DNA from: a virus
Reading direction: 5' to 3' (one strand)
Virus record (IMG/VR): IMGVR_UViG_3300034095_000847
DNA length: 64,000 bases
A program made the position numbers and the translations under genes. The notes beneath the pieces are model-generated. The model ran no database searches. It saw nothing but the letters and a program-made list of their open reading frames with translations, and was not told where the DNA came from. This document shows positions 1-64,000 of the stretch, piece by piece (position 1 is the stretch's first letter; each line of letters begins with the position of its first letter).

Positions 1-34
1 AGAGTCATCGGTTCGATTCCGTTATCCCGCTCCA
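1..34 (+). tRNA. 3' half of a tRNA, probably tRNA-Gly (truncated by window start)
   Basis: T-arm CGG-TTCGATT-CCG, then acceptor strand ATCCCGC, discriminator T and encoded CCA, as in bacterial tRNA-Gly ends (TCCCGCTCCA); anticodon lies outside the window. Confidence 0.8.
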
Positions 35-55
35 TTTTATATTAATAGGTGAATT

Positions 56-229
56 ATGCAACATATACAATATATAACATCAATTATCGCATTATGCGGT
101 TTGATTGCTGTATCAGTTTATACAGTAAACCACGAAGACACTGTTAAGATGGAAATAGCAGCAAAATCTGGATTAATACAATGTCGTGAAGGGTCATTCG
201 TATTATGGAAGAAAGAGTGTACTAAATAA
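56..229 (+). CDS. small membrane-anchored hypothetical protein (57 aa)
   Basis: Read manually: MQHIQYITSIIALCGLIAVSVY...; AGGTG RBS; hydrophobic N-terminus. Confidence 0.6.
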   Translation: MQHIQYITSIIALCGLIAVSVYTVNHEDTVKMEIAAKSGLIQCREGSFVLWKKECTK

Positions 230-254
230 TTTTAATTAATAAAAGGAAAGTGAA

Positions 255-524
255 ATGAGTGAAGTTACACCAATTAGAAAACAAGTATTGATTGCCCAAA
301 TAGCAAGAAAAACTGTATCAACCGGTGGTATTATTATTGAAGGCGCTAGATCGGTAGCTGATAATGAAACAGGCAGAGTATTAGCAATTGGTTCAGAAGT
401 TACTGAAGTTGCAGTTGGAGATGAAATATTATTAGATTGGTCTAAAGGTAATCCTGTTACTATTAATGGTGAACAAAGAGTAATGATTAAAGAAGAATTC
501 ATTATTGCTGTATTAGACAGATAA
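255..524 (+). CDS. groES: GroES-like co-chaperonin (functional analogue of T4 gp31)
   Basis: P..K.VL, TGGIII mobile loop, G.VLAIG, VAVGDEIL, IIAVL motifs of Cpn10. Confidence 0.85.
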   Translation: MSEVTPIRKQVLIAQIARKTVSTGGIIIEGARSVADNETGRVLAIGSEVTEVAVGDEILLDWSKGNPVTINGEQRVMIKEEFIIAVLDR

Positions 525-530
525 TATATT

Positions 531-1064
531 ATGAAAAAAGAATTGTTAATTGGGTGTGGAAGTAAATTAATTAAACAATTATCAACTACAGAAGATAAAC
601 AATGGAATAATCTTACAACGTTAGATATAAATCCAGATCATAATCCAGATATTATATGGGATTTAGAAGAACTTCCTTTGCCTTTTGAAGATGAAACATT
701 TGATGAGATTCATGCATATGAAGTTTTAGAACATATTGGTAGACAAGGAGACTATAAGTTTTTCTTTGCACAATTTGCAGAGTTTTATAGAATATTAAAA
801 CCAAATGGTTTAATTCATGCAACTGTTCCTCATTGGCAATCAAATTGGGCTTGGGGAGATCCATCACATACTAGAACTATTCAATTAGAAACACTAACAT
901 TTTTAAATCAACAGGAATATATAAACCAAATTGGTAAAACTTCAATGTCTGACTTTAGATACATATATAAAGCAGATTTTAATCTTGCCGCATATGATAT
1001 TAAAGATGGTAACTTTGCTTTTGTTTTACAAACAGTTAAACCGTCACGAATTGAGAATAAATAA
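531..1064 (+). CDS. class I SAM-dependent methyltransferase
   Basis: LLIGCG motif I, LPFEDETFDEIHAYEVLEH, EFYRILKPNG. Confidence 0.8.
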   Translation: MKKELLIGCGSKLIKQLSTTEDKQWNNLTTLDINPDHNPDIIWDLEELPLPFEDETFDEIHAYEVLEHIGRQGDYKFFFAQFAEFYRILKPNGLIHATVPHWQSNWAWGDPSHTRTIQLETLTFLNQQEYINQIGKTSMSDFRYIYKADFNLAAYDIKDGNFAFVLQTVKPSRIENK

Positions 1065-1894
1065 TGGATATTGAATTAAGTAAAGAAACTCTCGGTGGTA
1101 AAAGTCTATTAGTTGGTACTCCAATGTATGGTGGTCAATGCTATCATGAGTATCTACATGCTTTATTAGAACTGCAACATTTATGTTTACAGTATGAAAT
1201 TCCTATTAAACTAATTAGTACATCTAATATTAGTTTAGTACAAGAAGCACGTAATCATATTGTTAATCAATTCTTGGAAACTGAATTTACACACTTATTG
1301 TTTATTGACGCTGACGTAGGTTTTAAGGCAATTGAAGTAATTGCTATGTTGGCTACAGGCAAACAAGTTATTGGTGGAGCATATCCAAGGAAACTTATTA
1401 ATTGGAACAATATAAAAGATGTTATATTAAAGAATCCTGATATTGATCCAAGTTTATTACCATCTGTAACAGGTTCATTTCCTATTATTCCTGTAGATAC
1501 AAATGCTGAATATAGTTCTGCCAATATTATGAAAGTAAAGGGAACCGGAACAGGTTTAATGATTATTGAACGAGATGTATTTAAACAATTCCGTGAGTCT
1601 TATCCAGATTATTATTATTCACCTGATGTAGATTCCTATCAATTAAAGGGCGAAGCAAAACAGATTCAATTGTCTTATTCATATTTCAATGTAGGTATTA
1701 CTGAAGTAGAAGATGGAGGAATTGTTCAAAAAGTAAATATGGGAGAAGATTATAAATTCTGTTATATGTGTAGAAAAATAGGTATTGATATTTGGTATGC
1801 TCCATTTACTAATACCACACATACAGGAACTTATGCATTTTCAGGTAGTATTGGGGCATTAGCAAAATACTCTAATGGAGGATTAGTAAACTAA
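1064..1894 (+). CDS. GT-A fold glycosyltransferase-like protein
   Basis: GTPMYGG, ARN..V..FL, THLLFIDAD (DxD), GTGLMII.R.VF, GEDY.FC motifs. Confidence 0.7.
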   Translation: MDIELSKETLGGKSLLVGTPMYGGQCYHEYLHALLELQHLCLQYEIPIKLISTSNISLVQEARNHIVNQFLETEFTHLLFIDADVGFKAIEVIAMLATGKQVIGGAYPRKLINWNNIKDVILKNPDIDPSLLPSVTGSFPIIPVDTNAEYSSANIMKVKGTGTGLMIIERDVFKQFRESYPDYYYSPDVDSYQLKGEAKQIQLSYSYFNVGITEVEDGGIVQKVNMGEDYKFCYMCRKIGIDIWYAPFTNTTHTGTYAFSGSIGALAKYSNGGLVN

Positions 1895-2050
1895 ATGAGT
1901 AGTTGGAAAGGCGGTAAAGGTAGTAAACCAAGACCAATTTCAGACAGAAAGAAGTTTGATGATAATTGGGATGCTATTTTTAACAAGAAAAAACAAGATG
2001 ATTCTAAAACAAAAGAAGAGGTGAAAGATGGCGACAACAGCAATGATTAA
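1895..2050 (+). CDS. small phage protein (GKGSKPRP...FDDNWDAIF)
   Basis: Read manually, 51 aa; starts directly after the upstream stop. Confidence 0.6.
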   Translation: MSSWKGGKGSKPRPISDRKKFDDNWDAIFNKKKQDDSKTKEEVKDGDNSND

Positions 2051-2180
2051 AAAATGTGTTTGCAAAGATACTCCTGCGGCAAAATTCCAAGATAAAGAAT
2101 ATGGTCAAGGAAACAGAGTTTGTAATGAAGACCAGAAGAAAGGTTATAAATGCACTGTTTGTGGAACTAATCATAAATAA
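2028..2180 (+). CDS. small Cys-rich putative zinc-binding protein (50 aa)
   Basis: Read manually; GAGGTG RBS; CxC...CxxC. Confidence 0.55.
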   Translation: MATTAMIKKCVCKDTPAAKFQDKEYGQGNRVCNEDQKKGYKCTVCGTNHK

Positions 2181-2247
2181 AACGTTTACATTCCCTAAAA
2201 CTATGATATAATAAACTCATAAATTAATTATTGAGGAATATTATATC
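2176..2247 (+). promoter_or_regulatory. early promoter/leader cassette, copy 1
   Basis: GTTTAC 2184-2189, 17 bp spacer, TGaTATAAT (-10 at 2207-2212), CTCATAAATT..TGAGG leader. Confidence 0.9.
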
Positions 2248-2526
2248 ATGAATAAAGTAGTACAAGTAAGACTTCAAAAAATATCAGAATTTGGCGGCTG
2301 GGTAGGAATGATTCTTATCCAGTCCTCAACCATCCCAGTTTCAATAAGTATCATTCGTGGTAATGTTGAAAGAATACCTCCTATAGATATGACTATTATG
2401 ATATGGGTAGGATTGTTCTTATTCTTATTAAGAGCTATTGCTAATAAAGATTCGTTATACATAGTATCTAATTCAGTAGGATTCTTTTTTCAAACAATTC
2501 TATTAGTTCTTATAGCATATAAATAG
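2248..2526 (+). CDS. 3-TM membrane protein, SemiSWEET/PQ-loop-like
   Basis: Three hydrophobic helices with the spacing GWVG..IP / GL.LF...A..KD.LYIVSN.VGF. Confidence 0.5.
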   Translation: MNKVVQVRLQKISEFGGWVGMILIQSSTIPVSISIIRGNVERIPPIDMTIMIWVGLFLFLLRAIANKDSLYIVSNSVGFFFQTILLVLIAYK

Positions 2527-2564
2527 TTTCTTCCTAGGAAACAGTCTATTTCATATTTGGTTAA

Positions 2565-2635
2565 AAATAAATGTTTACATTTACAGAAGCCATGATATAA
2601 TAGATACATAAATTAAACTAATGAGGAATTATATT
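2565..2635 (+). promoter_or_regulatory. early promoter/leader cassette, copy 2
   Basis: GTTTAC 2573-2578, TATAAT 2596-2601, TGAGGAATTATATTATG. Confidence 0.9.
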
Positions 2636-2941
2636 ATGAAATCAACTACACCTATCCAAGATCGTTTAGACAATGGATTTAAAATTATTGCAATTGCATC
2701 TTTAGATATAAGAAAACAACCTATAAATCGTGATGAAATTGAAAAAGAAGCAGTAAGAATCGAACGTTGTGTCGAACATTTTTATAAAATCGAAAACCAT
2801 GATCTTCAATATCCTGAATATGCTACCAATTTTCTAACAGAAAAATACCGTGATATTATCGAAGGTAAATATGATGGTGAATGGTTAAATGATATTAAAG
2901 ATGTAAATTATGTTGAAGAAACTTTTGGTGGTATAGAATGA
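2636..2941 (+). CDS. hypothetical protein
   Basis: ORF track 2621..2941; start moved to the ATG downstream of the GAGG RBS. Confidence 0.7.
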   Translation: MKSTTPIQDRLDNGFKIIAIASLDIRKQPINRDEIEKEAVRIERCVEHFYKIENHDLQYPEYATNFLTEKYRDIIEGKYDGEWLNDIKDVNYVEETFGGIE

Positions 2942-3093
2942 ATAAAGAAAAAGAGTTGTTGAAAAAGATTTTAGCCACAGGTTGGTTAAATCACGAGTTA
3001 AGTTGTGAAGTAGAAGAAATCCTCGCCCAGCAAGAAACGGAACAGGAATGGTATAGAAGAGGTTTAGAAAAAGGGTTCATTACAATAGAGTAA
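2938..3093 (+). CDS. hypothetical protein, MxKERELL...LAQ family
   Basis: Read manually (MNKEKELLKKIL...EEILAQQETEQE); resembles 6577..6915. Confidence 0.5.
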   Translation: MNKEKELLKKILATGWLNHELSCEVEEILAQQETEQEWYRRGLEKGFITIE

Positions 3094-3116
3094 TTACAAA
3101 GAATTGGAGGTAAGTA

Positions 3117-3284
3117 ATGAGTGAAAATATTTCAACAACTTTAATGCAATGGAAATCAGATAAACAGATTAAAGCAGCAAAAAAGAAATCTGTTAAACAA
3201 TTAGTGAAAGATGGTTCTAGTCATAATCTGGCAAAGAAACTTGTTAATGAAGCCTACACCAGGATTAAAAATGAAAAGATATAA
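3117..3284 (+). CDS. small basic hypothetical protein (55 aa)
   Basis: Read manually; GGAGG RBS. Confidence 0.55.
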   Translation: MSENISTTLMQWKSDKQIKAAKKKSVKQLVKDGSSHNLAKKLVNEAYTRIKNEKI

Positions 3285-3525
3285 TTGCAAGCATGGTCCG
3301 GTAGATATGATTGAAGAAGCAGATGGTTATTGGGTAACTTATGATGAATATAACCAAAGCATGCTTGATAATAATAAATTAGTTGAAAAATCTTGGAGAT
3401 CCAGAGATAGTTTAGCTATTGCGGATGGGATCAAAGAGGAAAAACTTCAAGATATTATTGTAGGTTTATCTATTGCATTGTTTGCCGCAGTTGTTACATT
3501 ATTGTTTATTTGGATGAGGAATTAA
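3271..3525 (+). CDS. hypothetical protein with C-terminal TM helix
   Basis: Likely start MKRYN after AGGA; same architecture as 9666..10058 (M.RYN...G.WV...TM). Confidence 0.6.
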   Translation: MKRYNCKHGPVDMIEEADGYWVTYDEYNQSMLDNNKLVEKSWRSRDSLAIADGIKEEKLQDIIVGLSIALFAAVVTLLFIWMRN

Positions 3526-3526
3526 T

Positions 3527-3904
3527 ATGGATGTACCTGACAGGCCAATTTATGGGAATAGTTTCGGTGTAAATACCGGTGTTACTAATGTAACAACAAG
3601 TGCTTCTACGCTAGTTAAAAATAATATAGGTACAATAGGTCCAAATCAAAGAATAAATGATATTAAAGGTGAAATGTTTATCGTAGAACAACCGGAAAGT
3701 CATTTTATATTGCGTCCATATCAGTTATCTGGGGATGAAATTAAACTAGAATTGGCCCGAGATTTAGTAGATAAATTAATGAAAAGTAATTATATTGAAT
3801 TTACTAAACAAACTGATCCTCATGATATGTCATTAACCTATAGGGCAAGAATTTTTGCAGTACCTAATGATAATATTCAATCATTACGGGTGAATATAAA
3901 ATGA
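3527..3904 (+). CDS. hypothetical protein
   Basis: ORF with GAGG RBS, in operon. Confidence 0.65.
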   Translation: MDVPDRPIYGNSFGVNTGVTNVTTSASTLVKNNIGTIGPNQRINDIKGEMFIVEQPESHFILRPYQLSGDEIKLELARDLVDKLMKSNYIEFTKQTDPHDMSLTYRARIFAVPNDNIQSLRVNIK

Positions 3905-4167
3905 AAACTATAGCTTGGGTAAATGTTTTAGAACGAGATTTAGATACTGATGATGATTCTAAAGTTATTAACTCATATCCATTCCCAGAGGTAAATATTA
4001 AAGGTCATTGGTGTTTATCAATATGGCAATTAAGAGAGTTAATAGATAAAATGGAAGATGAAATTATGAAGGAATGTTATCATACAAGATTACATTTCAT
4101 AATGAATAGATGGCACCCAAAGAACTTTATCAATATAGAATTTAAAAATTGGAAATATGAGGACTAA
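3901..4167 (+). CDS. hypothetical protein
   Basis: ATGA overlap with the upstream ORF. Confidence 0.6.
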   Translation: MKTIAWVNVLERDLDTDDDSKVINSYPFPEVNIKGHWCLSIWQLRELIDKMEDEIMKECYHTRLHFIMNRWHPKNFINIEFKNWKYED

Positions 4168-4338
4168 ATGCAAACCTATAGAGCACGGGATTTAACCAAA
4201 GGTCAAGTTATTTTAAAAAATAATGAACAACTTGTTATTGATAGAGTTGATATATCTAATCGTGGTAATATTCTAGTTTGGGTTAATAACAAGATTAACC
4301 AAGTTATCCATTATGATCCAATGGATATTGTTATTTTA

Positions 4339-4411
4339 AAATAAACGTTTACATTCTCAGAAACCATGATATAATAGACTCATAAATTAAATAAATGAGG
4401 AATATTATATC
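4339..4411 (+). promoter_or_regulatory. early promoter/leader cassette, copy 3
   Basis: GTTTAC 4347-4352, TATAAT 4370-4375. Confidence 0.9.
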
Positions 4412-4693
4412 ATGATCAAAAAACCTACCGAATTACAATTCAACCTAATGACTAAGATAGTCGAAGATGATTTTACTAGTTTCAATGGTAATGCTAAAGC
4501 ATTAATTGAATCAAGTGAACCTATTTGCAGTGCTACTTGGACTTCCATGATCGTTGAATCAGCATCAGATAAAGGAACCTTAGCAAGTTTAATCAATGCT
4601 GATTTAGTTTGGCATGAAGGAGAAGGAAGAGATTCTCTAGTAGGATTAACTGATTCTGGTTTTTTAGTTATGAAACAATTTTACGGAGTATAA
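4412..4693 (+). CDS. hypothetical protein
   Basis: First ORF after promoter cassette. Confidence 0.65.
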   Translation: MIKKPTELQFNLMTKIVEDDFTSFNGNAKALIESSEPICSATWTSMIVESASDKGTLASLINADLVWHEGEGRDSLVGLTDSGFLVMKQFYGV

Positions 4694-4801
4694 TATGGAA
4701 ATTGAAAAAGTATTGAAAGGTGCATTCGTGTTATCAACTTTTATATGGTCTATGACGACTGTATTCTTATTGATATCAGTGTTATTTGGATTAGGAGTAT
4801 T

Positions 4802-5590
4802 ATGAAAATTGCTTATTGTTCTGATCTTCATTTAGAAATTAGAACCCTTGAAATTAACAATACAGAAGATGCTAAAGTGTTAGTATTGGCGGGTGATATC
4901 TGTACTGTTACAGACTTAGATCCATTAAACGATATTGGATACTTTAGAAGCCAGCGAATTCATAACTTCTTTAAAGATTGCTGTGATAAGTTCGAAAAAG
5001 TTATCTATATTATGGGTAACCACGAACATTATCACCATCAGTTCTACGATACAATAGGTAGATTAAAGACAAATCTAGGTTATCTACCTAATCTGCATAT
5101 CCTCGATAGAGAAGCAATTACTATCGATGGAACTACCTTTATCTGTGGAACTCTTTGGTCTGATATGAATAACGAAGACCCTGCTACTAAAGGATTTATG
5201 CTTATACGGATGAATGACTTTAGAATTATTAAGAATGGAATGGTACGATTTAGTCCAAATGATGCTATAGTTGAACATCAGAGAATGGTTAAGTTTATTG
5301 ATGATATAGTAGGTGAAGGAGATTATGTTGTAGTTAGTCATCATTCACCTAGTTTTAGAAGTGTTTCAAAGGAATTTGAGAAAGACAAATTAATGAATGG
5401 TGGATTTCATTCTAACCTTGATGAGTTTATTACCAATAGACCTCAGATTAAATTGTTTATTCACGGACATACACATTCTGCTCACGACTATATGATTGGT
5501 GAAACTAGAGTTGTTTGTAATCCAAGAGGATATGCTGGTTATGAAGCAATTGCTGATACTTTTGAAATAAAATATATTAATTTAATATAA
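4802..5590 (+). CDS. calcineurin-like metallophosphoesterase
   Basis: SDLH, LAGD, GNHE, SHH.P, HGHTH, CNPRGY motifs; start at MKIAY after AGGAG. Confidence 0.85.
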   Translation: MKIAYCSDLHLEIRTLEINNTEDAKVLVLAGDICTVTDLDPLNDIGYFRSQRIHNFFKDCCDKFEKVIYIMGNHEHYHHQFYDTIGRLKTNLGYLPNLHILDREAITIDGTTFICGTLWSDMNNEDPATKGFMLIRMNDFRIIKNGMVRFSPNDAIVEHQRMVKFIDDIVGEGDYVVVSHHSPSFRSVSKEFEKDKLMNGGFHSNLDEFITNRPQIKLFIHGHTHSAHDYMIGETRVVCNPRGYAGYEAIADTFEIKYINLI

Positions 5591-5653
5591 ACGTTTACAT
5601 TCCCTGAAAACGTGTTATAATAGACCCATAAACTAATTATTGAGGAAAGTGAA
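5586..5653 (+). promoter_or_regulatory. early promoter/leader cassette, copy 4
   Basis: GTTTAC 5593-5598, TATAAT 5616-5621. Confidence 0.9.
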
Positions 5654-5845
5654 ATGAAAGTAACAATAGATTTGAATGATTTGAAGAAATTTATAAAGAC
5701 TTTAGATTCAGACAGTGATGAATGGTATGGCCCAATCAATTATATGACAGGTAGTTGCATTAATGACTTTCTTGAATGGAAAGGTGAGAAAGAAATGGTT
5801 GAAGAATTTAATCAGTTTTTACAAAAAGAATTGTCGAGTTATTAA
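5654..5845 (+). CDS. hypothetical protein
   Basis: First ORF after promoter cassette. Confidence 0.6.
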   Translation: MKVTIDLNDLKKFIKTLDSDSDEWYGPINYMTGSCINDFLEWKGEKEMVEEFNQFLQKELSSY

Positions 5846-5846
5846 G

Positions 5847-6110
5847 ATGAGAATGACAACTTGGCGTAAAGAAATAACAACAGTGATGATATCAAATGAA
5901 GATAAGGATATCACTAACTATGTAACTACATTAACCGAAGAAGAACTAGATGTTGAGTTTGATGCTGGTTATGGTGGGACTAGAGGATTACCATTCACTC
6001 TTTGGACTACTTGGTTCGTTTACTTCCCGATTGAATATGATGGTGCAGAGTGGGCAGGGTCAGTAGATAGGAATCCTACACAGAATCCAACATATCATCA
6101 AGGTGGTTAA
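5847..6110 (+). CDS. hypothetical phage protein (FDAGYGG..G.PFTLWT...VYFP.EYDGAEW)
   Basis: ORF track 5763..6110; start moved to the ATG after the upstream stop. Confidence 0.65.
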   Translation: MRMTTWRKEITTVMISNEDKDITNYVTTLTEEELDVEFDAGYGGTRGLPFTLWTTWFVYFPIEYDGAEWAGSVDRNPTQNPTYHQGG

Positions 6111-6369
6111 GCAAATGAGTAGTTTAAAAATGACACCAATAGCTGTTTCTATACATAGAGAAAATGAACATCCCCTATTTGGAGAAGGAGTTATCCATCT
6201 TAAATTAGAAGATGAGGCAGGTGGGTTCTTTTTCACGGTTAGTCAGGAAGAGTGTTCTATGAGGATTGACTACGATGAAATTAAGCAATTGGTAATTGCA
6301 GCTAAGTTTCTATTAGATGGTGCGAGTGGACTGGGTCAGGAGATATTGAATCATACACAGGGTGGTTAG
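6103..6369 (+). CDS. hypothetical protein
   Basis: ORF in operon. Confidence 0.6.
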   Translation: MVKQMSSLKMTPIAVSIHRENEHPLFGEGVIHLKLEDEAGGFFFTVSQEECSMRIDYDEIKQLVIAAKFLLDGASGLGQEILNHTQGG

Positions 6370-6576
6370 TATGCCAGTAACTGATTTGCAATTAATTATT
6401 TTTATAGTTACCAGTGTATTGTCTGGTGGGTTAATATTGGCTACAATGTATAAGATGTTCAAATGTATTTTTGATAAATTTAATGAACTGAGAAAAAGAT
6501 TATGAGTGTTGAAAATATAGTATGTGGTTCTTTAGTGTTTATATCTATTATTCTGTTTTTGTGTTGAGGAACTATT

Positions 6577-6915
6577 GTGAGTAAAGAAAGAGAGTTACTT
6601 ATAGGGGCAGTGGAATGGATGCAAGAATTAAAATATGTGTATGCAGATGCAAGAGACTCGGGAGACAGGTTTTTATTAGAGTTAATAGCAGATATTAATA
6701 AGATTGAAAACCTACTCGCCCAACCTAAGCAAGAGCCAAGTGATACAGAAATAATCATAGCATACCAAATGCTTGTGAGAAGGAAATTAGGTTTGCAGGA
6801 AAAGAATGAAGTCTTACAATTAGGTGAACCCGAATTCAAAGTTTGTGAGAATAAAATTGATAGTAGTTGTCCATTACACAATTTGCAATGTCAGTATCCA
6901 GAGTGTGAGGAATAA
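6577..6915 (+). CDS. hypothetical protein (MSKERELL...LLAQP family, Cys-rich C-terminus)
   Basis: GAGG RBS, GTG start. Confidence 0.6.
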   Translation: MSKERELLIGAVEWMQELKYVYADARDSGDRFLLELIADINKIENLLAQPKQEPSDTEIIIAYQMLVRRKLGLQEKNEVLQLGEPEFKVCENKIDSSCPLHNLQCQYPECEE

Positions 6916-6916
6916 T

Positions 6917-7267
6917 ATGAGAATTTATTTTGGAAGAAAACCAGAAGGAGATGAAATTCAAAAATTGGACAAAAAATTTGAATTTTATTTAATTGAAAAT
7001 GATTATAATGTTGAGAAAACTGTTGACTTTATGACATCATATTTAGTAAACAATTGGGACGAAGATGATTTTAAAGATGTTGTGTGTCATAGCATTAATC
7101 CATTATTAATCAATTATTTTACCGATGATTTTGCTAAAGAATATTTATGGATAATTGATGAAGAAGGTAATCATATCAAAATGGGTGATGATGAATCTAT
7201 GTTAAAAAAATTAACAGTGCTTGGTCCAGGTGAAGTGGTGTGTGATGATTATAGGTCGCTCAAATGA
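6917..7267 (+). CDS. hypothetical protein
   Basis: Start moved to MRIYFG after GAGG. Confidence 0.6.
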   Translation: MRIYFGRKPEGDEIQKLDKKFEFYLIENDYNVEKTVDFMTSYLVNNWDEDDFKDVVCHSINPLLINYFTDDFAKEYLWIIDEEGNHIKMGDDESMLKKLTVLGPGEVVCDDYRSLK

Positions 7268-7545
7268 GTGGCGGATTTTTCAACCATCTTCAATATAACC
7301 TAGACCAAATCTCAGCAGATATTGAAGATGAAATCTATTATAATGATTCAGAAGAAGTTAATGAATATAATGATAAAAGAGGTAATGGATTCAGCGAAGA
7401 TACTATGCAAGAATTCAAATTAGCTGTATGGTATTTGAAACAAGCACTGGTTTATACCCAAAGAATAGATTGGTTACTTTCTGGGGACGACGGAGAGGAA
7501 ACATTCCATGAAAGATTGAAAAAAGATTTGGAAAAACTAAAATAA
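7264..7545 (+). CDS. hypothetical phage protein (MSGG.F...RIDWLLSGDDGEE)
   Basis: ATGA overlap with the upstream ORF. Confidence 0.7.
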   Translation: MSGGFFNHLQYNLDQISADIEDEIYYNDSEEVNEYNDKRGNGFSEDTMQEFKLAVWYLKQALVYTQRIDWLLSGDDGEETFHERLKKDLEKLK

Positions 7546-7611
7546 AACGTTTACATTTCTAGAAAACAGTGTATAATAGACTCATAAATTAAATTATTGA
7601 GGAATTATATT
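7541..7611 (+). promoter_or_regulatory. early promoter/leader cassette, copy 5
   Basis: GTTTAC 7549-7554, TATAAT 7572-7577. Confidence 0.9.
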
Positions 7612-7727
7612 ATGAATGCAGTTGAATGGTTTTATACGATTATGTCAATGGGGTTTGGGTGGGCTATTTTAAGTTTCCCCTATTTGGTTGAGAAGTTTTG
7701 TAAATTATTTAAATGAGGAATTATATT

Positions 7728-7895
7728 ATGAAGAATGAATTTGAAATAAACTTTGACCAATGGAATATCCTTTGGAAAAAACACGAAAATAGATATGACT
7801 TCTTTGTCGCTAGTTCTCCTGAGATAGCATGTAATATGGCTCGTTGGAAATATGGCGATTGTATTGATATAAAATCAGTGGAGATATTTGAATGA
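7728..7895 (+). CDS. hypothetical protein
   Basis: Preceded by a promoter-less copy of the leader TGAGGAATTATATTATG. Confidence 0.6.
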   Translation: MKNEFEINFDQWNILWKKHENRYDFFVASSPEIACNMARWKYGDCIDIKSVEIFE

Positions 7896-8116
7896 CTACT
7901 GTAGCAGAACTTATCACCTATCTCCAAACACTACCTCCAGAAACTACAGTTGATGTTCTCTCTGAAGAATCATCAGGATACAGTAGTTATTGTACCTGGG
8001 TTGACCTAGAACTTCCAACTGAAGAGATATTTGGTTCCTATCAAGGAACTGATTCAATGGAATTTTACTCAGGTACAGATAATGTTGGACCTTTCCTAAG
8101 ACTTGGGAGTGATTAA
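7892..8116 (+). CDS. hypothetical protein (MTTVAELI.YLQTLP)
   Basis: ATGA overlap with the upstream ORF. Confidence 0.65.
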   Translation: MTTVAELITYLQTLPPETTVDVLSEESSGYSSYCTWVDLELPTEEIFGSYQGTDSMEFYSGTDNVGPFLRLGSD

Positions 8117-8346
8117 TGAACAATAGATTATTAGAACTTGCCCAAGAAGCAGAACAATCAGCTAATCTAGGGAATGCCATAGATGTTAAGTTAATGATGC
8201 AGAATTATGCTGAATTGATTGTGAAGGAACTTCTCAATATAGCGGATGAAGTCAGTTCCTTTAGCGATAGCCCAGAATGGTTAATATGCGAAAGATTGGG
8301 TATCAACCATGACTGGCGAAGACAACTAGATAATTTTTGGAGTTGA
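8116..8346 (+). CDS. hypothetical protein, EKFAELIV paralogue family
   Basis: MN.RLLELA..A, YAELIVKE; 3' half duplicated at 14399-14533. Confidence 0.7.
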   Translation: MNNRLLELAQEAEQSANLGNAIDVKLMMQNYAELIVKELLNIADEVSSFSDSPEWLICERLGINHDWRRQLDNFWS

Positions 8347-8565
8347 ATGATGAACGAGAAAATTAGAAAGTTTGCGGTAATGAGTTTTGATATTGAACTT
8401 GATAGACGTAACTTTGAAGAATTTTCCACAGATGTTTATGGTGTTGAAAAGTTTGCTCAATTAGTTATCAAAGAATGTGTTGATACAATTATGAATGATA
8501 CCGATAGGCATAGAAAAGAATACTTTGCTGGACTTTTGAAAGAACATTTTGGAATAGAAGAATGA
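8347..8565 (+). CDS. hypothetical protein, EKFAELIV paralogue family
   Basis: EKFAQLVIKEC...KEHFGIEE. Confidence 0.7.
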   Translation: MMNEKIRKFAVMSFDIELDRRNFEEFSTDVYGVEKFAQLVIKECVDTIMNDTDRHRKEYFAGLLKEHFGIEE

Positions 8566-8861
8566 ATATCTATGAAGCCAGATGGAACAATGTCCTAAAA
8601 TGGGCAAAGAAAGTGAAGGAACACTACGACACTGGCAAGTATATGATTAAATGGGATTGGGATTATTATCCTAATGAATTTGACTTTGTTATTGATGAAG
8701 TGAACCGAATAATTTCAATTGATTCAAAAGATAGAACAACTCTAAATCAGATTTATGAATATGCTTTAGAATGGGATCATGGTTCATATACTTCTATTGC
8801 TGAAACAAACAAAATGCTTGCAGATATTAATTTATTTATGATGGTTAAGGTAAAATTATGA
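8562..8861 (+). CDS. hypothetical protein
   Basis: ATGA overlap with the upstream ORF. Confidence 0.65.
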   Translation: MNIYEARWNNVLKWAKKVKEHYDTGKYMIKWDWDYYPNEFDFVIDEVNRIISIDSKDRTTLNQIYEYALEWDHGSYTSIAETNKMLADINLFMMVKVKL

Positions 8862-9037
8862 ATAAAACTTATACAACTGAAGTCTATGAGTTTGGACCTG
8901 ATAATGATTTGATAATTAAACTTCCTGAAGAACTATTAGAAGAATTGAAATGGTTTGACGGTGATAAGATAACTTGGATAGACAATAACGATGGTTCATT
9001 CTCACTGAGGAAAGCAGATGATTTACTTAGATTATAA
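8858..9037 (+). CDS. AbrB/MazE/SpoVT-like small DNA-binding protein
   Basis: Read manually: DLIIKLPEELLEELKWFDGDKITW..NNDGSFSLRK. Confidence 0.6.
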   Translation: MNKTYTTEVYEFGPDNDLIIKLPEELLEELKWFDGDKITWIDNNDGSFSLRKADDLLRL

Positions 9038-9197
9038 GTGGGAATTATTTTCCTTTGGCATTATTCTTGATGAAGAACTTAATACTGATGAAATTGGATG
9101 GAAAGAAGGCGATTGTTTTAGATTAGAAAAAGTTAAAGGTGTATCAAAGTTAGTTAAATTTAATACCAATATTATAAGGATAGATAATGAAATATAG
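9018..9197 (+). CDS. small hypothetical protein, possibly AbrB-like (IGWKEGD)
   Basis: Read manually, 59 aa; GAGG RBS. Confidence 0.5.
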   Translation: MIYLDYKWELFSFGIILDEELNTDEIGWKEGDCFRLEKVKGVSKLVKFNTNIIRIDNEI

Positions 9198-9266
9198 AAA
9201 GAAACCAGTAGTAATTGAAGCGTTTCAAATTACAGAAGTAAAATGACCTATGAGGCAGTAGAATGA
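9187..9266 (+). pseudogene. internally deleted MKYRKKPVVIEA-family phage gene
   Basis: N-terminus MKYRKKPVVIEAFQ joined out of frame to the family-type C-terminus MTYEAVE*. Confidence 0.6.
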
Positions 9267-9664
9267 GTGATATAACAAAAAAAGATGGTCCAACAGGTGC
9301 ACCATATCCTGGTGAAGTAAATTATTGGTATGACAAGACTGAGGATATGAAAATGAATGAACAAGCAATAGGTATACAGAATCCAGGTTCTGAAACACAA
9401 TTAGTATTAGTAGAATGTATCCATCAATACCGTATGAGATATGTGGTTGAAGTTCCTGTAGGTAAATCAGATTGGGCACTTGATACAGTTTGTATGGATG
9501 AAGCCAAAGAGTTTTCTCAATTATCTCTTGGTGAAACTATTGTATCTCATAGAGTTATAAGTAAAGACGAAGTCCTAAAGTTATGTGATATTGATAATGA
9601 TTATTGCCATTCTTGGACTGATGAAGCGAAACTAGATGCATTTGTAACACCAATGGAGGAATAG
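9263..9664 (+). CDS. hypothetical T4-like phage protein
   Basis: YRMRYVVEVP.GK..WALDTV...AKEFSQ..LGETIVSHRV. Confidence 0.7.
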   Translation: MSDITKKDGPTGAPYPGEVNYWYDKTEDMKMNEQAIGIQNPGSETQLVLVECIHQYRMRYVVEVPVGKSDWALDTVCMDEAKEFSQLSLGETIVSHRVISKDEVLKLCDIDNDYCHSWTDEAKLDAFVTPMEE

Positions 9665-9665
9665 A

Positions 9666-10058
9666 ATGCAAAGATATAATCAAAGATTTAGTGGTGCGTT
9701 CGCACAACTGATTAAGTCTAATACTGGGAAATGGGTTAAACACGCAGAGTTTGAAGATATACTAAAAAGTAATGAAGACGCATTATTTGATGTTATCAAA
9801 GAACGTAATGCAGATATTGAAATGCATAAACAGTGTATTGAAGAACTTAATGTGTTAATTAGTAAAGTTAATAGATGGAGAGAGGAAGACCTTAAAGAAC
9901 ATCAAAGTGAATCTATGCAAAATTTTGAAGAACTTCAACGTCTAGGTGATGATTTGGAATATCTTAAAAATTGGAATACCAAACTGTTTTCGTTATTGGT
10001 AATTTCAACCGTTTTAAATTTTATTATGTTTGGTATTGCCGCGTTATATGTCGGGTAA
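9666..10058 (+). CDS. coiled-coil protein with C-terminal TM helix
   Basis: GGAGG RBS; heptad-rich middle; hydrophobic tail. Confidence 0.65.
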   Translation: MQRYNQRFSGAFAQLIKSNTGKWVKHAEFEDILKSNEDALFDVIKERNADIEMHKQCIEELNVLISKVNRWREEDLKEHQSESMQNFEELQRLGDDLEYLKNWNTKLFSLLVISTVLNFIMFGIAALYVG

Positions 10059-10084
10059 CATTTGAAAATAATTTTTATTAGTGA

Positions 10085-10157
10085 AAATAAACGTTTACAT
10101 TACCTAAAACTATGATATAATAGACTCATAAACTAAATAAATGAGGAATATTATATT
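10085..10157 (+). promoter_or_regulatory. early promoter/leader cassette, copy 6
   Basis: GTTTAC 10093-10098, TATAAT 10116-10121. Confidence 0.9.
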
Positions 10158-10251
10158 ATGAAACAAACAATTCAAATGATAACGATGGCAATTACTACCG
10201 GTTTATTGTATATGGCTGCTAGTCTTGTTTTTAATATTTGAGGATATAAAA

Positions 10252-10416
10252 ATGAAAGGTTTAATACGTTTAGTTGTTGGTGCATTAATGATTATAGGTT
10301 CCTTATTATATGTAGAGGTTAATCAATTCGATCCAGGTATTCAACCAGCAATATGGTTGGTGATTGGACTAACAATGTTTTATTTTGGTATAACCGCCGG
10401 TAAGGAAAATAATTAA
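10252..10416 (+). CDS. small 2-TM membrane protein
   Basis: Start MKGLIR after GAGG; two hydrophobic segments. Confidence 0.6.
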   Translation: MKGLIRLVVGALMIIGSLLYVEVNQFDPGIQPAIWLVIGLTMFYFGITAGKENN

Positions 10417-10577
10417 TGTACCTATTACTAATTGTAATGTTTACAGGGCAAATAGTAGTATATGAATATCCAACTGCATCAGATTGCGAAGTTGGATTGA
10501 TTCAGAAAACAGATGTAGGTAATTATAAAAAGATTAAAAGGGCAATTTGTGTTAATACAGAAGAAGAGGTAGAATGA
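10416..10577 (+). CDS. small exported two-Cys protein
   Basis: Read manually (MYLLLIVMF...DCEVG...AICV); resembles 16512..16688. Confidence 0.55.
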   Translation: MYLLLIVMFTGQIVVYEYPTASDCEVGLIQKTDVGNYKKIKRAICVNTEEEVE

Positions 10578-10761
10578 AGACTTTTATAGTTTATACTATG
10601 GATTTTATTTTGATGTTTTTAATAGTTAGTTCATTGTTTATTTTAATTATAACGGGTGAATTAGTTATTTCGTGTATAATGGCTATTGTATTTGTGATAG
10701 TTGCTAATAACTATATTGTATATAGAAGAATATATTTAACTGGTACGTGTTAGGAGATATA

Positions 10762-11007
10762 ATGCAAGATAAAGTAGAGTTTTTAAAGTGGATATTTAAG
10801 AATATTAATTATTTTTATATAGCATTGTTTTTCCATTTAGTTATATGTTTTTCATTTGTGTTTTTACCAAAGCCATTTGATAAAGTTGCTGCGGTTTATA
10901 TACTAATTACACTTTCAATATCGGCAATTTATTATTTAATAATATTGCCATTAACCTGGGCTTATGCGAAGTTTAAACTTGAAAAAAAAAGATTGAATCT
11001 GAGTTAA
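10762..11007 (+). CDS. 2-TM membrane protein
   Basis: ORF track 10747..11007; AGGAG RBS before MQDKV. Confidence 0.6.
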   Translation: MQDKVEFLKWIFKNINYFYIALFFHLVICFSFVFLPKPFDKVAAVYILITLSISAIYYLIILPLTWAYAKFKLEKKRLNLS

Positions 11008-11050
11008 TAAAAGTTCCATTGGTATTTTCTATGAAGGATCGGTATAAATT

Positions 11051-11554
11051 ATGATTAAAGCCATATATGTAGATATGGATGGTGTACTTGCAGATTTTAA
11101 GAAGAGATTTATAGAACGGTTCAAGGAAGAACCTGAACTAGATTATCCATCTAAAAATAAAGAGAAGAGTGCATATAAAGGAAGATTTGCTACTATGGTT
11201 GATGAACTACAATTTGCTATTCTTGATCCTATGCCTGATCTGGAAGAAGGTTTGCAGTTTTTAACTAGTATTGAGTTTGATTATGATATAAAGTTACTAA
11301 CATCAACTGCTAGAATTGAACTTAAGCAAACTATATCAAGTCAAAAAGAACAATGGTTAAAAGATTATGATATTAAATATCCTGCTATATATGTACCTGG
11401 AAAGATATTAAAGCAAACTTATGCTAGACCTTATAGACTATTGATTGATGATACACTTTCTAACGTAGATCAATGGCGAGCTAAGGGAGGTAAAGCAATA
11501 CTCCATACATCTTGGAGGCAAACAATAGAGGAGTTTGATTACTATTATGCATGA
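11051..11554 (+). CDS. HAD-superfamily 5'(3')-deoxyribonucleotidase-like protein
   Basis: YVDMDGVLADF motif I, LLTS, LLIDDT..NV.QW...GG..ILH. Confidence 0.85.
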   Translation: MIKAIYVDMDGVLADFKKRFIERFKEEPELDYPSKNKEKSAYKGRFATMVDELQFAILDPMPDLEEGLQFLTSIEFDYDIKLLTSTARIELKQTISSQKEQWLKDYDIKYPAIYVPGKILKQTYARPYRLLIDDTLSNVDQWRAKGGKAILHTSWRQTIEEFDYYYA

Positions 11555-11859
11555 AATGACAACTGAAGAAAAGAAAGTTTATACTGATTTACTAAAACAA
11601 ATCTCTTTGAAAATAGATTCCAATAGCACCAGTTATCATATAGCAAGATTAAAGGATTTTGTTGAAGTCGTTAATCTTAGGATTGAAGGTGCAAATTATG
11701 AATATGATTATTAAGTTTTTCTTAGAACGAATCTTTATAGTAGTATTTGGTATTGCAATAATAATAGTTGGATTTATTAGTCCAAGATACGCATTAGTAA
11801 ATCTATGGACTACTTTCCAAAGAGTTAACATAGAGACAAATAAGAAATGAATAGATACT

Positions 11860-12048
11860 ATGACCTTAGAAGAAGCAAATAAGCGATATATTGAATTGTC
11901 GATAAAATATCACGATTGTATACCATTTCACCCAGATGAAGATATTGAATGGCAAGAAGTTTGTAAAATTGTATTTGATGATTTACGGATAAGCAATCCA
12001 GATATGTTTATTGATATAAAGAAATGCAATAGGAAATTAGGTGATTAA
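11860..12048 (+). CDS. hypothetical protein
   Basis: ORF in operon. Confidence 0.5.
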   Translation: MTLEEANKRYIELSIKYHDCIPFHPDEDIEWQEVCKIVFDDLRISNPDMFIDIKKCNRKLGD

Positions 12049-12262
12049 AACCTGTTTGGATTGCAAATGTCAATTCAATACAAATGAAGCATGGAAGACA
12101 ATCTGTCTTACCTGTTATAAGAAGTCAAAGGGATATAAACCTCCTACCAACAATATAGATGATGATATGTTAAAACGTATTATCTATCTCTGTCATCCTG
12201 ATAAACATGATCAAAGCGAAGTTTCCATAATTGTGACAAAATATTTACAAAAATTGAAATAA
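12041..12262 (+). CDS. zinc finger fused to a minimal J-domain-like (HPDK) segment
   Basis: CxxC...CxxC, then LKRIIYLCHPDKH. Confidence 0.55.
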   Translation: MIKTCLDCKCQFNTNEAWKTICLTCYKKSKGYKPPTNNIDDDMLKRIIYLCHPDKHDQSEVSIIVTKYLQKLK

Positions 12263-12323
12263 AACGTTTACATTCTCAGAAAACATGATATAATAGACTC
12301 ATAAATTAAATTATGAGGTTGTT
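12258..12323 (+). promoter_or_regulatory. early promoter/leader cassette, copy 7
   Basis: GTTTAC 12266-12271, TATAAT 12289-12294. Confidence 0.9.
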
Positions 12324-12560
12324 ATGTATATACTTGAAATGATGAAAAAAGATGTTAATTCAGTAGTTGGTTTAACTGTTACGCTTAATTTTAATGTAGT
12401 TCCAGTAGTATCTCATACTGGTGTTGTAAAGTTTGCTGAACGTAGAGATTATAGCTGGACAGTTGATGATGTAAAAACTGATATTCCAAGATATCTTGTT
12501 TCATTTGATGGAACTCATTATTTTACTGTTGATAGATTTGTAACTGGATATGAATTATGA
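12324..12560 (+). CDS. hypothetical protein
   Basis: First ORF after promoter cassette. Confidence 0.6.
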   Translation: MYILEMMKKDVNSVVGLTVTLNFNVVPVVSHTGVVKFAERRDYSWTVDDVKTDIPRYLVSFDGTHYFTVDRFVTGYEL

Positions 12561-12781
12561 AATCATTTACTCCCGCTGAAAAATCCCTAATGACAGAACT
12601 TGGTAGTTCTACTAAAGAAGAAATGGATTCGTTCTATGAAGGTTGGGAAGAATCAAGTTTTGAATGTCGTGCCAATGGTATCCCTGCCTTATCTTTTGAT
12701 AAGTATCTTGAGCAAAAGATAATTTGGAATGAACTTTTTGATAAGTTGATTTTCTTGAATCTAAACTTAGTGAGTGTGTGA
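12557..12781 (+). CDS. hypothetical protein
   Basis: ATGA overlap with the upstream ORF. Confidence 0.6.
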   Translation: MKSFTPAEKSLMTELGSSTKEEMDSFYEGWEESSFECRANGIPALSFDKYLEQKIIWNELFDKLIFLNLNLVSV

Positions 12782-13091
12782 TATGATTGAACCATTAGAT
12801 TTTACCAAATACGAAGTTCCAGAATTCCCTCATAGTTTACACTACTATAAAGACAATTATGAGGCTGCCATAGTTTTGGATCAGTTAAATGATTTTATTA
12901 CTGATGAATTTAGAGCTGACCTTGAAGATTACTTGATTAATTACTTAGCAATAGAGTTGGGTGCAGAGTCTATTCATCTCTCTAAGATTAGGAAGTTGAT
13001 TGAGATTTCAATGGAGAATGGAATAGAATATGATGAAGCTGTGAACTTTTGTGTTAGAATGTTACCTTTGTTACAGGCAGATAAATTATGA
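12774..13091 (+). CDS. hypothetical protein
   Basis: ORF in operon. Confidence 0.6.
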   Translation: MCDMIEPLDFTKYEVPEFPHSLHYYKDNYEAAIVLDQLNDFITDEFRADLEDYLINYLAIELGAESIHLSKIRKLIEISMENGIEYDEAVNFCVRMLPLLQADKL

Positions 13092-13270
13092 TCCTTAAAT
13101 CCTATTCATTATCCCTTCCTGAACCTTCTGAATGGAAGTGTTATTTGTTCGGTAGTAAATCTAGTCAAGGTATGGTTTTTGTGCCAAGAAAAGGTCAAGA
13201 ACCTAACTGGTTTTGGAGAAAGATGCAGTTTTTAATTTTGGGAAATAAGTGGGTGAAGAATGAACGATAA
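13088..13270 (+). CDS. hypothetical phage protein (PNWFWRKMQFL)
   Basis: ATGA overlap with the upstream ORF. Confidence 0.65.
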   Translation: MILKSYSLSLPEPSEWKCYLFGSKSSQGMVFVPRKGQEPNWFWRKMQFLILGNKWVKNER

Positions 13271-13550
13271 ATTCTTGGAAATATTATCTAAATCTTCTGG
13301 ACGAACTATCACTAGACCATACGATGGCTCACTCCTTATCAAATTAGATTTATCAGAATTGGAAAAGTTTGCTGAATTGATTGTTCGGGAATGTTTGTCA
13401 TTAAGCAGTGACCTTTATCCTTTTGAGGCAATGGATGCTGCAGGTGTTGGGGCAAAATCGCAATATGGTTCAGCAGCATTACTTAGAGTCTACGAAAACA
13501 CTAATGACCAATACTATGATGCTATTAAGAAACATTTTGGAGTAGAATAA
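13260..13550 (+). CDS. hypothetical protein, EKFAELIV paralogue family
   Basis: LEKFAELIVRECL...IKKHFGVE. Confidence 0.7.
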   Translation: MNDKFLEILSKSSGRTITRPYDGSLLIKLDLSELEKFAELIVRECLSLSSDLYPFEAMDAAGVGAKSQYGSAALLRVYENTNDQYYDAIKKHFGVE

Positions 13551-13918
13551 TGAGTGGTTTTGGAAGTGTTGATAGATTTACAGATAAAAAAGGTGGTCCG
13601 CAATGCACTGGATTATTTGAAAAACCAGTAGATCCGTATGCTCAATATCACAATGATCCAACGAAACGTGAAGAACCTCGTAAATCGTATGAAGAACAAA
13701 AGACCGATGAACTAGAACTTAAGGGATTTGTTTGGTTGTTGAAACAATTATATGTTGGTCGTGTTGTAGAATACCATAGACCACATTACCCAAATAACAT
13801 CTTGTATGTGCACGTAGTTAGATTTAAGGAAGCGTGTGGATGGACATTAGGAACAGGAATTGTAGTGAATAATATGGGTAGAGAACATACAATATCATTA
13901 GAGGAAATACGACTGTGA
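13550..13918 (+). CDS. hypothetical protein
   Basis: TAATG overlap with the upstream ORF. Confidence 0.6.
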   Translation: MSGFGSVDRFTDKKGGPQCTGLFEKPVDPYAQYHNDPTKREEPRKSYEEQKTDELELKGFVWLLKQLYVGRVVEYHRPHYPNNILYVHVVRFKEACGWTLGTGIVVNNMGREHTISLEEIRL

Positions 13919-14139
13919 GTAATTGTGTGAACGATAGAGAAGAACTACAAGCACTTGTCAAGGATTTCTTTGAAAAGTTCCTTGATACTTGGGAAGAATC
14001 TGATTCAGGTAGAGAATTCCATCCTATCACCATCAGTTGTTGTAGATGTATGAAAGTTGAACCTTTGGGTATTCTCCTAGAAAGAATGAGGGAACTATCA
14101 GGCGCAAAACCTGCATATGAAATAGGAGTAGAAGAATGA
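13915..14139 (+). CDS. hypothetical phage protein (EESDSGREFHP..ISCCR)
   Basis: GTGA overlap with the upstream ORF. Confidence 0.65.
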   Translation: MSNCVNDREELQALVKDFFEKFLDTWEESDSGREFHPITISCCRCMKVEPLGILLERMRELSGAKPAYEIGVEE

Positions 14140-14330
14140 AAGGTTCAGTAGAAAGAAACATAGTCGCTAATTTAGGAAGACGTTACAGATGGGCATTAGA
14201 TGAATATTTCTTAGTTTTATATAATGAAAAATCTCCCTCACTTCTAATTTCCTTGGCGAATTGTAAAGCCATCGAAAGATGGAATGCATTTGAAACAAGT
14301 AGAAAAATATTGAAAGGGGGTGAAGAATGA
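14136..14330 (+). CDS. hypothetical protein
   Basis: ATGA overlap with the upstream ORF. Confidence 0.55.
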   Translation: MKGSVERNIVANLGRRYRWALDEYFLVLYNEKSPSLLISLANCKAIERWNAFETSRKILKGGEE

Positions 14331-14533
14331 ACGATAAATTATTAGAATTTGCTATACAATCTGGTGTTGTTGAATCTAATGTTGATTGGGAAAAGTTTGC
14401 TGAATTGATTGCGAAGGAAATTCTCAATATATCGGATGAAGTCATTACCCTTAGCGATAGCCCAGAATGGTTGATATGTGAAAGATTGGGCATCAACCAT
14501 GACTGGCGAAGACAAGATAATTTTTGGAGTTGA
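14327..14533 (+). CDS. hypothetical protein, EKFAELIV paralogue family
   Basis: WEKFAELIAKE; near-identical 3' end to 8116..8346. Confidence 0.7.
   Translation: MNDKLLEFAIQSGVVESNVDWEKFAELIAKEILNISDEVITLSDSPEWLICERLGINHDWRRQDNFWS
14399..14533 (+). repeat. dispersed direct repeat (~135 bp) of 8209-8346
   Basis: Manual alignment gives about 9 substitutions and one 3-nt indel. Confidence 0.9.
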
Positions 14534-14536
14534 AGA

Positions 14537-15175
14537 ATGAAAATAGTAATCGGTAACTACAGGAATCATTGGCTGTCTCCCTACATAATCCTAGAGAAGT
14601 TTTTCTATTGGAGAAAGGACTATGATGTCTACAAGAAAGAGCCACCAAAATGGTTGCAAACTTTATGTGAATGGAACCAAAAGTTTCTAGATACAGTTCA
14701 TCCAAGAATTGAATATATAAAGATAGATCCTTGGGATACTTGGAGTATGGATCATACACTTGCTCCAATCATTCTCCCGATGCTAAAGGAATTACAGAAA
14801 TCTAAACACGGTTCTCCTTGTGTGTCTGATGAAGACGTTCCAGATTATCTTAAGTCAATGAATGCACCAAGATGTGAGAATGAATGGGATACTGATGATA
14901 ACTTCTTCAAACGCTGGGACTGGATATTACAAGAAGAAATATTTGCATTTGAATCTAAAATCGAAAATGATTGGATGGATCAGTTCAAGTCTGGTGTATC
15001 TGATGTCATTTGGGTAGAATCGGATGAAATGTATGAGGGCGATACTTGTATGGAAATGAAACACGGTCCCAGTCATACTCAAAAATATGACTGGGATGGA
15101 ATCAATGCATACGAAGCAAGAATTCAAAATGGATTTAGACTATTTGGGAAATATTATTCTTCACATTGGAGCTGA
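14537..15175 (+). CDS. hypothetical T4-like phage protein
   Basis: IDPWDTWSMDHTLAPIILPMLK...RWDWIL...RIQNGFRLFGKYY. Confidence 0.75.
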   Translation: MKIVIGNYRNHWLSPYIILEKFFYWRKDYDVYKKEPPKWLQTLCEWNQKFLDTVHPRIEYIKIDPWDTWSMDHTLAPIILPMLKELQKSKHGSPCVSDEDVPDYLKSMNAPRCENEWDTDDNFFKRWDWILQEEIFAFESKIENDWMDQFKSGVSDVIWVESDEMYEGDTCMEMKHGPSHTQKYDWDGINAYEARIQNGFRLFGKYYSSHWS

Positions 15176-15176
15176 T

Positions 15177-15350
15177 ATGAAATTTACAATATTGATGTTG
15201 ATAACTTGTCTTGTTGGTATAACCTTATGGTGTATCTTGGGATACACATTAGAAAAATATGGTGTATCTAATATGTGGTTTATGGTGGCAGGATTTTGGT
15301 TCTATCCTGTATACGACTTTATCTACAAAACTATTATGTGGCACACATGA
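15177..15350 (+). CDS. small membrane protein
   Basis: Start MKFTILM after GGAG; hydrophobic. Confidence 0.55.
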   Translation: MKFTILMLITCLVGITLWCILGYTLEKYGVSNMWFMVAGFWFYPVYDFIYKTIMWHT

Positions 15351-15562
15351 ATATGATAAATTATAGAGTAATTAGTGCTATGGCTGTAACTGGTGAAAAA
15401 TTTAGAGCAGAATATATAGATATGCATAGATTTAACAATTGGAAAGATATTTCAGATACAGACTGGTTTGTTTGGCATGATAGTATGGAAGATGCCAAAC
15501 AAGCAATAGTCAACCATAAAAGACAGTTGGAATATGTTCCAACAATAACTTATATAGATTAA
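15347..15562 (+). CDS. hypothetical protein
   Basis: ATGA overlap; ORF track 15275..15562. Confidence 0.55.
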   Translation: MNMINYRVISAMAVTGEKFRAEYIDMHRFNNWKDISDTDWFVWHDSMEDAKQAIVNHKRQLEYVPTITYID

Positions 15563-15752
15563 CGTATGAAAAAATTAAATCTGTTTATATTAAGAGTAGT
15601 TGTATGGGTGGCTTCAGTTGCCCTTTTTGTTATTGTTATTAGAGTTATCGAGGATATGCAATGAGGTTAGCATTAATCCTTTCAGTTTCACTGGTACTTT
15701 CAGTTGTTCTGGCTGTTGCAGTAATCGTAGAAACTGCTCTAACACAATTCTA

Positions 15753-16502
15753 ATGAAATCCAATTATAAATCCATCTTTATATCAGATGTTCATTTAGGA
15801 ACCAGAGATTGTAAAGCATCAGAACTGCATAATTTCCTTAAACATAATAAATGTGAAACACTTTATCTGGTTGGTGATATAATTGATGGGTGGCGTATAC
15901 AACAAAATAAATGGATGTGGAATCAAACACATTCTAATGTTGTTCAGAAGATACTTAAATTATCAAAAAGAAAAACAAAAGTAATCTATGTTGCTGGTAA
16001 TCACGATGAATTTCTAAGACCTCTTATGCCTTATGGTATTGGGTTTGGTGATATAGAAATTGTCAATCAAATTGAACATATTGGTGTAGACGGTAAAAGA
16101 TACCTAGTCATTCACGGTGATATATTTGATGGGATATCTACATTAGCACCTTGGTTAGGTTATGTTGGTGATAAAGGATATGATCTTATTCTTAACATAA
16201 ATAACAAGTTCAATTGGGTAAGACATAAGATGGGATTTGGATATTGGTCTCTTAGTGCTTATCTGAAACATAAAGTTAAATCAGCAGTAGATTTTATATT
16301 TGAATTTGAAATTAATCTAATAAATTATTGTAAGAAACGTGGATTTGATGGAATCATTTGTGGGCACATACATCACGCAGAAATAAAAGAGGTAGATGGA
16401 TTGATCTATATGAATGATGGGGATTGGGTAGAAAGTATGACTGCTTTGGTAGAACATCTAGATGGTACTTGGGAAATAATCACTTGGGACAAAATAATAT
16501 AG
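15753..16502 (+). CDS. plcP: PlcP-like (LpxH2-type) metallophosphoesterase, putative phospholipase C
   Basis: FISDVHLG, LVGDIIDGW, VVQKIL, GNHDEFLR, HGDIFD, YWSLS, CGHIHHA, NDGDWVES.TA.VEH.DG; has GNHD rather than the GNRD of E. coli LpxH; start at MKSNY. Confidence 0.75.
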   Translation: MKSNYKSIFISDVHLGTRDCKASELHNFLKHNKCETLYLVGDIIDGWRIQQNKWMWNQTHSNVVQKILKLSKRKTKVIYVAGNHDEFLRPLMPYGIGFGDIEIVNQIEHIGVDGKRYLVIHGDIFDGISTLAPWLGYVGDKGYDLILNINNKFNWVRHKMGFGYWSLSAYLKHKVKSAVDFIFEFEINLINYCKKRGFDGIICGHIHHAEIKEVDGLIYMNDGDWVESMTALVEHLDGTWEIITWDKII

Positions 16503-16511
16503 GATTAATTT

Positions 16512-16688
16512 ATGTATATTTTAGTAGCATTACAAGCAGTAGCAGCATTGGGTACTAGTCTTTTTTGGCAACCAATCGGTGAATTTACTTCACCAGAATT
16601 ATGCAAAGTTGCGGTAGAACAATTACAAAAATCAAAAGAACATAGAGATGGGGAGTTGTATGTCTGCTTGAAGAAAAGCAACTTATGA
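16512..16688 (+). CDS. small exported two-Cys protein (58 aa)
   Basis: Read manually; AGGA RBS; ATGA overlap into the GT4 gene. Confidence 0.6.
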   Translation: MYILVALQAVAALGTSLFWQPIGEFTSPELCKVAVEQLQKSKEHRDGELYVCLKKSNL

Positions 16689-17683
16689 AAAGAATCCTAA
16701 TAGTAACAGATAATCTTTTAGACCAAGTAAATGGTGTTGTTACAACTTTTACCAATGTAGAGAAACAAGCATTAAAGAATAACTACAAGATAAGTTATAT
16801 CGATCCTAGTATGTTCTTTCACTTCTCAGCATTAGGGTATCCTGAAGTTAAAATCAGCATACCTTTTAATGTTGGTAAAATAGTTGAAAAGATTAATCCA
16901 GATTATATTCATATTGCAACTGAAGGACCAATAGGTTGGGCAGTAAGAAGATATTGTAATAAGAAAGGTTACAATTATAATTCGTCATATCATACCAAAT
17001 TTCCAGATTTCCTCAAGGAAATCTACGGTATTCCTGAATCATTAACATATAAGTATGTTAGATGGTTTCATAAAGATTCTAAGAAAGTTTTAACAACCAC
17101 TCAAACAATGGTTGATGAGCTTAAATCTAATGGGTTTACTGCTGATGTTATCGCTTGGACTAGAGGTGTTGATACAGAAGTATTCAGTAATATCACTAGA
17201 GAAGACTCAAACCATTATACAATTCTATACGTTGGTCGGGTATCTAAAGAGAAAGGATTAGATGACCTATGTAAAATTAATTCTGATATATTAGATTTCA
17301 GAATACAGATAGTAGGTGATGGACCATACCGTAAAGAATTAGAAACTAAATATCCTCATGTAGAGTTTGTTGGGTATAAGAAAGGTAAAGAACTTGCTCA
17401 GTATTATAGAAATGCTGATGTATTATGTTTTCCAAGTAGAACAGATACCTTTGGTATTGTTATGATAGAATCAATGTCTATGGGTACGCCTGTTGCTGCA
17501 TATCCTGTTGCTGGACCAATTGATGTAATAGAACAAGGTGTTACTGGTTTTATGAATGAAGATATTGAAGATGCGATAGGTGCTTGTTTATATCTCGAAC
17601 GTGATGATGTAGAAAAACATTCAAAGAAATGGACTTGGGAAAACTGTTGGAAAATATTTAAAGACAACTTAGTGGAAAAATAG
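16685..17683 (+). CDS. GT4 (GT-B) glycosyltransferase, Agt-like glycolipid synthase
   Basis: ILIVTD...QVNGVV.T, YPEVK, PDYIHIATEGP.G, SYHTKFP, W.RGVD, YVGRVSKEK, FPSRTDTFGIVMIESM..GTPVAAYPV.GP.DV. Confidence 0.85.
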   Translation: MKRILIVTDNLLDQVNGVVTTFTNVEKQALKNNYKISYIDPSMFFHFSALGYPEVKISIPFNVGKIVEKINPDYIHIATEGPIGWAVRRYCNKKGYNYNSSYHTKFPDFLKEIYGIPESLTYKYVRWFHKDSKKVLTTTQTMVDELKSNGFTADVIAWTRGVDTEVFSNITREDSNHYTILYVGRVSKEKGLDDLCKINSDILDFRIQIVGDGPYRKELETKYPHVEFVGYKKGKELAQYYRNADVLCFPSRTDTFGIVMIESMSMGTPVAAYPVAGPIDVIEQGVTGFMNEDIEDAIGACLYLERDDVEKHSKKWTWENCWKIFKDNLVEK

Positions 17684-17692
17684 AAGTTTATA

Positions 17693-17700
17693 TATAAATA
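17693..17700 (+). promoter_or_regulatory. T4-type late promoter
   Basis: TATAAATA 33 nt upstream of 17734. Confidence 0.75.
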
Positions 17701-17733
17701 TATAATTGTGGTAATATAAAAAGGAGTTATACA

Positions 17734-18579
17734 ATGACATTACCAGCTTCTGGTGCAATTTCATTATCTCAAGTAAATACTGAAATGAATGAAGGATTAA
17801 CAATTCAACGATCAATTAATGATATTTTTTTTACTACACTAACTGGTGGAACTAATTCTTGGGATGATTTACATGGTAAATCAAGAAGTCATGGAGCAAT
17901 TAATATTTCAAGTGGTATGGGTTCATGGACAGTACCTTTAGGTGTAATAAATGTATATGTTCATTGCCAAGGCGGACATGGAGGTAAAGGAGGAACTGAT
18001 GTATATGCTGGTCAAGTTGGTTGGGATGGCATGAGAGTATATGGTAATTTAGCAGTTTCATATGGCCAAGTATTTCATTTCTTTGTTGGTAATAATGGTA
18101 CAAATGGTACAAATGGTAGAAGTGGTACGCATGGAAAAGGTGGATCTTCTTCATCACCAACCGGTGTTAACTTTTCTGGTGGTAATGGTGGAGATGCAGG
18201 TACATATTATAAATCAAATTCTGGTGGAGGAGCTGGTGGTGGAGGAGCTTCAGGGGTTTATTTAGGAACTACACCAATCATTATTGCAGGCGGAGGCGGT
18301 GGTGGTGCAGGAGCAGGTCATGAAGGTGGTATAAAAGCTCAACAAGGAGGTATTATTACATCTACTATAGGTGGTACAGGATATGGAGGTACTAATGCTG
18401 ACTATGGTGGATGTGGTGGTGGCGGAGGCGGATTGAATGCCGGACAAGGTGGACAAGGTGCAGTACAAGATTATTTTGGTTGGCCGGGTACAAATGGTGG
18501 ATGTTTAGTTCCAGGAGGATTTACAAAAGATAATACTGGCCAAAATGATGCAAACCCTTATGTTTATTTAACTTGGTAG
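17734..18579 (+). CDS. glycine-rich virion protein, adhesin/tail-fibre-tip-like
   Basis: MTLPASGAISLSQVNTE N-terminus, many polyglycine runs, late promoter, AGGAG RBS. Confidence 0.6.
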   Translation: MTLPASGAISLSQVNTEMNEGLTIQRSINDIFFTTLTGGTNSWDDLHGKSRSHGAINISSGMGSWTVPLGVINVYVHCQGGHGGKGGTDVYAGQVGWDGMRVYGNLAVSYGQVFHFFVGNNGTNGTNGRSGTHGKGGSSSSPTGVNFSGGNGGDAGTYYKSNSGGGAGGGGASGVYLGTTPIIIAGGGGGGAGAGHEGGIKAQQGGIITSTIGGTGYGGTNADYGGCGGGGGGLNAGQGGQGAVQDYFGWPGTNGGCLVPGGFTKDNTGQNDANPYVYLTW

Positions 18580-18592
18580 GTGTAATAATGTC

Positions 18593-18724
18593 ATGAAAGC
18601 AATACCTCTAATTCTATTGGCAGCATTGTTATTCATATATATAAGCATGGAGATTTCAGCACAGTCTCCATGTTCTTCTTTTTCTTCAAATCCCTCCCTT
18701 TGTAACTCAGATAATCATCCTTAA
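18593..18724 (+). CDS. small signal-peptide-bearing protein (43 aa)
   Basis: Read manually: MKAIPLILLAALLFIY...C...C. Confidence 0.4.
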   Translation: MKAIPLILLAALLFIYISMEISAQSPCSSFSSNPSLCNSDNHP

Positions 18725-18775
18725 TAAATTGTTTACATTTCCTGAAAGTATGATATAATAGTATCATAAATAATT
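18724..18775 (+). promoter_or_regulatory. early promoter, copy 8 (diverged leader)
   Basis: GTTTAC 18731-18736, TGaTATAAT (-10 at 18754-18759). Confidence 0.85.
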
Positions 18776-18798
18776 TATCATGTTTATAGGAAAATGCA

Positions 18799-19068
18799 AT
18801 GAGTTATACAAGATGGTCTACCTCTAATTGGTATAGTTTTTATAATAGTTCTTCAGAAGATTCTACAAAGGATGATCAAGCATTATCTTTATGGCATGTT
18901 TCTGATAAAAGGGATTATACTTATGCTGAACTACAAAGTATGGGTGTAGGAAAACTACAGTCATTATATCCAGATGCCACTGATGAAGATATAGCAGAAG
19001 CTATGGACATTATAGCAAGATTTAAAAAAGATGTTTGTGACGATTTTGATGGAGATGATTTAAAATGA
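18799..19068 (+). CDS. hypothetical protein (MSY.RWS.S.WY)
   Basis: First ORF after promoter. Confidence 0.65.
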   Translation: MSYTRWSTSNWYSFYNSSSEDSTKDDQALSLWHVSDKRDYTYAELQSMGVGKLQSLYPDATDEDIAEAMDIIARFKKDVCDDFDGDDLK

Positions 19069-19273
19069 AAGTAGCATTTTGAATGGTGGATTTTGTTCAG
19101 ATCTTGACCAGTTTATAGGAGATAGACCTAATATAAAAACTTGGATCCATGGTCATCTTCATAATAAATGTAATTATATGATAGGAAAATGCAATATCCT
19201 ATGTAATCCAAGAGGGTACATAGGATATGAAGAATGTGCTAATAATTTTAAATTAGAATATTTTGAAGTATAG
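19065..19273 (+). pseudogene. internally deleted metallophosphoesterase, paralogue of 4802..5590
   Basis: ATGAAAGTAGCATT (MKVAF, compare MKIAY) joined out of frame to NGGF.SDLD.FI..RP.IK.WIHGH.H...CNPRGY. Confidence 0.7.
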
Positions 19274-19275
19274 TA

Positions 19276-19590
19276 TTAAATATTACGTATTAATTTTTCA
19301 GTATTCTTAGTTGCGACAGTTAATAAAATTTGTTGATTTAATTCTGCGGTTTGAACCATTTCATTTCTAAAAGACTCAACAGCTGCACTGGTGCTTCTTT
19401 GTTGCATAGAGTTTTCTATTGTTAGCATTGGTAACCATGTGATAGCACAACCATGTTCATCTAAACTCTCTCCAGTATTTGGATTAACTCCAACTAACTT
19501 GGTGTACCAAGCACAACGGTGTATAGCTCCGTCTTTTATTTCCTCACATTTTGAACCTAATGGACAGGTTAATACAGTTTTAATTTCCAT
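19276..19590 (-). CDS. Cys-rich protein typically adjacent to tail-fibre genes
   Basis: CPL...C..W...G.NPNTGE..DE.GCA..WLP.L.IENS.QQRST.AAVESFRNEMV. Confidence 0.7.
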   Translation of the reverse strand: MEIKTVLTCPLGSKCEEIKDGAIHRCAWYTKLVGVNPNTGESLDEHGCAITWLPMLTIENSMQQRSTSAAVESFRNEMVQTAELNQQILLTVATKNTEKLIRNI

Positions 19591-19592
19591 AA

Positions 19593-20087
19593 TTAATCAC
19601 AAAATATTTGTAAACTTTCCCTTACTGGGGCTAATAATGTAGGCATAACTGTTGCATGAAATATTGGTGGTGCAAAAGAAACTGCCTTATTATATTCTGG
19701 ATATATTGCTTTATAAGTTTCATCATTATCTTGGTATATTAATGCTCCGCCCCAATCTCTATCCCAATACTCATTAACATATAATGTTATTGCGTATTTA
19801 TGTCCTTGATCAGCATGCCATTGTATATAACTTAATCTTGAGCCTAATGTGAAGGCTATTGAAAATTTATAATCTTTTATTTCAGGAAAATGTTTTATTA
19901 ATTCATATTTTGTTTCTTCTAACAAATCATTTTTTAAATAATATAAAAGTATAACCCCACTTGTTCCTATTAAATGTGGATCCCAATCAGTTAAATTAGT
20001 TTTAAGATTATCACAAATACGAGGATAATTTTTAATTTTTTGTATTAAACTATCAGATAATACATCACGTGTTATTTTAACATTCAT
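19593..20087 (-). CDS. 2OG-Fe(II) oxygenase (prolyl-hydroxylase-like)
   Basis: WHAD (HxD), W..DWGG.L, P.YN.AV, H.T, R.SLQ.F. Confidence 0.8.
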   Translation of the reverse strand: MNVKITRDVLSDSLIQKIKNYPRICDNLKTNLTDWDPHLIGTSGVILLYYLKNDLLEETKYELIKHFPEIKDYKFSIAFTLGSRLSYIQWHADQGHKYAITLYVNEYWDRDWGGALIYQDNDETYKAIYPEYNKAVSFAPPIFHATVMPTLLAPVRESLQIFCD

Positions 20088-20105
20088 ATAGATTTATAAT
20101 AATAT

Positions 20106-20384
20106 TTATTCAATAATAGGTAGTTCTTCAATAATAGGTAGTTCTTCAATAATAGGTAGTTCTTCAACTACTGGTACATAAGAACTGATAATTTCTTTAT
20201 CAACTAAACTCCAACTTTCACCATCCCAAATAGCATCTTTATCTATAGGAATATCTGGAGGAGGAATTAATGTTGTTCTTGGCGGCATATGAATTTCTTC
20301 TTTATCAAGATTATTTGGAAATTCATATTCTCCTCCATATCTCATGTTAGTTTTCCACTGATAACCTTTAATCATAATTTCCAT
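20106..20384 (-). CDS. tail fibre assembly (Tfa-like) protein
   Basis: MP..TTL.PPP...WDGESW; directly downstream of the fibre gene. Confidence 0.55.
   Translation of the reverse strand: MEIMIKGYQWKTNMRYGGEYEFPNNLDKEEIHMPPRTTLIPPPDIPIDKDAIWDGESWSLVDKEIISSYVPVVEELPIIEELPIIEELPIIE
20110..20168. repeat. 18-bp tandem repeat x3 (EELPII)
   Basis: TCAATAATAGGTAGTTCT repeated. Confidence 0.9.
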
Positions 20385-20401
20385 AAGCTTTTCCTTAGTT
20401 T

Positions 20402-22054
20402 TTAATTTTTAGAACAAATAATCATATTTATATATCTTGGTGTCCAGTTAGTTCCGCTTGAACCATTGTCTGTTGTACCAGAATGTGTATGGTTTGCTGA
20501 GGCACCACCTATAGATGCATATCCTGTCGCTGTTACACCTGCTGTAGATGTGCCATACCAAATAGGAGTAGCATTTGGTCCACCTTGTGTTAATGAACTA
20601 TATCTAGTATATCCATGTGTATGACCAGCATCATTATGAATATGGTCAGCAGAAACATTACCAGTAGAAAATCCATGCGTATGATTTGGTACCACGTTAT
20701 TTAATATTGGAGAATGACTACCTGCAACTCCGCCTCCAGCAGTATTAACAACCCTTAACATACGATCATTAGCATTCTCAGTAACGTCTTGTGTCCACCC
20801 TGTAGGAGCTGCGGCCTGCGCAAATGGAACTCTTGTACCTGCGGGCATATATGCCCATGCTCCGGTAAAAGTTGTTGCTGAAACATTACTATTAAATGAT
20901 ACATTCCCAGCCGTAACAGAAAGTGTTCCTTGACCTGATACACCAGAAGGGCCGCAATCAAATCGAACGTCAAAATCATTTACTGTACCAGCAGTACCAT
21001 GAAAATCTATATATCGACCTATTTCAGCTATAGCCCCATATGAAAGACCATCTACTTTACCTGCATACGCAGCAGTCATATATCCATTTGCTGCAGATGT
21101 TGCGGCAGGAATACCTATAGAAACTGCGCCAGAACCATTATATGAAGTACCAGTTAAAGGTGAACTAATAGTTAATGTATTAAGGTTAGATCCTAAAGAT
21201 ATACCTGAAATTGTACTAGATACTAATTTTGCATTTGCTATCGAACCAGCAAGCATGGTATTAGTGACAGTACCAGAATCTCCGGTAGTTACAATTGTTC
21301 CAGTGACTGCCGGTATTGTTAATATAGTTCCGGTTCCTACTGCTGCAGTAGGAATTAATTGAACCGATCCTGAAGTAGAACCAGGTAATGTAACTGAACT
21401 AATTCCTGTCAATGCAAGATTAGCACTTGCTCTATTTAAAGCAACAGAAGTAGTTCCAATATAATGAACATCTGCCCTAAGTGCAACAGTAGAATCTATT
21501 GCAATAGTAACTGCACTAGATCCATTATAGGATGTACCAGAAAGTCCTGTGCCTATTGTTAAGGCATTTAAATTTGAACCAAGAGATACACCTGAAATTG
21601 TACTATTTACTAATTTTGCATTTGCAATAGAACCTGCAAGCATTGTATTTGTAACAGTACCAGTATCTGATATATTAACAGCATTACTATAACTAATACT
21701 TTTCATATCAGTGCCGTCAAAATAAAAGGTTGCTCTAGTAGCATTTAAAACAGTGATACCTGCACCAGTAGTATATTTGACTGTAATACTAAATCCACCA
21801 GTTGTGCCATTATGAACAGTCCAAGATTTTACAAGTATACTTGGTATTGTTATAGTCACATTTGAAGTTAAAGTACCAGAAATTGCAAAAAAGTAATTAT
21901 CTGCTTCTGCATCAGTTAATGTTATACTTGTTGATATTGATTTACTTAAATAACCTTTTGAATAGTTATTCAAAAGAGAAATATTGGTGTCCATTTCCGT
22001 ATTGGTCAACGGACTACCTTTAGTATTGCGTAATGTTATGGTTGTTGCTGCCAT
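20402..22054 (-). CDS. tail fibre protein
   Basis: Gly/Ser/Thr-rich; EIGRYIDFH, AAPTGWT and HTH repeats in the tip; segments shared with 61121..62713. Confidence 0.8.
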   Translation of the reverse strand: MAATTITLRNTKGSPLTNTEMDTNISLLNNYSKGYLSKSISTSITLTDAEADNYFFAISGTLTSNVTITIPSILVKSWTVHNGTTGGFSITVKYTTGAGITVLNATRATFYFDGTDMKSISYSNAVNISDTGTVTNTMLAGSIANAKLVNSTISGVSLGSNLNALTIGTGLSGTSYNGSSAVTIAIDSTVALRADVHYIGTTSVALNRASANLALTGISSVTLPGSTSGSVQLIPTAAVGTGTILTIPAVTGTIVTTGDSGTVTNTMLAGSIANAKLVSSTISGISLGSNLNTLTISSPLTGTSYNGSGAVSIGIPAATSAANGYMTAAYAGKVDGLSYGAIAEIGRYIDFHGTAGTVNDFDVRFDCGPSGVSGQGTLSVTAGNVSFNSNVSATTFTGAWAYMPAGTRVPFAQAAAPTGWTQDVTENANDRMLRVVNTAGGGVAGSHSPILNNVVPNHTHGFSTGNVSADHIHNDAGHTHGYTRYSSLTQGGPNATPIWYGTSTAGVTATGYASIGGASANHTHSGTTDNGSSGTNWTPRYINMIICSKN

Positions 22055-22095
22055 GTTTTTATTCTCGGTTATTGACTAATTCGAACTAGTTTATG

Positions 22096-22103
22096 TATTT
22101 ATA
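22096..22103 (-). promoter_or_regulatory. T4-type late promoter for the fibre cassette
   Basis: TATAAATA on the minus strand. Confidence 0.8.
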
Positions 22104-22109
22104 AAAAAT

Positions 22110-22150
22110 AAATATGTACATTTTTAAAATATGTTATATAATAGATTATG
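22110..22150 (+). promoter_or_regulatory. early promoter, copy 9 (variant)
   Basis: TGTACA 22115-22120, TATAAT 22137-22142 followed by AGA. Confidence 0.65.
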
Positions 22151-22176
22151 AATTCTAAATATTATACAGGAAACTT

Positions 22177-22440
22177 ATGAATGAAACTATCAAAGAACTT
22201 GCAAGCAGAGTAGGTATAGTTCCTTTAAATGATGTTACTTCTTTTGGTATGACAGAAGAAAATAACTCTTATTATTGTAAAGGGTATATGCTTGAAGATT
22301 TGATTAATCTAATAGTGCATGAACATCTTATTATCTGGCACCAAATGGATAATGGTAATAAAGTATCTGGATTTGTTGAGATGGAAGATTATCCAAAAGC
22401 AGTGATAAAACAATTTAATTATGAGAGGAAAAAGAAGTGA
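22177..22440 (+). CDS. hypothetical protein (distant EKFAELIV family member)
   Basis: MNETIKELA...LEDLINLIV.E. Confidence 0.6.
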   Translation: MNETIKELASRVGIVPLNDVTSFGMTEENNSYYCKGYMLEDLINLIVHEHLIIWHQMDNGNKVSGFVEMEDYPKAVIKQFNYERKKK

Positions 22441-22985
22441 ACATATTTTATCTTGATAATAATACGAAAGAATGTGCTGAGTATCATGTTGATAGGCACT
22501 GTGTAAAGATGATACTGGAGTATTCCCAGTTATTATCTACAGCCCATCGTGTTATCGATGGTGTAGAATATGTCGATGATTCCTCAGGTAGAAAAATCAA
22601 AAGATGGAAATTGAGTGGTTGGTATGAAAATATTTTATATAAAGCCACTCATATCAACCATCCTAGTGCAATCTGGGTTAGGCATTCTTATGATAATTAT
22701 GCATGGTTAAGAAGTCTTTTATATCAATTGTGTAAAGAATACACCTATAGATATGGTAAAATTCATAAGGTTGAAGCATCTGGATTGATGGAAGCATTAT
22801 GTTATGCTCCGTTGAATATCAAAATAGGTAAATTTACCGAACCAACTCCAGCAATGCCAGAAGAATATATCGTTGAAGGTGATTCGGTTCAATCTTATAA
22901 GAATTACTATAATGGTTCTAAGAAACATCTACATAACTGGAAACTTAGACCAATCCCATATTTTATAGAGGTATCAAAATGTTAA
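22437..22985 (+). CDS. pyrimidine-dimer DNA glycosylase / DenV-like family protein
   Basis: MNIFYLD...H.D.H.VKMILEY.QLLSTAHR, YKATH.NHPS..W, EYTYRYGK.H, P.PAMP. Confidence 0.75.
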   Translation: MNIFYLDNNTKECAEYHVDRHCVKMILEYSQLLSTAHRVIDGVEYVDDSSGRKIKRWKLSGWYENILYKATHINHPSAIWVRHSYDNYAWLRSLLYQLCKEYTYRYGKIHKVEASGLMEALCYAPLNIKIGKFTEPTPAMPEEYIVEGDSVQSYKNYYNGSKKHLHNWKLRPIPYFIEVSKC

Positions 22986-23230
22986 TTTATGTAGTTACAG
23001 CCTATCGTTTTGGTGATAGAGAAAGCCATAGTTATGTAGTCGGTGCATTTGACGATGAAGAGACTGCAATCAAACAAGCCAAACTTGAAAGAGATTGGCG
23101 AGGTGGTAAATATGAATGCGAAGTTCGCTCAATGGAACTAAATGAATCATTGAAATACAAGAACTATAATGTTGTATTGGCATTACCTAAACTTTTTCCT
23201 TGTTATACCTTATTGGATGATGAAAAATGA
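22979..23230 (+). CDS. hypothetical protein (YVVTAYR.G.RE.HSYVVG)
   Basis: GAGG RBS. Confidence 0.65.
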   Translation: MLIYVVTAYRFGDRESHSYVVGAFDDEETAIKQAKLERDWRGGKYECEVRSMELNESLKYKNYNVVLALPKLFPCYTLLDDEK

Positions 23231-23391
23231 ATATAAAACGATACCACGAATTGGCAGAAATTCAAAAACACGATTTGTTGACTCCCGAGGAACAAGCCGA
23301 GTATATTGCTATTTCTACTAAAATTCTATATGCAATGATGAAAACTGATGAAGATGTAACGGATATATTAATGAGATTGAGGAATAGATAA
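23227..23391 (+). CDS. hypothetical protein (54 aa)
   Basis: Read manually; ATGA overlap. Confidence 0.5.
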   Translation: MNIKRYHELAEIQKHDLLTPEEQAEYIAISTKILYAMMKTDEDVTDILMRLRNR

Positions 23392-23470
23392 GCTTTACTG
23401 AACTGACTCCGGCAAAGCTTAATATATAAACTACTACACTGATATACATTATTTTGTAAAAGGAGAATAA

Positions 23471-23722
23471 ATGCCATTATATGATTTTAAAAATAAAGAA
23501 ACAGGTGAAATAGTTGAGATGTCTATGTCTTATGGTTCTAAGCAACAATACTTAATAGATAATCCGCATATAGAATCTATCATTTTAATTTCACCATCAT
23601 TGGGAGATCCGACTAAACTTACCGCAACTAGAAAATTCGATACTGGGTTTAAAGATGTCTTACAAAAAATACATAATAAAACTCCCGGTAGTCAACTCGA
23701 TAAAACCTCTTCCCAACTTTAA
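23471..23722 (+). CDS. FmdB-like (MPxYxF) small protein
   Basis: MPLYDFKN..TGE...GFKDVL.KI...PGS; AGGAG RBS; lies just upstream of phoH. Confidence 0.65.
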   Translation: MPLYDFKNKETGEIVEMSMSYGSKQQYLIDNPHIESIILISPSLGDPTKLTATRKFDTGFKDVLQKIHNKTPGSQLDKTSSQL

Positions 23723-23731
23723 AGGAACTTT

Positions 23732-24505
23732 ATGGCGCGTAGACCAAAGATAGTAGATACTCATTTTGAAGATATTTCGAAATACCAACAACCTACTAAC
23801 GATAAAGTTATACAAGGAGTACAGTCAAATAGATTAAAAATGCGTATTGAAGATCTAAAGACCTTCAAACCTCTTACTAAAAATCAAGAATTATTCTTTG
23901 ATTCTTATAAAGTAGGTGAATATTTTATGATGTTATCCGGCTCAGCCGGTACGGGTAAATCATTTATTGCATTATATAAAGCACTTGAAGAATGCATGGA
24001 CAAAAGTAACTCTTTTAATAGAGTATTAATTGTTCGTTCGGCAGTACAAACTAGAGATGTAGGATTCTTAAAAGGTAGTTTGGATGAAAAGACATCTATC
24101 TATGAAGATCCTTATATTCAAATCAGTTCAACTTTATTCGGAAGAGCCGATGCATATCAAAGATTAAAAGAACAAGGTTATATTGAATTCACTACCACAA
24201 CCGCTATCCGTGGCATGAGTTTTGATAATTCTATTGTTATATTAGATGAGATGCAAAATTGTACTTTTCAAGAGTTAGATACTATTTTGACTAGAATTGG
24301 ACATCAATCAAAGATAATCTTTGTCGGTGATTTAAGTCAAAATGATTTATTGAAGAAATCTTCAGAAGTGACAGGTTTGCCTCAATTCTTAAAAATCGCT
24401 GAGACTATGGATGAATTTTGTCGTATTCATTTTACTTCCGCTGATATTGTTAGATCATCTTTGGTAAAATCATATATTATAGCAAAGGAAAATTTAGGTT
24501 ACTAA
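23732..24505 (+). CDS. phoH: PhoH-like ATPase
   Basis: P.T.NQ, GSAGTGKS Walker A, VRSAV...GFL.G, RG.SFDN...LDE.QN, TRIG..SK....GD..Q.D, DIVRS. Confidence 0.9.
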   Translation: MARRPKIVDTHFEDISKYQQPTNDKVIQGVQSNRLKMRIEDLKTFKPLTKNQELFFDSYKVGEYFMMLSGSAGTGKSFIALYKALEECMDKSNSFNRVLIVRSAVQTRDVGFLKGSLDEKTSIYEDPYIQISSTLFGRADAYQRLKEQGYIEFTTTTAIRGMSFDNSIVILDEMQNCTFQELDTILTRIGHQSKIIFVGDLSQNDLLKKSSEVTGLPQFLKIAETMDEFCRIHFTSADIVRSSLVKSYIIAKENLGY

Positions 24506-24577
24506 AATAAACGTTTACTTTCTCAGAAAATGTGATATAATAGACTCATAAATTAAATAAATGAGGAATTATAGATT
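24505..24577 (+). promoter_or_regulatory. early promoter/leader cassette, copy 10
   Basis: GTTTAC 24513-24518, TATAAT 24536-24541. Confidence 0.9.
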
Positions 24578-24739
24578 ATGAAAGAATGGGATATTTTTAA
24601 AGTTGTAAGCGAAAACCAATACAAATTTGTTAAAAGTCATACAGGTTATGATTGGTCTTTGGAAATTGAAATGGAAGAATTGGGTGAAGGATTCAAAGCA
24701 TTCATAACCGATACACCATTTATGAACTATACAGTCTAA
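24578..24739 (+). CDS. hypothetical protein
   Basis: Read manually (MKEWDIFKV...); first ORF after promoter cassette. Confidence 0.55.
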   Translation: MKEWDIFKVVSENQYKFVKSHTGYDWSLEIEMEELGEGFKAFITDTPFMNYTV

Positions 24740-24744
24740 TTGAT

Positions 24745-25395
24745 ATGCGGACGTTCCATGAATACAATTTTCCAAAACTAGTTCAAAAGAATACTGATGG
24801 ATCTAGAGTTTATTTAACTCCAACTGGAGAAAAGTATCCATCAGTAACTTCTGTCACGGGTTTAGGAGGTGCTAAACATATAATGGAATGGCGTGACAGA
24901 GTAGGTCATGCAGAAGCAGATGCTATATCTAGAAGAGCTGCGAATAGAGGTACTCGTATCCATAAACTTTGCGAAAACTATCTACTCGGTAAAGAAATAG
25001 AAGTTGATATGTTTGATAAAGAAGTATTCAACTCAATGTTGCCTCATATAGATAAAGTTGGGGATATACATTGTATTGAAAAAAGAATTTATTCTCATAT
25101 ATTAAAAGTAGGAGGTACTGTTGATTTAATTGCAGAATTTGATGGAGAAATATCAGTACTTGATTGGAAGACTTCAAGAAGAGTAAAGGATTTTGATGAA
25201 TTTGAAGGTTACTTTATGCAAGCAGCAGCATATTCTCAATGCTTTCTAGAGTTGACTGGAATTAATATAGATAAGTTAGTAGTTGTTATAGGTATTGATG
25301 ATAATCCATCAATGGTCTATATAGAAGATAAAGCAATTTGGTTAAAGAAGTTTAAGCATCAAAGATACAAATATTATGCAATTAAAAAGATATAA
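24745..25395 (+). CDS. PD-(D/E)xK exonuclease (Cas4-like fold)
   Basis: YPSVT, RGT.IH, E..IYS....GTVDLIA, DWKTS, Q.AAY. Confidence 0.8.
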   Translation: MRTFHEYNFPKLVQKNTDGSRVYLTPTGEKYPSVTSVTGLGGAKHIMEWRDRVGHAEADAISRRAANRGTRIHKLCENYLLGKEIEVDMFDKEVFNSMLPHIDKVGDIHCIEKRIYSHILKVGGTVDLIAEFDGEISVLDWKTSRRVKDFDEFEGYFMQAAAYSQCFLELTGINIDKLVVVIGIDDNPSMVYIEDKAIWLKKFKHQRYKYYAIKKI

Positions 25396-25398
25396 ATA
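25391..25398 (+). promoter_or_regulatory. T4-type late promoter
   Basis: TATAAATA upstream of the cell-wall hydrolase. Confidence 0.7.
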
Positions 25399-25544
25399 GT
25401 AATATATTTAAAATAGGATAAGCTTATAAGATAAACTGAAGTACAACTCCCAAATACGTTCAAATAGGCAATGAGTCCACCGAAGAACTAGGGAAGCAAT
25501 GTTAGGCATCTTCTAACACTGTCACTAAAAAATAGGAGAACCGC

Positions 25545-25985
25545 ATGCGAGCAATCACAATGCTCTTATGTCTGTATAGTATGTCTGCATCAATATATGC
25601 TCAGACTACTTTACATAAAAAGATCAATGTTTCAAACAAAGATATACAATGTGTCGCAGAAACAATTTATTCTGAGGCAAGAGGTGAACCCCTGACTGGG
25701 CAACTTGCGGTAGGCGCAACGATTGTTACTAGGTCTACACAGATATTCCACCAGCCAGCGTGTAAAATAGTGAAGCAACAGTATACTCAGAAACGTATAC
25801 CTGCTAAGGATAAAGAAGAGTTTATTAAGTTAGCAACTAATATACTCCGAGGTAATGCTAGAAATCCAATTGGAAATCTAGACTCTTTTGACTCTTTCAA
25901 ATATAGGTACTCTAAAAGACCTAAGAAAAGTGTTAAAATTGGTAAACATTATTTCTATAAGATTATGAAGATTGAAAAGGTATAA
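25545..25985 (+). CDS. SleB-like cell wall hydrolase (Hydrolase_2) with signal peptide
   Basis: C.AE.IYSEARGE...GQ.AV, C.IV.Q, KIG.H.FY. Confidence 0.8.
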   Translation: MRAITMLLCLYSMSASIYAQTTLHKKINVSNKDIQCVAETIYSEARGEPLTGQLAVGATIVTRSTQIFHQPACKIVKQQYTQKRIPAKDKEEFIKLATNILRGNARNPIGNLDSFDSFKYRYSKRPKKSVKIGKHYFYKIMKIEKV

Positions 25986-26056
25986 AATAAACGTTTACAT
26001 TTTCTAAAAATATGATATAATAGACTCATAAATTAAATAACTGAGGATATTATATC
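25985..26056 (+). promoter_or_regulatory. early promoter/leader cassette, copy 11
   Basis: GTTTAC 25993-25998, TATAAT 26016-26021. Confidence 0.9.
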
Positions 26057-26257
26057 ATGAGAAAAGTAAAACAAAATTGGTTCTCAACCTTAAATGAAAC
26101 ACTTCAATCAGAAGATTTAACAAATCTATGGCCTCTTGGATTAAACATAGGTTATGGAGAGACTGCTAGATTTACAACTGATTGTGGTAGACTTATTTCT
26201 GTATTTCGTGAAACTAACGGTTTATATGAAAGACCTGTACACTATAAAGCACTTTAA
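26057..26257 (+). CDS. hypothetical protein
   Basis: First ORF after promoter cassette. Confidence 0.65.
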   Translation: MRKVKQNWFSTLNETLQSEDLTNLWPLGLNIGYGETARFTTDCGRLISVFRETNGLYERPVHYKAL

Positions 26258-26269
26258 TAGGATTATAAT

Positions 26270-26509
26270 ATGAATAGAAATATATTTGGCGAAATATGCG
26301 AAGGTGAAATGGACAAATCTGACTTTGATGAATGGTTAATCCAATATACTGAAGATGTATGCAATACAGTTAATAAAACTGAAGAAATTAATTTAACTTC
26401 ATTAAAAGAATGGGCTACTTCCAATGAACAAGTTTGGGATTCATTTGAAGTAGGTTATGAGACAGCTCGTAATAGAGTAAAATCTTTATTAGGAATTAGT
26501 GATGAATAA
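26270..26509 (+). CDS. hypothetical protein
   Basis: AGGA RBS. Confidence 0.6.
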   Translation: MNRNIFGEICEGEMDKSDFDEWLIQYTEDVCNTVNKTEEINLTSLKEWATSNEQVWDSFEVGYETARNRVKSLLGISDE

Positions 26510-26762
26510 TTGTTATGATGAAATATTAAATGCTGCTACTCACCGTAAATTTAATATTTTAAAAGAGATTAAACAGAATCTTTCCGATGAAATTAAATCT
26601 CTTGATGAATTTTTTAATAATTTTCTTATTAATAATAATCTTGACCGTAAAAAGAAAATAGTAAGCAATTGGAAAATCTATAGAGATAAAACAGATGAAT
26701 ATTGTGAAGTTGTTGATAATCTTAAATTAGTAAAATATTACCTGGAGAAATTTAATGTTTGA
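26499..26762 (+). CDS. hypothetical protein
   Basis: ORF in operon before gp33. Confidence 0.6.
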   Translation: MMNNCYDEILNAATHRKFNILKEIKQNLSDEIKSLDEFFNNFLINNNLDRKKKIVSNWKIYRDKTDEYCEVVDNLKLVKYYLEKFNV

Positions 26763-26970
26763 ATCCGCAAATGACTTTTCATTGCATATAGAAACACTTG
26801 CGAACCAAAAAAATATTGGGGTAGTTGATGCTCTATTAGAATATTGTAATGAAAATTTTATTGAACCTGAAGAGGTTACTAAGTTAATTAATAAATCTTT
26901 AAAAGATAAACTTGAAATGCACTTTATAGATATGAATTATTTACCAAAGCAAGCTTTTTTAGATTTTTAA
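26755..26970 (+). CDS. 33: late transcription coactivator gp33
   Basis: F...F...IE......DA...YC..N.IE.E....LI.K.LK.K; synteny 33-59-32. Confidence 0.85.
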   Translation: MFESANDFSLHIETLANQKNIGVVDALLEYCNENFIEPEEVTKLINKSLKDKLEMHFIDMNYLPKQAFLDF

Positions 26971-27602
26971 TGGATGGGTATTCAGCATATAAGTTCTATT
27001 TAGCTATTAGATTACATTATACTAGAGACTCATATGACGTCTTTAAAAATAGAGGTGTAGTAAAGTATTCTAGAGAGTTATTTGATAAAAGAAATGATAG
27101 ATCATTATTTGAGAAACTCTCTAAAAAATATCCAAAGGAACCACAACTTATTCAGTTTTATGTATCAAATTTTGCGTATGGTAATGATTCTCCTGTATAT
27201 GAATTATCACATGCCGAAACATATTATACAAATTGGCTTAGACGTAAAGAAAGTATCACACAAGTATTTACAGATGAACTAAATTGTATTATAATAGACT
27301 CAGAGAAAAATAAATTATCAAAGGAAGAAGTACTTGAGTTTGGTTTTTGTCAACCTCCAAGTATATTAACTCTTCTTATTAGTAATAGAATTTCTCTAGA
27401 AACTGTGTGTATTCTTAATGACTTCATGGATTTAATTAGTACTTGGCATATGTCAGGTTATATGCAAACCATGTGGGAAAAGGATATACGCAGAATTTGC
27501 AAATCTAAACGGTTTGTAAAATATAATCGAGATAAGATAACATCGATTATAAATAACTTTGTAGAAGATTTAAATCAACTACAATATACTACGCAAATAT
27601 AA
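26970..27602 (+). CDS. 59: helicase loader gp59
   Basis: Y..YLAI.LH....YD.FK..G, F.KR.D...F.KL, ISLET..IL; synteny. Confidence 0.85.
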   Translation: MDGYSAYKFYLAIRLHYTRDSYDVFKNRGVVKYSRELFDKRNDRSLFEKLSKKYPKEPQLIQFYVSNFAYGNDSPVYELSHAETYYTNWLRRKESITQVFTDELNCIIIDSEKNKLSKEEVLEFGFCQPPSILTLLISNRISLETVCILNDFMDLISTWHMSGYMQTMWEKDIRRICKSKRFVKYNRDKITSIINNFVEDLNQLQYTTQI

Positions 27603-27628
27603 ACATACTTCGCTAACAAGGAAAAATT

Positions 27629-28537
27629 ATGTCACTTGATATTACAGCTTTACGCAAATCCCGCACAACTGATTTTGCTAAAATCACATCTGAAATCGAT
27701 AAAATTTCAAATCCTCAATCTCAATCTAGAAACGATAATCGAGTTTGGAAACTTACCGTAGATAAAGCAGGCAATGGTACTGCAACTATTCGTTTCTTGC
27801 CACGTATTGATGGTGATGAGAATGAATTACCTTGGGCTAAAGTATTCTCACATGGCTTTCAAGGTCCTACCGGTAAATGGTATATTGAAAACAATCTGAA
27901 TACTATTAACCTAGAAGATCCTGTTTCACAGTTAAATTCTCAATTGTGGAATTCAGGTATAGAAGCTAATAAAGAAATTGCACGTAAACAAAAACGTCGT
28001 TTATCTTATTATGCAAATATCTTAGTTGTTTCTGATCCAAAGAATCCTGAAAATGAAGGTAAAGTTTTCATGTTTAAATTTGGTAAGAAGATCTTCGATA
28101 AGATTATGGATAAAGCAAAACCTACTTTTGAAGATGAAACACCTATAAACGTATTTGATCTCTGGGATGGAGCTAATTTTAAACTACGTCAACGTACGGT
28201 TGCTAGTTATCCTAATTATGATGAGTCTACATTTTCTGATTCAATTCCAGTAACAGAGAATGATGATACACTTGTGAATATTATGAATTTACGACATAAT
28301 TTACAAGAATGGTTATATCCAAGTAGTTTTAAAGATTATGATGTTTTAAAGAAAAAGTTAGATTCTGTTTTAGCAGGTGATAGTTATACACCAAAGACTG
28401 CTGAACAGATTGCTGAAGAGTTTGATGTACCTTCTGCTCCTAAAGTAACACAAGTTGCAAAACCTGTGTCTATATCAGTAACTGATGATGACGATGATAC
28501 TATGGCCTATTTTGCTAAATTGGCGGCGGAAGATTAA
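27629..28537 (+). CDS. 32: single-stranded DNA-binding protein gp32
   Basis: DKAGNG.A.IRFLP, HGFQGP.G.WYIEN, KFGKKIFDKI, YPNYD.S.F, acidic tail YF.KLA.ED. Confidence 0.95.
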   Translation: MSLDITALRKSRTTDFAKITSEIDKISNPQSQSRNDNRVWKLTVDKAGNGTATIRFLPRIDGDENELPWAKVFSHGFQGPTGKWYIENNLNTINLEDPVSQLNSQLWNSGIEANKEIARKQKRRLSYYANILVVSDPKNPENEGKVFMFKFGKKIFDKIMDKAKPTFEDETPINVFDLWDGANFKLRQRTVASYPNYDESTFSDSIPVTENDDTLVNIMNLRHNLQEWLYPSSFKDYDVLKKKLDSVLAGDSYTPKTAEQIAEEFDVPSAPKVTQVAKPVSISVTDDDDDTMAYFAKLAAED

Positions 28538-28558
28538 TCTTAAATCTCTGGTAAATTT

Positions 28559-28583
28559 AAGGGGACTTAACGTCCCCTTTTTT
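28559..28583. terminator. intrinsic terminator between convergent gp32 and tape-measure genes
   Basis: AAGGGGAC-TTAAC-GTCCCCTT followed by a T-run. Confidence 0.9.
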
Positions 28584-30513
28584 AATTAATTGCGTAGCAA
28601 CTTGAAATGTATCTAGATGATGTACTATCTGGATTTCTTGATGGTAATCTAACTGCAGTACTATTAACAGTACTATTAGATGTATTTACTGTAGGTGCTG
28701 ATACTACGGTATTTCCTGCAGATTTTATAGCATCTTCTTTAGCTACTTCTGTTGCAGTTGTTTTTGCTGCTACAACATCAGCAGTCTTTGGTGTAATAGC
28801 TTCTGCATTTGATACAATATCTGTAGGTTTAGGTGTAATAGCTTCTGCATTTGATACAATATCTGTAGGTTTAGGTGTAATAGCTTCTGCATTTGTACCT
28901 TGTTTTAATTGTTCAAATCTTGCAACCATTTCTGGTTCATCTTTGAAGTCTTTACCTTGCTCTGATAATATTATAGCACGCTTTTTTAAGTCTTCTGCTG
29001 ACATGTTGGCAACAGGCTTTTTCATGAACTCGTCAGTTGCTTTAGTTTCACTTGGTTGTTCTACAGGATTAATTTCTTTGCTTTTTTCTTCTAGATCTTT
29101 TTCTTTTTTTACTTTTTCTACTTCAACTCGTTTTGCTTTTCTATCTGCTTTTAATTCTTTAAAAGTTTTAGGTTCTGTTACTTCCATTTTCATAGATGCA
29201 ATATCTTCAGACATTGCTTTATATGGATAAAATGGTCCTATTTTTTTATCGCCGCCTAGTACATCTGGCAAAGGAATTGTAACTTCTGGAATACCAAGTC
29301 CAGCAAATAATCCATAGAAATCACTAACTAAAGTTAAAAATCCATTTGCGACACTTTTTAATGTATTACTAACTAAATCAATAACTACATAGAAAGAATC
29401 CATTATATCTTCAAAGACATCTTCAACTGTAAAAGATTCTAGTTGTTTTTGTACATTTTCAAATCCAAGTTTACCTGCAATCCAAGCAACTGCTTCACGT
29501 AACATATCTAATGGAGCAACAAATAATGATTTAAAAAGTCCTTCTACAGCACCTTGTATAGCTCCAATTATACCACCTTGTTCATAACCTTCTATTGCGC
29601 CTTTAACAGTATCCCATGCAGTCATAAGTATAGTAACGGGTAACATTAATTTACCTACTATACCAAATACTGAAGTAAACATTTTAGTAAATTTACCTAA
29701 AACTTCACCAATGCCTGTAAAGATTCCTTTTACTTTACCAACTGGACCAGATATTAAATCTTTAATAATTTTGAAAGCATCCATAAAAGGTTCTATTAAA
29801 CGTGTTAATAGAGGTTCACGTTGATTTCCAAAAAATCTATTAAATTTATCTAAAGATGTTGATACAAATGGTTTTTTAACAAAATCAATTATTTTATTAA
29901 ATATATCGAAAAATGATTGTAATGGTTTTGATTCAAATATGGATTTAAATGATTTAGAAAATGCAGATTTAAATCCACCTATTATTTCAGCAATTACTTT
30001 TTCAAAGTTTTTATCAAACTTTTTAAATTTTTGGAATAGTTTTTCAGGAGTTAATAAGTCAATCCAGAATTTAATATTTTTTACATAGGCACCAATTAAT
30101 CCGCCTAATGAAGCTAAGCTAATTCCAATACCTGATATAATTGGACCAAGAGATAAACCTTCTTTAATATCTTTTAATGGTTCTTTTTTATCTTTACCTA
30201 AATCTTGTAATGCTTTAAGCATTGCAGCATTTGATTTTGCTGTTTCTGCCTTTTCTTCATTAGTAGTGATAGGCATTGCCAAGAATTTATCTTTAATTTT
30301 ATTTAAAGATTCTAAAATAGCATTAGAGATAAGACGCATATCACGTAATTCATCTACTAATATATTATCATCATCTAAAGCTTTCTTCTCTTCAACCAAT
30401 TGGCCAAGTTCAATTAGTTTAGAAGCGGCAAGAGTTCCATGAATTTCATTAAGAGAAACTAATTGTTTCTCCAATAAATCTTGCATTGATCTTTGTGTAG
30501 GACGATTAGCCAT
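28582..30513 (-). CDS. tape measure / baseplate hub gp29-like protein
   Basis: Long helical amphipathic protein downstream of gp26/gp51; C-terminal VVSAPT.N..N. Confidence 0.6.
   Translation of the reverse strand: MANRPTQRSMQDLLEKQLVSLNEIHGTLAASKLIELGQLVEEKKALDDDNILVDELRDMRLISNAILESLNKIKDKFLAMPITTNEEKAETAKSNAAMLKALQDLGKDKKEPLKDIKEGLSLGPIISGIGISLASLGGLIGAYVKNIKFWIDLLTPEKLFQKFKKFDKNFEKVIAEIIGGFKSAFSKSFKSIFESKPLQSFFDIFNKIIDFVKKPFVSTSLDKFNRFFGNQREPLLTRLIEPFMDAFKIIKDLISGPVGKVKGIFTGIGEVLGKFTKMFTSVFGIVGKLMLPVTILMTAWDTVKGAIEGYEQGGIIGAIQGAVEGLFKSLFVAPLDMLREAVAWIAGKLGFENVQKQLESFTVEDVFEDIMDSFYVVIDLVSNTLKSVANGFLTLVSDFYGLFAGLGIPEVTIPLPDVLGGDKKIGPFYPYKAMSEDIASMKMEVTEPKTFKELKADRKAKRVEVEKVKKEKDLEEKSKEINPVEQPSETKATDEFMKKPVANMSAEDLKKRAIILSEQGKDFKDEPEMVARFEQLKQGTNAEAITPKPTDIVSNAEAITPKPTDIVSNAEAITPKTADVVAAKTTATEVAKEDAIKSAGNTVVSAPTVNTSNSTVNSTAVRLPSRNPDSTSSRYISSCYAIN
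28790..28895. repeat. 42-bp tandem repeat, about 2.5 copies (NAEAITPKPTDIVS)
   Basis: GGTGTAATAGCTTCTGCATTTGATACAATATCTGTAGGTTTA repeated exactly. Confidence 0.9.
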
Positions 30514-30667
30514 TTTGTTTACTCTGAATCCTTTGTTTTTCTTCTTCCAAATAGTTTATTAACAAAGCAACATATATTTCTTTCTCAAATGGTATTAAAT
30601 TTTCTATCTCTGCCAACGAATATTTGTGGTGTTGCATTAAAGCAAAATTCATTTTATAATAATTCAT
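30506..30667 (-). CDS. 51: baseplate hub assembly protein, gp51-like (short form; possibly the -1 frame extension of gp26)
   Basis: Read manually: MNYYKMNFALMQHHKYSLAEIENLIPFEKEIYVALLINYLEEEK. Confidence 0.8.
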   Translation of the reverse strand: MNYYKMNFALMQHHKYSLAEIENLIPFEKEIYVALLINYLEEEKQRIQSKQNG

Positions 30668-30690
30668 CAATGATTCGTGGCAAAGATTTA

Positions 30691-31404
30691 CTAAAAAAAA
30701 GATTGTATACCACTCAAGGTTGCTTCATTGTGGGCATTGCATATTGGACATGTATATTCAATATCTTTACTAATTTTTGGCATAGTTTCAAAGAACTTCT
30801 GAAGTTTGCCAAATTGTTCTGTTGTTAAGTTATTTAAAAATTCTTTTAATTCTGCTGGAGTTGTCTCATTTGCATGATATAATTGTTCATCATCATAGAT
30901 ATAATCAATGCAGTCAATAATAATTTTGAATATATCATCTACATTATTATTAGTAATATCTTCTAATTTTTTAATTATATTAATGCTTGGATATTTTAAT
31001 ACAATACCTACATTACCAAATAATGATATTTTGTTAGTATGTTCAGGATCTTTTTTTACTTCAAGTTGGGTCAAATCAAACTTAACTTTTACCTTAGCAT
31101 TTGGATCATCACAATGTTGGCATTTAAAAAGTAACTCAACTTCTTCGCCAACTGACTTTGCTCTAATCTGGGTAAAGATATATTCCAAGTCAAATAATGC
31201 TAATTTAGTAACATCAATGTCATCTTTTACACAAGATTTAATAACTTCTTGCAAAGTATTAACCATTATGTTTGGATCTTCACTTTGTTGGGCTATCAGT
31301 AATGCTTTTTCTTCTTTTACAAGAAATGATCTATATTTAACTTCTTTATTTGATGAAGGTATAGTTAATTGATATACCGGTGTACTATTAACTGGCAATG
31401 CCAT
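30691..31404 (-). CDS. 26: baseplate hub subunit gp26
   Basis: MALP...TP.Y.L.IPS....KYR.FLVKEEK.LL.A, FD.EYIF..IRAKSVGE, CxxC twice, ends in FF. Confidence 0.85.
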   Translation of the reverse strand: MALPVNSTPVYQLTIPSSNKEVKYRSFLVKEEKALLIAQQSEDPNIMVNTLQEVIKSCVKDDIDVTKLALFDLEYIFTQIRAKSVGEEVELLFKCQHCDDPNAKVKVKFDLTQLEVKKDPEHTNKISLFGNVGIVLKYPSINIIKKLEDITNNNVDDIFKIIIDCIDYIYDDEQLYHANETTPAELKEFLNNLTTEQFGKLQKFFETMPKISKDIEYTCPICNAHNEATLSGIQSFF

Positions 31405-31408
31405 TGTA

Positions 31409-31840
31409 TTATTCTCCTTTATGCATATTATGAATCATTGTTGCCAAATCATTAGTACTTCCAACAAATATAGCATTGTTAGTAACTTGACTTGCGGGTT
31501 CTTCTTTTTTCTTTTCTGTGCCTGACAGTTTTTGTTTCTGTGAGTGTGCATCTAATAATTGTTGGTTCATATCAGCAAGTTGCTTCATTAATGTACCAAC
31601 AACTTCGTATGCTCGAGGATGTTCGCTTTGCTTAGCAACCTCGATCATATCATAAAGGGCCGACCTCCCTGTCGATAACAACTCCTTAATATTTCCGCGT
31701 ACGTGATCGAAATCATTTTCGATATATTGCTCTTGAGTTCCTTTGGGAGTAGGAACTATGTCATCCATACGCGGACTTATTTGTGTATATTCTATAGGTT
31801 CCAAGTCAAATACTTCTGATAATTTATCATCCATTTTCAT
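31409..31840 (-). CDS. 16: terminase small subunit gp16-like
   Basis: A..SEHPRAYEV...L.K, NNAIFVGST..L. Confidence 0.75.
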   Translation of the reverse strand: MKMDDKLSEVFDLEPIEYTQISPRMDDIVPTPKGTQEQYIENDFDHVRGNIKELLSTGRSALYDMIEVAKQSEHPRAYEVVGTLMKQLADMNQQLLDAHSQKQKLSGTEKKKEEPASQVTNNAIFVGSTNDLATMIHNMHKGE

Positions 31841-31845
31841 AGTAA

Positions 31846-31853
31846 TATTTATA
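31846..31853 (-). promoter_or_regulatory. T4-type late promoter
   Basis: TATAAATA on the minus strand just upstream of 31840. Confidence 0.65.
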
Positions 31854-32571
31854 CGTTATATCCAGCAATTGATGTAAGTTTATTTTGTAAACCGGTTAAA
31901 CCATAATTCATTAGTAAACCTCCTACAGGAGAACTTGCAATTCCATTGAATACTCCGGCAATTTCGGAAAATAATCCATCATTTGTTTTATTTAATAAAT
32001 CTGTATCGTCATATGTATATCCACCAATTGGTATCCAATACTTATATGCTAAAGTTACTGATAGTTTCATTAAGTCTTTTGAGGCTGAATCCATTTGAAT
32101 AGCACCTACTGTTTTAGGATAGCATTCTCTTAACTCAACCATATATTTAGTTTTACTTGCAATATCTTCTACACCAATTTGTATAGGTTTTATATAGTTT
32201 GCATAATAATTAAATGATCTTGTAACTGGATTTTGTATACTATATTGCCAATCATCAAAGTATTTCTTTACCTTCATTTCATTGTCTACATAAAATGAAA
32301 GAGAAAGGTTATCATACATTCTTTGATAAGGAGCTTCTCTTGTTTCACCATACGTTAGATTTGGCGCAGTATTATAATTTAATCCTGGTATTTGTACTTG
32401 GTCACAAAACATAGAAACTAGTTTTGGATCTTTGTTTTCATTGGTGTCTGATAAAATAAAAGGCATAAGAACTGAATATCGTGCGGTTCTCATTAACCCA
32501 GATACTTTTACTTCCGATATAAAATCTGATAGTAGACTCATTAATTCATCATCCTTTTTGACTCTTGCCAA
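31849..32571 (-). CDS. tail-tube initiator gp54-like (tube-fold) protein
   Basis: C..V.IPG, FYVD.....K.YFD.WQ, YP..VG.I.M.......KLSVT.AYKYW. Confidence 0.7.
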   Translation of the reverse strand: MARVKKDDELMSLLSDFISEVKVSGLMRTARYSVLMPFILSDTNENKDPKLVSMFCDQVQIPGLNYNTAPNLTYGETREAPYQRMYDNLSLSFYVDNEMKVKKYFDDWQYSIQNPVTRSFNYYANYIKPIQIGVEDIASKTKYMVELRECYPKTVGAIQMDSASKDLMKLSVTLAYKYWIPIGGYTYDDTDLLNKTNDGLFSEIAGVFNGIASSPVGGLLMNYGLTGLQNKLTSIAGYNV

Positions 32572-33146
32572 ACTTTAGCCTTGTTAGCACCTACAAATCC
32601 TTCTACTGGTAACATCATAGCAGTTGCCCAATTGTTGGCTGTAATTTCTCTGCATTGAGTACGTATATGCGAGTTTAAATATCTATGAATACATGGTTCT
32701 GCAAATTTAAACTTCGATATACCGGATATCAATTGCCAAGAATATCTCAACCTAGTATTTTCATCCATATTCTTATTAGTTGCAAATACCATCATCTTAT
32801 CAAGAAGTTTAATTCTTAATTGATAAGGTAAATAATGAAAATTTAATCCATAAAATCCATCTTTAGTTTTCTCATATGGAAACACTAAAGGAAACATATC
32901 CCAATATGGTAATGTTGATTTATGTTTAGCATCATATCTGTACAAATATAATTTTCCCGGCATTATTTTACCAATAGAGGTAAATTGTGGAGCAGTCTTT
33001 AATACATTACTACCATTTATATGTTGATGATGTAATAGCAATATCTGCTGATCAAACCAAGATTTACTTGCTCTAGATGCTTGGGGTAGACTGTATTTGT
33101 TTTTCTCAAATACATCTAACAATGTGGGTTCTTTTATATTTGCCAT
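32541..33146 (-). CDS. 2: DNA end protector gp2
   Basis: PGKLY...YDAKHK.TLPYWD.FPL, GLNFHYLP...R, C...YL..H. Confidence 0.85.
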   Translation of the reverse strand: MANIKEPTLLDVFEKNKYSLPQASRASKSWFDQQILLLHHQHINGSNVLKTAPQFTSIGKIMPGKLYLYRYDAKHKSTLPYWDMFPLVFPYEKTKDGFYGLNFHYLPYQLRIKLLDKMMVFATNKNMDENTRLRYSWQLISGISKFKFAEPCIHRYLNSHIRTQCREITANNWATAMMLPVEGFVGANKAKVWQESKRMMN

Positions 33147-33149
33147 ATA

Positions 33150-33599
33150 CTATTTATTAGTTAACCCAAGATGATGTTCGGTTAATATTACAAATTCCCA
33201 ACTACGATCTGATGCATAATTCTTTGCGGCATCCCATTTAGATTGATTTTTCATAAATGTCATAGATTCATTTAAGTATCTTTTTGTTTGTCTTCCTGGA
33301 TATTTTGGAGGCATAGTTTGGCCATGTGGTTTAATTTCAACTAAATATGTTTTAAGTTTACCTTCTTTATTTCTTACTTGTATTCTAAAATCTAAAAAGT
33401 ATCTATGCCATTTATTATCAGTTGCGCATATATAGGGAACAATTGTTTCTTCTGATTGCCAATTAATAACTGAATTTGAACCATCACACCAATTCATAAA
33501 TTTTAATTCCCACGAAGATCTATAGACAACATTAGTAGGATCACCTATATATTTGTTTGGATATTTTGGTTTATAAATTCCTTGATGATACTTCGCCAT
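33150..33599 (-). CDS. 4: head completion nuclease gp4
   Basis: P..P.KY.GDP..VVYRSSWE..FM.WCD, W.SEE..VPY, HRYF.DF, VEIKP, N..KW.AA. Confidence 0.9.
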   Translation of the reverse strand: MAKYHQGIYKPKYPNKYIGDPTNVVYRSSWELKFMNWCDGSNSVINWQSEETIVPYICATDNKWHRYFLDFRIQVRNKEGKLKTYLVEIKPHGQTMPPKYPGRQTKRYLNESMTFMKNQSKWDAAKNYASDRSWEFVILTEHHLGLTNK

Positions 33600-33605
33600 T
33601 TTTAA

Positions 33606-33638
33606 TATAAATAAGTAAACAAAACCATTCTATTTATA
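33606..33638. promoter_or_regulatory. pair of face-to-face late promoters for the divergent gp48 (+) and gp4 (-) operons
   Basis: TATAAATA at 33606-33613 (+) and 33631-33638 (-). Confidence 0.85.
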
Positions 33639-33650
33639 GGTTCTCAACAT

Positions 33651-34709
33651 ATGTCATATTTAGACTATATAAATGACAAGTACGATATAACAAGTTTGTC
33701 ATATCCATCAGACATACAATCACCAGAATATGGTGGTAATATGGTTGTGATTTATATTAATGTTGCAACAGCTTCCAAGTTTTTACCTCCACCAAATCAA
33801 ACATATGATATGAAAGATTTGGATATCCAAAGAGATAGAGGTGTAGTTCTTGGTAGACCAATTTCTAGTATAAATGCTGCTGTTTCTTCTGCTTTAGGTG
33901 GAGCTATGGGAGGTCTTATTGGTGGAGTTTTAGGTGGATTTGGCAGTATTGCTACAGGTGCTACTGTTATAGGAGGTGCTGCAGCATGGGCTGCAGGTGA
34001 TATAGCAGGAACAACTACACGAGAGCAGAAAAGGTTAAAAACAGCAATTGCTCTTCATATGCCAAACTCTTTGAATATTAGATACACTACTTCATGGTCA
34101 GAAGAAGATGCAGGAACTGTTGAAGCATTATCTCAAGTAGGTGAAGATGCTATAGGATTACTTAAATCTTTAAAAGATGTAAATTTATCTAATATGGTTC
34201 CTGAGTCTAGTAAAAATGCAGGAAGTACATTAGGTAAAGATGCTAAATCTATTGCTGCATCTGAAGCATTACAAAGAATGGGTACAATGTCAGCTAGAAC
34301 TGGATTGGCTGGTAATCCAAAGAGAGAAATGGTATTTAAAGGTGTTGACTTTAGAACATTCTCATTTGATTATAACTTCTTTCCAAGAGATGAAAAAGAA
34401 GCAGAACATGTGTACAATATAATTTTTCAATTAAAATTACATATGTTGCCTGAATATAAAGAAGAAACAAATAACTTCTTATACATTTATCCTTCTGAGT
34501 TTGATATAAGTTACTTTTCTGGTAATGGACTTAATCAATATATTCATAGACATCCTTCTTGTGTACTTACCGAGTTAAGTGTAAACTATACTCCAAATGG
34601 TAATTTTACTACCTTTGCAAATGGTATGCCAACTCAAATTGCTATCACCATGTCATTTAAAGAATTGACAAACCCAACAAAAGAATCTATACAAGGAAGA
34701 GGTTACTAA
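33651..34709 (+). CDS. 48: baseplate tail-tube cap gp48
   Basis: IAL.MP, NP..EM.FKGV.FR.FSF...F.PR..KEA, YP..F.I, CVLT..SVNYTP.G, G.P.......F.E. Confidence 0.85.
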   Translation: MSYLDYINDKYDITSLSYPSDIQSPEYGGNMVVIYINVATASKFLPPPNQTYDMKDLDIQRDRGVVLGRPISSINAAVSSALGGAMGGLIGGVLGGFGSIATGATVIGGAAAWAAGDIAGTTTREQKRLKTAIALHMPNSLNIRYTTSWSEEDAGTVEALSQVGEDAIGLLKSLKDVNLSNMVPESSKNAGSTLGKDAKSIAASEALQRMGTMSARTGLAGNPKREMVFKGVDFRTFSFDYNFFPRDEKEAEHVYNIIFQLKLHMLPEYKEETNNFLYIYPSEFDISYFSGNGLNQYIHRHPSCVLTELSVNYTPNGNFTTFANGMPTQIAITMSFKELTNPTKESIQGRGY

Positions 34710-35200
34710 TGTATTTTAAGAATTTTCCTAATATAATATATGATTTTGATATTGGGGGCAAGGATACTGCTTTATATTTAAGGGATATTACTCGTAATAT
34801 TAGATTCCGCCGAGATGTACTCGCAAATATAACAATATATGATGAGTATGATATAGTAGATAATGAAACACCTGAACATATAGCAGAAAAGTTATATAAT
34901 AATCCAAACTATCATTGGATTATTATGTTAGTCAATGAAAGATATGATTATCTTAATGACTTCCCATTATCATACTATGATTTAGAAAAGCATATTATTA
35001 ATTCATATGGTACTACTATGCATAATATACATCATTATGAAGATAGTAATGGATATATTGTAGATTCTACAAGTGTTGGTGCTTCTTCTATTACTAACTA
35101 TGAATATGAACAGCGTCTTAATGAATCTAAAAGAAGAATAAAGGTTGTACCAAAAGGCATTATTGAGCAAATAGTAACTGAATTTAAGAAAATACTATAA
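34709..35200 (+). CDS. 53: baseplate wedge gp53
   Basis: MYF..FP...Y, Y.I...ETPE.IA.KLY....YHWII..VN, HHYE, YE...NE.KR.I. Confidence 0.9.
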   Translation: MYFKNFPNIIYDFDIGGKDTALYLRDITRNIRFRRDVLANITIYDEYDIVDNETPEHIAEKLYNNPNYHWIIMLVNERYDYLNDFPLSYYDLEKHIINSYGTTMHNIHHYEDSNGYIVDSTSVGASSITNYEYEQRLNESKRRIKVVPKGIIEQIVTEFKKIL

Positions 35201-36480
35201 TGAATTCTTCAGAACAAATATCAAAAGCCGGTGATATTAATATTGAGTTGGTTCAAATAACCACGGCTCAGAAATTTTATCAGAATATTACTAGCCAAGT
35301 TATAGGCATACAAATATTCGAAGATATATTTTCTCCTTTTATAACTGGTACTCTTGAGATTCGGGATTCACTTGACTTAATGAATGTATTCCCATTTAAT
35401 GGAGAAGAGTTCCTTGAGCTTAAATTGACTACTCCTTCTCTTGAAAAAGGTAATATTGATGGTAGATTTTACATTTATAAAATGGCAAACCGAACTATGG
35501 TTGGAAATAGATCAACCATTTATACTCTGCATTTTATATCTACCGAAGCAATTGTTGATATTAATAAGAAGATAAGTAAGTCATTTTCGGGTAAATGTTC
35601 AGAGATTGTCAAGAAGCTTTTACAAGATGTAGATGTAGGATTACAAGTAACTAAAGAAATATTTGTAGAAGATACTAGTAATTCAACAAAGTATATTTCT
35701 AATTTTTGGTCTCCAATTAAAAATATTAATAATGTTTCTGAAACTTCGGTTAATCAACATGGTTCAGGTTCCTATTTGTTTTTTGAAAATAGATATGGAT
35801 TCAACTTTGTATCTTTAGAATCATTATATAATGCAAAAATCTTTCAACAGTTTTTATATGATAATTATGTTCGTGATAATCAATCATACGGTACTGCTAC
35901 AGTTAAAAATATAACTGAAGATTATAAACGCATTAGAAGTATCACTATTCCTACTGCATATGATTATGTAGAAAGGGCTAGAGGAGGTATGTTTGGTTCA
36001 AGATTATTTACATATGATATTACTACAAAAAGATATAATAATGTGAATTATGATATGATTGAATCTTTTGAATCGTATAACCACCTAAATAAATATCCAT
36101 TAGCATCTAATAAATCTATATATCGGCATAACTCATTTATTATGTCTATGTCAAAGTATACCGGTAACTTCAATGAATATGGGGATGTTACTAATGCTGG
36201 AGTAGTGCAGAATAGAGTATCTTCATTTGCCCAGATAGATGCAAATAAAGTAGAAATAGTTGTTCCAGGCAGATTAGATTATACAGTTGGTCTAAGAATA
36301 GAATTAAAGTTATATAAGGTTGAACCTGCAACAAAAGAAGATAATGAAAATCAAGATGAAATGTTTTCAGGTGCCTATATAATTGCGGCAGTTAATCATT
36401 ATATTAATAGAAACATGCATGAATGTACTATGGAAATAGTAAAAGAAAGTTTATTGATAGATTTGAATAGGAGCAAATAA
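35200..36480 (+). CDS. baseplate hub protein, gp27-like
   Basis: Located between gp53 and gp5; I.EDIFSP..TG...I.DS, YLFFEN..GF.F.SL, SG.Y.I..V.H. Confidence 0.6.
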   Translation: MNSSEQISKAGDINIELVQITTAQKFYQNITSQVIGIQIFEDIFSPFITGTLEIRDSLDLMNVFPFNGEEFLELKLTTPSLEKGNIDGRFYIYKMANRTMVGNRSTIYTLHFISTEAIVDINKKISKSFSGKCSEIVKKLLQDVDVGLQVTKEIFVEDTSNSTKYISNFWSPIKNINNVSETSVNQHGSGSYLFFENRYGFNFVSLESLYNAKIFQQFLYDNYVRDNQSYGTATVKNITEDYKRIRSITIPTAYDYVERARGGMFGSRLFTYDITTKRYNNVNYDMIESFESYNHLNKYPLASNKSIYRHNSFIMSMSKYTGNFNEYGDVTNAGVVQNRVSSFAQIDANKVEIVVPGRLDYTVGLRIELKLYKVEPATKEDNENQDEMFSGAYIIAAVNHYINRNMHECTMEIVKESLLIDLNRSK

Positions 36481-37154
36481 TGTTTCATCTTGGTTGTGTA
36501 GAGAATAGAATTGATCCACTTAAATTAGGTAGATGTCAAGTGCGTATTGTGGGTCTTCATACAGAAGATAAAACAGTATTACCGACTGATGATTTACCTT
36601 GGGCATATCCTATGATGCCAATTAATTCTGCTTCTATATCAGGTCTTGGTTGGTCTCCTACAGGAGTAGTACCAGGTTCTTGGGTAATTTGCGTATTTCT
36701 AGATCCAGATAATCAACAACCTATAATGCTTGGAACAATTGGCGGTATACCAAGTACTAAAACTGTATCATTTATTAATGATGCAACCAATAATGTTATT
36801 TCTGCCGATGATACAGGTGAACTTGTTGATCCTAAAGGTGATGTATTAACCGATGTGGTAGATACAATTATTGCTTCTGAAACTCCGAGTGAAACATCTG
36901 TTCAATCTGCTGGAACCAAATATGAATTAACTGCAGTAACTACTGATGGAGTTACATCATATAATATATTATCTAAATCTAATATAACTCCTATAGCAAC
37001 TGCTACTTATGATGAAACTACCGAATTATATTCTGTTATATTAAAACGACCAGAAAACTTTACAAAAGAACAATATTTACCATTTACAGATGTTAATCCT
37101 AAAACATTTGCAACTACAGATCAAATTACAACCTATTTTGATAAGAACTTTTAA
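36480..37154 (+). CDS. 5: gp5 N-terminal OB-fold part (baseplate spike)
   Basis: G.VENR.DPL.LGRCQVRI.G.H.......LPT.DLPWA, G...G.WV...F.D...QQP. Confidence 0.85.
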   Translation: MFHLGCVENRIDPLKLGRCQVRIVGLHTEDKTVLPTDDLPWAYPMMPINSASISGLGWSPTGVVPGSWVICVFLDPDNQQPIMLGTIGGIPSTKTVSFINDATNNVISADDTGELVDPKGDVLTDVVDTIIASETPSETSVQSAGTKYELTAVTTDGVTSYNILSKSNITPIATATYDETTELYSVILKRPENFTKEQYLPFTDVNPKTFATTDQITTYFDKNF

Positions 37155-37163
37155 GGATTTATA

Positions 37164-39965
37164 ATGGCAGATGCAATAGAAAAAACACCTATACCTCCAA
37201 ATCCTCCCACTAGTGCAGGAGCAACTCAAGGAGCTGTAGCAGGAATTGCGGCAATTATTGCTGCATGTGAAGAGGGTGGATTCAAATCAAAATATGCAAA
37301 ATGTGCTATGCTTGGTATTGCCGGTGTAGAAAGTAAATGGATGCATACATCTGCTGAAGATCACGTATATTCTGCTACAAGAATTAGAGTAGTATGGCCT
37401 AAGATTACACAAGAAGAAGCAGCATTATGGAATAATAAACCTGAAAAATATTCTAAACAAGAATTCTTTGGATTTATTTATGGTACTAAAATAACAGGAA
37501 ATCCCGCAAATGGTCAATATTATGGTAGAGGGTATATACAATTAACATTGCGGTGTAATTATAAAGAAATTGGTTCAAGATTGGGTATAGATTTAATAAA
37601 TCATCCAGAATTACTACAACAGTCTGCTGAAATAGGCGCAAAAGCAGTTGTAGAATATTTTAAAATGAATATCTCAGACTGGGAAAAATTACAATGGGAA
37701 CCTAGTTTCTTTGAAGTAGCTCTTGCTAAAGTTGGTGGACATAAAGGTGGTTGGCCAACTAAAAGAAAATATTATGAATACTTTTTAGGCGGTAAATCTG
37801 CTCCTGCTCCAACTAATAAAGATGCTGTATCTTCTGCTCCTACTAGAACTCAAACAGAAATAAATGCCTTACCCGCATCTAAAAGAGAAGCATACACTGA
37901 AGATAGATCTAGTAATTTCTCTAAAACTGGATTCTGTGATCCTGAAGGAAAGTATCCTTTACGGGATTTTATGAATGAACCAGATACTAATAGATTAGCA
38001 AGAGGTAATATTGAAGATACCCACGTTAAATTTAAAGATGCTACTCGCGCAAAAAATATACCATTAGCAAATGGTGGTTCATATGATCAACCCGAATCTG
38101 CATATAATACCATTTATCCATACAACAAAGTTATGGAGTCTGAATCTGGGCACGTTTTAGAATTTGATGATAGTCCTGAAGGCGAACGTATTAACTTATA
38201 CCATCGTAAAGGTACTTTCATTGAAATAGATCCTAATGGTTCCCAAGTAAATTATATAGTAGGTGATGGATATTACATTACTGAAAACAATGGTAATATA
38301 TTCATTAAAGGAACATGTAACTTAACCGTTTCAGGTCCAATGAATATACTTTGTCAAGGTGATGCAAATCTTGAAGTATGTGGTCAAGTTGACGCCGTAT
38401 TCCATAACAATGTTAATATTGGTGTAGCCCAAGATTTAAATGTTGCGGTAGGCGGCGATTATAATGTATTAGTTGAAGGTAATTATAATGTAGAAGTTGG
38501 TAAGACATCAAACCATAGAGCAATAGGTACAATGTCATTAGAATCAACAGATGCGTTAAAATTAAAAACTGCAAAATCTATTAGTTTAGAAGGTGGGGAT
38601 ACTGCCTCTACTGCCGAAACATTATTAAAAATGTCAAGTAGTATTAAACTAGAGACTGCAGCAGATTTTCAAATTAAGGCTAATACCTTTACACTTGATA
38701 TAGCAACTGCAACTAATATCAAAACAGGAACTTTTAAAACTGAAACATTAACTGGCAATATAGAATTAAAATCTGCTTCGGCTATTAATATGTTAGGTAT
38801 TGGTAACTTAAATGCTACTGCACCTAGAATTGATTTTAATCCTGATACACCCGTATCTATAACTTCTATTTCTCCATTATCTTTACTAGGTGCTCCAAAG
38901 GTTCCAGTAGATTTTAAAGGGGATGCTATTTCAGGTAGAGAAAAAGAACAAGTATTGGTTGATACGGTATTAACTCCTATGGGAGAATACAATCCTAATA
39001 CACTGCCAAAACCTGTAGTTGATTCAGTATTAAATAAAACTCCTTTATCAGCAGATTTACTTAGTTTAGTTGGTGGAACTCAACCTGACATTTATGATCC
39101 AAAATATAGTGAACCTATGGAAAGAAAAACTAGTCTTTCTACTGCAGGTGTTACTGCTGCTCATAGTTTAGTTGTGCCTCCCGCAGATTCAGCGCATCAA
39201 CAAGGTGGACCTAATTTAGTTCCTCCGGCTAGACATACTGATGGTGTATTCAAATTTGAAACAGAAGATGATTGGACTACTGCGGCAGGTCAAAAGGCTA
39301 GAGTGGGTATGGTTGGAACTTCTGATTATGAAAATAATGGTAATGAAGCAGGAACTTCAGGTGATTCATCTCCTGCTACTGGAGGTTCTGGAGCAGGAAC
39401 TCAATTATCTGCCGAAAAACTTGCCGAAATTAATAACATGACTGACTTCCCAACTAGTTATAAGTTAAGTGATAACTTTACTCTTGGCATGTTAACAAGT
39501 GCTCAAGGTAAAGTATTAAAAAGTACTACTTTACCGGATGGAACATATTCTAAACAACAATTAGTTGCTAACCTTTCGGCATTATGTGTAAACATATTAG
39601 AAAAAGTTTATGAAGAAATAGGTCCGTGCAAGCAACAGGATTCTAAAGGTATATGGAATATCAATTCTGGTTTAAGAAATGAAACAGGAGGATCCTTTCA
39701 TAATAAAGGCGAGGCATGTGATATTCAATTAACCTCACGAGATATAACCGAACATTATGAACTTGCAGTTAAATTAGAAAAGATTCTACCGTATAATCAA
39801 GTTATATTAGAATATAGAAACAAGGGTAATAGTGTTTGGATCCATTTATCTTATTCAATGAAAGGAAGCATGAAACTTTGTACTACTTATATTGATGATA
39901 AGAATGTTAATGCATCTGGTAAAAATGCCTCTGGTTCAAATGGTTTACATACCTTTTATGTATAA
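37164..39965 (+). CDS. gp5 C-terminal part: GH19-like muramidase + gp5 beta-helix + peptidase M15-like domain
   Basis: YYGRGYIQLT...NY (GH19); YPYN.V.ESESGH..EFDD.P..ERI..YHRKGTF.EI.P.G (gp5); LS.NFTL, INSG.R, S.H..GEA.D, WIHLSY (M15). Confidence 0.85.
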   Translation: MADAIEKTPIPPNPPTSAGATQGAVAGIAAIIAACEEGGFKSKYAKCAMLGIAGVESKWMHTSAEDHVYSATRIRVVWPKITQEEAALWNNKPEKYSKQEFFGFIYGTKITGNPANGQYYGRGYIQLTLRCNYKEIGSRLGIDLINHPELLQQSAEIGAKAVVEYFKMNISDWEKLQWEPSFFEVALAKVGGHKGGWPTKRKYYEYFLGGKSAPAPTNKDAVSSAPTRTQTEINALPASKREAYTEDRSSNFSKTGFCDPEGKYPLRDFMNEPDTNRLARGNIEDTHVKFKDATRAKNIPLANGGSYDQPESAYNTIYPYNKVMESESGHVLEFDDSPEGERINLYHRKGTFIEIDPNGSQVNYIVGDGYYITENNGNIFIKGTCNLTVSGPMNILCQGDANLEVCGQVDAVFHNNVNIGVAQDLNVAVGGDYNVLVEGNYNVEVGKTSNHRAIGTMSLESTDALKLKTAKSISLEGGDTASTAETLLKMSSSIKLETAADFQIKANTFTLDIATATNIKTGTFKTETLTGNIELKSASAINMLGIGNLNATAPRIDFNPDTPVSITSISPLSLLGAPKVPVDFKGDAISGREKEQVLVDTVLTPMGEYNPNTLPKPVVDSVLNKTPLSADLLSLVGGTQPDIYDPKYSEPMERKTSLSTAGVTAAHSLVVPPADSAHQQGGPNLVPPARHTDGVFKFETEDDWTTAAGQKARVGMVGTSDYENNGNEAGTSGDSSPATGGSGAGTQLSAEKLAEINNMTDFPTSYKLSDNFTLGMLTSAQGKVLKSTTLPDGTYSKQQLVANLSALCVNILEKVYEEIGPCKQQDSKGIWNINSGLRNETGGSFHNKGEACDIQLTSRDITEHYELAVKLEKILPYNQVILEYRNKGNSVWIHLSYSMKGSMKLCTTYIDDKNVNASGKNASGSNGLHTFYV

Positions 39966-39970
39966 GTAAT

Positions 39971-40342
39971 ATGGCATCTTCAGGAATAGCTAAAAAGAGT
40001 GGAAGTAGCAATATTACTTGTACTGATGGTGCTCAAGGTTCTGGGTGTGGAACAAATGTATATCACTGGGATACAGGAACTACTCAAACTTCAGATGCTG
40101 GTAGTTCAACAGTATTTGTAAATGGAATTGGTGTTGTTAGAAAGGAAGATGTCATGGCATCTCATCCAGACGGAGATCCTTGTACAGCAGCACCTATAAA
40201 TCATGCACCGGCTTTAAGTACCTATAGTAGTTCAGTATATGTTGATGGAAAAAATATTGGAAGAATAGGAGATAAATATGATTCAGATGGGCATTATGAT
40301 CATACTATTTCTACAGGTTCAACAAACGTGTTTGCAGGTTAA
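39971..40342 (+). CDS. PAAR-like spike tip (gp5.4)
   Basis: GSS.VFVNG.GVVR..D, H, SS.VYV.GK..GRIGD, I..GS.NVFAG. Confidence 0.8.
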   Translation: MASSGIAKKSGSSNITCTDGAQGSGCGTNVYHWDTGTTQTSDAGSSTVFVNGIGVVRKEDVMASHPDGDPCTAAPINHAPALSTYSSSVYVDGKNIGRIGDKYDSDGHYDHTISTGSTNVFAG

Positions 40343-40344
40343 TT

Positions 40345-40524
40345 ATGATATCAGACCAAAATTACTTTAGACCCAGAGTAGATGAAAGAGTTTATGAAGA
40401 TGCAGTTAAAAAAGCCTCTTTTCTAACAGATAACATGTATGTAAAATTAACTAGTGGTTATACATTTGAATCATTGGTTAATGATTTAATTAATAAAGAC
40501 TTAAGGGATAAACAATATCCTTGA
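40345..40524 (+). CDS. hypothetical protein (59 aa)
   Basis: Read manually; starts directly after PAAR. Confidence 0.45.
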   Translation: MISDQNYFRPRVDERVYEDAVKKASFLTDNMYVKLTSGYTFESLVNDLINKDLRDKQYP

Positions 40525-40540
40525 AAAACCTGGTATAACC

Positions 40541-40570
40541 AGTATATCACAAAAGTAAACGTTTGTAAAC
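40541..40570 (-). promoter_or_regulatory. sigma70-type promoter facing leftwards (antisense to PAAR/gp5)
   Basis: Minus strand TTTACA (40569-40564), 17 bp spacer, TGaTATACT (-10 at 40546-40541); overlaps the inverted repeat TCACAAAA...TTTTGTGA. Confidence 0.6.
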
Positions 40571-40610
40571 TGTTTTGTGAATAAATAATACATATTAATT
40601 GGAAATTAAA

Positions 40611-41003
40611 ATGTCACGGAATACTAGGCTTTTCTCAGATTTAGATTTAAACTTTACTGCTAATCCAAATACCGGTGACGTGTCTATTCGGTATGATGAA
40701 AATGCGGTAAAGGCTTCAGTAAAAAATCTAGTTTTAACACAAAACTATGAAAGACCATTTCATTCTGAACTGGGTTCTCCAGTACATAGATTATTATTTG
40801 ATTTATCAACACCTTTATTAACTTACACCTTAAAACAGGTTCTAGTAGATCTTATTATTAATCATGAACCAAGAGTAAGTTTAAATGATATTGTTGTGAC
40901 ACTTTCACCTGATAATAATTCAGTATATGTTTCTATCTACTTTACTATCTTAAATACAACAAAACCAATACAATTAGATTTGGTACTGGAAAGGACCCGA
41001 TAA
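40611..41003 (+). CDS. 25: baseplate wedge gp25
   Basis: DLDL.F..NP.TGD, AVK.SVKNLV.T..YERPF...LGS, EPRV, LERTR. Confidence 0.9.
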   Translation: MSRNTRLFSDLDLNFTANPNTGDVSIRYDENAVKASVKNLVLTQNYERPFHSELGSPVHRLLFDLSTPLLTYTLKQVLVDLIINHEPRVSLNDIVVTLSPDNNSVYVSIYFTILNTTKPIQLDLVLERTR

Positions 41004-42839
41004 ATGTCAAGTAAAAAAATAAATGTGTCTGAATTAGATTTTGATACAATTAAAACTAGTTTAAAAGAATTTTTAAAAGGTCAAGAAACATTCCAGGATT
41101 ATGATTTTGACGGATCTGGATTATCTGTATTACTTGATATTTTAGCATATAATACTCATTATAATGCTATTTACAATAACCTTTCTATTAATGAAATGTT
41201 CTTGGACTCGGCAAGAAAAAGAAATAGTATTGTTTCTTTAGCAAAAACACTAGGGTATACACCAAAGTCTGCTATTTGTTCTAGCGCAGTAATTAGTATG
41301 ACTTCTACAGGTGATAATGAATCTCCTAATCTTATTATGTTACCGGCGTATTCACCATTTTCTACATCAGTTAATAATAAATCATATACTTTTTATAATA
41401 GATCTTCATATACTGCATCAAAAAATACTAGAAATGTTTATGAATTTTCAAATATAACTTTATTTGAAGGTATTCCATTAACATACAAATATACTGTTGC
41501 AACAGGCACAAAATACATTATACCAAATGCAAATGTAGATACTAGTTCTATAATTATTAAAGTTTATAAGTCTGTTAATAGTTCAGATATTACTACGTAT
41601 ACTTTAGCAGAATCAATATTAAATGTTAATAGTACTTCACACATCTATTGGGTAAAAGAAATAGATGATGGATTATATGAATTAACTTTCGGCGATAATA
41701 ATATTGGAGTTGCTTTACATAATGGAAATATAGTTCAAATTGATTATATGGTATGTAATTTAGATGCACCAAATAATGCTAAGATTTTTACATATAATGG
41801 AAATTCATTATATTCAGGTTTTAATATACCTAATATAACTACTATCTCTTATGCGAGCAGTGGAGAATCTTCTGAAAATTTAGATTCAATTAAATTTAAT
41901 GCACCTAGAGTTTATTCAGCTCAAGATAGAGCAGTAACAGCAGATGATTATAAAGCATTAATATATTCACAATTATCTGATGTTGATTCTGTTACAGTTT
42001 GGGGTGGTGAAGATGCAACACCACCCATATATGGTAAAATATTCATTTGTGTTAAACCGCAAAGCGGTAATTTCTTAACACAACAGCAAAAAGATTACTT
42101 ATTGTATGATATCCTTAAACCTAAAAAAGTTACTACTGTTACACCTGTAATTGTAGATGCAGATTATATTAATATTGGGTTAGATGTAACTGTATATTAT
42201 AATGAATTAGAAACTACAAGATCAAGTGCACAATTACAAACAATTGTACAAAATGAAATTGAAAACTATAATCAAAATGATTTACAAAAATTTGATGGTA
42301 TTTTAAGATATTCAAAATTAAGTAAATTAATAGATAATTCTGAATCATCTATATTAAATAATATAACAACAGTAACTTTATATCGTAAGATTGCACCAAA
42401 ATATAATATTTCTGCTCAATATAGTGTAAATTTAATTACACCAATATATTATTCGGGGGTACCTGAAGATATTATTTTAAGTACAGGATTTTATCTTTCT
42501 GGTGATACAACAAAAGTGTATTATATTGTTGATGATGGAGTAGGTAATATAGTTTTATTTTACTATAACCAAAATGTACGTGTTATTACAAATCCTAAAA
42601 TAGGAACTGTAGATTATAAAAACGGTATTATTAATATATACAATCTAAATATATCAATGATTGTTGGTTCTACTTTAGAACTTTCTATTAAACCTCAATC
42701 TAATGATATAGTTTCAGCATATACTCAGATTGTTCAAATTGATCCTGCTCGAGTTAATGTAAATATAATATCCGATAAAACAATTAATGGTAACACTGCT
42801 GGTGGTACAAACTACATCTTTGCTTCGAGTAGAACATAA
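41004..42839 (+). CDS. 6: baseplate wedge gp6
   Basis: LDFD.IK..L..FL..Q..F.DYDF.GSGLS.LLD.LAYNTHY, NE.FLDSA, Q.RAVT..DY. Confidence 0.92.
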   Translation: MSSKKINVSELDFDTIKTSLKEFLKGQETFQDYDFDGSGLSVLLDILAYNTHYNAIYNNLSINEMFLDSARKRNSIVSLAKTLGYTPKSAICSSAVISMTSTGDNESPNLIMLPAYSPFSTSVNNKSYTFYNRSSYTASKNTRNVYEFSNITLFEGIPLTYKYTVATGTKYIIPNANVDTSSIIIKVYKSVNSSDITTYTLAESILNVNSTSHIYWVKEIDDGLYELTFGDNNIGVALHNGNIVQIDYMVCNLDAPNNAKIFTYNGNSLYSGFNIPNITTISYASSGESSENLDSIKFNAPRVYSAQDRAVTADDYKALIYSQLSDVDSVTVWGGEDATPPIYGKIFICVKPQSGNFLTQQQKDYLLYDILKPKKVTTVTPVIVDADYINIGLDVTVYYNELETTRSSAQLQTIVQNEIENYNQNDLQKFDGILRYSKLSKLIDNSESSILNNITTVTLYRKIAPKYNISAQYSVNLITPIYYSGVPEDIILSTGFYLSGDTTKVYYIVDDGVGNIVLFYYNQNVRVITNPKIGTVDYKNGIINIYNLNISMIVGSTLELSIKPQSNDIVSAYTQIVQIDPARVNVNIISDKTINGNTAGGTNYIFASSRT

Positions 42840-45088
42840 TGTCAGATATTAAACCAAAATTATCATCATTAGTATCTGGACAACTTCCTGAATTTATTCG
42901 GGGAGATTACCAGACATTTGTTGCATTTTTGGAAGCATATTATGAATTTCTTGAATCTAATGTAAATACAGATTATAAAAGTTTAAAAGATATTGATAAC
43001 ACATTAGATTCTTTTATTCAATATTTTAAGCATGAAATTGCAATAAATTTACCTAATCTGCCTATAGATGAAAGGTTCCTTTTACAACATATAAGAGAAT
43101 TATATCGTGCAAAGGGAACAGAAGCATCTTTCAAATTATTATTCAGAATTTTATTTAAAAAAAATGTTGTAGTAGATTATCCATATAATAGTGTTTTAAT
43201 CCCTTCAGATGGTAAATGGATTCAAGACAAATCCATATTTGTACGTATTTCAAAAGGTACTCCTGATCTTATTGTTGGTAATACGGTAGATGTTATAACA
43301 TCTACCAAAACTTTTCCAATAACAATAAAAAGTTTTAAACCAATTGATCCTACTATTAGTGGTGATACACAAATAGTAGAATTATTTTATGATAAAGATT
43401 ACTTTAATACTATATCTGAAAATAACAAAATATTTTATCAAAATGAATTTGTTGCAGATGTATTATACACAACTACTAAAATAAATGTATTCGCCGGTGG
43501 AGTAGGGTTTAAACCTGGTCAAGTATATCCTGTAAGTTCAGGTAATGGTATAGGATCTATTGTAAAAATTAAATCTGTTGATAATGTTGGAGCAGTTAAA
43601 ACAGCAGAATTTATATCTTTTGGTGTTGGTTATGAAAGTAATTTTTATGCTTATATAACTTCAGATCAAGCAAAAAAGATAACATTTACTCAATTACCAT
43701 TTGTTATAGGTTCTTCAGGTTCTGGACCAGTAGCATGGAATGCTACATTTAGAGATAATACTGAAGAATTTATAGATTATGGTGTTATTACAAGACCAAA
43801 CTATAACTTAGATATAGCAACCCCTGCTTTAGGCGCGTTATATGTTGGAGATGTTGTACAAACATTTAATAATTCAACAACATATTCAACTAGTACAATT
43901 GATTCTACAGATATTTCTGTTCTTTATATTACTATAGGAGCAGAAGCAAAATACACAGGATATTTTAAAACTAATGATGGATTTATTAGTGATAGCATTT
44001 ATATTCAAGATAGTAAATATTTTCAAAAGTTCTCATATGTTCTTAAGATAGATGAACAACTAAGTAAATATGAATCATTTGTTAAAACATTAGTTCATCC
44101 TACAGGTACCTCTCTATTTGGTGAATATTCTATAACTAATGAATTTAATTTAACAGAATCTTTACAATCAATGATAAAGTTCTCAAATCTTGTATTAGAT
44201 GACAAGATTACAATGAGTGATAGTCATTGGTTACATTTTAGCAAATTATTGAATTATGAAAATGGTAATGCTACTTATGTAACATCTTCTATAAATAATG
44301 ACTGGGTTACTAGACCTAATGGAACTAATGGTGTTCAATTTAATGTTGCGTTAGTAGGAAGAGAAGCTACTACATCTACAGGATCAGTTGGTGTTTGGTT
44401 CCAAATAGCTCAAGTTGGTAAGCAATTAACATCAACTATTGGATCATTAGATAAGAAATTTGATATTACTCCAGTGGGTATATTATTATCTGGATATGCT
44501 GGTCAACTTGACAAGAAATTTGATATTGCTAATACAGGTAGTTCTATAACATTAAGTAAAAATACAGTTTCGCCACAACAAGCAATTAATATTAATGTAA
44601 CAGGATTTTCAACTATATCTAATGTTGATACCTTCTCAAGAAGTATGATAAAGGGATTAACTGGTAATAGTTCATCTTTATCAACTGGGATAACTGTTGG
44701 CGGTCAAGCACAAGGTATAATTGGAATTTCATTAGTTACTGCATTTGGTAATGAAAGTACTTCTATGACAGAAGTTAAATCTCTTACAGGTTTAAGTACA
44801 TCAACTAGTATTGGTTCTTTTGCACCTAGTATTATTATGACAGAGCAATTAGTTACTAATTCTGCATTAACTAGTATAGGATCTGTGTCTAAATATGTTA
44901 CTATATCAGTAAGTGGATTAGGATTGACATCTGGATTTGGCACATATAGTGAAGTAATAAATACTACATTAACAGATATTGCTACACCAAGTGATAGTGG
45001 TTATGTTGCATATAATGCTTATATATTCGGTCCTGATGTATATTTCAGTGATTCTACAGAATATTTCGAAGGCAAAACAAGTTTTTAA
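42839..45088 (+). CDS. baseplate wedge gp7-like protein
   Basis: QLPEF....Y..FV.FL.AYYEF, Y.AKGT..S...LF, IQDS.Y.Q.FSYV, VHP.G; lies between gp6 and gp8. Confidence 0.65.
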   Translation: MSDIKPKLSSLVSGQLPEFIRGDYQTFVAFLEAYYEFLESNVNTDYKSLKDIDNTLDSFIQYFKHEIAINLPNLPIDERFLLQHIRELYRAKGTEASFKLLFRILFKKNVVVDYPYNSVLIPSDGKWIQDKSIFVRISKGTPDLIVGNTVDVITSTKTFPITIKSFKPIDPTISGDTQIVELFYDKDYFNTISENNKIFYQNEFVADVLYTTTKINVFAGGVGFKPGQVYPVSSGNGIGSIVKIKSVDNVGAVKTAEFISFGVGYESNFYAYITSDQAKKITFTQLPFVIGSSGSGPVAWNATFRDNTEEFIDYGVITRPNYNLDIATPALGALYVGDVVQTFNNSTTYSTSTIDSTDISVLYITIGAEAKYTGYFKTNDGFISDSIYIQDSKYFQKFSYVLKIDEQLSKYESFVKTLVHPTGTSLFGEYSITNEFNLTESLQSMIKFSNLVLDDKITMSDSHWLHFSKLLNYENGNATYVTSSINNDWVTRPNGTNGVQFNVALVGREATTSTGSVGVWFQIAQVGKQLTSTIGSLDKKFDITPVGILLSGYAGQLDKKFDIANTGSSITLSKNTVSPQQAININVTGFSTISNVDTFSRSMIKGLTGNSSSLSTGITVGGQAQGIIGISLVTAFGNESTSMTEVKSLTGLSTSTSIGSFAPSIIMTEQLVTNSALTSIGSVSKYVTISVSGLGLTSGFGTYSEVINTTLTDIATPSDSGYVAYNAYIFGPDVYFSDSTEYFEGKTSF

Positions 45089-45109
45089 TAAATTTTAGGA
45101 GTTATATAA

Positions 45110-45550
45110 ATGATTAGTGATATAGTATCAGTTAAGGGTGATCTTGAAATCACTCTATCCGATGATAAAGGAAATATCAAACAACATATGGCAATACCCA
45201 ATTTAATTGTTACAGTTGGTAAAAATCATATTGCAGCAAGAATACAAGGTACATCTCAAGGTGTAATGTCATATATGGCAATTGGTACAGTTGCAACTAC
45301 TCCTACAGTTGGTGATTTAGCACTAAATACAGAAATTGCAAGAGTAGCATTATCAACGTATACAAATACCAATAATACTGTTCAAGCAACCGCAACTTTT
45401 GGAGCAGGTGTAGGTATAGGTACTTTAAGAGAAGCAGGTTTGCTAAATGCAAGTTCAAGTGGTACAATGTTGGCTCATACAACATTTCCCGCAATAACAA
45501 AAGCAAGTAATGATACACTTTCCATTAATTGGACTATTACAATTGCTTAA
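45110..45550 (+). CDS. virion structural protein
   Basis: NLIV..G...IA, MAIG.G, L.EAGL.NA...GTM, I.K...D.L...W. Confidence 0.65.
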   Translation: MISDIVSVKGDLEITLSDDKGNIKQHMAIPNLIVTVGKNHIAARIQGTSQGVMSYMAIGTVATTPTVGDLALNTEIARVALSTYTNTNNTVQATATFGAGVGIGTLREAGLLNASSSGTMLAHTTFPAITKASNDTLSINWTITIA

Positions 45551-45580
45551 CAATAAAAATTACTCAGAAAGAGAAAAATA

Positions 45581-48142
45581 ATGGCAGACACAGCATTAAT
45601 AAAATCGAGTTTACACAATTCAGTATCAGATAGTGTATACAATGATGTTATAACAAAAGGTTCAAATTATTATTACTTTTTGGGTAAAACTTTATCTTGG
45701 GGAGATGAAAATAATCCTCCTTTACCGATAGATTCTGCATCACATGAACATGATACACGAAATGAAATAATTTCGTTAAAGGCAATTAGTCCTAATGATG
45801 TTGCATATGTAATACCTAGAATTGATTGGATATCTGGTACAATTTATGATCAATATGATGATTGTTATTCGACTGAAGTTCAAGGAATTGATTTAATTTC
45901 AGGCGGGAGTGGATATGTTGTAGCTCCAACAGTTATAATAACTGGAGTAGGTCAAGGAGCGACAGCATCAGCAGTTGTAGTTGATGGTATAATTACAAGT
46001 ATCACATTAACAAATAAAGGATATGGATATACAGAAACTCCTGTTGTATCTTTTGATGGAGTTGGTAGTGGAGCTTCTGCTAGTGCAGTTATTATTATAG
46101 GTCAAGAGGGTATACAAAGATTAGAAGATACTAGTTATCATGTGTTAGCAGATAACTTTAATGTATACATGTGCATAGATAATAATAATGGAGCACAATC
46201 AACTTCAACTCCATATGGCGCAAGTGCAGATACAATAACTACATCAGATGGTTATATTTGGAAATTCATATACAGTATACCAATTTCATTAAGAAATAAA
46301 TTTCTTACTGGTTCCCATATGCCTATTCTTACGGCATTACAACAACAATTTTATTCTAAAGGTAATATACAGATAATTAAAATTGATGCTAGAGGTACAG
46401 GATATACAGGAGCTATTTTAAATGTTATAGGTGATGGATATTTAGAAGCAGATCCTATCTATGTATTAGGAGCAGTTATAACAGAAGTTGGTTCAGGTTA
46501 TTCTGCACCAACCATATCTATTGAACCTCCATTTAGTAATTCAACTCCTTGGGTATCTGGGGCAAATGTTATTTTATATCAAATTATAGATTATAACAAT
46601 AATTATTATACTATAGTTATACCTGGAACACTTACAACTACTGGACCTATTCATACCAGTGGTATAGTATCAAATGGAACTGCAGCTTTAGAATTTGCCG
46701 GAGCTCGGGCTACAGGAACTGCAACAAAAAATGGCAGTGGTCAATTAAGTTCTGTTACTTTAAATAAAAAACTTGCTACAATCGATGTAGCAAATATAGG
46801 ATCAGGATATACTACTACACCTTCTGTTTCTATTTCAGGTTCTGGTGGAGGAACTGCCAGTGCAGTATTACAAAATGGTTCATTAATTAGTGTACTTGTT
46901 ACAGGATCAGGATCGTATACAACTATACCTACTGTAACAATTGGTACTCAATGGACTGCTACTACATTATATACAATTAATCAACAGATATTTTATGCAA
47001 ATAGGTTGTATACAGTAACAATTGGTGGAACTTCAGGATCCTCAGCACCTACTCATGAAAGTGGATCTGCTACAAATGGAACTGCAACTTTAACTTATGC
47101 TGGTATAACTGCAACAGCAGCACCAACTATGAAATGTGGTGCAGGGTATTCTAAAGCGCCGGTTATTACTATTAGTGATCCTTCAGGTGTGAATGGTTTA
47201 ATAACTGCAACTACTACAATATCAAGTGCAAGATTAGTACCAATAATAACAAGTGGTCAAATTACCGGTGTTCAAATTATTGATGGCGGTATTGGATATT
47301 CTGTTGCTACTATAGATATAAATGGTGATGGAACAGGAGCACAATTAACTCCTTCATTATCAATTGGTGATATTAATTCATTACAAGCTAATGTTGAATT
47401 ATTAACAGTTTCTGGTAAATTAATGAATATCCCGGTAGTTTCAGGTGGATATGGATATGCAACAGCAACTGTTGATATAATAGGAGATGGTACTGGCGCT
47501 ACTGCAACAGTAACTGTAACTACCGGCAGAGTTTCAAAAATAAATATAGTAACTCAAGGTTATGGATATACTTGGGCAACTATTACTATATCTGGATCTG
47601 GAAAAGGAGCTACTGCTAGAGCAATTATTTCTCCATACGGTGGACATGGTAAAAATGCTTTAAACGAATTAAAAGCAAGTGCTTTAATGTTTTTTAGTGA
47701 TATATCAAACTATAAAAACCAAGGTTTTACAGTTAATAATGATTATAGACAAATTGGTATTATTCGTAATATGTATAGATATGGTACTACTTATATTGCA
47801 ACAACTGTATTTGAAACTGCGTGTTGGGTAGCTTATGCAAATACTAATACTACGACATTTCCTGCCGATTCAATGATTGCCGAATTTTCAACTAATTCAA
47901 GATTTAGAATTGTAACAAATACTGGAAGTGCAATGTTATTACAATCATTGGACAATTATACACTTGATGTTGGTAAAGTTATGTATCTTGTGTCAAATCC
48001 AGCACAAACATTTACTATGCTTGATGTTGCACCTCCTACTATAGATAAATATTCAGGTGATCTAATGTATATAGATAATAGACAAGCTTTTACACCTACT
48101 GAGCAACAAACAGTTACTCTTAGAACAATAATTGGATTCTAA
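45581..48142 (+). CDS. 8: baseplate wedge gp8 with inserted repeat and CBM-like modules
   Basis: YY.F.G....W, V.PR.DW..GT.YD.Y, VY.C..NN, DGY.WKF.Y, GGHG....EL, YRQ.G, SG...Y..NR. Confidence 0.8.
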   Translation: MADTALIKSSLHNSVSDSVYNDVITKGSNYYYFLGKTLSWGDENNPPLPIDSASHEHDTRNEIISLKAISPNDVAYVIPRIDWISGTIYDQYDDCYSTEVQGIDLISGGSGYVVAPTVIITGVGQGATASAVVVDGIITSITLTNKGYGYTETPVVSFDGVGSGASASAVIIIGQEGIQRLEDTSYHVLADNFNVYMCIDNNNGAQSTSTPYGASADTITTSDGYIWKFIYSIPISLRNKFLTGSHMPILTALQQQFYSKGNIQIIKIDARGTGYTGAILNVIGDGYLEADPIYVLGAVITEVGSGYSAPTISIEPPFSNSTPWVSGANVILYQIIDYNNNYYTIVIPGTLTTTGPIHTSGIVSNGTAALEFAGARATGTATKNGSGQLSSVTLNKKLATIDVANIGSGYTTTPSVSISGSGGGTASAVLQNGSLISVLVTGSGSYTTIPTVTIGTQWTATTLYTINQQIFYANRLYTVTIGGTSGSSAPTHESGSATNGTATLTYAGITATAAPTMKCGAGYSKAPVITISDPSGVNGLITATTTISSARLVPIITSGQITGVQIIDGGIGYSVATIDINGDGTGAQLTPSLSIGDINSLQANVELLTVSGKLMNIPVVSGGYGYATATVDIIGDGTGATATVTVTTGRVSKINIVTQGYGYTWATITISGSGKGATARAIISPYGGHGKNALNELKASALMFFSDISNYKNQGFTVNNDYRQIGIIRNMYRYGTTYIATTVFETACWVAYANTNTTTFPADSMIAEFSTNSRFRIVTNTGSAMLLQSLDNYTLDVGKVMYLVSNPAQTFTMLDVAPPTIDKYSGDLMYIDNRQAFTPTEQQTVTLRTIIGF

Positions 48143-48182
48143 TAAATAATGATAACAATACCTTTAGGACAAAGAGAGAATC

Positions 48183-51100
48183 ATGTTAGATTTTAATACA
48201 GAACCGTACTACGACGATTACAATGAAGATAAAAAATTCTATAAAATATTGTTTCGTCCAGGATATCCTGTTCAAGCAAGGGAATTAACACAACTTCAAA
48301 CAATTATCCAACAACAAGTTAAAAGACACGGCGACCATATTTTTAAACAAGGTGCAATGGTCATTCCAGGTGAATTTGCTGTTGATACAAAATATAGTTA
48401 TGTAAAAGTAGATCCTACTTATGGTGGAGTTGACGTAAATGATTTCATAGATTCTTTTATTGGTAAACAAATTATTGGTGATACTAGCGGTATTACTGCT
48501 GAAGTTCTATATGCAACTCATCATGACGATATTGATCCAGCAACATTATTTGTTCGGTATATAACATCTGATAATTCTGCTGCATCTGTACCATTTAGTA
48601 ATTCAGAAGTAATATCACTTGCAGATGAAACACATTCTGTACAATCTATCTCTTCAAATGCTACTGGTATTGGTTCTGCTGGTATTATACAAAGAGGTGT
48701 ATATTATATCAATGGATTTTTTGTTTTAGCAGATAGTCAAACAGTAATATTAGACAAATATTCGAATATACCTTCTTATAGAATTGGTTTAACTATCGAT
48801 GAAACTATTATTACTGAATATGAAGATGAATCATTATTAGATAATGCTCAAAATAGTTATAATTATTCTGCTCCAGGGGCACATAGACACAGTATCGATT
48901 TAGTTTTAACTAAACAAACAATTGGTACGACTACTGATTCTAATTTTATTGAGTTAGCACGCATTATTAATGGTAGAATAATTAGCATAAAAAGTGGTAC
49001 AGATTATGCTCAATTAGAAAAAACATTAGCAGAAAGAACATATGATGAATCAGGAGACTACACAGTTGTTCCTTTTGGTATAGATGTACGTGAACATAGA
49101 AATAATGATAGAGGCAGTTGGATATCTGATAGAGCATATTTGCTAGGTGATATTGTTTTAAATAGTGATAAACTTTATACTGCTAGAAATACTGGTACAT
49201 CTGCTGGAGCAACTGGACCAACTCATACTGTAGGTAAAGTATATGATGGTACTACTACAGGAGTTCAATGGGAATATACACCAAAACCAAATTATAATAG
49301 AGGTGTATACAATGCATTTGGTTCTTTAATTTCTATTGAAGTAACAAAACAAGGTTCTGGATATTTAACTGCTCCCGCTATTAGTTTTTCAGGTGGCAAT
49401 GGTACAGGTGCATCTGCAGCAGCTAAAATTAATAGTGAAGGTAAATTAATAGGCATTGATGTTATTAATCAAGGTTCTGGGTATACATCAAATCCAAATA
49501 TTATTATAACAAGTGATAGCGGTATAAATGCTGAAGCAGTTGCTTATGCTAATTTTGGTAATGAATCAAAACTTGCAATAGGCATGGAAGCAGGTAAAGC
49601 ATATGTTCATGGATATAAAATTCAAAAACCATCTACTGAATTTGTAGATGTAGATAAAGCAAGAACATATAATTCTGTAGATAACGCTAAAGTATCAACA
49701 ACAGTTGGTAACTATATTCTTGTTAAAAATTTAGCAGGTATACCTGATTATAAAAATAATGTAACTATAAACATTTATGATCAACTTGCTGCAGCAGGTA
49801 CTGTAATTGGTACTTGTAAAGTAAGAGGTCTAGAATGGGATAATGGTTTAGTATATACAGCATCAACAATATACAAATTATTTATTTTTGATATTGTTAT
49901 GAATGTTGGTAAAACTTTAGTTAGAGATGTAAAATCTTTTGCAGTATCTGATTTTGTTGCTGATATTAGTCCTATTTTAACTCAACTAGCAGGAACTGTT
50001 CAAAGTTCAACTACAACTATTTCTGGAACTGGAACAACTTTTTTATCTGTATTTAAGGTTGGGGATTATATTTCTATTGCTATGCAAGTTAGACGTATTA
50101 CTGCAGTTGCATCTAATGGTTCATTGACTATAGCTTCTGGATTATCTTCAGATATTACTGTAGGAACAAATTTTTATTTATTATCTACAGATATTATTGA
50201 ACCAAATAATTCAGGATTGATTTTTCCATTACCAAATTCATATATTAAAACTTCATCTGATATTAGTTATACTGTATTTGAAAGATTTTCTGCTTTAACT
50301 GTAGCATCTAGTCAAGTAGCATTCCAAACAACAGATACTGGAACATTTGCCTCAGCTGCAGCATATGAAAATTATCTATTATCTACATCATCAGCAATTG
50401 TTCCAATTACAGGTATAGTTGTTGCAGGAAATCAAGTAACAATATCTGTAAATAGTTCTTATAATGGATCAAGTGTAGTTTTATCTGCTGCAGTTAATAA
50501 AACTGGTGCTACGTCAACTAGAAGAACCAAAACTGCCACAATTGCTCATACAGAATATACTACTGCAGCTGCAGGCCAAGCAACAATTTTAAATCTTGGT
50601 TATGCGGATACTTTTAGAATTTTATCTATTAAAATGAAAGCAGGTACCTTTGCTTCTCCTACTGGTGATTATGTTATAGATATTTCAGATAGATATGATT
50701 TTGATAATGGACAAAGAGAAACTCATTATGACTATAGTCGCCTAACTTTAAAATCATCTTTCTCTCCTCCAACAGCACCTGTTCAAGTGTATTTTGAATA
50801 TTTTGCTCATGGTACTGGTGATTATTTTACTGTAGAATCATATACTGGTATTGGATATAATGAAATCCCAACTTATACAGGCTTTCCATTAAGAGATGCA
50901 ATTGATTTTCGTCCTGCATATAATGGTTCTTCTTGGACTTCTACTACATTTTTACCTAAAAGAGCTATTGATGTAAGTATAGATTATGATTATTATTTGC
51001 CTAGATTAGACAAAATCTATATAGATTATACCGGTAATTTTATTAATGTTAAAGGTACACCAAATATACCTCCTGTACAACCTCCAGTAATGTCAACAGG

Positions 51101-54100
51101 TATGGAGTTATATTCATTAACTCTTGCACCATATACATTAGACACAACTATTGATAATGTTATTTTCTCAAAAGCAGAGAATAAACGTTATACAATGCGT
51201 GATATAGGTAAATTAGAAAAACGTATTGAAAATTTAGAGTATTATACATCTTTATCATTGTTAGAACAAGAAACAACATCAATGCAAATAACAGATAGTT
51301 CTGGTTTGGATAGATACCAAAATGGATTTGTTGTTGATAGTTTTAATGGTCAAGGTGTAGGTAATACTCAATCACCTGATTATTTATGTTCAATCGATCA
51401 AGAAAATAATGAATTGCTTCCGTTCTTTACAATGCAAAACATTAATATGATTGAAAAAAATAAAACAGAAGGTGCTAGAACATCGAGTAATTATAAAATG
51501 TATGGTGATATTATAACTTTGCCAGTAGTAGATCATGTTAAAATAGCAGAACAAACTTTAGGTTCAAGAACTGAACGTATAAATCCATTTGCAATTTTTA
51601 CTTTCCTTGGTAAAATGGAATTGACTCCTTCATCTGATGATTGGTTTGAAACAGATCGTAAACCAGATATTATTAATAATGTTGAAGGTAATTATAATGC
51701 TATTAAAACACTTGCAGAATCAGTAGGATTACTTGGTACTGTTTGGAATGCATGGCAAACTCAATGGACAGGTAGACCTGTAGTAACTAATGCATATAGT
51801 GGAAAATATGCGGCTTTAGCAGAAAAACTTGGCGCGACAGGCGAAGCTATTAGCAGCAATGTCGGTTTAAACCGCAAAGCACATGGATGGAATATTTATG
51901 GAGGTTCTTACACTTTAACTACTACAACTGCTACTAAAGTTGGACAATCTAGAACTGGAGTTAATACAACTTTAGTTGCTAAAGTAGATACTCAATTAAC
52001 TGAAGATAGAATTGTTTCATCTGCAGTTATTCCATATATTCGCTCAAGAAATATATTGATTCAAGCAAAAGCATTAAAACCAGAAACACAATTTTATTCA
52101 TTTTTTGAAAATGCTGATATCTCGCAATATTGTACTCCAGCAACAAAACTAGATCTTGGAACTTCTGTTAGTGGAATATTTGATTATATTTCTAATGTTG
52201 GAGGAGATTCTTCTGGTGCTCAACGTAGAATAAATGGTGATACACAAGTTTGTTTAACAAGAGGTGATATTATATTTGTATCACATCGAGGTTCTACTTC
52301 ATATCAAACACCTGATTCTTCTGGATGTCCTGCTACAGCAGTTATTGTAGATGTAGAATATAATCCAACTACATTACATAAATCAATATATGTTGTTAAT
52401 ATTAAAGGTTCATTCTTATCTGGTGATACTGTAAAAGGAAATGTAAGTCTTGCCACTGGTACATTAGCATCTACGCCTGTGGCTAAAGTTGCAGGGGATT
52501 CATTAATAACTAACTTTAATGGTAGTGTTAATTTATTATTTGATATTCCTAATACTGATAGTGTTAGATTTAGAACTGGTAAACGCGAATTTAAACTTCA
52601 AGATACTACTACACCATTAGGATTATTTAATTCTAGAGGTACTGGAACATACGAAGCTAATGGAGTTTTGCAAACTAAGCAAGCTACATATACTGCTACT
52701 AGAAACGGTGAATTAGTACAAGAACGTTTAACAGATAATCGTGTTATTACAGAAACATCTGAAAGGATTGTTTCTGGTACTGGTTGGTATGATCCTCTTG
52801 CGCAAACTTTTACAATTAAAGATCAACCAGGAGGATGTTTCTTAACTAAAGTAGATATATTCTTTGCTAAAAAAGATCCTAATATTCCGGTAACTTTACA
52901 AATTCGTGAAACAGTTAATGGATATCCAGGTGCAAATATCTTACCATTTAGTACAGTTACATTATTACCTGAACAAGTTAATTTGTCTTCAACTATTGTT
53001 ACTGTAACTAGTGAAGAAGGTGGAAATGTGCCATATCCAAAATATGATACACCTACAACGTTTACGTTTAAAAGTCCTGTATATGTAAAAGATGGTACAG
53101 ATTATGCAATTGTATTATTAAGTGATTCTATTCTTTATAGAGTTTGGATTTCTGAAATGGGTAACTTAATTCCAGATTCTACACAAACTATAACAGAACA
53201 ACCTTATGCTGGCGTTTTATATAAATCACAAAATGGAGCATCATGGACCCCATCTGATACTCAGGATATGAAATTTACTGTGTACAGAGCAAAATTTGAT
53301 GTAACTGCAGTTGGTACTGTTGACTTTATTAATGATGTAATTCCAACTACTAAGTTTACACAAGCTTCAATAGATGCATATCCATTCCAAACAACTAGTG
53401 GTTCTGCAGTTGTTAGAGTTTGGCAACAAGATCATGGTATGCCTTCAGGAAGTACTGTTAGAATTAGTGGTATTGCAAATACCATAAATGGTATTACTGC
53501 GGCTAATTTAAATGGTGATAGAACTATATCAAATGTTGATATGGATTCTTATACAATTACTGCAGGAGGTAATGCTACCTCTTCAGGATATGCAGGACCA
53601 TCAGGTACAACTGAAGAATGGTTATTATCTAAAAATATTCAGTATGATGCAATTCAACCTTCATTTGCTAATTTGAATTTCCCTGAAACTAGTATTGATT
53701 ATAAAATTAGAACTGCTTCTGGAAAATCTGTTGATGGTTCTGAAACTCCATATGCTATTGATGCAAATTCAGTTGCATGTGTTGCCAATGATACAAATTA
53801 TTTTAATACACCAAGGATGATTGTATCTGAAGTTAATGAAACAAATGCTGGTTTAGGAGGAATAAAGCCTTTAACACTTACAGCAGAAATGAAAACCACA
53901 AAAGATAGTTTATCTCCTATTATTGATACTCATAGAGTTAGTGCTGTATTGGTATCTAATAAAATTAATAAACCATCTGAAAGTAATACAAATCTTGCAG
54001 TAATTGATGAAGTATCTGTATTTACTGGAACTGGATTAACTTTTAATGTTAAATCAGCAGACACAGTATATGGAAATGCTTCTATTAGTAGTACAAATGC

Positions 54101-54914
54101 AACATTCCGAGATAATTTAAAAGCAATTGCTATTGGATCTTATGTCACTATTTCAGGAACAACTTCATCATTAAATAATGGTACATTCCTTGTATCTCAT
54201 ATTACTAATGATGGAACTACTGGAAAATTATTTGTTACTTTTAGTACTGGAATACAAGATTTTACAAGTCAACCATCAGTATCTGGAACTACCGTAGTTA
54301 ATAAAGTAATGTTCAAAGATGAAATTACTCCTGCCGGAAGTACCACTATTAGTAAATATGTTTCTAATAATATTGTACTTAATCAAGTTTGTGGATATTT
54401 AAAAATAAATTTTGCCGCCAATGTTCCTGTTGGTTCTGATGTGTTTGTATATTATAAAGCAATAAAATCAGGTGATATTGAAGGTTTGAATTGGATTAAA
54501 ATAGAACCACCTACTCCAGTAATAAAAACTGACATAAATGATTTTATGCTTACTGATTATCATTATAATGTAGAAACAGACAAAATTATTAATATTGATG
54601 CAATTAGTGGTGTTTCTGGTGCAAGTACAATTTTAATACCTACAACTACAGGCGTTGCAGTTGGAGCATTAGTAACTGGTCTTGGTGTTGGTACAGCAGC
54701 AGTGATTACTGCTATTACTGATGGTACAGGTACTGATGCAGGCAAATCTACATTAACAATGTCTGTTGTCAATGCAAGTATTGTTCAAGGTACTATTAAT
54801 ATTCATTCAACTACTGGTCAATTTGATACTGTTGCTGTTAAGTTAGTAATGCAATCTACAAATACCTGTGCTGTTCCAACTATTAAAGATTTGAGAATTA
54901 TTGCTTGCGCATAA
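48183..54914 (+). CDS. very large virion structural protein (DUF4815/VrlC-like)
   Basis: N..PYYDD....K.FY..LFRPG..VQARELTQLQ, APGA.R, RT.DESG.Y, RYTMRDIG.LE.RI..LEYYT.LS.LE, DPLAQ.F. Confidence 0.8.
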   Translation: MLDFNTEPYYDDYNEDKKFYKILFRPGYPVQARELTQLQTIIQQQVKRHGDHIFKQGAMVIPGEFAVDTKYSYVKVDPTYGGVDVNDFIDSFIGKQIIGDTSGITAEVLYATHHDDIDPATLFVRYITSDNSAASVPFSNSEVISLADETHSVQSISSNATGIGSAGIIQRGVYYINGFFVLADSQTVILDKYSNIPSYRIGLTIDETIITEYEDESLLDNAQNSYNYSAPGAHRHSIDLVLTKQTIGTTTDSNFIELARIINGRIISIKSGTDYAQLEKTLAERTYDESGDYTVVPFGIDVREHRNNDRGSWISDRAYLLGDIVLNSDKLYTARNTGTSAGATGPTHTVGKVYDGTTTGVQWEYTPKPNYNRGVYNAFGSLISIEVTKQGSGYLTAPAISFSGGNGTGASAAAKINSEGKLIGIDVINQGSGYTSNPNIIITSDSGINAEAVAYANFGNESKLAIGMEAGKAYVHGYKIQKPSTEFVDVDKARTYNSVDNAKVSTTVGNYILVKNLAGIPDYKNNVTINIYDQLAAAGTVIGTCKVRGLEWDNGLVYTASTIYKLFIFDIVMNVGKTLVRDVKSFAVSDFVADISPILTQLAGTVQSSTTTISGTGTTFLSVFKVGDYISIAMQVRRITAVASNGSLTIASGLSSDITVGTNFYLLSTDIIEPNNSGLIFPLPNSYIKTSSDISYTVFERFSALTVASSQVAFQTTDTGTFASAAAYENYLLSTSSAIVPITGIVVAGNQVTISVNSSYNGSSVVLSAAVNKTGATSTRRTKTATIAHTEYTTAAAGQATILNLGYADTFRILSIKMKAGTFASPTGDYVIDISDRYDFDNGQRETHYDYSRLTLKSSFSPPTAPVQVYFEYFAHGTGDYFTVESYTGIGYNEIPTYTGFPLRDAIDFRPAYNGSSWTSTTFLPKRAIDVSIDYDYYLPRLDKIYIDYTGNFINVKGTPNIPPVQPPVMSTGMELYSLTLAPYTLDTTIDNVIFSKAENKRYTMRDIGKLEKRIENLEYYTSLSLLEQETTSMQITDSSGLDRYQNGFVVDSFNGQGVGNTQSPDYLCSIDQENNELLPFFTMQNINMIEKNKTEGARTSSNYKMYGDIITLPVVDHVKIAEQTLGSRTERINPFAIFTFLGKMELTPSSDDWFETDRKPDIINNVEGNYNAIKTLAESVGLLGTVWNAWQTQWTGRPVVTNAYSGKYAALAEKLGATGEAISSNVGLNRKAHGWNIYGGSYTLTTTTATKVGQSRTGVNTTLVAKVDTQLTEDRIVSSAVIPYIRSRNILIQAKALKPETQFYSFFENADISQYCTPATKLDLGTSVSGIFDYISNVGGDSSGAQRRINGDTQVCLTRGDIIFVSHRGSTSYQTPDSSGCPATAVIVDVEYNPTTLHKSIYVVNIKGSFLSGDTVKGNVSLATGTLASTPVAKVAGDSLITNFNGSVNLLFDIPNTDSVRFRTGKREFKLQDTTTPLGLFNSRGTGTYEANGVLQTKQATYTATRNGELVQERLTDNRVITETSERIVSGTGWYDPLAQTFTIKDQPGGCFLTKVDIFFAKKDPNIPVTLQIRETVNGYPGANILPFSTVTLLPEQVNLSSTIVTVTSEEGGNVPYPKYDTPTTFTFKSPVYVKDGTDYAIVLLSDSILYRVWISEMGNLIPDSTQTITEQPYAGVLYKSQNGASWTPSDTQDMKFTVYRAKFDVTAVGTVDFINDVIPTTKFTQASIDAYPFQTTSGSAVVRVWQQDHGMPSGSTVRISGIANTINGITAANLNGDRTISNVDMDSYTITAGGNATSSGYAGPSGTTEEWLLSKNIQYDAIQPSFANLNFPETSIDYKIRTASGKSVDGSETPYAIDANSVACVANDTNYFNTPRMIVSEVNETNAGLGGIKPLTLTAEMKTTKDSLSPIIDTHRVSAVLVSNKINKPSESNTNLAVIDEVSVFTGTGLTFNVKSADTVYGNASISSTNATFRDNLKAIAIGSYVTISGTTSSLNNGTFLVSHITNDGTTGKLFVTFSTGIQDFTSQPSVSGTTVVNKVMFKDEITPAGSTTISKYVSNNIVLNQVCGYLKINFAANVPVGSDVFVYYKAIKSGDIEGLNWIKIEPPTPVIKTDINDFMLTDYHYNVETDKIINIDAISGVSGASTILIPTTTGVAVGALVTGLGVGTAAVITAITDGTGTDAGKSTLTMSVVNASIVQGTINIHSTTGQFDTVAVKLVMQSTNTCAVPTIKDLRIIACA

Positions 54915-54915
54915 T

Positions 54916-55140
54916 ATGAAATATTTAAAAGTAACTGGAAATACTGATTTAGTACGGGATGCAGAGTCCCGTGCTATAATCAATACATCAGATAATGGAT
55001 ATAATGAATATATGAATAAAAGAAATATGCAATTATATCAAAGGGATTTGATTGCACGTCAAGATAATGAAATACAGATGTTGAAAAATGATATTAGTGA
55101 CATAAAACAAATGTTATTAACATTAATAAATAATAAATAA
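54916..55140 (+). CDS. small protein (V.G...LVRD..S.AIIN, C-terminal coiled coil)
   Basis: Follows the large structural gene; start moved to MKYLK. Confidence 0.65.
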   Translation: MKYLKVTGNTDLVRDAESRAIINTSDNGYNEYMNKRNMQLYQRDLIARQDNEIQMLKNDISDIKQMLLTLINNK

Positions 55141-55168
55141 GTAAATATACTGTTAACAGGATAAATTA

Positions 55169-57094
55169 ATGGCTGCTATAACTACTCGATCAACTGCAGG
55201 AACAGGTGCAACGGTTAAAAATTCAACATTAACCAATGCTGAGGTTGATAACAACTTTATTAATTTAAATGTTGATATACAAACAAGACTATTAAAAACT
55301 GGTGGAACAAATTTATATATCGGTAGTCAAGCAAATTCTACAAGATTTCCAAATTCAATTACTGTATTTTCAAGTGTTGCTTCGGGTATTCAAAAAAACG
55401 AATCACATAATATTGGTTTAGCATCAGAAAATACAGGATCTTTTTTAGCTAAAACTATTGTTACAGGTTCATCAGGTGGAACTACTATTACACTTAGTGA
55501 TGTAGCAGGAATATATATTGGGCAAGTTGTTTCTGCAACTGGGGTAGCTAGTGAAGCTATTATAACAAATATTAATACAGGAACAAATGTAGTCACACTA
55601 TCTATTGCTAATACTGGTATTCCTTCAGGAACTGCTAATATCATAGCGTATGGCGTAGGTGCTTATGGTATAGGATATACTAGTGGTGGATGTACAGGTA
55701 TTGGTGTAATAGGTGAAGCTCATGTAAATATAAGTAGTGCTTCAGGAAGAGCAATTGGAGTTAAAGGATATTCTAATGATACTCATGCAAGCGGTTCTAA
55801 TATAGGTTTATATGGTTCTGCTGAAAATGGACTTACAAATTATAGTTTATATTTAAATGAGGGTGATATCTATAGTAAAAGCGCTGTAAATAAAACTTGG
55901 TATCTAAATTCAAATTTAACTTTTTCAAGTGTTAGTGGATCTTATAGCGTAACTATACCGCAATTAGTTTTAGGAATAGATTTAGCAGTTTCTCAAGGTG
56001 GAACAGGTGCATCTTCATTTACTACAAATGCTGTCTTACTTGGAAATGGCGGAGGTTCATTTCAAACTGTTTCTCCAGGTACAAGTGGAAATGTATTATT
56101 GTCAAATGGTAGTACCTGGATTAGTTCAACAGTATCATCATCTTTTGTAACAACTGCTTTAGGATTTACTCCATATAATTCTACAAATCCAAATGGATAT
56201 ATTTCTGGAATTACTTACGCTAATGTTATTAGTGCTTTAGGATTTACTCCTTATAATTCTACTAATCCTAGTGTATATATAACTTCAGGAGGAATTACTT
56301 ACGCTAATGTTATTAGTGCTTTAGGTTTTACTCCATATAATTCTACAAATCCAAATGGATATATTTCAGGAATTACTAGTGGTAATGTAACTACTGCTTT
56401 AGGATTTACTCCTTATAATTCTACAAATCCAAATGGATATATTTCTGGAATTACTAGTGGCAAAGTAATTACTGCTTTAGGTTTTACTCCATATAATTCT
56501 ACAAATCCAAATGGATATATTTCAGGAATTACTAGTGGCAAAGTAATTACTGCTTTAGGTTTTACTCCATATAATTCTACTAATCCTAATGGATATATAA
56601 CTTCAGCAGGAAGTGCTGATTATGCAAATAGTTCTGGTAGTGCTGATAGTGCAACAACATTTACTAGTACAACCCAAAATTCAAGATTTAAGTCTTTAGG
56701 TGTAGGTACTAATGCTTCAGAGGTAACTGGAGAAATTAGAGCAACTGGAAATATAACTGGATTTTTTTCTTCTGATAAAAAATATAAAGACAATATTAGA
56801 GACATTGATGGTGTTTTAGAAAAAGTAGTTTCAATAGGTTCTAAATATTTTGATTGGACAGATGATTATATTAATGATCATGGTGGAGAAGATGGATACT
56901 TTGTTCAAAAATCTGACTTTGGAGTAGTTGCTCAAGATGTTCAAGCAGTATTTCCACAGGCAGTAAAACAACGTGAAGATGGTTCTCTTGCGGTAGATTA
57001 TGCAAGACTTGGTGTTTTGTCCTTTGGAGCTATTTCTGAATTGCAAAAACAAATAAATGAATTAAAAGAAATAATTAATAAAATTACTTCTTAA
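55169..57094 (+). CDS. tail fibre with C-terminal intramolecular chaperone (peptidase S74-like)
   Basis: SSD.KYK.NI..I, FDW, D.GVVAQDVQ.VFP.AV, LAVDY..L, terminal coiled coil. Confidence 0.85.
   Translation: MAAITTRSTAGTGATVKNSTLTNAEVDNNFINLNVDIQTRLLKTGGTNLYIGSQANSTRFPNSITVFSSVASGIQKNESHNIGLASENTGSFLAKTIVTGSSGGTTITLSDVAGIYIGQVVSATGVASEAIITNINTGTNVVTLSIANTGIPSGTANIIAYGVGAYGIGYTSGGCTGIGVIGEAHVNISSASGRAIGVKGYSNDTHASGSNIGLYGSAENGLTNYSLYLNEGDIYSKSAVNKTWYLNSNLTFSSVSGSYSVTIPQLVLGIDLAVSQGGTGASSFTTNAVLLGNGGGSFQTVSPGTSGNVLLSNGSTWISSTVSSSFVTTALGFTPYNSTNPNGYISGITYANVISALGFTPYNSTNPSVYITSGGITYANVISALGFTPYNSTNPNGYISGITSGNVTTALGFTPYNSTNPNGYISGITSGKVITALGFTPYNSTNPNGYISGITSGKVITALGFTPYNSTNPNGYITSAGSADYANSSGSADSATTFTSTTQNSRFKSLGVGTNASEVTGEIRATGNITGFFSSDKKYKDNIRDIDGVLEKVVSIGSKYFDWTDDYINDHGGEDGYFVQKSDFGVVAQDVQAVFPQAVKQREDGSLAVDYARLGVLSFGAISELQKQINELKEIINKITS
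56156..56610. repeat. about 78-bp tandem repeat x6 (ALGFTPYNSTNPNGYISGIT.....)
   Basis: Visible in both DNA and protein. Confidence 0.95.
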
Positions 57095-57108
57095 TGATAT
57101 TTAAAACT

Positions 57109-57116
57109 TATAAATA
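57109..57116 (+). promoter_or_regulatory. T4-type late promoter
   Basis: TATAAATA. Confidence 0.75.
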
Positions 57117-57144
57117 ATATATAATTACATAAAAGAGAAATACT

Positions 57145-57390
57145 ATGACTGAAATAGACTATTCTGATGCGATTGCTAATGCAAACCCAACTGATGCACC
57201 GTTAATATATACTTCAAAGGGTAATATTCCTGAAGCTGCTTTGACATATAAAACCGAGTGGATTGTAGAATCTGCATATATTTTGTTCGGTGAAAAATGG
57301 TTTTTAGGTGATGAATTAGTGAAATCAAACGCTCACACTTACACAAATAATCCATTTGGACAACTTGGCGTAGAACAATCAACTTTTTAA
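57145..57390 (+). CDS. hypothetical protein (PLIYTSKGN.P...L.Y...W)
   Basis: Downstream of a late promoter. Confidence 0.65.
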   Translation: MTEIDYSDAIANANPTDAPLIYTSKGNIPEAALTYKTEWIVESAYILFGEKWFLGDELVKSNAHTYTNNPFGQLGVEQSTF

Positions 57391-57408
57391 ATTTAAGGAA
57401 ATACAAAA

Positions 57409-57864
57409 ATGGCAAATACTGCAGGTTTATGCAATACTTTTAAAACTGATTTAATGAACGGAGTTCATGCATTTTCTATTGCTACAGGTGGTAAAGCAGC
57501 AGCAGATACATTTTATGGTGCATTGTACTTAGCAACTGCTACATTATCTTCAGCATCGGGTGCTTATACAACATCCGGTGAAATTTCAGCAACTGGTACT
57601 TATGCTGCCGGCGGCCAGGTAATTACTAATGCTTCTGCTCCAGCAAATACTGCTGGTACAACTTATTGGACTCCTTCTGGTTCAATGACTTGGACAGGTG
57701 TTACTATTACTGGTTTTGATACCCTGTTAATATACAACTCAACTGTAGCAGGTAAAAATGCTGTTGGTGTGTTTACATTCTCATCACAAAGTATTACTTC
57801 AGGTACTTTTACATTGACAATGCCTACAAATAACAGTACCACTGGTTTAATTCGTATTGCTTAA
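57409..57864 (+). CDS. virion structural protein
   Basis: C..FK..L..G.H.F, ALY...A, Y.AGG, LIYN, GTFT..MP, ends IRIA. Confidence 0.7.
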   Translation: MANTAGLCNTFKTDLMNGVHAFSIATGGKAAADTFYGALYLATATLSSASGAYTTSGEISATGTYAAGGQVITNASAPANTAGTTYWTPSGSMTWTGVTITGFDTLLIYNSTVAGKNAVGVFTFSSQSITSGTFTLTMPTNNSTTGLIRIA

Positions 57865-57883
57865 TAAATAAAAGAGGATTTAA

Positions 57884-58222
57884 ATGGCAACGGTTGCTAA
57901 TCTATTTGTAGATGCAGGTGCTGATTATAGTAATATAATTACTGTTGCAGCATCAACTACTATACCGCTAAATTTGACTGGTTTTACAGCAAAATCACAG
58001 ATGCGTAAATCGTATAGTTCATCTGTTGCCTTTAACTTTAACACTACAATTTATGATGCTGTTGCAGGTAAAGTTCGTATCCAATTAACCTCATCTGAAT
58101 CAGGAGCAATACCTCCTGGTAGATACCTTTATGATATTGAGATAACACAAACAAACACTGGAATAAAAACAAGAGTCATCGAAGGGATAGTTACAATAAC
58201 ACCACAGATAACGCAGATATAA
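57884..58222 (+). CDS. virion structural protein
   Basis: ANL.VD.GAD, LTG......MRKSY.S, GRY.YD.EI, RV.EG...ITP. Confidence 0.7.
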   Translation: MATVANLFVDAGADYSNIITVAASTTIPLNLTGFTAKSQMRKSYSSSVAFNFNTTIYDAVAGKVRIQLTSSESGAIPPGRYLYDIEITQTNTGIKTRVIEGIVTITPQITQI

Positions 58223-58223
58223 T

Positions 58224-58466
58224 ATGGCAGATATTATTGCAATAGTAGATCAAAACCATTTAACTGCATCGGTTGGATATGATACGGGACCATACGTTTC
58301 AACTAATTTAGCAAACCCGGCAATACTTGGTTCTATATCTGATATAGGTGATGTAGATACCTCGATTATACAAAATGGTTCGGTACTTGTATTTAATTCT
58401 ACTACAAATAAATGGACATCCACCATACATCTTGATTTACAAGATATGGAAGCTGGCGAATTTTAA
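58224..58466 (+). CDS. small structural protein (DVD...GS.LV.....KW)
   Basis: Fibre-associated motif; ends in GEF. Confidence 0.6.
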   Translation: MADIIAIVDQNHLTASVGYDTGPYVSTNLANPAILGSISDIGDVDTSIIQNGSVLVFNSTTNKWTSTIHLDLQDMEAGEF

Positions 58467-58482
58467 CGGAGATAACTAAAAA

Positions 58483-61065
58483 ATGGCATCAACCATAAGA
58501 ATTAAAAGAAGTACAGTCAGCGGGAATCCAAGTGCTCTTGCCGCAGGCGAAATGGCGTATTCAGCTTTAACCGATAATGGTAGTAATGGTGGCGATAGAC
58601 TTTATATTGGTATAGGTACAGAAACGGCAGGAAATGCTACAAACCATTATATAATAGGTGGTAAATATTTTACCGACATGTTGGATCAGTCTCCTGGGAC
58701 TCTTACTGCATCATCTGCTATAGTTGTTGATTCTAATAGTAAAATCAATAATATTAATGTAGGTAATATTACCCTTACAGGTTCTACTAATACTATTAGT
58801 TCAACAAATACTAATGGTGATATTGTTCTTACACCTAATGGTACTGGAAAAACTATAATCACTAATCCATATATTGGTGATAATGCAACTCCATTATCAG
58901 AATATATTTACGATACTGTTGGTGGAGCAGTTACTGCTGGTACCGGTATTACAGTTGCAAATAGTGATGGTGGTAATACAACTACAATTTCTATTACAAA
59001 TACTACTGTAAGTGCTAATACATATGGTTCTGCTACGGCAATCCCTGTAATTACTGTTAATGCTCAAGGTCAACTTACAAATGTAACTACTGCATCAGTA
59101 GCATCTAGTTTAAATATTTCGGGTGATACTGGAACAGATGCGGTTGCTTTATTATCAGATACACTAATATTTATTGGAGGCAATGGACTTACTTCTGCGA
59201 TAACAAATAATACTGTTACATTTGATATTGATACTACTGTAGTTACGTTAGCAGATACTCAAACACTACAAAATAAAACACTAACACTACCAACTATTGG
59301 TGGTACCGGTGCTAAGTTTAATGGTTCATCTTCAGGTACTATTACTGTTTTAGCTACAGCAACTGCCGGTGTTAATTCATTAACATTACCTGCAGATACT
59401 GATACCTTAGTAGGTAAGGCGACAACAGATACATTTACAAATAAAACCTTTAATACTGCCGGTATAGGTAATAGTTTTAGTATTAATAGTAATGCAATTA
59501 CTGCATATACTGGTACTGGTGCGACAGTTGTATTAGCAACTACACCTAGTATTTCAGGTGGTATTAATTTTACCGGCAGTATTAGTGGACAAACTACTTT
59601 AACAACAAATGGTGCTGCTTCAGGTATATTAACATTACCTGCTGCTACAGATACATTAGTTGGTAAAGCAACAACAGATATATTTACAAATAAATCAATT
59701 AGTGGTTCTACAAATACATTTACTAATATTGGTAATAGTGCACTTGTTAATACCTCAGTTACCTTTGGTTCTACAACTGTTGCCTTAGGTGCGGTCTCTA
59801 CAACACTTATTGGATTAACAGAATTAGCTATTGATAATATTAATATTAATGGTAATACTATATCATCTACTGATACTAATGGTAATATTTCATTAGATCC
59901 AAATGGTACAGGTACAGTTGATGTTAATGGAGCAAGAATTACAAATCTTGCAACTCCAACTACTGGAAACGACGCTGTAACAAGAGATTATGTTGATAAT
60001 AAAATAACCGGTTTAACCTGGAAACAAGCAGCAAACTTGTTGGCAAGTTCAAATGTTCCATTAACTGGTAGCACAGGAACAGTATCTATTGATGGTCATA
60101 GTGCATTAACACAAGCACATGGTGATGGATATCGTCTGTTATTAATTGGCCAATTAACACCGTCTGATAATGGTATCTATGTATACAGTGATAATGGTAC
60201 TACCTACACATTAACAAGACCGTCTGATGCTGATACTTATGATGAGTTGATCGGTATGTCGATCTTCATCATGGAAGGTAGCACTTATGCTAATACTGGT
60301 TGGGTACAATCAAATCATTATATAACAAGTTTCAGTAATCAAAACTGGGTACAATTTTCAGGTGCAGGTGCTTATACAGCAGGTGATGGTTTAGGTCAAT
60401 CTGGAACTACATTCTTTGTACAAGCTTCTGCTACTGGCGGCATAGAAGTTGCTGCTGATTATCTACAATTAAAATCAACTGTTGCTGGAGATGGTTTAAC
60501 ATTAACTTCCGGTGTTCTTGATGTAGTTGGTACTGCAAGTAGAATCACAAGTAATGCTAATAGTATAGATATTGCTTCTACTTATGTAGGTCAATCTTCT
60601 ATTACTACATTAGGTACTATTACAACAGGTGTTTGGTCAGGAACAGTAATAGCTTCTGCTAAAGGTGGAACGGGAGTATCTAATTCAAGTACAATTACAC
60701 TAGGTGGAAATATTTCCACCGCTGGAGCATTTAGTACTAGTGGTGCCTTTGCTATTACTCTTACAGCAACTGCTATAACTTCTGTTACATTACCTATAAC
60801 TGGAACTTTATCAACTCTTGCGGGTTCTGAGGCATTAAGTAATAAAACAATTACTGCTTCATCTTTTAGTGGTACTACAGTTGCTGCTTCAGGTAATATA
60901 ACATTTACTTCTGTTACCGATGCTTCTGCCCTTGGAACTGCTCCAGTTGTATTAAGTGGTGGTTTATCTGTTGCTAAAGCAATATATGTTGGTACTAATA
61001 TTACCGGAGCAGGTGCTTCTACATCTACTTTAGATGGATTTAATATCGACGGCGGTACATACTAA
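58483..61065 (+). CDS. tail fibre / long fibre protein
   Basis: I.IKRS.....P..L..GE.AY, NGDI.L.PNGTG, DA....YVD, NGIYV, W.QFSGAG, ends DGGTY. Confidence 0.8.
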   Translation: MASTIRIKRSTVSGNPSALAAGEMAYSALTDNGSNGGDRLYIGIGTETAGNATNHYIIGGKYFTDMLDQSPGTLTASSAIVVDSNSKINNINVGNITLTGSTNTISSTNTNGDIVLTPNGTGKTIITNPYIGDNATPLSEYIYDTVGGAVTAGTGITVANSDGGNTTTISITNTTVSANTYGSATAIPVITVNAQGQLTNVTTASVASSLNISGDTGTDAVALLSDTLIFIGGNGLTSAITNNTVTFDIDTTVVTLADTQTLQNKTLTLPTIGGTGAKFNGSSSGTITVLATATAGVNSLTLPADTDTLVGKATTDTFTNKTFNTAGIGNSFSINSNAITAYTGTGATVVLATTPSISGGINFTGSISGQTTLTTNGAASGILTLPAATDTLVGKATTDIFTNKSISGSTNTFTNIGNSALVNTSVTFGSTTVALGAVSTTLIGLTELAIDNININGNTISSTDTNGNISLDPNGTGTVDVNGARITNLATPTTGNDAVTRDYVDNKITGLTWKQAANLLASSNVPLTGSTGTVSIDGHSALTQAHGDGYRLLLIGQLTPSDNGIYVYSDNGTTYTLTRPSDADTYDELIGMSIFIMEGSTYANTGWVQSNHYITSFSNQNWVQFSGAGAYTAGDGLGQSGTTFFVQASATGGIEVAADYLQLKSTVAGDGLTLTSGVLDVVGTASRITSNANSIDIASTYVGQSSITTLGTITTGVWSGTVIASAKGGTGVSNSSTITLGGNISTAGAFSTSGAFAITLTATAITSVTLPITGTLSTLAGSEALSNKTITASSFSGTTVAASGNITFTSVTDASALGTAPVVLSGGLSVAKAIYVGTNITGAGASTSTLDGFNIDGGTY

Positions 61066-61073
61066 TAGTATTC

Positions 61074-61097
61074 AGGGGAGTTATTACTCCCCCTTTT
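61074..61097 (+). terminator. intrinsic terminator
   Basis: GGGGAGT-TATT-ACTCCCC followed by CTTTT. Confidence 0.75.
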
Positions 61098-61120
61098 ATT
61101 AATCCTTTTTAGGAATCACA

Positions 61121-62713
61121 ATGGCAAACACAGTTCTATTAAAGAAGTCTTCTGTTGCTTCTAAAGTCCCATTAACTACTGATTTAGCTTACGGTGAATT
61201 AGCATTAAATTATACAGATGAAAAACTGTATTTTAAAAATGCATCTAATGTAATTAAATCTTTAAATGTAACTTCATCCGCGTTAACTATTGGTACAGGT
61301 CTTTCAGGTACTTCATATAATGGATCTTCTGCAGTTACTATTGCTATAGATTCTACAGTTACTACATTAACTGGTTCTCAAACTCTTACAAATAAAACTC
61401 TTACTTCTCCTACAATTAATACAAGTACTATTTCAGGTGGTACATTAAACAATTGTATTATTGGTGGAACTACAACCGCAGCAGGTTCATTTACAACAGT
61501 AACTGCATCAGGAATTGTAAGTGGTTCAGAATTAACTTCATCTAATTCTGATGCTGATGAAGGCGGACAAATCAATTTAGCAAAACCACTAACTAATACT
61601 ACATTAGGTGGCGGTGTTACAATTGATGTTTACCAAAATAAATTACGAATTTTTGAACAAGGTGGAACTGCTAGAGGAGTTTATATTGATTTAACTGCTG
61701 CTGGTGCTGGAGTAGCTACAAGTTTACTTGGTGGATCTGGTTCAGTAACTTCTGTTTCTATTGTATCTGCTAATGGATTTGCCGGTACTGTAGCGACAAG
61801 TACCTCAACTCCGACTATTACCTTATCAACTTCTATTACTGGAATATTAAAGGGAAATGGAACAGCAATAAGTGCTGCTATTGTAGGTACTGATTATGCA
61901 TCTCCTTCTCAAACAATGTTTATTGGATCTACATCAGTTGCTATCAATAGATCAAGTGCTAATCTCGCATTGACTGGTATAAGTTCAGTTACATTATCTG
62001 GAAGCACTTCTGGTACTGTTCAATTAATTCCTACGGCCGCGGTTGGTACTGGTACAATATTAACAATACCTGCAACTACAGGTACTATAGTTACTACTGG
62101 GGATACCGGTACTGTTACTAGTACAATGATTGCCGATGGTACAATTGTTAATGAAGATATTAATGCATCTGCCGCAATAGCAGTTTCTAAACTTTCTGCT
62201 AGTACTATTTCAGGTGTTACACTTGGATCAAACCTTAATGCCTTAACAATTGGTACTGGACTTTCAGGTACAAGTTTTAATGGATCTGCCGGAGTAACAA
62301 TTGCAATTGATTCTACTGTAGCTACATTAACTGGTTCTCAAACATTATCAAATAAATCATTAAATGCCTTTGATATTAAAACTGGCACTACAACAATTGT
62401 TAATGAAAATGTAATTCAAGCAACTGTTGCAACAGTATCTCAAACTGCAATAGATACATTTGCTGTTGCTACATATAGATCAGCAAAATATATTGTACAA
62501 ATAACTCAAGGAACAAATTATCAAGTTTCAGAAATCCTTGTTATTCATAATGATACTACTACTACTATGACTGAATATGGTATGATGAATACCAACGGAT
62601 CTCTTGGAACATTTGCTACAGATATTAATACTGGCAATGTTAGATTACTTGTAACAATGGGATCAGCAACTTCAGCAACTATAAATATATCAAGAACAAC
62701 AATGGTTGTATAA
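61121..62713 (+). CDS. tail fibre protein
   Basis: LKKSSV..KVP...DL.YGELA.NY.D.KLY.K; C-terminal DTF....YRSAKY.VQ....YQ.SE..V.H. Confidence 0.8.
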   Translation: MANTVLLKKSSVASKVPLTTDLAYGELALNYTDEKLYFKNASNVIKSLNVTSSALTIGTGLSGTSYNGSSAVTIAIDSTVTTLTGSQTLTNKTLTSPTINTSTISGGTLNNCIIGGTTTAAGSFTTVTASGIVSGSELTSSNSDADEGGQINLAKPLTNTTLGGGVTIDVYQNKLRIFEQGGTARGVYIDLTAAGAGVATSLLGGSGSVTSVSIVSANGFAGTVATSTSTPTITLSTSITGILKGNGTAISAAIVGTDYASPSQTMFIGSTSVAINRSSANLALTGISSVTLSGSTSGTVQLIPTAAVGTGTILTIPATTGTIVTTGDTGTVTSTMIADGTIVNEDINASAAIAVSKLSASTISGVTLGSNLNALTIGTGLSGTSFNGSAGVTIAIDSTVATLTGSQTLSNKSLNAFDIKTGTTTIVNENVIQATVATVSQTAIDTFAVATYRSAKYIVQITQGTNYQVSEILVIHNDTTTTMTEYGMMNTNGSLGTFATDINTGNVRLLVTMGSATSATINISRTTMVV

Positions 62714-62740
62714 TTTTAATCTTGTGGATAGGGAAATGAG

Positions 62741-64000
62741 ATGGCAAACGAGTTTGTAGTAAAGAATGGGGCAATCACACCTAATCTTCAATTAACTGGA
62801 TCAACATCTGGTACTATTACTGTTTTAGCAACTGCTACTGCGGGATCAAATACACTTACATTACCTGCAGTAACTGGAACCGCAGTAACAACGGGTGATA
62901 CTGGTTCTGTTACAAATACCATGTTGGCAGGTTCAATTGCTAACACTAAATTAGCAAATAGTTCAATTACTGTAAATGGATCATCTATTAGTTTAGGTGG
63001 ATCTACAACAATTACCTCAAATACTACTAATGCCTTAACAATTGGCTCAGGCCTATCAGGTACAAGTTTTAATGGATCTGCCGGAGTAACAATTGCAATT
63101 GATTCTACTGTTGCAACTCTTACTGGTATTCAAACTCTTACTAATAAAACTCTTACTTCGCCTGCAGTTACAACTAGTTTAACAACTGGAAGTACATCAT
63201 TTGATTTATTAAATACCACAGCAACTACTATAAATTTTGGCGGAGCATCAACTGCTATATCCATAGGTAATACTGCCCATACAGGTACAACATCAATTCA
63301 ACATGATCTATATGTGTATGGTAATATTACCTTTGGTGGCGGTGCAACTCAATTATCTGGTACCCAACTTGTTATTGATGATCCACTAATTTATATTGGA
63401 GATAATAATGTTGCAGATATTACAGATCTGGGTATTATCGGTGCTTATAATAATGGGACACATCTACATACCGGATTAGTAAGAGATGCTTCTGATAGTG
63501 TATGGAAATTATTTAGTGGAATGACTTCTGAACCTAGTTCATCTACAGTAGATTTTACAGGTGTAACATATGCACCATTAAAAGTCGGAAACTTAGAATA
63601 CACAGGCACACTCACAGGCTCAACAGGCGTACTGAACATCGGCTCAGGTCAGGTTTATAAAGATGCGTCAGGCAACGTGGGGATTGGGACTACTTCGCCT
63701 ACAAGCGGTGTAAAACTTGATGTAAACGGAACAATTAAAATTGGTACTGGTACTTCAGCTTCTGCTGGTTGTATTTTTACAAATGCTAACTTCGGGATGT
63801 TGTTTCAAGCCTATCAAGCATCTCCAGCGCTAGCCGACTTTAGTTGGTTAAATTCAGCAGGCACAGAACGCATGCGCATCGACTCCAGCGGCAAAGTGGG
63901 GATTGGGAATACTAATCCACTAACTAAACTGGATGTTTATGGCGCACAAGTTTTAAATCGAGGGGTAATTCAAGCAATAGATTCAACAGCACAAGCAGCA
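62741..64000 (+). CDS. tail fibre protein, partial (runs off window end)
   Basis: Read manually: MANEFVVKNG...; DPLIY, GLVRDASD..WKLF, GNVGIGT, ERMRIDSSG.VGIG. Confidence 0.8.
   Translation, partial: MANEFVVKNGAITPNLQLTGSTSGTITVLATATAGSNTLTLPAVTGTAVTTGDTGSVTNTMLAGSIANTKLANSSITVNGSSISLGGSTTITSNTTNALTIGSGLSGTSFNGSAGVTIAIDSTVATLTGIQTLTNKTLTSPAVTTSLTTGSTSFDLLNTTATTINFGGASTAISIGNTAHTGTTSIQHDLYVYGNITFGGGATQLSGTQLVIDDPLIYIGDNNVADITDLGIIGAYNNGTHLHTGLVRDASDSVWKLFSGMTSEPSSSTVDFTGVTYAPLKVGNLEYTGTLTGSTGVLNIGSGQVYKDASGNVGIGTTSPTSGVKLDVNGTIKIGTGTSASAGCIFTNANFGMLFQAYQASPALADFSWLNSAGTERMRIDSSGKVGIGNTNPLTKLDVYGAQVLNRGVIQAIDSTAQAA

Follow-up and report, generated by a model that had tools for sequence, protein, structure and literature searches.

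A 64,000-nt stretch of viral DNA (IMG/VR record IMGVR_UViG_3300034095_000847; referred to here as the window) encodes, in close succession, a metallophosphoesterase of the PlcP type and a GT4 glycosyltransferase of the Agt/GTcp clade. We consider it likely that the phage has here its own copy of the lipid-renovation operon plcP-agt known from bacteria ('type 2' layout, Sebastian et al.) and that the module releases lipid phosphorus. The window belongs to an uncultured, T4-like aquatic myophage. It holds genes for baseplate hub, wedge and tube-cap proteins, gp32, gp59 and PhoH, and these genes bear out the phage origin of the DNA assumed in the first-pass annotation.

Organization of the locus

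The five ORFs of the module all lie on the plus strand (Table 1). On re-reading the sequence, each of them was found in place, as was every motif that the first-pass annotation had quoted for the two enzymes. For the phosphoesterase these are SDVHLG (15783), GDIIDGW (15873), GNHDEF (15996), YWSLS (16242), CGHIHH (16359) and GDWVES (16419), and for the glycosyltransferase VTD (16703), QVNGVV (16724), HIATEGP (16910), SYHT (16985) and FPSRTDTFG (17429). The two transmembrane (TM) peptide ORFs overlap in an ATGA, the stop codon of the second runs over the start codon of the phosphoesterase gene (TAATG), a 9-nt gap leads to the 58-aa ORF, and another ATGA joins the latter to the GT4 gene, which starts 183 nt downstream of the PlcP stop codon. 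An ORF with a TTG start at 15600 is a mere upstream extension of the phosphoesterase frame and was dismissed because the relatives share the Met start at 15753. Pfam searches with the flanking ORFs 14537–15175, 15275–15562 and 17734–18579 gave no match.

Table 1. Coding and regulatory features of the module and its surroundings
Feature	Position	Strand	Remarks
Early-type promoter, sigma-70-like	12267..12294	+	TTTACA, 16 nt, TATAAT with TG; nearest copy upstream of the module
TM peptide 1	15566..15664	+	32 aa, hydrophobic
TM peptide 2	15661..15753	+	30 aa, hydrophobic; doubtful as a gene
PlcP-type metallophosphoesterase	15753..16502	+	249 aa; ATG at 15753, stop 16502
58-aa ORF	16512..16688	+	hydrophobic N-terminus, two Cys; doubtful as a system part
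Agt/GTcp-clade GT4 (predicted)	16685..17683	+	332 aa
T4-type late-promoter-like motif TATAAATA	17693..17700	+	just past the agt stop, before the Gly-rich ORF 17734-18579
Terminator-like hairpin and T tail	18644..18674	+	directly before the 18732 early-type promoter; consensus match only
phoH	23732-24505		in the same window

Besides the two enzymes, the first-pass annotation had counted the three small ORFs as parts of the system. Their positions stood, and TM peptide 1 proved to be conserved: it recurs with 78–100% identity in the contigs L037, L038 and L039, a more distantly related peptide lies directly before PlcP in L042, and its dN/dS amounts to 0.11–0.13. Family searches with this peptide gave no match, and the majority of other phage loci lack it ahead of PlcP. 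Of the contigs compared, only L037, which is nearly identical to the window, has TM peptide 2 and the 58-aa ORF as well. In L038 and L039 the position of the former is taken by another small ORF, and that of the latter, as seen by eye, by a small Cys-containing ORF that looks unrelated. A jackhmmer search from the 58-aa ORF found two weak relatives elsewhere only, and in most other phages the plcP-GT interval is a short gap or an overlap. The 58-aa ORF appears to be lineage-specific filler between plcP and agt, whose membership in the system is doubtful, and it is uncertain as a gene, as is TM peptide 2, limited to L037 in the same manner. The membership of the small ORFs is a weaker point of the claim: none of the three belongs to the module in most other phages. 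A hairpin resembling a terminator (15606–15623), situated inside TM peptide 1, was put down to chance because L038 and L039 have not retained it.

Assignment of the phosphoesterase to PlcP rather than LpxH

Judged by its sequence, the phosphoesterase is a PlcP-type phospholipase C with an LpxH-like fold. The protein belongs to the Pfam family Metallophos (E 2.7e-11) and has the complete set of metal-binding motifs (DxH, GD, GNH[D/E], H, GHxH); D12/H14, D42, N83/H84, H121 and H205/H207 are invariant in an alignment of 28 sequences. Mutants of P. aeruginosa in plcP lose MGDG (PMC8528852), and SAR11 PlcP complements a Phaeobacter plcP mutant (PMC4796936). Over its full length, the phage protein shares 53% identity (238 aa, E 2e-92) with the P. 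aeruginosa PA3219 orthologue and 47% (243 aa, E 5e-84) with the S. meliloti SMc00171 orthologue. Both anchor sequences were taken from chromosome records mislabelled in a plasmid collection and stem from other strains; we take them to be the orthologues of these two loci on the basis of synteny, the first lying beside the PA3218 glycosyltransferase and cyaB and the second beside sinR/sinI. SMc00171, the founding member, has its motifs in common with the phage protein throughout, helical insert included. Unlike the phage plcP, however, it has no agt alongside, and S. meliloti PlcP feeds betaine-lipid synthesis instead.

The assignment has to be weighed against the label LpxH (UDP-2,3-diacylglucosamine diphosphatase), under which relatives are recorded in JGI and GenBank. 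LpxH has the same fold, i.e. a metallophosphoesterase core with a helical lipid-binding cap, and metal-binding motifs in common with PlcP, and it also provides the nearest solved structures: the top 24 PDB matches to an AF2 model of the phage protein (pLDDT 82) are all LpxH, with TM scores of 0.53–0.63. Yet these structural alignments have an identity of 16–21%. A BLAST comparison with E. coli LpxH yields 23% identity over 124 aa, confined to the N-terminal half, and the scores against both NCBIfam LpxH equivalogs, again confined to the N-terminal half, lie far below the cut-offs (NF003743, 48.1 bits versus 134; TIGR01854, 35.7 bits versus 190). In a quick maximum-likelihood tree of 45 rows (short search, SH-aLRT as the sole support), a long branch with an SH-aLRT of 100 parts three LpxH sequences from the 42 rows of the PlcP family. 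The phage PlcPs form a clade of their own (SH-aLRT 98); it is bracketed by other members of the family, and PA3219 and SMc00171 nest among these. In addition, Photobacterium and one gamma-proteobacterial genome carry a true LpxH (341 and 262 bits) plus a separate PlcP-like paralogue (about 41 bits).

The first-pass annotation had proposed a PlcP-type enzyme and had named clustering with LpxH as the result that would speak against it. The protein groups with the characterised PlcPs and apart from LpxH, and the LpxH reading is disfavoured. The viral 'lpxH' genes that virome surveys tally under LPS synthesis are probably, at least in part, mislabelled PlcP genes. Among 401 sampled alphaproteobacterial genomes, nothing is more than 57% identical to the phage PlcP clade, and for this reason the substrate range of the phage enzyme could have drifted. 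One assembly, G001 (3.2 Mb in 280 contigs), has 27% of the window's words in common with it; since its own PlcP is merely 45–46% identical to that of the phage, G001 tells nothing of the phage host.

The glycosyltransferase and its pairing with PlcP

The GT4 enzyme is a predicted diacylglycerol (DAG) glycosyltransferase of the Agt/GTcp clade. It matches the Pfam domains Glyco_trans_1_4, Glycos_transf_1 and Glyco_transf_4 (E 2e-27 to 1.8e-13), Glyco_transf_4 covering the N-terminal half of the GT-B architecture and Glycos_transf_1/Glyco_trans_1_4 the C-terminal half. With Agt1 (PA3218), the purified form of which converts DAG and UDP-glucose into MGDG (PMC8528852), the phage protein aligns over the full length at 38% identity (332 aa, E 6e-89). 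Identities between the Agt/GTcp clade and other GT4 members are reported to be below 25%, and the NCBIfam GT4 equivalogs all score far under their cut-offs (the best reaches 66.6 bits versus 480). The residues of SAR11 GTcp (WP_008545403.1) were mapped by order and spacing and by aligning the phage enzyme with PA3218 and further GTs linked to such operons; mapped in this way, all 14 sites at which mutations inactivate GTcp are kept in the phage enzyme (G17, G81, G84, H103, T159, R160, R185, K190, D254, T255, F256, G257, E262 and W318). H103 and D254 make up the His-Asp dyad, in which Asp replaces the usual Glu of GT4 enzymes. The DAG-pocket residues of GTcp, His104, Thr162, Arg163 and Trp320, correspond by order and spacing to H103, T159, R160 and W318, and these are conserved in 43–46 of the 46 aligned operon-linked GTs. 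The UDP-sugar motifs are present as GRVSKEKG, which ends in G and not in N as in GRVAxEKN, and FPSRTDTFG. With the full Agt/GTcp residue set and the full-length alignment with Agt1, there is good reason to retain the Agt-type assignment made at first pass.

A survey of how often the two genes occur together in viral genomes had been suggested as a check. PlcP relatives were found on 378 IMG/VR contigs, and 80 of these, which are 71–98% identical, were inspected. The gene after PlcP encodes an Agt-like GT4 in 27 of the 80 loci and a GT2/GT21-like transferase in 43. When only the untruncated loci are counted, a glycosyltransferase follows PlcP in 70 of 78; seven have no adjacent glycosyltransferase, and a ribonucleotide reductase or another gene lies downstream. 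In the reverse survey, which started from GT4, PlcP was located directly upstream in 20 of the 21 loci with enough upstream DNA. The pairing of PlcP and GT4 is not a matter of chance. Purifying selection on the two genes is strong (dN/dS 0.06–0.07 for PlcP and 0.10 for GT4), and the carriers of PlcP include verified T4-like or very large phages, one of them with a genome of 179.8 kb and terminal repeats. Proteins 72–77% identical to the phage PlcP are also encoded on contigs of 300–500 kb.

PlcP and an Agt-like GT4 are likewise paired in alphaproteobacterial operons, and the operon of P. aeruginosa (PA3219/PA3218, PMC8528852) has the same two families in the same order, plcP-agt. Further bacterial systems of this kind are those of SAR11 strain HTCC7211 (PB7211_983/PB7211_960; PMC4796936, PMC8231724) and B. 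cenocepacia (BCAL2364/2365; PMC13691135). In comparison with the bacterial operon, the phage has kept all metal motifs of PlcP as well as the catalytic, UDP-sugar and DAG residues known from GTcp. The differences concern the setting. Here the genes reside on a T4-like phage, apparently behind a phage early-type promoter and with no Pho box found; two small TM ORFs precede the pair, with translational coupling; and plcP and agt are separated by the 58-aa ORF, whereas the bacterial genes usually overlap by 4 nt.

Expression, presumed function and wider relevance

The exact early-type promoter pattern occurs ten times in the 64-kb window, versus 0.15 occurrences expected. The nearest copy upstream of the module is the one at 12267, and there is no further copy until 18732. 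From this arrangement, the 12267 promoter probably heads a plus-strand transcription unit that holds the module, and the hairpin before the 18732 promoter is likely to mark the end of this early unit. The late-promoter-like motif TATAAATA may be taken as a positional hint to the downstream edge of the module; such motifs are not enriched in the window (12 versus 21 expected). Pho boxes of the proteobacterial and the cyanobacterial type were both searched for, and neither was detected within or near 12–18 kb. The first-pass annotation had noted no Pho box and had expected expression with the early programme; the search agrees with the former, and the conserved sigma-70-like promoter upstream is consistent with the latter. 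It follows that the direct phosphate-stress link typical of the bacterial operon is missing here. A Pho box is a regulatory trait of many bacterial plcP operons and not of the PlcP enzyme itself.

If the module indeed acts as a phage-borne lipid-renovation operon, the PlcP homologue would be a peripheral, metal-dependent phosphodiesterase of the LpxH fold that cuts the phospho-head groups off host glycerophospholipids and leaves diacylglycerol in the membrane. The Agt-clade GT4 would then use a UDP-sugar of the host to add glucose or glucuronic acid to the diacylglycerol. The product would be a phosphorus-free glycolipid, so that the membrane stays intact. The lipid phosphorus would be freed in the form of soluble phospho-head groups, which, once dephosphorylated, could feed phage nucleotide synthesis. 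Since the genes lie in an early-type unit without a Pho box, the enzymes would be produced at an early stage of each infection, independently of the PhoB response of the host. With intact copies of both enzymes, the phage can probably draw phosphorus from the host membrane. It is important to note that PlcP frees phospho-head groups and not free phosphate, and a further phosphatase is needed.

The same chemistry could bring another benefit, namely an altered envelope that blocks superinfection, changes receptor display or stabilizes the membrane until lysis, with the gain in phosphorus being secondary. We regard this as unlikely, albeit conceivable. With an early-type unit and no Pho box, expression would not be tied to phosphate stress, the pelagimyophage literature interprets the glycosyltransferases of phages as a means of modifying the surface and so preventing co-infection (PMC7029224), and lipid remodelling in bacteria alters susceptibility to antibiotics and grazers (PMC8528852, PMC9457565). 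However, the expected glycolipids are inner-membrane or bulk lipids rather than surface polysaccharide, and in the isolate Pelagibacter phage Mosig the PlcP homologue lies back to back with the phosphate-uptake gene pstS. Sequence alone cannot tell an envelope benefit from phosphorus supply.

It is quite improbable that PlcP degrades host phospholipid for some other end, such as lysis or the supply of diacylglycerol or fatty acids, while GT4 acts on a different acceptor. Such a role would suit Mosig, in which no glycosyltransferase is next to the PlcP gene, and the seven untruncated IMG/VR loci of the same kind, but a glycosyltransferase of a lipid-GT family directly follows PlcP in the large majority of loci, GT4 hardly ever occurs in the absence of PlcP, and the placement in an early unit speaks against lysis. 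That the database label is correct, with an LpxH and a GT4 that together alter lipid A/LPS, is hardly credible in view of the family placement of the phosphoesterase, its full-length identity to proven PlcPs and the DAG-pocket residues kept in GT4.

Phosphorus sets the limit to phage production in large parts of the ocean as well as in many lakes. To our knowledge, the phosphate genes of phages recognized so far serve uptake or have a role that is not known. Like pstS and phoH, the PlcP-Agt pair would represent host phosphate-economy genes on T4-like aquatic phages; unlike them, it would tap an internal store of phosphorus, the phospholipids of the host membrane. No description of a phage-borne PlcP was found in the literature on PlcP and phage, viral or auxiliary metabolic genes, in which few subscription journals were covered. 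We are evenly divided on whether membrane phosphorus mining is a widespread, unrecognized strategy of large aquatic myophages, which would bring their own PlcP together with a lipid glycosyltransferase of the GT4 or GT2/GT21 type and express them regardless of the host Pho regulon. If so, some of what is counted as 'plcP' and 'lpxH' in aquatic metagenomes and viromes would be of viral origin. Metagenomic plcP counts, by which phosphorus stress in bacteria is gauged, may contain phage genes. The fate of infected cells could shift as well, given that lipid remodelling alters grazing and antibiotic sensitivity in bacteria.

Mosig deserves separate mention. The position of its PlcP gene, which is annotated as a UDP-2,3-diacylglucosamine hydrolase, beside pstS was counted as a link of PlcP to phosphate. 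The host strain, HTCC1062, reportedly has an Agt homologue but no plcP; the phage PlcP may therefore complete a pathway that HTCC1062 cannot run alone. Mosig and HTCC1062 are a cultured pair well suited to a direct laboratory test.

Identity of the phosphoesterase and the glycosyltransferase

Judged by its sequence, the phosphoesterase is of the PlcP type and not an LpxH. It is 53% identical to the Pseudomonas aeruginosa PA3219 orthologue (238 aa, E 2e-92) and 47% identical to the Sinorhizobium meliloti SMc00171 orthologue (243 aa, E 5e-84), both anchors coming from chromosomal fragments that PLSDB lists as plasmids. In the P. aeruginosa record the PlcP homologue is followed by a glycosyltransferase gene and cyaB, which corresponds to the order PA3219-PA3218-PA3217; in the S. 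meliloti record it adjoins sinR/sinI, the position of SMc00171. Mislabelled PLSDB entries resembling chromosome pieces or whole chromosomes (L128, NZ_CP042268.1; L129, CP090106.1) include one from S. meliloti, 3.7 Mb long and named pSymB, and the P. aeruginosa entry that contains the cyaB region.

In a maximum-likelihood tree, a branch with an SH-aLRT of 100 parts three LpxH sequences from all 42 PlcP-family rows. Both characterised PlcPs (the PA3219 and SMc00171 orthologues) are nested within the PlcP family, and the window phosphoesterase lies inside a viral clade (SH-aLRT 98). The PlcP identity proposed in the first-pass annotation, which had named clustering with LpxH as the point to check, is thereby upheld. 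Published experiments stand behind these anchors: MGDG disappears from phosphate-stressed P. aeruginosa when plcP is mutated (PMC8528852), and a Phaeobacter mutant regains lipid remodelling when given SAR11 PlcP (PMC4796936).

When LpxH was tried as a candidate, two NCBIfam equivalog models gave 48 bits (cut-off 134) and 36 bits (cut-off 190), in the N-terminal half only; a PDB sequence search matched LpxH only at E ~0.005, and BLAST gave 23% identity to E. coli LpxH over 124 residues. A true LpxH (341 bits in Photobacterium, 262 bits in a gamma-proteobacterial genome) coexists with a PlcP-family paralogue scoring only ~41 bits. The 24 best PDB folds for an AlphaFold2 model (pLDDT 82) are all LpxH (TM 0.53-0.63) at 16-21% identity; therefore, both families share the predicted fold, helical lipid cap included, without being orthologous.

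Alignment and active-site residues place the glycosyltransferase in the Agt/GTcp clade. Identity to PA3218 (Agt1) is 38% across the entire length of the protein (E 6e-89), and purified Agt1 converts diacylglycerol (DAG) and UDP-glucose into MGDG (PMC8528852). The GTcp clade is marked by a His104-Asp256 dyad, with Asp replacing the Glu of other GT4 enzymes, and by the motifs GRVAxEKN and FPSxTDTFG; His104, Thr162, Arg163 and Trp320 line the DAG pocket, and mutation of any of 14 residues abolishes activity (PMC8231724). All 14 are present in the window enzyme (G17, G81, G84, H103, T159, R160, R185, K190, D254, T255, F256, G257, E262, W318), as mapped by order and matching spacing, not onto the GTcp sequence itself. 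Together with the full-length match they bear out the Agt-type assignment, and all motifs originally quoted for the two enzymes are present at the expected positions. No NCBIfam GT4 equivalog came near its cut-off. The dN/dS values are 0.06-0.07 for PlcP and 0.10 for the GT4.

Gene layout, expression and phage context

Features of the module and of the surrounding window
Feature	Position	Strand	Basis or remark
Early-type promoters (TTTACATT, spacer, TG-TATAAT)	2185, 2574, 4348, 5594, 7550, 10094, 12267, 18732, 25994	+	
Early-type promoter (TTTACATT, spacer, TG-TATAAT)	12448	-	
Second Metallophos protein, 281 aa	4745-5590	+	unrelated to PlcP
NT5C-type 5'-nucleotidase	11051-11554	+	
TM peptide 1, 32 aa	15566-15664	+	ORF call; hydrophobic
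TM peptide 2, 30 aa	15661-15753	+	ORF call; hydrophobic
Metallophosphoesterase (PlcP-type), 249 aa	15753-16502	+	Pfam Metallophos
58-aa ORF	16512-16688	+	ORF call
GT4 glycosyltransferase (Agt-like), 332 aa	16685-17683	+	Pfam GT4 domain pair
Late-promoter-like TATAAATA	17693		after GT4 stop
Glycine-rich ORF, 281 aa	17734-18579	+	immediately after TATAAATA; no Pfam match; may be structural or fibre-associated
Terminator-like hairpin	18644-18674		just before promoter 18732
64-aa ORF	19079-19273	+	HGH-x-H-like motif, by eye like a metallophosphoesterase C-terminal end; no Pfam match; may be a gene remnant
2OG-Fe(II) oxygenase	19593-20087	-	also follows the PlcP homologue of phage Mosig
PhoH	23732-24505	+	

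The five ORFs of the module region are tightly packed, with three overlapping junctions (ATGA, TAATG, ATGA) and one 9-nt gap. The phosphoesterase start is set at its ATG because relatives share the same first Met and differ only in their C-terminal tails. Of the small ORFs, which had been listed with the system, TM peptide 1 is conserved in the related contigs L037-L039 (dN/dS 0.11-0.13), and L042 has a related peptide immediately 5' of PlcP. TM peptide 2 and the 58-aa ORF, however, recur among the related contigs only in the near-identical L037, and most phage modules lack all three. They are thus lineage-specific at best and are not counted in the system. L038 and L039, the closest non-identical relatives, carry different small Cys-containing ORFs at the positions of TM peptide 2 and the 58-aa ORF. 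These paralogous ~57-aa ORFs flanking PlcP (L038 2205-2381 and 3115-3308, with L039 equivalents) have a hydrophobic N-terminus, two conserved Cys and a C-K-K ending, a pattern that the window 58-aa ORF loosely resembles; no family could be established for them.

The exact early-type pattern (TTTACA, 16 nt, TG-TATAAT) occurs ten times in the window versus 0.15 expected, nine copies being on the plus strand; these copies provide a map of phage early transcription units. The nearest one before the module is at 12267, the next at 18732. Searches for proteobacterial and cyanobacterial Pho boxes found none near the module, in agreement with the first-pass annotation. In line with the early programme it had proposed, the module is likely expressed early, in every infection and via host sigma-70, as far as consensus matches indicate.

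The phage origin of the window (GC ~31%) is evident from T4-type baseplate hub, wedge and tube-cap proteins, gp32, gp59 and PhoH. The gp6-like wedge protein is nearest to those of Pelagibacter phages Mosig and HTVC008M and Methylophilales phage Melnitz (~40% identity).

Recurrence in phages and bacteria

An IMG/VR scan yielded 378 contigs with a PlcP relative, 80 of which were compared (PlcP 71-98% identical to the window protein); two loci end just after PlcP, and downstream genes were counted in the other 78. The pairing, for which a co-occurrence survey had been suggested, recurs: an Agt-like GT4 lies directly 3' of PlcP in 27 loci, and PlcP lies directly upstream of the GT4 in 20 of 21 loci with enough 5' DNA. 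In 43 loci the direct 3' neighbour is a GT2-type transferase (~237 aa, range 236-239), in four a ribonucleotide reductase follows and in three something else. The GT2-type protein (L061:8740-9453, L040:7804-8520, L098:8768-9487 and 40 other IMG/VR loci) matches Pfam Glycos_transf_2, and two of three tested also exceed the Glyco_transf_21 (GT21) threshold; the protein could represent another type of lipid glycosyltransferase in phages. GT21 comprises processive diacylglycerol glycosyltransferases (PMC8231724). Since Sebastian et al. described two partner types for bacterial plcP (PMC4796936), phages with GT4 and GT2/GT21-type partners match both. At L088 (~8760-9700) and L090 (~1650-2950), a ~290-aa ORF that by eye resembles an ATP-grasp (RimK-like) enzyme stands between PlcP and GT4.

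Baseplate-wedge matches were found in three of five large carrier contigs checked, one of them being a complete genome of 179.8 kb that has terminal repeats, and another 289 kb long. Two short 'bacterial' MAG contigs with 70-74% identical proteins are suspected to be misbinned phage. Of 401 evenly sampled alphaproteobacterial genomes (including the unpublished G252, on which no claim is built), 144 have a PlcP homologue, none above 57% identity; therefore, the phage genes represent an old, separate lineage and were not captured recently from those bacteria.

Proposed function and a cultured test case

The module probably makes lipid phosphorus available to the phage. PlcP would take phospho-head groups off host phospholipids and Agt would glycosylate the resulting diacylglycerol, so that the phage would gain access to lipid phosphorus while the membrane stays intact. 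The main rival, in our view unlikely, invokes the same chemistry but places the benefit in an altered envelope or in keeping other phages out; sequence alone cannot separate this benefit from phosphorus supply. A purely degradative PlcP is quite improbable, being a poor fit to the near-constant glycosyltransferase partner. Least credible of all is an LpxH whose pair acts on LPS, which fails its tests.

Viral 'lpxH' is counted under LPS synthesis in virome papers, and the Mosig and S-SRM01 homologues are labelled LpxH in GenBank. We found no description of phage-borne PlcP in the literature on PlcP with phage, viral or auxiliary metabolic genes within our coverage, which takes in few subscription journals. 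The Mosig homologue is 51% identical and stands back to back with pstS, without a glycosyltransferase (L001 4900-6735). The Mosig host, HTCC1062, reportedly has no plcP (PMC4796936) but does have an Agt homologue (PMC8231724); Mosig may therefore supply the one missing enzyme. The intergenic region shared with pstS (5848-5997) contains TTAACA-type octamers that by eye resemble cyanobacterial-type Pho boxes, with a spacing of 11 nt between the pair at 5922 and 5933.
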